Origin: a virus
Lineage: Duplodnaviria > Heunggongvirae > Uroviricota > Caudoviricetes
Length of the DNA stretch: 12,167 nucleotides
Direction: 5' to 3' (one strand)
Virus record (IMG/VR): IMGVR_UViG_2744054912_000005
In this document: in pieces, positions 1 through 12,167 of the stretch
Layout of the letters: each line of letters starts with the position of its first letter
How positions within the stretch are numbered: position 1 is the stretch's first letter
Notes under the pieces: model-generated
Told to the model about the DNA's origin: nothing
The model's input: only the letters and a program-made list of their open reading frames with translations
The model's database searches: none
Translations under genes and position numbers: made by a program

Positions 1-60
1 GCGAAATTCAGGCGAATGCTGTTTACGGGGTTTTTTACTGGTTGATACTGTTTTTGTCAT
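1..60 (-). CDS. IS3-family transposase OrfA (InsE-like), N-terminal 20 codons only; partial, runs off the window
   Basis: ATG at 60..58 preceded by AGGTGA; translation MTKTVSTSKKPRKQHSPEFR matches the remembered N-terminus of IS3 OrfA. Truncated by the window edge. Confidence 0.65.
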   Translation of the reverse strand, partial: MTKTVSTSKKPRKQHSPEFR

Positions 61-125
61 GTGAGTCACCTCTGACTGAGAGTTTACTCACTTAGCCGCG
101 TGTCCACTATTGCTGGGTAAGATCA
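1..125 (-). mobile_element. Terminal ~125 bp of an IS3-family insertion sequence (left inverted-repeat end); the element continues beyond the left window edge
   Basis: The minus strand from 125 downward reads TGATCTTACCCAGCAATAGTGGACACGCGGCTAAGTGAG..., a TG-initiated terminal inverted repeat that I recall as the IS3 left end. It is followed by an AGGTGA RBS and an ATG at 60 opening an ORF whose first 20 codons match my recollection of IS3 OrfA. Confidence 0.7.
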
Positions 126-1076
126 TATCAGCTCCAACTGAGAGCCATACTTTTCTTCAAATACCACGGTATCCGCATGCAGCTCGTCGTGATGCTTTCT
201 GCACAAAGGCAGCACGAAGAGGTCATGCGCTTTTGTACCCATTCCACCCTGACCGTGGCCTATCAGGTGGTGGGGATCATCTGCAGGCTTTCCACAACAT
301 GCACACGGCTGCGTCTTAACCCAGCGCGTGTACTTTTCGTTAACCCAGCGGCGACGTTTGGGACGTAACATAAAAGACTCCGGCGACTCCGGATCCACTT
401 TCAGCGCCAGCACCTTTTTCGCTTTATCCTGGATGATGCTGGTGGCAGGAACCGAAGGCACAAGGTCACTTTCCCGGGTGACAGACGGCACAACAGGCTT
501 CGGTAATCTCAGTGCCTTACGGGCTGCGCTTTCCGGTAAGGCATCCGCCAGGTCATTACGAACCAGCCACCAGCACAGTTCCGGCATTGTCACAACGTGA
601 CTGTCATCAAAACCGAGATCCCGACGCACGACAGACAACACCCAGCGGGCACAGTTATCCGTTGCCATTGATTCCAGCCGTTCCGTGAATTGATCGCGCA
701 GCTGGTTATCGCAGTGCCAGCACAGACGGATTGCGCCCGGAGCATGTCGCATTGTGGTCATGTTCTCGCTGTGCCAGCCGGAATGAGGCCACTGACAGCC
801 TTTTTCACGAAGTAACCAGCTTTCAAGACATTCCACGCCACCAGCACGACGGATCACTGCCTCATTACGGAACACGGCCCGAACGGCAGGATCATCCGCC
901 AGTGGTTGTGATGCCGCCGGAACGGCACCACTGGCAAAAGATGAATAACGTTCCGGCTCAGGCTCCAGCAGGACACGCCCCTGCATAAACAGGGGCATCA
1001 GCTCTGAACCAGGACTGAATAATACGATCCCCATACGCGGGGCAATTTCAGGGGTCAGTAGTGCTCTCACGGTCAC
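123..1076 (-). CDS. Phage nin-region protein with a C-terminal HNH-like zinc-binding motif (DUF968-like); 3' end abuts the IS3 inverted repeat, so probably C-terminally truncated
   Basis: 317-aa ORF with a C-terminal CACCGKP...HHLIGHGQGG...CRKHHDELH motif (Cys pairs plus His-His, HNH-like). GTG start at 1076 lies one base after the stop of the upstream gene (TGAgGTG); an in-frame ATG at 1034 is an alternative. The TGA stop at 123-125 is the first three bases of the IS3 terminal repeat. Confidence 0.5.
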   Translation of the reverse strand: MTVRALLTPEIAPRMGIVLFSPGSELMPLFMQGRVLLEPEPERYSSFASGAVPAASQPLADDPAVRAVFRNEAVIRRAGGVECLESWLLREKGCQWPHSGWHSENMTTMRHAPGAIRLCWHCDNQLRDQFTERLESMATDNCARWVLSVVRRDLGFDDSHVVTMPELCWWLVRNDLADALPESAARKALRLPKPVVPSVTRESDLVPSVPATSIIQDKAKKVLALKVDPESPESFMLRPKRRRWVNEKYTRWVKTQPCACCGKPADDPHHLIGHGQGGMGTKAHDLFVLPLCRKHHDELHADTVVFEEKYGSQLELI

Positions 1077-1077
1077 C

Positions 1078-1875
1078 TCAATGAACGGTATCGAGCAGCT
1101 TTAACAGCTCAGGGAATCGGGATTCGAAGAAATGCGGCTGCGTCTCGCGCGGATTTGCAGGACTGGTAATGTTCTTGCCGAACATGCAGCCTTTCGCCGT
1201 CAGCGACCAGAATTTTTTGATGTTGTTAATCGCGGTACGGCTGTATCGTTCGCGTTGTTCAACGATCCCCAGCTTCGCCATCTGGTGATATGCCTGATTA
1301 GCTGTCAGGCAGATACCATACTGCTTCAGCAGTGCACTCAGTGACAGCGTGGGGCGGCTTGAGCCATCAGGCGCGTCAGCAGGAGCATCAATGGCATAGC
1401 GCGGTGCCAGATTCGGTAAGCCAACAGCCTCCTGGAGTTTCTGACAGGCACCAAGCACTGAAGAGTTAGACAGGTTTAACTCCCGGCGCATAAAGTCCAG
1501 CAGGATCACGCCAGCCTGCATCTTGTCAGCAGCCTGCCCGGATAATTTTTCCGGTGTGCTGGTTACCATATCGAAAGTACGGATCACCTTCAGATGGAAT
1601 GACGGGCTGATCCACATTGCATAGGCATACACCAGTTCTTTGCAGACATACGTCCCTTGGTTATTTCCGCCACGAATAACGTTAACTGGCGCTATATTGA
1701 CCGAGTTGCAAATCTGCAACTCGCTTATTAAACGTTCGGTTTGCTCATTGCGGAGCCAGAATGCAGGCTTATGTTTATCCAGAGAACCGGCAGCCCTGTG
1801 CAGATCGTTCAGGCTGTAACGCCCATAAGCATCACGACGAACTTCAATACCATCAATAACCATCAGATTATTCAT
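1078..1875 (-). CDS. KilA-N domain protein (Bro-N/antirepressor-like)
   Basis: 265-aa ORF. The N-terminus MNNLMVIDGIEVRRDAYGRYSLNDLHRAAG matches the KilA-N signature (IDG..VR.D..GRY.LNDLH.A.G). ATG at 1875 is preceded by a GAGGAG RBS. Confidence 0.6.
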   Translation of the reverse strand: MNNLMVIDGIEVRRDAYGRYSLNDLHRAAGSLDKHKPAFWLRNEQTERLISELQICNSVNIAPVNVIRGGNNQGTYVCKELVYAYAMWISPSFHLKVIRTFDMVTSTPEKLSGQAADKMQAGVILLDFMRRELNLSNSSVLGACQKLQEAVGLPNLAPRYAIDAPADAPDGSSRPTLSLSALLKQYGICLTANQAYHQMAKLGIVEQRERYSRTAINNIKKFWSLTAKGCMFGKNITSPANPRETQPHFFESRFPELLKLLDTVH

Positions 1876-1894
1876 ACTTCGTTTCTCCTCTTAA

Positions 1895-2284
1895 TCAGGC
1901 GGCTGCACCCGCCGGTTTCTCGTACTTACTGATAGTGATCTCGACCTTCCCTTCCGGGATAACCGGTCCCCACTCCACCAGCATTCTTTTCACCTGACTG
2001 TCGTCTTCCCACACACCCGCGTGGGTCAGGGCGTCAAACAGCGCCTTGTTATAGTTGTCCAGATCGCGGATCCGGTTATCCGGAGGAAACAACACGATCT
2101 CCACTGAAGCAGGTGCCGACGTTGGTTTTGGCAGACGACGTAACTGCTCAACTATTGCTGCACACGCCGCGCTCTGGAATTTGCGCCCCGCCGCGCTTAT
2201 CAGGCTCTTACCAGCAAACGCCCCTTTGTTGGGGTGTCGCCAGTACGTGTTCACGCTGGGCGGAAAAGGCAGGATCAGCTTCAT
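1895..2284 (-). CDS. rusA: Holliday-junction resolvase RusA
   Basis: 129-aa ORF carrying the RusA signature DLDNYNKALFDALTHAGVWEDDSQV (compare E. coli RusA [25 protein letters not shown]). ATG at 2284 overlaps the upstream stop as ATGA. Confidence 0.85.
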   Translation of the reverse strand: MKLILPFPPSVNTYWRHPNKGAFAGKSLISAAGRKFQSAACAAIVEQLRRLPKPTSAPASVEIVLFPPDNRIRDLDNYNKALFDALTHAGVWEDDSQVKRMLVEWGPVIPEGKVEITISKYEKPAGAAA

Positions 2285-2607
2285 ACTTTCAGGCCCCTCT
2301 CATGTAACCAGTGGGCTGCACGCAGCCTGGCGTTTTCCTCACCGGCAAGCAGTGAGCGGATAATCCCGACCGCCTCGCTGTCGTCGTCCTTCACCGCGGT
2401 ATGAAGCGTTATCCCCCGTGCCACGCCACGCTTTATCGTGATGACGCCTTTTTTCTCCAGTGCGCGAAGATGCTCCACCGCTGCATTCACTGAACGGTAT
2501 CCCAGCATGGTAGCCACCTCCTGATTGGTTGGCGGGAAGCCACGTTCTTTCTGATAAGAAATCAGCATATCCAGCACCTGCTGCTGGCATTGAGTTAATG
2601 TCGTCAT
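2281..2607 (-). CDS. LexA-like winged-helix DNA-binding protein (LexA N-terminal domain only, no S24 peptidase domain)
   Basis: 108-aa ORF; LTQCQQQVLDMLISYQKERGFPPTNQEVATMLGYRSVNAAVEHLRALEKKGVITIKRGVARGITL aligns by eye to the LexA DNA-binding domain ([62 protein letters not shown]). No Ser/Lys peptidase domain follows. ATGA coupling at both ends. Confidence 0.7.
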   Translation of the reverse strand: MTTLTQCQQQVLDMLISYQKERGFPPTNQEVATMLGYRSVNAAVEHLRALEKKGVITIKRGVARGITLHTAVKDDDSEAVGIIRSLLAGEENARLRAAHWLHERGLKV

Positions 2608-3257
2608 GCCGCCATCTCCCTGACCAGTTTTTCCGCCTGCTGGCGAACCTGCGCCAGAAACGCCTCACCACATGTCTCAAGTTCATCGCGCCCGATGTAG
2701 CTGATTGCCGGTCCCTTCCAGGTCTTATCGAAAACAGCAATAGCACCAGCGAAGAACGCTCCTGTCGGCACCTGCTTCTCGTCTTTCGGGATAAACCAGA
2801 CAGGCAGTTCAAAACCAATACGCCCGCGAATAAAAGCAATATGGTCTGCATCTTCCGGCCACCACACTTCGCTGGTGGCAGCTTTGATCAGGAAAACATA
2901 GCGCCCGCCCTTATCACGCATGGCACTGGCATGTTTCATGATGTAACGCATGCCGGTGATGTATTGCCCCTCATGCTGACTGGCGCGGCTGTATGGGGGA
3001 TTACCAAAGGCAGCACCTTTAAGCTCCGCAAGACGTTCTGACCAGTCATGCGCCAGCGCGTTGTCTTCCGCCGTGTAATACGCGGCACATTTGGCGTTAT
3101 CACCGTCAGTGAACAGATCCAGAACAAACGGGCCAAACAGGGTGTTAATTCCCCAGAAAATGTTGTCCGGCGTGCGCCACTGATCGCCCACTTCCTTCAG
3201 TTCATGGGCTGGTTTGTTCCGCAGTTCCACCAGCGCCTGGCAATATTTATTACTCAT
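2604..3257 (-). CDS. Phage-type DNA N6-adenine methyltransferase (Dam family, orphan)
   Basis: FGNPPYS catalytic motif IV (N/DPPY) in a 217-aa protein. ATG at 3257 overlaps the upstream stop as TAATG; the ORF track's longer 3290 start is a GTG inside the upstream gene. Confidence 0.8.
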   Translation of the reverse strand: MSNKYCQALVELRNKPAHELKEVGDQWRTPDNIFWGINTLFGPFVLDLFTDGDNAKCAAYYTAEDNALAHDWSERLAELKGAAFGNPPYSRASQHEGQYITGMRYIMKHASAMRDKGGRYVFLIKAATSEVWWPEDADHIAFIRGRIGFELPVWFIPKDEKQVPTGAFFAGAIAVFDKTWKGPAISYIGRDELETCGEAFLAQVRQQAEKLVREMAA

Positions 3258-3745
3258 TAAGCCCCCACGTAATTCCCTGACAGATACCACTCTTCACCCG
3301 ATGCAGCGCGCTTGCTGCTTTTCCGTAAGCACCGCTCACGACGCGTCAGAAAATTGTTTCGTTCTGGCTGGGAGTGGCTTTCACGGAATGCCGCCATCCA
3401 CACGGTTGCAGCACGACGGTATAAGCCCCTGGACTCCAGTTCTTCCGCCTGGCGGGTCAGGCACAAAATCACACGGGGATCGTTAGTGCCGACATAGAAA
3501 TTGCGCACAGGTCTGGTTTCACGAACTGGTTGTGGTTCCGGTTCCTGCGCTCTCTCAGTCAGGCGCGGGAAATGTCTGCGTGTATCTCCTTCACAACGGT
3601 GAGCCACACGCCCACTCTGACGTAACTTGCTTGCTGACTGCAGAACGCGCTGCCGTGAGTAACCGGCAAAAGCATCCGCAATATCTCCGGAAGTACAGCC
3701 CGGATGGGCTTCAATGAATTTCTGAACGTCATTCAAAAGACTCAT
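3257..3745 (-). CDS. Hypothetical phage regulator: N-terminal winged-helix-like region plus C-terminal PerC/Pch-like motif
   Basis: ORF with ATG at 3745, three bases after the O-like stop and preceded by a GGGGGTGA RBS. The C-terminal LESRGLYRRAATVWMAAF resembles the PerC-family signature (L..KG.WRRAA..W) as I recall it. Assignment is tentative. Confidence 0.45.
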   Translation of the reverse strand: MSLLNDVQKFIEAHPGCTSGDIADAFAGYSRQRVLQSASKLRQSGRVAHRCEGDTRRHFPRLTERAQEPEPQPVRETRPVRNFYVGTNDPRVILCLTRQAEELESRGLYRRAATVWMAAFRESHSQPERNNFLTRRERCLRKSSKRAASGEEWYLSGNYVGA

Positions 3746-3747
3746 GC

Positions 3748-4689
3748 TCACCCCCTGAATCCTGCCGGGATCTGGCTGTAGTCCACGTTGTCGTAACTGG
3801 CTTTGAAGTACGGGTCTTCGCGTTTTTCGGTGTACGTGCTGACGGACGGCGATAAGCGCAGGGAAAGCTCATCCCATTTTTCCCGCAGCTTCGACGGGCT
3901 GAGCACGTTACGGCACCAGAACGGATCGCGACTGACGCGGCTGTACATCTCGCAGATTTGTTTATGAGTACGACCATCCTGCACACACATCAGGCGAATT
4001 TCGTTTGCCCAGGCTGTCCAGTTCGGTTCTTTGGGACGAACCACCTCGCCGTCACATTCGGCGGCCTGCTCGTACAGGGCGATGATTTTTTTCCAGAGCC
4101 ACTGTGCGCAGGTCAAATCATCCTGCGTTCCCCACTGGCGCTTTTTAGGGCTGAATACAACCGCATCAGGATGGCGAGTTAAAAACTCCTGTTCAGCCGT
4201 CTGCGTGTCCGGTTGCGAAGCGTCCGGACGAGAAGTTTTTTTATCTGACGGATCATGTTTTGATTTTACTGACGGATCCCCGCCAGATTCTGACGGGTGA
4301 AAACCCGCTTTTTTGCCAGATTTCGACGCATCAAATTTTGACGGGTCAGATTTTGATGCGTCAGATTTTGACGGGTCAGAATCTGACAGTTGAGAAAATG
4401 CCGCTGCCTGAAGCTTCGCAACGTTAAGCTGATAAACATTCGACGCATTGCGGTTACCCTGGCGACGCGCCTTACGCGTTAACCAGCCTTCTGCTTCCAG
4501 CCGTGCGATAGCCGTTCTGACGGTACTCATTCCCGCGCCAATCTGGCGGGCAATGGTTTCAATTGATGGCCAGCACACACCTTCGTCATTACTGAAATCA
4601 GCCAGGCGGGCCATAATTGCCACGCTGGATAATTTCATGCCTGATGCAGCGCAACCATCCCATACATAGCCGGTTAATTTAGTGCTCAT
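3748..4689 (-). CDS. Replication initiator, lambda O-like (N-terminal wHTH, repeat-encoded linker, C-terminal domain)
   Basis: 313-aa ORF. The N-terminal LSSVAIMARLADFSNDEGVCWPSIETIARQIGAGMSTVRTAIARLEAEGWL is typical of phage replication-initiator wHTH domains. A low-complexity SDSDPSKSDASKSDPSKFDASKS linker is encoded by iteron-like DNA repeats, the same arrangement as the lambda O gene and ori. RBS GAGGT before ATG 4689. Confidence 0.7.
   Translation of the reverse strand: MSTKLTGYVWDGCAASGMKLSSVAIMARLADFSNDEGVCWPSIETIARQIGAGMSTVRTAIARLEAEGWLTRKARRQGNRNASNVYQLNVAKLQAAAFSQLSDSDPSKSDASKSDPSKFDASKSGKKAGFHPSESGGDPSVKSKHDPSDKKTSRPDASQPDTQTAEQEFLTRHPDAVVFSPKKRQWGTQDDLTCAQWLWKKIIALYEQAAECDGEVVRPKEPNWTAWANEIRLMCVQDGRTHKQICEMYSRVSRDPFWCRNVLSPSKLREKWDELSLRLSPSVSTYTEKREDPYFKASYDNVDYSQIPAGFRG
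4261..4395. repeat. Iteron array (putative origin of replication) inside the O-like gene
   Basis: About six to seven direct copies of a ~16-bp unit related to TCAGATTTTGACGGGT, for example gattttactgacggat, gattctgacgggtga, gatttcgacgcatcaa, attttgacgggtcaga, ttttgatgcgtcaga, ttttgacgggtcagaa, seen directly in 4261-4395. Confidence 0.75.
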
Positions 4690-4698
4690 GACCGACCT

Positions 4699-5037
4699 CT
4701 ATTTCCCTGAATTTACGACGAAACTGTTCGAGCGGGCTGAAGCACTCATGCTCATAGCCTTCGCGGAGGTAGATAACCCGTTGTGTTTCCGGCTCCCAAC
4801 GAATGACTCTGACGGGCACTCCGTAGTGATCTTTGAACCAGCGGTTAACTTGTCGCAAAGGAATGTCTCCTTTTGCCGGTTGAAATCACCCACAGCCCAC
4901 TCTGCAAAGCTGTGGGTTACAATTTCCCTGTCACCTGGTACATTCACTGCATAGCAATATTCCACCTTCGCTTTTCCACCCGGTACAGGAAGCGCAATCA
5001 GTTGCGAGCGACGGTAGTGTGTTGTTAAACTGTTCAT
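4699..5037 (-). CDS. Hypothetical small early protein; the 3' portion is probably out of frame (possible frameshift, or two overlapping small genes)
   Basis: ATG at 5037 overlaps the CII-like stop as ATGA, which supports the N-terminal part. Downstream of about 4870 this frame becomes low-complexity, while another frame (4858..4679, TTG start 8 nt after AAGGAG) encodes a protein-like 59-aa sequence ending in TAA overlapping the O-like ATG. Confidence 0.35.
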
Positions 5038-5585
5038 GCGTTAGTTTCTCCACAGTCACGACACGCCACGGCGCCCGGAGCTGCACACTCGCGGGCGTCA
5101 TTACTTTCTGAAATGCAAAAAATTTTGTAGACCAGTGCTGCATGCTCCTGCAGCTTCGAAATTGAGAGGTACAGCTCATCGTTAATTGCTGTCTTCTCAT
5201 GCGGTTCCACTACACCGTCTTCAATTGCTGAACGAATCTGTTTTGAATAACTGCCGATCTGTTCAATGACCTCCAGCAGGCGTTGGTTGATATCGGCGTT
5301 GTCCACATCCTCGACATCAGGAAGAGACACAAAGACGCCATTTGCAGACTGCGCCACAGCGTCAGCAATGAAGTGAGTTCCACCAGCACGTTGCAAAATC
5401 ATTGCCCATCCCAGCGGGAAAATCTGATCGCCATCGGCACGAAGGCGGTTAAATAATGCGTTCTCTGTTACATCCAGCCAGTCAGCAGCTTCAGCGTACC
5501 CCCCCGGCAACGCTGCGATAGTTTTTCTGACAGCTTTCACGTACCACTCAGGCTGTTTTTCTACTTTCCAGTGATGCTTACCCAC
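5034..5585 (-). CDS. CII-like/YdaT-like early regulatory protein (tentative)
   Basis: 183-aa ORF immediately downstream of the Cro-like gene, with GTG start at 5585 preceded by a strong AGGAGG RBS. Position and size fit the cro/cII (YdaS/YdaT) module; no motif verified. Confidence 0.4.
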
Positions 5586-5838
5586 GGTTCACCTCCTGTT
5601 CCTGTGGTTTAAACCCATTCTGGTTTTGGCTAGATTGAAAACGTGCCGGATAAAGAATCTGCATTTCGCTGACTTCACCCTTAAAAAAATTGGCTAAACG
5701 TTCTGCAAGCTCGATAGATGGAATCTGCTCCAGCCTCTCAATACGACTCAACGTCGCTGGATTGACTTGAACACCCGCAGCAACATGCTGCAAAGTGAAA
5801 CCATGCGCCTTACGCACATTTCGTAATGGTGATTGCAT
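5578..5838 (-). CDS. Cro-like HTH (XRE family) transcriptional regulator
   Basis: 86-aa ORF with HTH signature LRNVRKAHGFTLQHVAAGVQVNPATLSRIERLEQIPSIELAERLANFF. Divergent from the cI-like gene across an operator-rich region. RBS GGAGG before ATG 5838. Confidence 0.7.
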   Translation of the reverse strand: MQSPLRNVRKAHGFTLQHVAAGVQVNPATLSRIERLEQIPSIELAERLANFFKGEVSEMQILYPARFQSSQNQNGFKPQEQEVNRG

Positions 5839-5935
5839 ATGCCCTCCAAATATTGCGCGTTATGCATGTTATTTCACGCAATTATTTTGCGCAAGTTGAT
5901 TTGCTTATCACGCAATAAAGAAATGTAATAAACGC
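5839..5935. promoter_or_regulatory. OR region: divergent PR/PRM promoters with TTGC-N7-GCAA operator sites
   Basis: Operator-like 15-mers TTGCGCGTTATGCAT (5853-5867) and TTGCTTATCACGCAA (5901-5915) plus the palindromic core TTGCGCAA (5887-5894). Candidate PR for cro on the minus strand: -35 TTGCGC (5894..5889), 17-bp spacer, -10 TAACAT (5871..5866). Confidence 0.6.
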
Positions 5936-6628
5936 ATGAACATAGGAAACCGAGTCAGACAACTTCGCCAAGCGAAGAACATGAAAATCGCCGATCTCGC
6001 TGAAGCAATAGGAGTAGATGCGGCGAACATCTCGCGCTTAGAAACGGGTAAGCAAAAACAATTTACCGAACAAACACTGAGTAATATTGCCAAGAGCTTA
6101 GGTGTTGATATTGCTGATCTCTTTACCTCTGCCCACAAAAGTAATACTGTATATAAAAACAGTAATAATGAGGATGTTGCGCAGGTGAAGGATGTGTTCC
6201 GTATTGAAATGCTGGATATCAGTGCCAGTGCGGGAAATGGCCTTATCCAGGGCGGTGATGTCATTGATGTGATTCATGCCATCGAATACAGAACTGATAA
6301 TGCTGTATCAATGTTCGGCGGACGACCAGCCAATCACATCAAAGTTATCAACGTTCGTGGGGACAGTATGTGTCCAACCATTGAGCCAGGAGATCTCATC
6401 TTCGTTGATGTCAGCATCAATCAGTTTGATGGTGATGGTATATATGTCTTTGGTTTTGATGACAAAATATACGTTAAAAGACTTCAAATGATTCCTGACA
6501 AACTGCTGGTGATTTCTGATAACCAGATTTACCGTGAATGGGGAATTACTAGCGAAAACGAACACCGATTCATGGTCTTTGGAAAGGTCTTAATCAGTCA
6601 GTCGCAAACCCTTAAGAGACATAATTAA
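5936..6628 (+). CDS. Phage CI-type repressor (N-terminal XRE HTH, C-terminal S24 LexA-like autopeptidase domain)
   Basis: 230-aa ORF. HTH NRVRQLRQAKNMKIADLAEAIGVDAANISRLETGK; candidate Ala-Gly cleavage site in ISASAGNGL; catalytic Ser in VRGDSMCPTIEPGDLIFVD and Lys in IYVKRLQ, as in LexA and lambda CI. Confidence 0.9.
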   Translation: MNIGNRVRQLRQAKNMKIADLAEAIGVDAANISRLETGKQKQFTEQTLSNIAKSLGVDIADLFTSAHKSNTVYKNSNNEDVAQVKDVFRIEMLDISASAGNGLIQGGDVIDVIHAIEYRTDNAVSMFGGRPANHIKVINVRGDSMCPTIEPGDLIFVDVSINQFDGDGIYVFGFDDKIYVKRLQMIPDKLLVISDNQIYREWGITSENEHRFMVFGKVLISQSQTLKRHN

Positions 6629-6647
6629 CCTCAATATCCCATCCATC

Positions 6648-6670
6648 GGCCACCGAAAGGTGGCTTTTTA
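6648..6670 (+). terminator. Intrinsic terminator downstream of cI
   Basis: GGCCACC-GAAA-GGTGGCT hairpin (6-7 bp stem, GAAA tetraloop) followed immediately by TTTTT, 20 bp after the cI stop. Confidence 0.8.
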
Positions 6671-6682
6671 TTACCTATAAAT

Positions 6683-6733
6683 TTGCATATATCGCAAATA
6701 TCACTTGCATATCTCGCAATTTAATTTTATCTT
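6683..6733 (+). promoter_or_regulatory. OL/PL-like region: two 15-bp palindromic operators and a candidate rightward promoter
   Basis: TTGCATATATCGCAA (6683-6697) and TTGCATATCTCGCAA (6705-6719), centre-to-centre 22 bp, sharing the TTGC-N7-GCAA form of the OR sites. Candidate promoter: -35 TTGCAT (6705-6710), 17-bp spacer, -10 TATCTT (6728-6733). Confidence 0.6.
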
Positions 6734-6889
6734 TTGTTCCAGACCAACTACAGGATTACAACAAAATCTGGTTGCAACACGGTGCATGTGTCGTAAGCAG
6801 TCAGTAAATGTCAAAAACGAACAGGCAGGACGCCCACGAAGTAGCCGCCTGGGGCATATGAAGTCCAGGATGATTCGTTAGCAACAAAA

Positions 6890-6922
6890 AAGCGCCCTAC
6901 AGGACGCTTAGCTCTTTAACAA
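6890..6922 (+). promoter_or_regulatory. nut-like antitermination element: short hairpin followed by an rrn-type boxA
   Basis: GCTCTTTAACAA at 6911-6922 is identical to the E. coli rrn boxA core (TGCTCTTTAACAA). It is immediately preceded by an imperfect hairpin AAGCGCC-CTACA-GGACGCTT (6890-6909) and lies about 45 nt upstream of the first early-left gene. Confidence 0.55.
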
Positions 6923-6967
6923 TCTGGTCCCCATCAACAAGTAACTGATAACTTGAGGAGATGTGAA

Positions 6968-7174
6968 ATGCACAAAACAGAACCCAAAATCGTCGCGCCT
7001 GGCTACACAGATGAGGAAATTTATGAGTGGATGACAAAGAAGCTGGCAGCTATAAACCAGCTTCGTGAAGTGCTGTCTTATCGACAGGAAACAATAGACT
7101 CCTTAAAAAAACTGGATCAGGAAATCACGGTTTTATCACAGGATGTTACTTTAGATATTGTGCAGACAAATTAG
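6968..7174 (+). CDS. Hypothetical 68-aa protein (first gene of the early-left transcript); no recognisable domain
   Basis: ATG at 6968 preceded by GAGGAG at 6955-6960; the TTG at 6953 in the ORF track is a less likely start. Predicted helical, charged protein MHKTEPKIVAPGYTDEEIYEWMTKKLAAINQLREVL... in an AT-rich segment. Confidence 0.55.
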   Translation: MHKTEPKIVAPGYTDEEIYEWMTKKLAAINQLREVLSYRQETIDSLKKLDQEITVLSQDVTLDIVQTN

Positions 7175-7580
7175 GATCCCATTCATTTTCGTCAAAATCA
7201 TCAAAGTGATGAATTTGTGATCTCCAGTCTCGATAATCTAAAAATTTCTGGGCGGTTACGCTTATTTTATCAAGTGTGAGTTCATCCTGAATTGAAAGAA
7301 GAAGTTCATCAAATTTCATCTCATTAATCTGTTTTGGCATCCAGTGATGCTTCATCAGAATAAGGTGAACCAGAGCCTTTTTCCCATTCAATTGATTATA
7401 GGGAGTGCCGAATTTCTTCCGGTGCTCATGTAAGACAAGGTCCAAAAGAGTAAGTAATGTTGCCCTTGATTCAACTTTGCTTATTTCGACTGATGACACT
7501 ACCCCACTGATTTCAATGCCCCGATACTTTCCAACATTTTCACAGTGGGATTTGTACAGCGTATAGATATTACCGGACAT
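7146..7580 (-). CDS. Hypothetical 144-aa protein, antisense to the early-left transcript; no recognisable domain
   Basis: ATG at 7580 with RBS AAGGA upstream. AT-rich. The 3' end overlaps the convergent 68-aa gene by 29 bp (7146-7174). Soluble, with no transmembrane segment evident. Confidence 0.55.
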   Translation of the reverse strand: MSGNIYTLYKSHCENVGKYRGIEISGVVSSVEISKVESRATLLTLLDLVLHEHRKKFGTPYNQLNGKKALVHLILMKHHWMPKQINEMKFDELLLSIQDELTLDKISVTAQKFLDYRDWRSQIHHFDDFDENEWDPNLSAQYLK

Positions 7581-7595
7581 TTCTTTTCCTTTTGC

Positions 7596-7645
7596 GTTGT
7601 TGGGGATAACCAGATTAACCGAATCCTTGTTGTTGGGGAATAACT
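7596..7645. repeat. Two direct copies of a 15-16-bp motif (GTTGTTGGGGATAAC / GTTGTTGGGGAATAAC) upstream of the 144-aa gene
   Basis: Seen directly at 7596-7610 and 7630-7645, spacing 34 bp, within 20-65 bp upstream of the 7580 start codon on the minus strand. Confidence 0.5.
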
Positions 7646-7864
7646 AGGTCCACCTCGCCTGATGTGGCTAAAAGCAGGCACATAACAGCTAAGTATTTTC
7701 AACCAGAGAGAATCCTTAGCGTTGTGGTGAATGCGGCTCAGCGCACGCGGGTTAAGGTTGAGGCTGACAGTCGACCTTCTGTGGATACCCACCCGCCTGG
7801 TGTGCAACCTTCGCCAGGCACCGGGAGGCACCCGGCACCACAACTTTATGCTGTGTGTAGTCCT

Positions 7865-7912
7865 GGCGGTACCAGTTTGTACCCTTGCTTCCGGCTGGTA
7901 CCGTCCTTTTTA
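7865..7912 (+). terminator. Intrinsic terminator-like hairpin with T-run at the end of a GC-rich non-coding stretch
   Basis: CGGTACCAG (7867-7875) pairs perfectly with CTGGTACCG (7895-7903), extendable to 7865/7905, followed by CTTTTTA (7906-7912). The 19-nt loop contains further GTACC self-complementarity. Confidence 0.55.
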
Positions 7913-8000
7913 CAAAACAGAGAAGAGCATCACCGGACGACGGGCTCATAACCCAATCCATCCGGGCGGCTGCCACCGCAGGTGTTCTTCTCTGTTTTGT
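7912..8000 (+). other. Long hairpin / inverted repeat: 18-bp stem (17 Watson-Crick pairs plus 1 G-U) enclosing a ~50-nt GC-rich loop
   Basis: ACAAAACAGAGAAGAGCA (7912-7929) is complementary to TGTTCTTCTCTGTTTTGT (7983-8000) with a single G-T wobble. It lies in non-coding sequence between the terminator-like hairpin and the YfdR-like gene. Confidence 0.5.
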
Positions 8001-8124
8001 GGAGAAACTAACCGCCCCTACGGGGGCATTTATGGAAATGTAATTGACTCAATAATCGCCGGACGGTGATGGCTTCCTTTTACCCGAATTCAGCGCGGTG
8101 CAGCGCATATACGTGGAGAACAAA

Positions 8125-8661
8125 ATGTCATTTATTAAAACTTTTTCCGGGAAGCATTTTTATTATGACAGGATAAATAAAGACGACATCGTTATTAACG
8201 ATATCGCGGTTTCCCTTTCAAATATCTGTCGCTTTGCAGGACATCTTTCACACTTCTACAGTGTCGCCCAACATGCGGTGCTTTGCAGCCAGCTGGTGCC
8301 GCAGGAATTTGCTTTTGAAGCTTTAATGCATGATGCAACAGAAGCATATTGCCAGGACATCCCCGCACCACTGAAACGACTTCTTCCTGACTATAAACGG
8401 ATGGAAGAAAAAATAGACGCCGTAATCCGTGAGAAATACGGGTTACCTCCTGTTATGAGCACGCCAGTGAAATATGCCGATCTCATTATGCTGGCAACCG
8501 AACGCCGCGATCTCGGGCTTGATGATGGCTCTTTCTGGCCTGTGCTGGAAGGTATCCCGGCAACAGAGATGTTCAACGTGATTCCACTGGCTCCAGGCCA
8601 TGCCTACGGGATGTTTATGGAACGCTTTAACGAATTATCGGAGTTACGCAAATGCGCATGA
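8125..8661 (+). CDS. yfdR: HD-domain phosphohydrolase, YfdR-like 5'-deoxynucleotidase
   Basis: 178-aa ORF from ATG 8125 (GGAG RBS 7 nt upstream) with the HD-domain motifs H...HD (HFYSVAQHAVL...ALMHDATEAY). The sequence closely matches my recollection of E. coli CPS-53 prophage YfdR (MSFIKTFSGKHFYYD...). Confidence 0.75.
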   Translation: MSFIKTFSGKHFYYDRINKDDIVINDIAVSLSNICRFAGHLSHFYSVAQHAVLCSQLVPQEFAFEALMHDATEAYCQDIPAPLKRLLPDYKRMEEKIDAVIREKYGLPPVMSTPVKYADLIMLATERRDLGLDDGSFWPVLEGIPATEMFNVIPLAPGHAYGMFMERFNELSELRKCA

Positions 8662-9014
8662 ATGTTTTCGAAATGGAAGGGTTTCTTCGTGGGAGATGTG
8701 TACCGCGAGATCTGAAAGTGAATGAAACGGATGCTGAATACCTGGTGCGTAAATTCGATGCGCTTGAAGCTAAATGTGCAGCACAGGAAAACAAAGTAAT
8801 ACCAGTGTCAACTGAACTGCCACCAGCAAATGAAAGTGTTTTGTTATTCGATGCTAACGGAGAAGGCTGGCTAATTGGCTGGCGTTCTCTCTGGTACACC
8901 TGGGGACAAAAAGAAACCGGAGAATGGCAGTGGACATTTCAGGTCGGGGACCTTGAAAACGTCAATATCACTCACTGGGCAGTAATGCCAAAAGCACCGG
9001 AGGCTGGAGCATAA
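8652..9014 (+). CDS. Hypothetical phage protein (YfdS-like, possibly DUF551)
   Basis: 120-aa ORF overlapping the YfdR-like stop, with GGAG RBS; Trp-rich C-terminus (GEGWLIGWRSLWYTWGQKETGEWQW). Same size and position as YfdS next to YfdR in CPS-53. Confidence 0.55.
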   Translation: MRMNVFEMEGFLRGRCVPRDLKVNETDAEYLVRKFDALEAKCAAQENKVIPVSTELPPANESVLLFDANGEGWLIGWRSLWYTWGQKETGEWQWTFQVGDLENVNITHWAVMPKAPEAGA

Positions 9015-9319
9015 TGACCACTTTTACCGACAAAGAACTGATTAAAGAAATTAAAGAGCGTATCAGCAGCCTTGACGTGCGAGACGATATTGAGCGCCGT
9101 GCTTATGAAATCGCACTCCTATCTCTGGAAGTAGAACCAGATGAACGCGAAGCTTATGAATTATTCATGGAAAAGCGTTTTGGTGACTTAGTAGATCGTC
9201 GGAGAGCAAAAAACGGCGATAACGAATACATGGCATGGGATATGACTCTCGGTTGGATCGTCTGGCAGCAACGAGCTGGTATCCATTTCTCAACAATGTC
9301 ACAGCAAGAGGTGAAATAA
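9014..9319 (+). CDS. Hypothetical phage protein (YfdT-like)
   Basis: 101-aa ORF whose ATG overlaps the upstream stop as TAATG, with GGAGG RBS. Size and synteny match YfdT. Confidence 0.5.
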   Translation: MTTFTDKELIKEIKERISSLDVRDDIERRAYEIALLSLEVEPDEREAYELFMEKRFGDLVDRRRAKNGDNEYMAWDMTLGWIVWQQRAGIHFSTMSQQEVK

Positions 9320-9669
9320 TGGAGCCATACAGCCTCACACTCGATGAGGCCTGTCATTTTCTCAAGATATCCAGACCGACTGCCATTAACTGGATACGCA
9401 CAGGGCGTCTTCAGGCAACACGCAAAGATCCCACTAAGAATAAATCTCCTTACCTCACAACACGACAAGCCTGCATTGCGGCTCTTCAGTCTCCGCTGCA
9501 TACTGTCCAGGTGAGCGCGGGTGATGGCATAACAGAGGAAAGAAAATGTCACTCTTCCGCAGAGGTGAAATATGGTACGCCAGTTTCACATTGCCGAACG
9601 GTAAAAGATTTAAACAGTCTCTTGGAACAAAGGACAAAAGGCAGGCGACAGAACTCCATGACAAGCTAA
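9319..9669 (+). CDS. Excisionase / AlpA-family HTH DNA-binding protein (Xis-like)
   Basis: ATG at 9319 overlaps the upstream TAA. The N-terminal [26 protein letters not shown] is a typical excisionase/AlpA HTH motif. Open to 9669, overlapping the integrase start by ~124 nt in another frame. Confidence 0.6.
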
Positions 9670-10709
9670 AGGCTGAAGCATGGCGGGTCAGCAAACTTGG
9701 TGAAATACCTGATATAACGTTCGAGGAAGCGTGTGTCAGGTGGCTTGAAGAGAAAGCACATAAAAAATCACTGGACGATGACAAAAGCCGGATCGGATTC
9801 TGGCTTCAACATTTCGCAGGAATGCAACTAAGAGACATTACTGAATCAAAAATTTATTCAGCAATGCAGAAAATGACGAACCGGCGTCATGAGGAAAACT
9901 GGAAACTCAGGGCAGAAGCATGCAGAAAAAAAGGGAAACCTGTTCCAGAATACACGCCAAAACCAGCGTCCGTTGCAACGAAGGCTACGCATCTTTCATT
10001 TATAAAGGCCCTACTAAGAGCCGCAGAGCGTGAATGGAAAATGCTGGATAAGGCACCAATTATTAAAGTGCCTCAACCAAAGAATAAACGGATCCGCTGG
10101 CTGGAGCCCCATGAAGCACAAAGGCTGATTGATGAATGTCCGGAGCCATTAAAGTCTGTTGTTGAATTTGCACTGGCAACAGGCTTAAGACGCTCGAACA
10201 TCATCAACCTTGAATGGCAACAAATAGATATGCAGCGCCGGGTGGCATGGATAAACCCGGAAGAGAGTAAATCAAACCGCGCAATTGGCGTTGCGCTGAA
10301 TGATACTGCATGTCGCGTATTGAAAAAACAAATCGGGAATCATCACCGTTGGGTATTTGTGTACAAGGAAAGCTGTACCAAACCAGACGGAACGAAAGCG
10401 CCAACAGTAAGGAAGATGCGGTATGACGCAAACACAGCCTGGAAAGCGGCGCTGAGACGGGCTGGTATTGATGATTTCAGATTTCACGACTTGAGACACA
10501 CCTGGGCAAGTTGGCTGGTTCAAGCCGGAGTCCCGTTGTCAGTGTTACAGGAAATGGGAGGCTGGGAGTCTATCGAAATGGTTCGTCGATATGCTCACCT
10601 TGCACCTAATCACCTTACCGAACACGCACGGCAAATAGACTCGATCCTGAACCCATCGGTCCCAAATTTGTCCCAGTCAAAAAATAAGGAAGGTACTAAT
10701 GATGTGTAA
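9546..10709 (+). CDS. Tyrosine site-specific integrase (lambda-family)
   Basis: 387-aa ORF with the typical N-terminus [34 protein letters not shown] and C-terminal catalytic region [11 protein letters not shown]...[15 protein letters not shown] (Arg, His-x-x-Arg, Tyr). RBS GAGGAAA. The 3' end abuts the tRNA 3' end. Confidence 0.9.
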
Positions 10710-10723
10710 CTTATTGATTTAAA

Positions 10724-10799
10724 TGGTGCCGATAATAGGAGTCGAACCTACGACCTTCGCATTACGAATGCGCTGCTCTACCAACTGAGCTATATCGGC
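10724..10799 (-). tRNA. thrW: tRNA-Thr (anticodon CGU)
   Basis: Minus-strand sequence GCCGATATAGCTCAGTTGGTAGAGCAGCGCATTCGTAATGCGAAGGTCGTAGGTTCGACTCCTATTATCGGCACCA folds as a cloverleaf with anticodon loop TTCGTAA (CGU), T-loop GGTTCGACTCC and 3' CCA. It sits beside proA as thrW does in E. coli. Confidence 0.9.
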
Positions 10800-10913
10800 C
10801 CTGAAAGGACATGTTCACGAACGTGAATCACGGTGGACAAGGTTAAAACTAACCGGGCGATGCGTCAATGGCCTTGTGAATCAAATGGCTACTTTTGCAT
10901 CACCCGGTTTTAT

Positions 10914-12167
10914 TTACGCACGAATGGTGTAATCACCAATGCCGATCCACTTGTAAGTGGTCAGTGCTTCCAGCCCCATTGGGCCACGCGCGTGGAGTTT
11001 TTGTGTGCTTACCGCCACTTCCGCACCCAGTCCAAACTGGCCGCCGTCGGTAAAACGCGTAGAGGCGTTAACGTAAACAGCGGACGAATCCACTTCGTTA
11101 ACAAAACGCTGGGCGTTGCGCATATCGCGGGTCAGGATCGCATCGGAGTGTTGTGTGCCGTGTTCACGAATATGGGCGATGGCATCGTCAAGATCACTGA
11201 CGATTTTGACGTTCAAATCTAATGACAGAAACTCATCGTCATACTCTTCCGCTTTAACAGCCACCACCTTCGCGGGGCCTGTCTGCAACTGCGCCAGCGC
11301 AGCTGCATCTGCGTGTAATGCCACGCCGCTTTCCTCCATTTGTTTGCTTAATGCGGGCAGGAAGCTATCGGCGATGTTTTTATTCACCAGCAACGTTTCT
11401 ACCGTATTACATGTGCTCGGACGCTGAGTTTTCGCGTTGACGATCACTTTTAATGCTTCAGCAATCTCTACACTTTCATCAACATAAATATGGCATACGC
11501 CTATACCACCTGTGATCACCGGGATCGTCGACTGTTCGCGGCACAGTTTATGCAAACCAGCGCCACCACGCGGGATCAGCATGTCGATGTATTTATCCAT
11601 ACGCAGCATTTCACTGACCAGCGCACGGTCAGGATTATCAATCGCCTGCACGGCACCCGCCGGTAAGCCGCAGGATTTCAGGGCGTCCTGAATCACCGCC
11701 ACCGTTGCAGCGTTAGTGCGACACGTTTCTTTGCCACCGCGCAGGATCACCGCATTACCGGTTTTCAGGCACAGCGAAGCGACATCAACCGTCACGTTCG
11801 GGCGCGCTTCATAAATCACGCCAATAACCCCCAGCGGTACGCGACGACGCTCAAGACGCAGGCCGCTGTCCAGTACGCCGCCATCGATTACCTGCCCCAC
11901 CGGATCGGCGAGGTTGCACACCTGACGTACATCGTCGGCAATGCCTTTCAGCCGTGCGGGCGTCAGTGCCAGACGGTCAAGCATCGCTTCGCTAAGGCCA
12001 TTGGCTCGCGCGTCAGCAACATCCTGGGCGTTAGCGTTGAGGATGATTTCGCTTTGTGCTTCCAGTTCATCGGCGATTTTTTCCAGCACGCGATTTTTTT
12101 CGCGGCTGGAGAGTTGCGCTAATTTATACGAGGCTTGCTTCGCGGCAATGCCCATTTGTTCCAGCAT
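10914..12167 (-). CDS. proA: Glutamate-5-semialdehyde dehydrogenase (gamma-glutamyl phosphate reductase) ProA
   Basis: 417-aa ORF whose translation ([80 protein letters not shown]...) matches E. coli ProA essentially throughout. The ATG start falls exactly at the right window edge (12165-12167). Confidence 0.95.

Follow-up and report, generated by a model that had tools for sequence, protein, structure and literature searches.

Antitermination by boxA and the Nus factors and antitermination by cis-acting RNAs are both known in kind. The putL and putR sites of phage HK022 and the putL site of HK639 are cis-acting antiterminator RNAs that bind the beta' zinc-binding domain of RNA polymerase. 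The functional boxA consensus is GYTCTTTAANA (PMC5725501), and a Rho-resistant assembly with NusG, NusA, and SuhB is established for rrn and CRISPR leaders (PMC5725501, PMC12360218). The N-less lambdoid phages LLS, ST64B, and phiNP have no N homologue and no assigned early antiterminator, and "may" use a put-like RNA (Casjens and colleagues, 2025; PMC12315714).

The locus compared with these systems here is located in a 12,167-nucleotide stretch of viral DNA (IMG/VR record IMGVR_UViG_2744054912_000005), referred to below as the window. The 33 nucleotides at 6890-6922 would be the junction of two elements working on opposite strands, a boxA on the plus strand and an intrinsic terminator on the minus strand, with a conserved leader RNA immediately upstream. 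The model as a whole, composed of an orphan boxA, a minus-strand terminator, and a leader RNA, is given a probability of about 0.55.

The early-left region of the window

The window contains the immunity and early region of an SfII/SfIV/SfV-like lambdoid prophage (Shigella/E. coli). Its plus strand is the "leftward" strand in lambda terms. SfII and the window are 98-99% identical across 498-6879 and 7650-10769. They diverge at 6879/6880 and rejoin at 7649/7650, and the mosaic module between these breakpoints (6880-7649), which includes a 144-aa gene, is absent from SfII. Matches to the immunity region of the window include phages annotated as Stx2-converting. The order on the plus strand is cI, the cI terminator, two operators, the leader, a 68-aa gene, the convergent 144-aa gene (minus strand), an STnc100-like RNA, a yfdR-like gene, xis, and int. 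The features are as follows.

5936-6628, plus strand: cI, with HTH and S24 peptidase domains
6648-6665, plus strand: cI terminator, from the terminator scan
6683-6697 and 6705-6719: OL operators, TTGC-N7-GCAA palindromes, exact copies in direct repeat
6705-6733, plus strand: inferred PL, with a -35 of TTGCAT (6705-6710), a 17-nucleotide spacer, and a -10 of TATCTT (6728-6733)
6817-6878, plus strand: structured leader RNA, 62 nucleotides, covarying, immediately upstream of the hairpin and boxA
6884-6909, minus strand: predicted intrinsic terminator, stem AAGCGUCC/GGGCGCUU, loop UGUA, tail U6, from the terminator scan
6911-6922, plus strand: boxA, GCUCUUUAACAA, an exact match to the rrn boxA core that fits GYTCTTTAANA
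6968-7174, plus strand: first gene of the PL operon, 68 aa, YdfC-like, matching phrog_1744 over its full length (E 6e-35)
7146-7580, minus strand: convergent accessory gene ("moron"), 144 aa, ECs1072 family (NCBIfam NF033230, E 1.7e-46; phrog_5286, E 1.5e-90)
7691-7913, plus strand: STnc100-like RNA (Rfam RF02076, 43.1 bits against a gathering score of 47, E 2e-7)
7865-7912, plus strand: strong intrinsic terminator ending the STnc100-like RNA (-23.8 kcal/mol, z -3.8)
Minus strand: cro and a CP76-type cII

The sole further exact copy of the TTGC-N7-GCAA operator in the window is located in the cro/cI intergenic region (5901-5915). The consensus promoter scan did not flag the PL site, which matches at 8 of 12 positions. 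The assignment of PL is supported by its overlap with the operator, and clearer promoters are present directly 5' of the same leader RNA in relatives. Transcription from the inferred PL would start at about position 6740. This places boxA approximately 170 nucleotides further downstream, close to the 180 or so estimated in an earlier note made from the sequence of the window.

The 68-aa gene, already listed in that note as the first gene downstream, is real, and its relatives carry the annotation "YdfC family". The 3' end of the 144-aa gene overlaps it. Searches of Pfam and PADLOC gave no match for the 68-aa or the 144-aa protein, and a defence or exclusion role could therefore not be assigned to either.

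No credible plus-strand ORF was found between 7175 and 8097. A 112-aa ORF annotated in SfII was considered and rejected; it has no family match and overlaps the STnc100-like RNA. The approximately 900 nucleotides that follow the 68-aa gene are antisense to the 144-aa gene and then non-coding, and are essentially untranslated. The terminator at 7865-7912 is located upstream of yfdR, xis, and int, and PL transcripts therefore need to read through it. The downstream structured region named in the earlier note corresponds to the STnc100-like sRNA with its own terminator, and the candidate antiterminator RNA is instead the 62-nucleotide RNA upstream.

The absence of an N-like gene, stated in the earlier note, holds: no credible arginine-rich N-like ORF was found in the window, which is part of a prophage. 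The only ORF with an arginine-rich N-terminus (2339-2686, minus strand) lies out of frame inside annotated genes and was rejected. The 68-aa protein was likewise rejected as an N protein on the basis of its phrog_1744 match. No hairpin of any kind, and hence no boxB with a GNRA-like pentaloop, was found 3' of boxA in 6923-6967, and no boxC was identified in the window. A second copy of the leader RNA (a putR analogue) and a nutR-type boxA were also not found in the window.

The boxA and the adjoining hairpin

The sequence GCTCTTTAACAA at 6911-6922 (plus strand) has no second exact copy in the window, where the runner-up carries two mismatches. The chance expectation for an exact 12-mer is approximately 0.0015 in 12 kb on both strands. 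The rrn core, TGCTCTTTAACAA, is present within a 47-nucleotide rrn leader sequence in every one of 5426 complete E. coli genomes (median, seven copies), and the identity of the 12-mer to this core is exact, as had been claimed. A conserved UCUGG (6923-6927) is located directly 3' of boxA.

Immediately 5' of boxA is the small hairpin that had been noticed earlier, AAGCGCCC-TACA-GGACGCTT, at 6890-6909. On the minus strand, its stem is composed of eight pairs, including one G-U, followed by T6. The position that forms a U-G wobble on the minus strand is a C.A mismatch on the plus strand, and the hairpin folds more stably on the minus strand (-12.1 kcal/mol) than on the plus strand (-7.5 kcal/mol). 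The minus strand is also the one on which the terminator scan calls the hairpin, and there the loop of Klebsiella phage Kp4882-1 is UUCG. The A-run beside the hairpin, a T-run on the minus strand only, is kept in every variant. The wobble in place of a mismatch, the fold energies, the T6, the UUCG loop, and the conserved T-run together assign the hairpin to the minus strand. As a G+C-rich stem-loop with a U-tract downstream of the 144-aa gene, it has the sequence and fold of a Rho-independent terminator.

The hairpin and boxA, defined here as the island, are located approximately 190-260 nucleotides 3' of a cI-type repressor gene in 28 distinct contexts that represent at least six immunity types. 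In almost all 28, the next feature after the island is a minus-strand ORF of approximately 150-170 aa with its 3' end towards the island, and these ORFs belong to at least four or five unrelated families. The same stem without boxA acts as a predicted terminator in many unrelated phage contexts. On this comparative and fold evidence, the hairpin is the predicted terminator of convergent accessory genes and is not a boxB analogue.

This result bears on the order of the two elements, which the earlier note had read as the boxB-then-boxA order of an rrn leader. Under that model, the hairpin and boxA form an rrn-style site that serves as the primary early antiterminator of the phage. The hairpin of rrn leaders likewise ends one or two nucleotides before boxA, and the window has no N gene. 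The hairpin is, however, selected on the other strand, and boxA also occurs without any hairpin. Even within rrn operons, boxB makes only a small contribution (PMC12360218). The island is present in only about a quarter of the relatives that carry the leader RNA. Complexes of Nus factors and boxA are known mainly to act against Rho, not against strong intrinsic terminators such as that at 7865-7912. The rrn-style model is accordingly considered quite unlikely.

Conservation of boxA was evaluated in 26 distinct island variants, which were collected by means of the leader RNA and the hairpin, with boxA not used as an anchor. The 12-mer is kept with at most one mismatch in 24 of the 26 (19 exact, four C10A, and one C2A), so that the check proposed earlier, conservation in related prophages, gives a positive answer. 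All of the conserved variants except C2A fit GYTCTTTAANA. The adjoining four-nucleotide hairpin loop has 12 versions among the same 26 variants, and the flanks past UCUGG diverge completely. In the remaining two variants (L198 and L217), the hairpin is kept and boxA is degenerate.

A second survey used the leader RNAs of species-representative genomes. A consensus boxA in the sense orientation is present within 278 nucleotides downstream in 17 of 93, compared with approximately 0.05 expected by chance. No antisense consensus boxA was found in these 93 contexts, and none was found in the 278 nucleotides upstream. The boxA of relatives is always sense to, and downstream of, the cI-type gene, the promoter, and the leader RNA. 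A scan of viral contigs with the 14-mer AGCTCTTTAACAAT gave mostly chance matches in coding regions and is useful for the hairpin-bearing subset only.

That boxA matches by chance, or survives as a decaying and now functionless remnant of a lost nutL, could be proposed from the absence of boxB and N and from the degenerate boxA of L198 and L217. The 12-mer is nevertheless near-invariant in 24 variants while the neighbouring loop is saturated with changes, and its more than 300-fold enrichment is confined to a single orientation and position. A chance or relic origin is therefore regarded as highly improbable. Since boxA is conserved in relatives while the neighbouring loop varies, it is more than a chance match. 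Judged from this pattern, it is under purifying selection in the E. coli/Shigella lineage even though boxB and N are gone.

Five of the 17 contexts contain boxA without the hairpin (L393, L384, L394, L342, and L372). In L393, a four-nucleotide spacer separates boxA from a lambda-type boxB, GCGCUGAAAAAGCGC. Both L384 and L394 combine boxA with a hairpin and encode an N-like protein (phrog_271, E 3e-6; PF25694 just under the cut-off), and boxA stands alone in L342 and L372. In Xenorhabdus prophages with the same leader RNA, boxA belongs to canonical nut sites, accompanied by boxB and/or an N-like protein. From these arrangements, boxA is a recurrent partner of the leader RNA family and, in some lineages, part of a classical nutL. 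Because boxA is kept in the Xenorhabdus nut sites and boxB and N are missing in the window, the copy in the window is termed an orphan nutL boxA. It probably loads Nus factors without N.

The distribution of boxA also sets limits on its role. It is not present in the corresponding region of SfII, an isolated and sequenced phage, or of mEp460. In three further relatives (L291, L269, and L238), the same accessory-gene or ydfC-like arrangement comes immediately after the leader RNA, and both hairpin and boxA are missing. Given these five cases and the degenerate copies in L198 and L217, boxA is by comparison an accessory element that is dispensable for this phage type, not the core antitermination device of the phage.

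A convergent ORF is present in the next 100-600 nucleotides in 21 of 21 boxA contexts, compared with 18 of 82 contexts without boxA (Fisher p 1.5e-11); this p value is only indicative, as the loci are related and some of the 18 are false negatives with the island further downstream. Most boxA copies travel with the hairpin, and conservation of boxA could in part be hitch-hiking or selection on a minus-strand 3' UTR.

One alternative gives boxA no Nus function. The approximately 20 nucleotides concerned (AUCCAGAUUGUUAAAGAGC, minus strand) would be the 3' UTR of the accessory gene, perhaps the body of an Hfq-type sRNA, or a recombination linker. In keeping with this, boxA is fused to the minus-strand terminator in 12 of 17 copies and 19 of 21 contexts, and the island is located exactly at the mosaic breakpoint with SfII (6879/6880). 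An A/U-rich flank directly 5' of a terminator hairpin with U6 is the usual anatomy of an sRNA 3' end, and boxA is dispensable in equivalent contexts. Several observations argue the other way. The island is constant while at least five unrelated accessory-gene families adjoin it, and so travels with the PL leader, not with one gene. The boxA occurs without the hairpin and in canonical boxA-boxB-N nut sites, its variants stay within the NusB/E consensus save for one C2A, and antisense occurrences were not found. No Rfam sRNA match was obtained on the minus strand. The 3'-UTR or linker explanation is therefore held to be doubtful.

A second alternative gives boxA a negative role in the style of the suhB leader. 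NusB/E would repress translation of the 68-aa gene, promote Rho termination, and damp the early-left operon. The start codon of the 68-aa gene is 45 nucleotides 3' of boxA, inside the 50-nucleotide window that defines suhB-type targets (PMC5725501), and its Shine-Dalgarno sequence, GAGGAG, is located at 6955-6960. A boxA is also able to promote Rho-dependent termination in some contexts (PMC12360218). In most relatives with the island, however, a convergent gene and not a plus-strand ORF follows boxA, so the spacing between boxA and the ribosome-binding site is not a conserved feature. The same boxA is also present in the positive nut sites of Xenorhabdus. Repression of the suhB type is considered unlikely, and loading of Nus factors in support of elongation is retained as the preferred role for the orphan boxA.

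The conserved leader RNA

The leader RNA (6817-6878) can be divided into a closing stem (P1) and two hairpins (P2 and P3). P1 pairs 6817-6821 with 6874-6878 (GCGAA/UUCGC). The corresponding arms are CCACC/GGUGG in mEp237 and CAUC/GAUG in others. P2 pairs 6824-6826 with 6832-6834 around an AGGAC loop, and the resulting GGC-AGGAC-GCC is invariant. An invariant single-stranded stretch, CCACGAAGUAGCC, is located between P2 and P3. P3 is a 5-bp hairpin (6848-6852 with 6865-6869) whose arms covary freely (for example, CCUGG/CCAGG, CCCCA/UGGGG, and CUACC/GGUAG). The 3' end of the RNA is GGAUGA.

An alignment of 47 distinct sequences was built with MAFFT. RNAalifold reported compensatory changes in 10 of 13 pairs, and 97.2% of the alignment cells are paired. 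Double-change cells number 86, compared with 18 ± 3.7 in shuffled alignments (0 of 500 reach 86) and at most 15 in slid controls. The copy in the window (6817-6878) scores 99.7 bits against the covariance model. A scan of 5400-8200 against Rfam 15 (E ≤ 10) gave no match at 6811-6925.

The fold of the whole leader (6740-6968) is not unusually stable (z 0.12). The RNA is evident from comparative data only, and single-sequence folding gave no hint of it.

The leader RNA is common to SfII, SfIV, SfV, ST64B, phiNP, ZF40, YeP1, mEp237, and many prophages. Among 5426 complete E. coli genomes, 1531 (28%) carry it, and PGAP leaves it unannotated. Approximately 100 stretches were found across genera of the Enterobacterales, including Xenorhabdus, Photorhabdus, Yersinia, Serratia, Pantoea, Erwinia, Pectobacterium, Citrobacter, and Klebsiella. 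The RNA invariably occupies a leader that follows a cI-type repressor gene, and in many relatives it starts within a few nucleotides of the PL start site. SfII keeps the leader RNA where boxA is missing.

N-like proteins (phrog_271) were found in only 11 of 192 related contexts. As the leader RNA co-occurs with N-like genes in these 11, it need not substitute for N. The leader RNA is a better candidate for the missing antiterminator than boxA or the hairpin. The evidence favours the fallback reading of the earlier note, in which the phage relies directly on host Nus factors or on an unrecognised antiterminator RNA.

Proposed roles and comparison with known systems

In the proposed mechanism, the minus-strand terminator would stop the transcript of the 144-aa gene before it enters PL, OL, and cI in antisense. 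The hairpin is weak on the plus strand, where a U-tract is absent, and transcription from PL would therefore pass. After inactivation of cI, the PL transcript would fold the leader RNA, a candidate polymerase-modifying element. The boxA would emerge next and be bound by NusB-NusE (S10). Binding of NusB-NusE to this exact 12-mer is established biochemistry. With NusG, NusA, and SuhB, and by analogy to rrn and CRISPR leaders, the bound complex would make the PL elongation complex resistant to Rho. This resistance would protect the untranslated antisense stretch of approximately 900 nucleotides.

Read-through of the terminator at 7865-7912 would more plausibly be the task of the leader RNA, which has the position of HK022/HK639 putL and is kept by relatives without boxA. 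Were the leader RNA put-like, its own suppression of Rho could make boxA redundant.

A broader proposal is that the 62-nucleotide leader RNA and an optional helper boxA form an undescribed, protein-independent module of processive antitermination. The module would represent a second class of nascent RNA that modifies the polymerase, separate from HK022 put, and would serve N-less lambdoid phages (SfV, SfII, SfIV, ST64B, phiNP, ZF40, YeP1, and similar). This proposal is tentative, and is rated as possible rather than probable.

E. coli, Shigella, and Salmonella have many N-less lambdoid prophages, including the O-antigen-converting SfII, SfIV, and SfV, Salmonella ST64B, and the phages annotated as Stx2-converting that match the immunity region of the window. 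The present locus offers two mutable candidates within approximately 110 nucleotides, the covarying leader RNA and a consensus boxA without boxB or N, and early antitermination in N-less phages thereby becomes tractable with reporter fusions. If the proposed role of boxA is true, N-independent antitermination by boxA and Nus factors, described for rRNA and CRISPR arrays, extends to early transcription in phages. The island would also represent a way in which a prophage fits convergent accessory genes into an operon. The one-way terminator would protect the immunity region, and the Nus-loading site may allow lytic transcription to proceed through the inserted gene in the antisense direction. 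The main value of the locus is that it points to an unannotated and very widespread leader RNA.

The leader RNA and the orphan boxA are undescribed in the searchable literature on put-like RNA, RNA antitermination, and prophage boxA (King et al. 2011 lies outside this scope). The accessible part of the supplementary boxA table of Baniulyte et al. contains no prophage ydfC-like entry.

The boxA of rrn and CRISPR leaders shares with the present site the core 12-mer (rrn), a promoter-proximal leader, a long untranslated RNA, no need for a phage protein, and a hairpin before boxA. As in other N-independent boxA sites, the window combines a consensus match, a sense position in a promoter-proximal leader, and a long untranslated downstream transcript. 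It differs in that boxA is located in a phage early-left operon, is fused to a predicted terminator of the opposite strand, and is optional among relatives, and in that Nus binding is predicted. The boxA of the suhB 5' UTR, which acts in Nus-dependent translational repression and Rho termination, is likewise a consensus boxA at most 50 nucleotides before a start codon. The ORF downstream of the island, unlike suhB, is not conserved among relatives.

The nutL sites of lambda and P22 share with the window the boxA sequence and its position between PL and the first early-left gene, and Xenorhabdus relatives of the leader RNA have the full boxA-boxB-N arrangement. Unlike lambda nutL, the site in the window lacks a boxB after boxA, and the window encodes no N; the sole hairpin here precedes boxA and is that of the opposite strand.

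The put RNAs of HK022 and HK639 are similar to the leader RNA in their location immediately after PL, in a length of 60-75 nucleotides, in having invariant unpaired nucleotides, and in their occurrence in N-less lambdoid phages. The leader RNA has the same promoter-proximal position in the early operon of an N-less lambdoid phage and, like that of HK639, is a single copy in the left operon. The short motifs CGAAC..GGC and AGGAUGA are shared by the leader RNA, HK022 putL and putR, and the annotated HK639 putL, and first suggested homology. This was rejected by covariance models in both directions: the leader RNA model has no match in HK022 or HK639, and a model built from putL, putR, and HK639 putL (three sequences, low power) has no match to the leader RNA. 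The topology also differs, with a closing stem and two hairpins in the leader RNA versus two tandem stems with a triplex in put. Unlike put, the leader RNA sometimes co-occurs with N-like genes, and its role in antitermination is that of a candidate only. The leader RNA is thus put-like in position and possibly in role, and is not a member of the put family as judged by these models. New relative to all of these systems are the leader RNA and an orphan consensus boxA in an N-less early-left leader, arranged back-to-back with the predicted terminator of a convergent gene.

The leader RNA and the mosaic module

The inferred PL promoter is followed by a conserved structured RNA, for which no entry was found in Rfam or in genome annotations.

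6817-6878, plus strand: three-helix leader RNA of 62 nucleotides, in the PL leader, with strong covariation

Of the complete E. coli genomes, 28% carry this RNA, which also occurs broadly in Enterobacterales prophages. The sequence from 6880 to 7649 is a mosaic replacement module when compared with the SfII counterpart (L001, 6381-6876). SfII has a different segment of approximately 500 bp at this site, which contains its own small plus- and minus-strand ORFs and lacks both the hairpin and boxA. The left breakpoint (6879/6880) lies 1 nucleotide past the closing stem of the leader RNA, and the right breakpoint (7649/7650) is just upstream of an STnc100-like RNA.

The convergent gene pair and the STnc100-like region

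The 68-aa gene (plus strand, first in the PL operon) and the convergent 144-aa gene (minus strand) overlap tail to tail by 29 nucleotides (7146-7174); their transcripts are therefore necessarily mutually antisense.

7039-7064, within the 68-aa coding sequence: perfect 9-bp hairpin GAAGCUGG...CCAGCUUC, -15.6 kcal/mol, z -4.9
7691-7913, plus strand: STnc100-like prophage sRNA region; its Rfam RF02076 match of 43.1 bits falls slightly short of the gathering score (47)

Read on the minus strand, the hairpin, with UUUGU after it, is located approximately 80 nucleotides beyond the 144-aa gene stop codon, and it may serve this gene as an initial, leaky terminator.

The STnc100-like region contains a weak DicF-like match (7852-7906) and ends at a strong intrinsic terminator. 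A 112-aa ORF (7731-8069), annotated in SfII as SfII_35, is probably not a gene because it overlaps this RNA region and no protein family was matched to it.

boxA and neighboring leader elements in related prophages

In 767 kb of prophage flanks from species-level genomes (L326-L426), the boxA consensus was matched 27 times, with 17 matches in the PL leader. Some of the remaining 10 may be nutR-type sites, since the table of Baniulyte has one entry, for E. coli S88, with boxA 3 nucleotides upstream of a cII gene.

Klebsiella-type prophages have a second conserved leader module, which comes after the leader RNA (or after the promoter) and before the hairpin-boxA island.

L004, approximately 2455-2505: second leader module
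L061, approximately 4070-4120: second leader module
L325, approximately 2055-2090: second leader module

It is also present in L138, L154, and L164; three of the prophages with this module (L004, L138, and L164) lack the 62-nucleotide RNA. Its rough consensus is GCRCA..GGUGCGAYAGGU.AAACGUUCCGC.GG.C.GCG.UA..GGCA, and it forms small, apparently covarying stems (GCAC/GUGC; CGCUGG/CCAGCG versus CGCGGC/CCGGCG).

Three Xenorhabdus prophages (L393, L384, and L394) have the same leader RNA and, downstream of it, canonical nut elements, N-like proteins, or both. A consensus boxA was not found in nine further contexts with N-like proteins.

L393, 4304-4420: boxA and lambda-type boxB (GCGCUGAAAAAGCGC)
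L384 and L394: boxA with a hairpin of another kind, plus an N-like protein (phrog_271) carrying the motif RR(Y/F)ERRA

Follow-up and report, generated by a model that had tools for sequence, protein, structure and literature searches.

A conserved convergent gene pair in the cargo slot of lambdoid prophages and its proposed function

Two convergent genes that overlap at their 3' ends, here called A and B, very probably constitute a real and conserved two-gene accessory ("moron") module of lambdoid prophages. We describe the pair from IMG/VR record IMGVR_UViG_2744054912_000005; the whole stretch of 12,167 nucleotides that was analysed is referred to below as the window. The pairing, the convergent overlap and the fixed orientation of the two genes are recorded nowhere in the family entries, in the genome annotations we saw or in the literature we searched. 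The pair appears to be a variant within a known kind, the accessory or exclusion cargo of prophages, and its function is put forward here as a proposal.

Results

The locus and its two genes

The prophage is lambdoid, of the SfV/SfII/SfIV/e14-like type, and is inserted at tRNA-Thr (thrW); the window comprises its early and integration end. The features used in this study are the following.

5578-5838, minus strand: cro
5936-6628, plus strand: cI
6648-6665: terminator of cI
6683-6697 and 6705-6719: OL-type operators, two copies of TTGCATAT(A/C)TCGCAA, matching the OR operator at 5901-5915
6705-6733, plus strand (rightward): candidate PL-type promoter, TTGCAT-17 nt-TATCTT, hexamers read by eye
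6890-6909, minus strand: intrinsic terminator of leftward (B-sense) transcription, with an 8-bp stem and then TTTTTTGTTGC, just beyond the start of A
6911-6922, plus strand: Nus-factor site boxA, GCTCTTTAACAA, on the PL transcript
6968-7174, plus strand: gene A, 68 aa, acidic (pI 4.8), phrog_1744
7039-7064, minus strand: terminator-like hairpin for the B transcript, antisense within the A coding sequence
7146-7174: 3' overlap of A and B, 29 bp
7146-7580, minus strand: gene B, 144 aa, predicted soluble and all-alpha, NF033230 / phrog_5286
7596-7649, minus strand: right edge of the cargo slot, preceding B; contains CCCCAACAAC twice as a direct repeat and is 93-98% identical to loci with other cargo
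7650-8025: GC-rich conserved block, with yfdR, xis and int rightward of it
7691-7913, plus strand: STnc100/PasD-family sRNA-like element ending in a hairpin and U-run, within the conserved flank
10724-10799: tRNA-Thr, with proA adjoining

The open reading frames agree with the initial annotation, which had described a 68-aa gene on the plus strand and a 144-aa gene on the minus strand that converge with a 29-bp overlap in an AT-rich segment; the GC content is 0.36-0.41 over about 6900-7650 and 0.48-0.55 in both flanks. The 144-aa gene had also been read as antisense to a PL-type transcript. We arrive at the same reading because the plus-strand cI, the cI terminator and then two operators matching the OR operator precede the pair. 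The repetition of the OR operator sequence (5901-5915) at these sites suggests that the PL-type promoter fires rightward from about 6705-6733; a consensus promoter scan did not call this candidate. Both genes are called by PGAP in a near-identical E. coli locus (WP_000549623.1 and WP_000016389.1). We found no paper that names WP_000016389 or WP_000549623, the DefensePredictor supplements contain neither these proteins nor ECs1072, and our searches for prophage-defence screens and for SfIV yielded nothing on genes A and B.

Gene A

A and B are real protein-coding genes under purifying selection, with Nei-Gojobori dN/dS values in the non-overlapping parts of 0.08-0.42 for A and 0.08-0.27 for B. 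A starts at an ATG at 6968 with GAGGAG 8 nt upstream (the list of open reading frames starts at a TTG at 6953, which gives 73 aa), and B is preceded by AAGGA. The A protein matches phrog_1744 over residues 1-68 of 68 (E = 6e-35), and the family as a whole extends across two PHROGs, phrog_1744 (10 members) and phrog_3501 (28 members). A search with a profile of four A sequences brought up relatives in Serratia, Salmonella, Klebsiella, Citrobacter, Arsenophonus and Xenorhabdus. In the predicted structure (pLDDT 90.5) the N-terminal segment is extended and residues 15-60 form a single long helix; there is no membrane-like segment and no DNA-binding domain.

One could suppose that A is a chance open reading frame opposite the 3' UTR of B, since it is short, overlaps the region of the B terminator and was skipped by gene callers in some loci (L093 and Sakai). 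However, dN/dS falls to 0.08 in the non-overlapping part, and P6, E16 and W21 of an N-terminal motif are invariant in 36 sequences from several genera. Together with the good ribosome binding site, the confident helix model and the presence in two PHROG families, this leaves the chance reading barely credible.

In L009, L096, L099 and most A-family members the overlap contains a palindrome, TGGGATCCCA, that encodes W-D-P in both proteins; around it the tail of A reads ..LSFPWDPSP and B reads ..EWDP... The equivalent place in the window is 7170-7182, where A stops just ahead of the site (TAG at 7172-7174) and the tail is missing. In L093, three tandem copies of ATCAGAAAACGACTGAT (about 3640-3700) lie directly upstream of the A homologue.

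Gene B

B belongs to the NCBIfam family NF033230, 'ECs1072 family phage-associated protein', with a score of 157.8 bits over residues 4-144 against a cutoff of 70, and it matches phrog_5286 with E = 1.5e-90, as do 51/51 of its aligned relatives. An exhaustive phmmer search gave relatives in 65 clusters at 50% identity, mostly 145-155 aa in length. In the alignment of 51 sequences (residue numbers include Met1), H72 and W134 are invariant, R54 is conserved in 98%, and L64, G66, A69 and W80 in at least 90%.

The initial annotation had recognised no family for either protein. This holds for Pfam, which has no match for A or B and no consistent match across either family alignment, and for PADLOC-DB 2.0.0, where neither protein hits any family at E <= 1; however, B belongs to NF033230/phrog_5286 and A to phrog_1744. 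These entries, like phrog_3501, are names only ('hypothetical equivalog', 'unknown function'), and a function is assigned in none of them. The profile and Foldseek searches that had been suggested as a check gave the same picture, with no match in Pfam, PADLOC or the PDB and with profile matches to families of unknown function alone.

The model of B is a compact all-alpha domain (pLDDT 95.7, pTM 0.90). Sequence searches of the PDB with B and with the B profile returned nothing, and the best Foldseek hits of the model had E = 0.79 (PDB) and E = 0.86 (BFVD), so that the modelled fold appears to be one that matches neither a solved nor a viral predicted structure. The protein has a near-neutral pI and no membrane-like segment (maximum Kyte-Doolittle 19-residue score 0.84). 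HEPN domains carry the motif Rx4-6H. We found in B neither a HEPN nor an HD fold combined with the corresponding catalytic motif (Rx4-6H or H..HD..D), and its resemblance to the HD, HD-GYP and HDOD helical domains is a weak one of fold only.

The namesake of the family, ECs1072 (now ECs_5703), is a distant homologue of B without the conserved R54 and the otherwise invariant H72. A microarray table (PMC2241611) lists detectable expression of the gene in Sakai grown without induction, with regulation by growth phase, and this one table was all that we found on ECs1072 in the literature.

Conservation of the pair

The two genes travel together, a point that the initial annotation had proposed to check. 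Full-length A is present in 81 of the 82 IMG/VR loci that carry B, and among 5426 complete E. coli genomes 414 contain the DNA of A and 421 that of B (about 8%). The pair is also present in isolated phages, including SfIV, Kati, vB_EcoS-569R4 and vB_EcoM-689R6. In other genera, convergent pairs whose B is about 30-38% identical to that of the window occur in Xenorhabdus (L090/L103), Serratia (L009), Salmonella (L093, L096-98) and Citrobacter (L099-101), and also in L110. The genome scan yielded three loci, and the viral scans with single proteins few or none.

In every pair found, the two genes lie on opposite strands and converge, with A sense and B antisense to the lytic operon. The overlap is 29 nt in the window, 74-113 nt in L009, L090, L093, L096, L099 and L103, and about 95 nt in L110 (read from the coordinates of the open reading frames); the sole lineage lacking a 3' overlap is L109, which has an A-like gene that does not reach B. 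At least two positions in the prophage genome are used. The pair is located just downstream of the repressor gene and PL in the window, L004, L090, L103 and L110, and between the Q antiterminator and the holin in L009, L093, L096 and L099. Tentatively, a third position lies between a cII-like gene and O in O157 Sakai Sp4 (L111), where ECs1072 (14361-14816, minus strand) is antisense to PR and faces an unannotated plus-strand open reading frame (14168-14677) that has the A N-terminal motif and a weak match of 12 bits.

Other genes occur near some of the pairs. Citrobacter L099-L101 carry a second antisense cassette between Q and the A/B pair (1424-2832, minus strand; a DUF6731 protein and a 159-aa protein), and a DUF6731 gene is also found near the pair in L094. 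In Xenorhabdus-type prophages a CsrA-family gene adjoins the pair (L090, 2-169; L103, 3714-3911).

A few loci depart from the rule. L005 and L091 have B but no partner of the A family, and the neighbours of the latter include no phage genes; in the subgroup L095/L108, B faces a different convergent partner; in L102 (Arsenophonus), A is found without an intact B. In L004 (E. albertii), A is frameshifted and B intact, and A is 98% but B 72% identical to the window, which places a breakpoint inside the cassette. In L006 the values are 75% for A and 100% for B, the low value for A reflecting a frameshifted, low-quality metagenome sequence.

These exceptions could be taken to mean that A and B are independent accessory genes that are merely neighbours, A being a small lytic protein that acts on the host in the manner of cIII or Kil, and B an unrelated moron. 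Each gene is found without the other (L005, L091, L102), and breakpoints fall inside the cassette (L004, L006). However, the same convergent layout recurs in at least seven diverged lineages and at two or three genome positions, pairwise divergence in A goes along with that in B (r = 0.81, Mantel p about 0.001), and the terminator of B is encoded within A. The recurrent geometry argues against two unrelated neighbours, an explanation that we consider unlikely. As for A itself, an analogue of cIII or Kil is improbable because A is also found in late operons downstream of Q.

Transcription signals around the pair

The initial annotation had placed a nut-like site ahead of the pair, and part of that site stands. 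The boxA at 6911-6922 is an exact 12-mer that matches the rrn boxA consensus; nowhere else in the window does it occur, even with one mismatch allowed (chance expectation 0.07), and it is kept in L004, L006 and L104-L106. The hairpin at 6890-6909, however, which was probably counted into the site, is a leftward terminator. On the minus strand it folds with -11.5 kcal/mol and is followed by UUUUUU, whereas the plus strand gives -7.5 kcal/mol, a centroid of -3.9 and an imperfect stem. As it is stable on the minus strand only, we rejected it as a boxB. The same terminator is kept in loci with other cargo and thus belongs to the slot, not to the cargo.

Compared with lambda N/nut antitermination, the PL transcript carries a boxA, whereas neither a plus-strand boxB hairpin nor an Arg-rich N-terminal motif in the first PL product was found. 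A was rejected as an N-like antiterminator, since it is acidic and lacks the Arg-rich motif. On the PL transcript, an exact boxA comes just after a hairpin that folds well on the minus strand only, with no N-like gene following. This arrangement may point to antitermination of the early-left operon by Nus factors, independent of N.

The hairpin at 7039-7064, inside A, has a folding energy of -15.6 kcal/mol (z = -4.56) on the B strand, and similar B-strand hairpins are found inside A in L009, L093, L096 and L099. In the late-operon versions of the pair, A-sense terminators bracket the module. The suggestion that convergent transcription tunes the pair fits these signals, because terminator-like hairpins of the B strand both inside and just beyond A indicate that convergent transcription is built into the design. 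As to an own promoter of the kind expected for a moron, a scan for consensus promoters in the DNA ahead of B, run on the window and four other lineages, performed no better than on shuffled sequence and gave no consensus sigma-70 site; expression has been seen just for the distant homologue ECs1072.

Opposed transcription across an overlap raises the alternative of an addiction module in which a toxin-antitoxin pair keeps the prophage stable, either with B as toxin and A as a labile proteic antitoxin, as in type II systems, or as a type I-like antisense pair formed by the 3' tail of B and the A mRNA. A small, acidic, helical protein beside a larger globular partner would suit such a module, as would the strict co-occurrence in E. 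coli, and the convergent 3' overlap recalls the type I systems txpA/RatA and bsrG/SR4 of Bacillus prophages, the antisense overlap being provided here by the 29 bp shared by the two open reading frames and by the B-strand terminators at 7064-7039 and 6909-6890. However, the genes lie on opposite strands and are not co-transcribed as in a type II operon, A has no DNA-binding domain, and neither protein matches a toxin-antitoxin family in Pfam or PADLOC. B is also neither small nor hydrophobic, as type I toxins are, and the purifying selection on A shows that it is protein-coding and not just an RNA. Several loci have B alone, and A is frameshifted beside an intact B in L004. The solo B genes, one of which has no phage genes among its neighbours, speak against an obligatory relationship of toxin and antitoxin, and taken with the convergent layout they argue against a classical pair of this type, which we regard as quite unlikely.

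The cargo slot

The position occupied by the pair is a cargo hot spot, as the initial annotation had surmised: SfV, SfII and other E. coli prophages (L104-L107) carry different genes between the same flanks. Relative to SfV and SfII, conservation covers 6813-6879 on the left and 7650-8025 on the right, and the intervening 770 bp give way to other genes, orf33 (98 aa) in SfV and SfII_36 (63 aa) in SfII. Compared with the E. coli prophages L104-L106, the flanks reach inward to 6927 and 7596, which assigns the boxA, the leftward terminator and the stretch ahead of B to the slot and leaves 6928-7595 as the cargo proper. We presume that a leftward cargo promoter is located at 7596-7649 or further right.

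The alternative cargo includes single antisense hypothetical genes of 170, 171, 167 and 81 aa. In five of the six other cargo versions sampled the annotated genes are antisense to PL, orf33 of SfV being in sense orientation. In L106, an unannotated 97-aa open reading frame with a ribosome binding site (438-731, plus strand) faces the 167-aa WP_000357060.1 (571-1074, minus strand) with an overlap of 161 nt. The expectation that known defence systems would replace the pair elsewhere was not borne out, as none of the six sampled cargo proteins has a PADLOC (2023) match, and the sampled cargo therefore provides no guilt by association with defence. The slot has the features of a site for morons, with variable content between conserved flanks, a dip in GC content, a leftward terminator and cargo that is dispensable in related phages.

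A motif, (T)CCCCA(A/T)CAAC(AAG), occurs upstream of both genes, at 6928-6941 on the plus strand and at 7626-7639 / 7594-7607 on the minus strand. As it has the same orientation relative to A and to B, it forms an inverted repeat that brackets the cargo, and similar sequences lie at the left cargo boundary in L105 and L106, which carry other cargo. It may be a scar left by recombination or have a regulatory role; a conserved regulatory role was rejected, as the motif was not found in the distant pairs.

The content of the slot also bears on the possibility that the pair is a regulatory device for phage development, in which B or antisense transcription would throttle PL, PR or late read-through, with effects on the sRNA, xis/int or lysis genes further along, and A would lift the block. 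The pair always heads a lytic operon, just after a boxA or a terminator, and in the window it lies just upstream of the STnc100-like sRNA. However, the closely related phages SfV and SfII are without the pair and have other genes at the site, which means that the pair is dispensable for development, and structure comparison revealed no recognisable DNA- or RNA-binding fold in A or B. A regulatory role of this kind thus strikes us as decidedly improbable.

The adjacent sRNA-like element

The element at 7691-7913 matches Rfam RF02076 (STnc100) over the whole model with 43.1 bits (E = 3.5e-8), the gathering score being 47. STnc100 and PasD are related prophage sRNAs (bioRxiv 10.64898/2026.05.13.724894). 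This element is the structured region that the initial annotation had seen adjacent to the pair, and it is part of the conserved flank rather than of the pair. Elsewhere open reading frames are annotated over it, 'ymfH' in e14 and a 'frameshifted hypothetical protein' by PGAP; these are probably spurious readings of an RNA gene. A segment of about 150 bp (7864-8017), comprising the 3' part of the element and a 25-nt inverted repeat (7912-7936 / 7976-8000), supplies most of the matches that a 1471-bp query (6630-8100) finds in 2819 of the 5426 complete E. coli genomes. In those genomes the segment is usually unannotated, and it is spread far wider than the flanks.

Discussion

A proposed mechanism

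Our working proposal, to which we give somewhat less than even weight, casts B as an effector with a transcript of its own and A as the antagonist that counters it in the lytic phase. In its favour are the coding nature and family membership of both genes, the retained pairing with correlated divergence, the constant orientation to lytic operons, the B-strand hairpins in and beyond A, the swappable and mostly antisense cargo of the slot, the expression of ECs1072 in uninduced Sakai, and the shapes of the two proteins. Against it count the promoter scans of B, the loci with B and no A-family partner or with A and no intact B, the frameshifted A of L004, and the sampled alternative cargo that matches no PADLOC model. 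B would be transcribed leftward, against the lytic operon, from its own promoter in the conserved right flank, and would probably be expressed in the lysogen. Its transcript would stop at the hairpins inside and just beyond A, so that the 3' tail of the B mRNA would be antisense to A. A would be the first open reading frame of the lytic transcript, which is the PL transcript here, the late transcript downstream of Q in other prophages and possibly the PR transcript in Sakai. Being first on that transcript, A would be made only when the lytic promoter fires. Firing of the lytic promoter would then shut B off through head-on transcription and through RNA pairing across the overlap, and the long acidic helix of A would probably bind B directly. 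The conserved Arg, His and Trp residues of B would fit a site for nucleic acid or a phosphate ligand. B would most likely benefit the lysogen, for example by excluding or aborting other phages, and would be silenced during the phage's own lytic growth. The fuller interpretation, a two-component prophage immunity or exclusion system in which B is a new all-alpha effector and A is wired to the lytic promoters, and thus a defence that switches itself off, is possible but on the doubtful side.

Comparison with known systems

Exclusion genes located beside the immunity region that the prophage itself must evade are known from lambda and P22, where sieB is accompanied by the escape function esc, and from the Salmonella prophage BTP1, where BstA is accompanied by the aba element. 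The likeness to A and B is one of analogy: an accessory gene lies beside cI and PL, and the logic proposed here would likewise combine an effector of the lysogen with an escape for the resident phage. However, neither sieB nor BstA has sequence or profile similarity to A or B, and the proposed escape factor of the present pair would be a separate convergent gene on lytic promoters rather than an in-frame product or a DNA element.

Overlapping antisense units are also well known. The oop RNA of lambda is encoded opposite cII, and txpA/RatA and bsrG/SR4 are type I toxin-antitoxin pairs with a 3' overlap. Like the A/B pair, these are convergent units with overlapping 3' ends that leave room for RNA-RNA pairing and transcriptional interference; in A/B, however, both partners are conserved proteins, and B is a soluble domain of 144 aa and not a small membrane peptide. 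RexAB of lambda resembles the pair in being two-gene cargo beside the repressor gene of a lambdoid prophage. RexAB, however, shares the transcript of cI and includes a membrane protein, RexB, whereas A and B are convergent, both are soluble, and they have no match in Pfam or PADLOC.

Significance

Slots beside the immunity region have yielded the exclusion and defence systems Rex, SieB and BstA. About 8% of complete E. coli genomes carry the module described here, as do functional phages of Shigella and E. coli (SfIV and Kati, for example), and it has relatives in prophages of Salmonella, Citrobacter, Serratia and Xenorhabdus. Its layout is unusual in that one gene is read with the lytic operon and the other against it, with the terminator of the second gene inside the first. 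If the pair has no phenotype, it would be one of many conserved morons. If B is an effector and A its lytic-phase antagonist, the biology of prophages and their hosts would gain both a protein family and a regulatory design that are new. Should an exclusion that switches itself off prove true, it would offer a general answer to the question of how the abortive defences of prophages spare their own phage.

Follow-up and report, generated by a model that had tools for sequence, protein, structure and literature searches.

What kind of element occupies the GC-rich interval between the immunity region and the yfdR gene of this lambdoid prophage? The 12,167-nt stretch of DNA analyzed here (the window; IMG/VR record IMGVR_UViG_2744054912_000005) is the immunity-to-integrase arm of a prophage of the SfV/ST64B/mEp460/CPS-53 type, whose integration site adjoins tRNA-Thr(CGU) and proA; the sole tRNA that ARAGORN calls in the window is a tRNA-Thr (10724-10799). 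A cro-like gene (5578-5838, minus strand) is separated from a LexA-family cI-like repressor (5936-6628) by a gap containing operator-like TTGC-N7-GCAA repeats; a terminator follows the repressor, and two further OL-like repeats reside at 6683-6719. Beyond these are a hairpin followed by GCTCTTTAACAA (6891-6922, including a boxA-like site at 6911-6922), a 68-aa ORF (6968-7174), a convergent ECs1072-family gene on the minus strand (7146-7580), and a 54-bp duplicate of the cI 3′ end (7597-7650). GC content then rises to 0.57-0.59 (7700-7999), compared with 0.35-0.42 in the flanks, as had been remarked in an initial annotation that proposed a structured noncoding RNA at 7650-7912. The genes 3′ of this block occur in the order yfdR, yfdS-like, yfdT, xis, and int, which places the candidate RNA in the early-left arm, 3′ of the cI-like repressor and two small accessory genes ("morons") and 5′ of yfdR through xis-int. 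In SfV, ST64B, PhiR49, and mEp460, the corresponding region is directly 5′ of yfdP-yfdQ-yfdR; yfdP and yfdQ are absent from the window, and the whole RNA block is absent from CPS-53 of E. coli K-12, which was checked as a reference.

A first answer comes from the Rfam covariance models. With permissive filters, the STnc100 family (RF02076) matches 7691-7913 on the plus strand with 43.1 bits and an E-value of 6.7e-8, and the alignment extends over the full model (positions 1-206 of 206). This score falls just short of the gathering score of 47, and at gathering thresholds Rfam finds nothing. Other copies score 39.5-40.3 (SfV and PhiR49) or 33-35 (the ST64B and phage P1 cores). The features that characterize STnc100 RNAs are nevertheless present: the invariant blocks GGUGAAU (7726-7732) and ACCGGGAGGCACCCGGCACC (7820-7839), every helix of the GGUG/CACC-closed multi-helix junction with its hairpins a, d, and e, and a 3′ intrinsic terminator, whose alignment to that of the model requires an 18-nt insertion. 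The RNA is therefore not new. It belongs to a known, poorly understood prophage family (STnc100/PasD/EcOnc27/sRNA-17), of which it is a sub-threshold member in a slightly different prophage position. The covariance scan that the initial annotation had suggested thus supplied the family name that it could not give.

The predicted architecture consists of a five-helix junction core (7721-7844, 124 nt), a linker, and an intrinsic terminator, all on the plus strand. The core is closed by stem P1, in which GUUGUGGUG (7721-7729) pairs with CACCACAAC (7836-7844), as indicated by both minimum free energy (MFE) folding and covariation. Within it are hairpin a (7733-7748; GCG-GC...GC-CGC), which displays the conserved loop CUCAGCG, and a variable middle region (7749-7792) that folds here, by MFE, into two hairpins (7754-7761/7771-7778 and 7781-7784/7789-7792). 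These are followed by hairpin d (7795-7819), an 8-bp MFE helix of GCCUGGUG and CGCCAGGC (7795-7802/7812-7819), and by hairpin e (7821-7835; CCGGG-AGGCA-CCCGG), which abuts the 3′ strand of stem P1. Downstream of the core is a U/G-rich linker, UUUAUGCUGUGUGUAGUCCU (7845-7864), which is unpaired in the centroid structure, hence largely single-stranded, and is a candidate seed or Hfq-contact region. The terminator, referred to as B (7865-7911), is predicted by folding to have a 13-bp stem (7865-7877/7893-7905) followed by a run of five T residues (7907-7911).

The complementary segments that the initial annotation had singled out fare unevenly against this fold. Its stem and T-run on the plus strand are the terminator, and its CCGGG/CCCGG pair (7821-7825/7831-7835) is a real hairpin, invariant across the family. 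The segment CGCCAGG (7811-7817), which had been matched with 7862-7868, instead finds its partner at 7796-7802 in hairpin d, and 7862-7868 overlaps the 5′ arm of the terminator; likewise, GGTTG (7759-7763) lies in the hairpin 7754-7761/7771-7778, with its partner at 7774-7778, and the CAACC assigned to it resides in the loop of hairpin d.

Folding energy by itself says little (plus strand: z = -1.9, 7720-7912; z = -2.4, 7691-7913; reverse strand: z = -0.95), and it is covariation, together with the Rfam E-value, that provides evidence beyond chance. A scan for ACCGGGARGCACCCGGCACC, taking one genome per species, returned at least 120 stretches. Among the matches listed, nearly all are from Enterobacterales, often in prophage-like surroundings and some with two or three tandem copies, and GGUGAA is found 63-115 nt 5′ of the ACCGGGAGGCACCCGGCACC block in 119 copies. 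Eighty-six diverse Enterobacterales copies, gathered by the hairpin e motif and including the window as the first row, were aligned with MAFFT (alignment A3). Across the five helices, 96.7% of cells pair, compared with 39-46% when the partners are slid by 1-3 columns; compensatory cells number 234 versus 38-57 in the slid controls, and the covariation score is 0.357 versus at most 0.10. The observed values were reached by none of 500 shuffles. The compensatory changes that the initial annotation had proposed to look for in homologs are thus abundant. The plus strand is assigned on the basis of G-U pairs and of the Rfam match, which occurs on that strand only.

The contribution of individual helices differs. 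Hairpin e shows no variation in any of the 86 sequences and, within the Rfam model, is the block with the highest conservation; since it served as the search motif, it gives no independent support. Four pairs of stem P1 (GGUG/CACC) likewise never vary in A3, and the stem positions outside them covary, with flanks such as GUUGU/ACAAC, GCAU/AUGC, and CUGC/GCAG (103 distinct flank pairs). In hairpin a, compensatory changes affect three pairs when the CCCCC/GGGG variant of the Rfam seed is taken as the reference, with C-G replaced by G-C in 11-13 of the 86 sequences, and the presence of G-C in the window's subfamily where the seed has C-G accounts for the sub-threshold Rfam score. All four modeled pairs of hairpin d change on both sides across the family (MAFFT places the window's own row one column off here), and family-wide the middle region is closed by a 3-bp helix that covaries and encloses a segment whose length varies. 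For the terminator, it is the structure that persists: that of ST64B has another stem sequence with the same stem plus T-run. As judged by a crude test, roughly 40% of family cores have a terminator within 160 nt, and about half have none nearby. Conservation of the structure is thus demonstrated by covariation, and family membership at the level of sequence and structure.

The extent of the RNA can be set by comparison with sRNA-17 of E. coli K1 RS218, a 193-nt RNA of an mEp460-like prophage that was characterized by 5′ and 3′ RACE and northern blotting (PMC7719688). In the present analysis, mEp460 and the published primers stood in for the RS218 genome. When placed on mEp460 (L007), the full-length and RACE primers and the northern probe fall at positions 2854-3046; as the strand complementary to the 5′ RACE primers and to the probe also encodes yfdP, sRNA-17 is oriented like the plus strand of the window. 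It begins with CGUUGUGGUGAAUGCG, one base before stem P1, and finishes in the terminator U-tract. The window RNA lies in the corresponding slot, flanked by the immunity-region morons and the yfdP/yfdR operon and on the strand that encodes yfdR, and pairwise alignment gives it the same 5′ end as well as the 3′ GGCGGUACCAG...CUGGUACCG terminator, a correspondence that is one of sequence identity and not of transcript mapping in this strain. By homology of these ends, the window RNA spans 7720-7911, a predicted sRNA of about 192 nt that comprises the STnc100-type core, linker, and terminator; the Rfam match supports the assignment, and the ends draw on the sRNA-17 RACE primers and pairwise alignment. 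The 3′ limit first proposed for this RNA holds almost to the base; the start at 7650 does not, as the conserved RNA begins at 7720/7721 and 7650-7719 shows no conservation in ST64B or phage P1.

The interiors of the two RNAs are largely different, and the 100 nt upstream are unrelated to those of mEp460; sRNA-17 of RS218 has an ArcA-bound promoter upstream. No sigma-70-like promoter was found upstream of the window RNA. Given this, and an upstream sequence unlike that of sRNA-17, autonomous expression in this prophage is only putative. By eye, a GCTAAGT is common to the upstream sequences of the window and mEp460, at differing distances; it is unconvincing as a promoter. Rfam finds no match for sRNA-17 itself at E-values up to 10, in agreement with the statement of its authors, whose category of "degenerative sRNA-17" may cover variants like that of the window (PMC7719688). 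Taken together, the STnc100 match, covariation in 86 homologs, the lack of conserved ORFs, and a mapped, syntenic relative bear out the central proposal of the initial annotation, that the interval holds a structured noncoding RNA and not a protein gene.

What this RNA does is less directly accessible. With good though not complete confidence, 7720-7911 is assigned as a prophage sRNA of about 190 nt in the STnc100/PasD/EcOnc27/sRNA-17 class, which is also the best fit among the three roles that had been offered for it. Its relative sRNA-17, at the equivalent locus, accumulates as a discrete transcript that ends in this terminator (PMC7719688). EcOnc27/sRNA103 overlaps an STnc100 match downstream of stx2 and is bound by Hfq (PMC4104026, PMC12711010, PMC7873438), and PasD is Hfq-dependent with many RIL-seq partners (PMC8550237). 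By analogy, the window RNA would be released through termination at 7907-7911, stabilized by Hfq via the terminator/U-tail module, and would base-pair in trans through a seed located either in the linker (7845-7864) or in the variable loops. In cis, the same terminator would bar unmodified RNA polymerase from the structure immediately downstream (element C, below) and the yfdR-xis-int genes, such that only antiterminated early-left transcripts pass, presumably by means of the boxA-like site at 6911-6922. The regulated terminator that had been suggested earlier for this region is therefore compatible with the sRNA as a second role in the early-left operon, with sRNA remaining the better fit. 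Counting against the sRNA assignment, the invariance of hairpins a and e, the two sequence-invariant hairpins of the family, is not accounted for by a seed-pairing model.

Immediately downstream is a separate Y-shaped RNA, referred to as element C (7906-8005, plus strand), which is supported by a folding z of -7.8 and by covariation. It consists of a 25-bp stem (7907-7931/7981-8005, plus strand), whose 5′ strand starts with the terminator U-tract, and two arms, arm 1 (7933-7965, with GGG-CUCAUAA-CCC at 7942-7954) and arm 2 (7966-7979). A small GC hairpin, CGCCCCUACGGGGGCA (8013-8028), resides between element C and yfdR and is replaced at the same spot in other phages by the hairpin CGACCUUGCAGGGUCG. 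Fourteen nucleotides of arm 1, CGGGCTCATAACCC / CGGGCUCAUAACCC (7941-7954), match exactly the anticodon stem-loop region of a 77-nt tRNA-Met gene, that of the initiator tRNA, which is present in four copies in each of 5,426 E. coli genomes. Accordingly, element C has the three G-C pairs and the CUCAUAA loop of the initiator anticodon arm. It has no recognizable cloverleaf: neither ARAGORN nor the Rfam tRNA model calls it, the Klebsiella-type copy is likewise without an Rfam match, and no Rfam family of any kind matches element C.

Copies of this element are widespread. At least 120 IMG/VR contigs contain the 21-mer GACGGGCTCATWAYCCAATCC, with 77 distinct flank variants among the matches listed, and of 5,426 complete E. 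coli genomes, 2,492 (46%) carry element C at an identity of 90% or higher. Across 27 type I variants, the fraction of cells that pair is 98.3%, compared with 41-53% when slid, with 42 compensatory cells versus 0-7; many of the pairs are G-U and would be mismatches if read on the other strand. Type I copies almost always follow a terminator and are followed in turn by yfdP (82 loci) or yfdR (20 loci). Type II copies, from Klebsiella phages, directly follow the final tRNA of an array located 3′ of Q, with the conserved 21-mer starting about 20 nt beyond that tRNA, and have a 6-bp outer stem and an (A/G)CCA end while remaining uncalled by tRNA detectors. A non-exhaustive literature search for an initiator-tRNA mimic in prophages yielded nothing relevant, and element C is apparently undescribed. 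Purely as hypotheses, RNase III may process its long helix, and a tRNAfMet-binding factor may recognize arm 1.

The presence of element C between terminator B and the downstream genes bears on the strongest alternative to an sRNA, one that is possible though clearly second in likelihood. It could be that the core, terminator B, and element C together form the untranslated leader of the early-left transcript, a cis-acting leader or attenuator ahead of yfdP/yfdR-xis-int that sets the amount of transcription reaching the yfdR-int genes, with the 190-nt RNA as a by-product. Such a leader is compatible with the sRNA assignment. It would suit the position between the OL-like operators (6683-6719), the boxA-like site (6911-6922), and the yfdR-int genes, as well as the succession of terminator, element C, and then yfdP or yfdR at 102 of about 115 type I loci. 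When the sRNA-17 core or interior was replaced, the genes that rose were the adjacent ones, yfdP by 2^6.6-fold and yfdR by 2^4.1-fold (PMC7719688); because these genes adjoin sRNA-17, a cis or cassette effect is a more economical explanation than trans regulation, and with a terminator at the gate of the excision/integration arm, this de-repression may indeed be of cis origin. As a separate point against the sRNA assignment, the phage P1 core runs directly into tciA and many cores have no nearby terminator, and so the core may function as something other than a classical trans-acting sRNA.

Several observations are harder to reconcile with a leader. The core precedes a wide range of unrelated genes, OMP-like morons and holins among them, and the heterogeneity of the genes that follow 115 cores led to the rejection of a gene-specific leader role for the core. 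It is also found downstream of stx2 (PMC12370729) and in tandem arrays, the terminator and element C occur without a canonical core, and the sRNA-17 deletion result may itself be a cassette artifact. The sRNA assignment remains the preferred one, alongside a possible cis contribution of the terminator.

A further alternative, doubtful on balance, is that the core serves polycistronic phage transcripts as a module for processing or stability, following a tRNA-like logic and recognized by RNases (P, E, or III), so that it would serve as structured punctuation defining or protecting transcript ends. The phage P1 copy is suggestive in this regard, as it lies between upl and tciA in the C1-controlled ban operon, together with three tRNA genes and a dicF-like region. 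The direct stacking of hairpin e on stem P1 recalls that of a T-arm on an acceptor stem, the neighboring element C is overtly tRNA-like, and the 5′ RACE end of sRNA-17 is 1 nt from the base of stem P1, with no promoter detected. Opposing this, no single-stranded NCCA follows stem P1, ARAGORN and the Rfam tRNA model find nothing in the region, and the Hfq-dependence of relatives suits an sRNA role. The CACCA of the core is located inside stem P1, leaving it without a tRNA-like 3′ CCA end. Searches for a tRNA or tmRNA in the region found none. The GGCACCA motif also prompted consideration of a C4/IsrK immunity RNA, which is absent from the window; in SfV, ST64B, and mEp460, C4 and isrK reside on the other strand, in the early-right operon.

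About equally improbable, and centered on the downstream element, is a composite reading in which element C represents a new class of tRNA-mimicking RNA that engages a tRNAfMet-recognizing factor via its invariant arm, GACGGGCUCAUAACCCAAUCC, and the STnc100-type core plus terminator makes up the 5′ half of a leader that governs entry into xis-int in cis. Candidate factors would be a VapC/MvpT-type toxin, for which element C might act as a decoy, MetRS, or the 30S P site. Conceivably, there would be two forms of such an RNA, one a free CCA-ending member of Klebsiella phage tRNA arrays and the other a long-stem, probably RNase III-processed leader before yfdP/yfdR in nearly half of E. coli genomes.

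The put RNA of phage HK022, to which the initial annotation had, as one of its options, likened this region, is a two-stem-loop structure of about 70 nt. A corresponding role here, in which the core modifies RNA polymerase in cis to read through terminator B and later terminators, appears very unlikely. The resemblance to putL/putR is that of a structured RNA in the early operon of a lambdoid phage, ahead of terminators and with no evident N-like protein (neither the 68-aa ORF at 6968-7174 nor SfV orf33 is arginine-rich). The two differ in size and architecture, since the window core is a 124-nt five-helix junction, and in promoter distance, as the core lies about 1 kb from the putative PL/OL-like operators with a convergent gene between. 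A boxA-like nut site is already present upstream, and family cores precede unrelated genes. As indirect evidence against a put-like role, the homologous sRNA-17 ends in vivo at the very next terminator, as mapped by RACE, and so terminates where a put RNA would suppress, and the terminators that follow family members define sRNA 3′ ends (PMC4104026).

The region had been described as ORF-poor; it is not ORF-free, containing ORFs of 95 and 112 aa on the plus strand and of 74 aa on the minus strand, none of them conserved. That it is a protein-coding gene or a decayed remnant of one is the least credible possibility: a RefSeq/PGAP frameshifted "hypothetical protein" pseudogene does cover 7724-8043 (L001 8225-8544) and the 74-aa ORF (7755-7976) matches phrog_3651 with an E-value of 5.8e-50, but there are just 40 related proteins among 5.8 billion, none from outside Escherichia and Salmonella, with lengths of 51-128 aa, most of them incomplete and several of them fusions with unrelated domains, for DNA that itself occurs in some 1,800-2,500 complete E. 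coli genomes, while Pfam gives no match, ORF frame and length differ among the window, SfV, ST64B, and mEp460, and the substitutions are compensatory in RNA helices.

This exact RNA is carried by about one third of complete E. coli genomes, in which copies are now labeled "hypothetical protein," pseudogene, or nothing at all, and annotation as an STnc100-type sRNA is due. Element C is also widespread and strongly structured and is absent from Rfam; it is more novel than the sRNA and is the better target for new biology. Its likeness to tRNA consists of the 14-nt initiator anticodon arm and, in the Klebsiella-phage copies, of a position at the end of tRNA arrays with (A/G)CCA after a 6-bp stem. 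Unlike a tRNA, it has neither a D arm nor a T loop, and the "acceptor" of the E. coli-type element is a 25-bp helix without CCA.

Comparisons can also be made between the window RNA and individual prophage sRNAs. DicF of the Qin prophage is similarly an sRNA inside the early-left-type operon of a lambdoid prophage, and its terminator hairpin shares GGCGGUAYCAGUUU with that of the window. The DicF model (RF00039) matches an 81-nt stretch in the terminator hairpin only, at 15.7 bits (E = 0.15; gathering score 48), and with no similarity outside the hairpin, a relationship to DicF was rejected. PasD1 and PasD2 of EPEC E2348/69 are prophage-encoded, Hfq-dependent sRNAs with a reported STnc100 fold, PasD and STnc100 having been described as structurally related with a common fold (bioRxiv 10.64898/2026.05.13.724894). 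They reside in the late region near Q and lpxR, and the likeness to the window RNA is through this reported fold.

With STnc100 itself, the window RNA shares a full-length model alignment, the closing stem, the GGUGAAU junction, and the invariant CACCGGGAGGCACCCGGCACC hairpin; like it, the RNA has covarying hairpins and a 3′ terminator and resides in a prophage. It differs in its terminator, which is a different and longer hairpin, and in its placement in the early-left arm by the immunity region rather than downstream of Q/PR′. With sRNA-17, it shares the order of the slot (repressor, minus-strand morons, RNA, element C, yfdP/yfdR), the identical first 17 nt (CGUUGUGGUGAAUGCG...) and 3′ strand of stem P1, a near-identical terminator, and the same overall fold plan in nearly the same length (192 versus 193 nt). 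The hairpin e of sRNA-17 is CCGG-AGAUCAGCA-CCGG instead of the invariant motif, and the window is without yfdP and yfdQ and has an unrelated promoter/ArcA upstream region. By matching STnc100 while sharing its ends, fold, and locus with sRNA-17, the window copy links the two RNAs and joins two literatures, that of STnc100 and that of sRNA-17, which was published without an Rfam homolog. Overall, sRNA-17, STnc100, EcOnc27, and PasD appear to form a single superfamily, its common basis being a five-helix core with deep covariation.

Immediately 3′ to the terminator of the STnc100-type RNA is a second structured element, element C (7906-8005, + strand), predicted to fold as a Y whose stem is 25 bp long. 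Strong covariation is present in its helices, and an Rfam search of the element gave no match. Within its conserved arm, 14 nt match the anticodon stem-loop of the initiator tRNA exactly. Of complete E. coli genomes, 46% carry element C, and the usual order is terminator, C, yfdP. In the window, yfdP and yfdQ are missing from the following segment (8006-8124) and yfdR lies directly 3′ of element C. SfII shares this order, as do 20 of the ~115 loci with the long-stem, type I form, and so the lack of yfdP and yfdQ is a recurrent variant, not a private deletion.

A second form, type II, is found in Klebsiella-type phages (L006 2500-2580; also loci L141, L143, L178, L182, L191, L208 and L230), where the conserved arm resides within a three-way junction of ~70 nt. 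Its conserved 21-mer starts ~20 nt past the last tRNA of an array located downstream of Q, and a 6-bp stem is followed by (A/G)CCA as the 3′ end. The Klebsiella-type element is a tRNA-like gene that neither ARAGORN nor Rfam called.

The genes neighboring element C recur in the published work on sRNA-17, the E. coli K1 homologue of the RNA. The strongest de-repression in the sRNA-17 deletion strain was that of yfdP and yfdR, the genes immediately downstream (PMC7719688), which suggests a cis effect, a reading absent from the authors' discussion (PMC7719688). sRNA-17 was reported without an Rfam homologue (PMC7719688); the predicted window copy connects it to STnc100. Further copies of the STnc100-type core include tandem arrays of two or three, spaced 220-560 nt apart, in which several of the copies bear their own terminator; among the matches listed, these lie in genome contigs (L046, L047, L065, L089, L110) of Superficieibacter, Pantoea and others. 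An unannotated core also resides in the phage P1 ban operon (P1 70080-70199; L005 2504-2623), between upl and tciA and 34 nt ahead of the latter, in an operon that additionally carries three tRNA genes and a dicF-like region. The frameshifted hypothetical-protein pseudogene that RefSeq places over 7724-8043, and PHROG 3651, built on ORFs such as minus-strand ORF 7752-7976, are apparent ORF-calling artefacts on conserved, stop-poor RNA genes.

Just 5′ of the RNA, a 54-bp duplicate of the cI-like gene's 3′ end (7597-7650, versus 6518-6552) represents a recombination scar, marking the moron block (6630-7596) as an insertion. Mosaic breakpoints occur in other phages at window positions 7596, 7650 and 7705. 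Operator-like repeats, TTGC(A/T)TAT(A/C)(T/A)CGCAA, flank the cI-like gene on either side (5901-5915, 6683-6697 and 6705-6719) and probably serve as OR and OL in this immunity type. Some 170 nt beyond the OL-like operators, in the downstream direction, a hairpin, AAGCGCCCUACAGGACGCUU, precedes GCTCTTTAACAA (6891-6922, + strand), an exact boxA-like 12-mer of the rrn/lambda nut type; this arrangement suggests a nutL-like site. No N-like protein is evident in the window prophage.

C4 antisense RNA and isrK, both absent from the window prophage, match adjacently on the minus strand of the SfV (L002 726-914), ST64B (L003 909-1097) and mEp460 (L007 323-511) loci, within early-right “transcriptional regulator/antirepressor” genes. 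The terminator hairpin of the window RNA (7852-7906, + strand) aligns weakly with DicF, sharing GGCGGUAYCAGUUU (score 15.7 bits; E 0.15 for an 81-nt stretch), a likeness that may be fortuitous or may mean that the early-left sRNA terminators of prophages have a common origin.

Follow-up and report, generated by a model that had tools for sequence, protein, structure and literature searches.

A conserved, covarying RNA element in the early-left leader of an SfII-like lambdoid prophage

Introduction

Long stems that enclose structured RNA serve as RNase III stalks from which rRNAs are excised, and RNase III sites also lie behind metY in the metY-nusA-infB operon. In phage lambda, an RNase III site is reportedly located in the leader of N, between nutL and N itself. 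A second lambda element, sib, is located downstream of int and acts from the 3′ end on transcripts that read through from pL. Anticodon arms are also known to be imitated by mRNA, as in the thrS operator, an mRNA operator that mimics the anticodon arm of a tRNA. In the N-less lambdoid phage HK022, the structured cis RNAs putL and putR contain irregular stems with conserved bulges, and putL is found just downstream of PL (PMC9378689). Phages SfII, SfV, and SfIV have likewise been reported to lack N (PMC3851460), and the STnc100/PasD family of sRNAs is prophage-borne (bioRxiv 10.64898/2026.05.13.724894).

The window analyzed here is a 12,167-nt stretch of DNA from a virus of the Caudoviricetes (IMG/VR record IMGVR_UViG_2744054912_000005). 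A sequence-only reading of this DNA had drawn attention to a near-perfect inverted repeat and had likened it to lambda sib. This comparison fails on position, as the repeat is found upstream of the yfdR-yfdS-yfdT-xis-int genes, in a 5′ leader. The two have in common that they are RNase III-type hairpins (putatively so in the present case) tied to the expression of integration genes, but the element described here lies ~1.5 kb upstream of int and also precedes unrelated first genes. Because the element resides in a 5′ leader, the RNase III site of the N leader is the closer lambda analog. Both are long hairpins in the untranslated early-left leader, upstream of the first gene, and both are expected to act post-transcriptionally. 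However, the two share no sequence kinship, and the present element is a putatively cleaved three-way junction with a conserved interior that is found without N or nut. By comparison with the systems considered, the element would be most like a leader processing site in its working. With the put sites of HK022, it shares a place just past pL in an N-less lambdoid phage, irregular stems, and conserved bulges. In contrast, put consists of two stem-loops of ~70 nt, lacks a closing helix, and has copies in both early operons, whereas the element is present once per phage, forms a three-way junction, and in most cases lies behind a terminator, not ahead of one. Finally, like the thrS operator, the element is part of an mRNA leader, but the gene downstream of it is not a tRNA synthetase.

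Results

Position in the early-left operon

The window corresponds to a lambdoid prophage that is integrated at thrW, next to proA, with attR at the tRNA-Thr gene. This region is 99% identical to Shigella phage SfII, and a related locus (L001) is 99.8% identical. The − strand carries Q, the replication genes, the cII-like gene ymfL, and the cro-like gene ymfT, and the + strand carries the cI-like repressor gene ymfK (5936–6628), which is followed by its terminator (6648–6665). Positions 6683–6733 of the + strand are read here as oL/pL, a promoter assignment of our own that is based on the operator repeats TTGCATATATCGCAA and TTGCATATCTCGCAA, a candidate −35 element (TTGCAT, 6705–6710), and a candidate −10 element (TATCTT, 6728–6733). 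These repeats match the operator-like repeats that are found at 5850–5915, between cI (ymfK) and cro (ymfT). Downstream of the putative oL/pL lie, in order, a moron cassette, an STnc100-like RNA, its terminator, the element, and yfdR (8125–8661, + strand), the first downstream gene, which is annotated in L001 as a 5′-deoxynucleotidase gene and is followed by yfdS, yfdT, xis, int, and attR. From this gene order around oL/pL, the hairpin is therefore placed in the 5′ leader of the early-left operon.

A comparable arrangement is seen in relatives. In two lineages, L078 and L139 of Mixta, the element is found ~25–35 nt after a promoter with operator repeats, directly following the terminator of the repressor gene. 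Across the family, it is always located just downstream of the repressor gene, in the immunity region, and on the strand that leads into the early-left genes. The identity of the first downstream gene varies: yfdR is found here, yfdP in ST64B, mEp460, and LLS, xisE in e14, and other genes elsewhere. The link to the integration and excision genes that had been proposed from the sequence is thus incidental, and the element instead goes with the pL leader. The annotations of L001, mEp460, SfII, and Stx2a_WGPS2 contain no N gene.

The STnc100-like RNA that precedes the element (7691–7913, + strand) matches Rfam family RF02076 with 43.1 bits (E = 9e-8), short of the gathering score of 47. Its intrinsic terminator, as read from the + strand, comprises a stem (7866–7876 with 7895–7905) and a T-run (7907–7911). 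As had been described, the inverted repeat begins directly 3′ of this T-run. Among 77 unique variants, 70 have the T-run of an upstream terminator abutting the element, and the stems of these terminators are not the same from one lineage to another. In these 70 variants, a cassette that is STnc100-like or of another kind, and that ends in the terminator, lies between pL and the element. Although an STnc100-like RNA adjoins the element in the window and the U-tract of its terminator forms the base of the closing helix, the element itself falls outside the STnc100 model and also occurs without an STnc100-like RNA in L078, L139, and L031. In addition, PasD and many other copies of the STnc100 family are found in the late region, next to Q, with one copy located just downstream of stx2.

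Predicted three-way-junction fold

In the window, ACAAAACAGAGAAGAGCA (7912–7929) pairs with TGTTCTTCTCTGTTTTGT (7983–8000) through 17 Watson-Crick pairs and one G·U pair (G7927·U7985), so the 18-bp near-perfect inverted repeat is present just as the sequence-only reading had it. A repeat search of the window lengthens the arms to 25 nt. Two further pairs from RNAfold (U7930·G7982 and C7931-G7981) yield a 20-bp helix, herein called P1, between a purine-rich 5′ arm (7912–7931, + strand) and a pyrimidine-rich 3′ arm (7981–8000, + strand), each of which contains the arm noted earlier plus 2 nt. At the base of P1, five weak pairs are predicted by RNAfold between the T-run (7907–7911) and a GGAGA sequence (8001–8005), which would extend the helix to 25 pairs (7907–8005). 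The predicted folding energy of 7905–8035 is −63.2 kcal/mol, relative to −35.3 ± 3.3 kcal/mol for shuffled sequences (z = −8.5), and none of 200 shuffles is as stable. The claim that such a stem is rare by chance is also borne out. When 18-nt inverted repeats with no more than one mismatch and a loop of 3–100 nt were sought, the window contained one and 40 first-order Markov simulations contained none, and our own arithmetic gives a chance expectation of ~1e-3.

The sequence between the arms, which had been described as a GC-rich loop of ~50 nt, is not a loop. In both RNAfold and RNAalifold, it folds into two hairpins, P2 (7933–7965, + strand) and P3 (7966–7979, + strand), and the whole element is therefore modeled as a three-way junction. 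In these models, the inverted repeat is the closing stem of a ~100-nt RNA that consists of P1, its weak basal extension, P2, and P3 (7907–8005, + strand, from RNAfold, RNAalifold, and a covariance model). The same structure was obtained independently with RNAalifold from an alignment of relatives, and the covariance model, which was built from 24 lineages (R1), scores 116.3 bits at 7905–8007 on the + strand of the window. P2 is an irregular, nearly invariant stem, the top of which (7942–7954) is GGGCUCAUAACCC. P3 varies in both sequence and length, from 14 to ~41 nt across the family, and shows compensatory changes in three of its four closing pairs. The structured and highly conserved interior, which had been overlooked when the repeat was first described, is the most informative part of the element.

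Two features are found directly downstream. The conserved single-stranded sequence GGAGAAAC (8001–8008, + strand), located immediately 3′ of P1, is Shine-Dalgarno-like and also pairs weakly with the upstream U-tract. Of 64 unique downstream variants, 63 contain its GGAGA and the remaining one contains GGGGA, and this count includes lineages that have no upstream T-run. A split Shine-Dalgarno sequence or a small open reading frame after GGAGA was considered and rejected, as the reading frames are inconsistent between lineages. A small G+C-rich hairpin follows (8014–8027, + strand), the loop of which is CUACG in the window and YGCAG in most relatives.

Conservation and covariation of the element

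In an alignment of 83 distinct variants, all 20 pair columns of P1 are filled in every sequence without insertion or deletion, 95.4% of cells are paired, and six of the pairs show changes on both sides. The length of the element ranges from 94 to 121 nt, a difference of 27 nt that is carried by P3, and P1 remains constant. Over the structure, 95.5% of cells are paired in the 83 sequences, a value from an alignment that was made to the covariance model and is therefore biased towards structure, and pairing falls to 36–50% once the partners are slid by one to three columns. Ten pairs are changed on both sides, among them G-C versus C-G at 54:28 and C-G versus A-U at 48:27, and the covariation score is reached by none of 500 shuffles. 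A MAFFT alignment of the 24 lineages gives a similar result: 93.9% of cells pair, nine pairs show changes on both sides, slid partners reduce pairing to 36–48%, and none of 500 shuffles attains the covariation score. Compensatory changes that conserve both arms in related prophages, which had been put forward as a check on the hairpin, are thus clearly present in the 24 lineages as well as in the 83 variants.

The 11th of the 20 P1 pairs, at the center of the helix, is a mismatch in 50 of the 83 variants, where it forms a single unpaired position. The uninterrupted stem of the window is for this reason the less common form. An asymmetry is also observed among the wobble pairs, with 43 G·U cells on the + strand versus 17 A·C cells. 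Because G·U pairs favor the + strand, this asymmetry points to an RNA transcribed from that strand, in agreement with transcription from the putative pL.

Resemblance of P2 to initiator tRNA

The 13-nt top of P2, at 7942–7954, is identical to positions 29–41 of E. coli initiator tRNA-fMet, which form its anticodon stem-loop. The likeness comprises a CAU “anticodon” (7947–7949) within the loop CUCAUAA and the three consecutive G:C pairs beneath it. Three consecutive G:C pairs are a hallmark of initiator tRNA. With the flanks included, 16 of 17 bases match tRNA-fMet in a local alignment, a score that is reached by none of 2000 shuffles. The tRNA-fMet sequence used for this comparison was itself verified and matches annotated tRNA-Met genes at 100% in all 5426 of 5426 E. 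coli genomes, at a median of four places per genome. The copy is confined to the top of the anticodon arm and has no cloverleaf: descent from tRNA-fMet beyond this arm was rejected, as the local alignment ends after 17 nt, and ARAGORN identified no tRNA in the window other than tRNA-Thr (10724–10799).

Conservation is highest in the same region. The three G:C pairs at the top of P2 show no variation among the 83 variants, and this is the only stem of the RNA that never covaries. The exact 13-mer is present in 60 of 77 unique elements and UCAU in 75 of 77. In a scan with the seven loop bases unconstrained, nucleotides corresponding to U33-C34-A35-U36 are retained in all true homologs except e14 (UUAAUAA) and one variant (CUUAUAA), and loop positions 32, 37, and 38 vary among lineages. 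As the resemblance was noticed after the fact, the statistics for tRNA-likeness are somewhat overstated. Even when this is allowed for, the top of P2 is, as judged from the aligned sequences, the most constrained part of the element.

Distribution among phages and genomes

The module at 7900–8025 is common to many phages, with identities of 83–99%. Its carriers are N-less lambdoid phages of the SfII/SfV/ST64B/e14/mEp460 type, a family that is very common among the prophages of E. coli, Shigella, and Salmonella. The carriers include SfII, SfIV, SfV, mEp460, cdtI, 2H10, Stx2a- and Stx2c-converting phages, ST64B, Klebsiella phage Kp4866-6, and LLS. The K-12 prophage e14 has the element as well, within what is annotated as the gene ymfH. 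In a BLAST search of 5426 complete E. coli genomes, positions 7900–8100 of the window were matched in 3045, although some of these matches cover only the yfdR-proximal part. The median is two matching places per genome, and several such places in one genome are taken here as separate prophages. Pattern scans added 120 viral contigs with hits and, in bacterial genomes (one genome per species), extend the distribution across Enterobacterales to at least 13 genera: Escherichia, Shigella, Citrobacter, Enterobacter, Kosakonia, Mixta, Atlantibacter, Buttiauxella, Leclercia, Pseudescherichia, Pseudocitrobacter, Erwinia, and Klebsiella. Searches with model R1 locate a single copy per phage, at one syntenic site.

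Relation to described classes of element

At the gathering threshold, Rfam (release 15) identified only tRNA-Thr in the window and contained no family for the hairpin. When matches over the element were admitted at E values of up to 10, only chance similarities to MIR1094 (18 bits) and Hairpin-ribozyme (14.5 bits, − strand) were returned, and four related loci gave no Rfam matches. A relation to put was rejected after the pL-putL region of HK022 had been read and the HK022 genome had been searched with model R1, which gave no match. A second, putR-like copy was also rejected: the second match disappeared once the query was trimmed to the element, and it fell in the segment that precedes yfdR. 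Resemblance of the 3′ arm to boxA and boxC was discounted, as these bases covary with the 5′ arm, and a lambda-type N/nut system, which would require boxA to be single-stranded and to be accompanied by a boxB hairpin and an N protein encoded in the operon, does not fit the locus, in which the boxA-like tract lies inside P1 and no N gene is annotated. A miniature transposon or insertion sequence, which would be expected to recur at dispersed places in a genome and to have terminal inverted repeats and target-site duplications, was rejected, as each phage carries the element once and in a syntenic position.

A protein-coding gene (YmfH or “hypothetical protein”) was also dismissed, as no reading frame is conserved. 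The 77 unique variants fall into length classes of 94, 95, 96, 97, 98, 102, 113, and 117–121 nt, and ten of them contain stop codons in all three frames. Because the length classes differ by steps other than multiples of three and all frames can be closed, the open reading frames annotated over the element, namely ymfH in K-12, SfII_35, and a PGAP “frameshifted” pseudogene in L001, are probably spurious. The element is outside put, nut, sib, STnc100, tRNA, and any Rfam family. In a limited literature search on ymfH, STnc100, HK639, mEp021, SfV, and initiator-tRNA mimics, which does not amount to proof of novelty, no description of the element was found.

Discussion

P1 is tentatively proposed to serve in the pL leader as a stalk for RNase III-type processing, from which the inner, tRNA-like domain would be freed or displayed, a reading that is ranked first and is held with somewhat less than even confidence. 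In this proposal, the element is transcribed from the + strand in the pL leader of an SfII-like, N-less lambdoid prophage at thrW. A transcript that reads through the STnc100-like terminator, or one that starts at pL in a lineage without the cassette, would fold P1 and be cut there. Cleavage would detach the early-left mRNA from the RNA upstream and define the 5′ end of this mRNA, and hence its stability and translation. It may also release or present the inner domain with its invariant, tRNA-fMet-like hairpin. Because the element starts directly after the terminator T-run, read-through RNA that had been cut would have approximately the same 3′ end as terminated RNA.

The dimensions of P1 are in agreement with this proposal. 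The substrate valley of RNase III is ~22 bp long (PMC6212723), and a stalk for this enzyme is expected to contain a continuous helix of ~20–22 bp or more. With 20 bp and five weak pairs here, and 20 columns in 83 of 83 variants, the modeled helix of 20–25 bp is long enough for RNase III, and its predicted stability (−63 kcal/mol, z = −8.5) also suits the enzyme. As P1 tolerates no insertion or deletion and P3 varies by 27 nt, the invariant 20 columns suggest that length is measured, rather than stability alone. The 11th pair, at the helix center, would be where an RNase III dimer cuts. Other observations sit less easily with a stalk. The near-invariant P2, the conserved GGAGA, and the YGCAG hairpin are not accounted for by a mere processing stalk, the fixed length of P1 is equally well explained by a rigid spacer, and the central mismatch could lower cleavage rather than direct it. 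The main text of a study of RNase III in K-12 does not mention e14 or prophages (PMC6212723).

Four further readings were ranked below the processing stalk, here taken in descending order. The first, which is unlikely, takes P2 as the working core, a mimic of the anticodon stem-loop of initiator tRNA, for which P1 would serve only as a rigid scaffold of fixed length. Such an RNA could occupy the P site of the 30S subunit, perhaps aided by GGAGA, and thereby regulate or shield the leader. Another possibility is competition with tRNA-fMet for a specific partner, candidates for which are MetRS and an initiator-tRNA-cleaving toxin such as enteric VapC, with the RNA then acting as a decoy. The 13-nt identity, the 16 of 17 matches with flanks, the three G:C pairs that are fixed while the other stems of the RNA covary freely, the retention of U33-C34-A35-U36, and the conservation of GGAGA even without its U-tract partner are all consistent with mimicry. 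The copy is incomplete, however, with only three of five anticodon-stem pairs reproduced and mismatches at the next positions. Position 37 is U in several lineages and a purine in tRNAs, and no AUG is found at Shine-Dalgarno spacing after GGAGA. The cleavage site of VapC is at 38/39, and this site varies between lineages. A partner in cis is not apparent either: a k-mer complementarity search of 25 lineages identified no consistent, conserved antisense target of the loop within 2.5 kb. In favor of the decoy version, VapC of Salmonella and Shigella cleaves the anticodon arm of tRNA-fMet (PMC7180214), and these genera host ST64B, SfII, SfIV, and SfV. That phages place a tRNA-fMet anticodon mimic on a 20-bp strut in the first pL RNA, where it would engage the 30S P site or an enzyme or toxin that acts on tRNA-fMet, is accordingly given a low probability. 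The mimic and processing-stalk readings are compatible with each other.

Somewhat more doubtful is a cis antiterminator of the HK022 put type or the RNA component of a nut-like site, which would explain early-left expression without N. Polymerase departing from pL would then be modified by the nascent transcript and become resistant to termination; an RNA of the put type would be expected to act on downstream terminators through the zinc-binding domain of the β′ subunit. The element is placed like putL or nutL, ~25–35 nt past pL in the lineages with the shortest leaders, and the downstream layout, a linear motif followed by a small hairpin with a conserved loop, is nut-like. SfII, SfV, and SfIV are reported to lack N (PMC3851460), a put-like mechanism is suspected by the authors of the LLS study (PMC12315714), and the mEp phages were collected as Nus-dependent phages (PMC11893012). 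Nonetheless, the element does not resemble HK022 putL, HK022 contains no match to model R1, and each phage carries a single copy, with none in the pR operon. The boxA-like UGCUCUU of the 3′ arm is paired within P1 and covaries, and is therefore not read as sequence. Moreover, the only strong terminator of this pL operon lies upstream of the element. Downstream, a simple consensus scan, which also misses the strong STnc100-like terminator upstream, returned terminator-like sites in modest excess over shuffles (six versus 3.0 expected, and 15 versus 8.8), none of them strong, and this result argues weakly against put-type read-through. Improbable, in turn, is a generic insulator or stabilizer without a specific partner that hides a pyrimidine-rich Rho-loading tract or blocks exonucleases. 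The pyrimidine-rich 3′ and purine-rich 5′ arms, the long untranslated leader, and a position that separates the first coding gene from a preceding, self-terminated RNA would suit this function, but under it 13 or more bases of loop and stem would not stay fixed in at least 13 genera, nor would P1 stay at exactly 20 bp. Very improbable is a DNA-level site (a protein-binding palindrome, a recombination or att-like site, or a miniature transposon) or a coding sequence. Open reading frames are annotated over the element in e14 (ymfH), SfII (SfII_35), and L001, and anticodon loops of tRNA genes are classic integration sites. However, the prophage integrates at tRNA-Thr and not at tRNA-fMet, a mobile element is at odds with a single copy at a single syntenic position, and the length classes and stop codons oppose a coding function. 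The protein-binding or recombination site offered earlier for the repeat is unlikely because the arms covary, which leaves no fixed binding sequence, and because the 43 G·U cells of the + strand are C·A mismatches on the opposite strand.

As a result of this analysis, a defined, covariation-supported RNA is seen to occupy a regulatory position in an N-less early-left operon. The phages that carry it include Shigella serotype-converting and Stx2-converting phages. If the mimic reading were true, the 30S P-site version would imply control of initiation in cis or ribosome capture, and the VapC version would imply an anti-toxin decoy. A functional copy of the anticodon arm would represent a new kind of tRNA mimicry in bacteria.

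A possible cassette insertion in the pL leader

Directly 5′ of the STnc100-like RNA that lies between the inferred early-left promoter (pL) and the three-way-junction element, window positions 7597-7650 repeat the final ~50 nt of the cI-like repressor gene (6518-6552). The two regions match in two blocks, with 93-94% matches, and the copy looks like a relic of the 3′ end of a second repressor gene. Together with an inverted repeat (6921-6940/7597-7616), this repressor-end repeat flanks an ECs1072-family moron (7146-7580, - strand) and a small ORF (6968-7174). Because the two repeats bracket both genes, the sequence arrangement suggests that a moron cassette was inserted into a pL leader that was originally shorter.

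The STnc100-like RNA itself (window 7691-7913) is a sub-threshold relative of STnc100/PasD, scoring 43.1 bits relative to a gathering score of 47. At 18 nt, the loop of its terminator is unusually long. Counterparts in ST64B, e14, Klebsiella and LLS likewise fall below the Rfam gathering score, and the pL-leader branch of the STnc100/PasD family therefore escapes standard annotation. Protein genes have been annotated over this RNA and the element: ymfH in K-12 e14 (L004 2327-2638), SfII_35 in SfII (L189 4332-4670) and a gene at window 7724-8043. These are probably not real genes. Overexpression of a 'ymfH' clone was described in a preprint (10.1101/2020.06.22.160242) as triggering the retron-Sen2 toxin RcaT, an effect that might be due to the RNA and not to a protein.

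Recombination and conservation around the element

A recombinant copy of the element is found in locus L079 (IMGVR_UViG_2609459834_000002, 9207-9334), where the 5′ arm is of the window type and the variable hairpin P3 and the 3′ arm come from another lineage; several pairs of helix P1 are broken as a result of this mixed origin. The crossover point falls inside the invariant hairpin P2, and this copy thus shows the conserved core acting as a joint at which leader modules recombine. Copies of enterobacterial type with typical flanks also occur in assemblies labeled 'Chryseobacterium sp. 18061' (L146) and 'Geobacteraceae MAG' (L159), most likely through contamination or mis-binning.

A second conserved module lies 3′ of the element (window 8001-8027) and is kept in nearly all lineages compared (loci L002-L187). 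In this module GGAGA(A)AC precedes a short G+C-rich hairpin that has a covarying stem and a retained YGCAG loop, for which the window carries the variant CUACG. This layout of a linear motif and then a small hairpin resembles that of a nut site, but no N-like protein is annotated.

At the other end of the leader, directly after the inferred pL start, the window (about 6741-6772) and mEp460 (L002, about 31395-31360, - strand) share a conserved hairpin, CCAGACC...AAAATCTGG. As the only conserved structure 5′ of the strong STnc100-like terminator, this hairpin would be the candidate site if pL transcripts are made termination-resistant.
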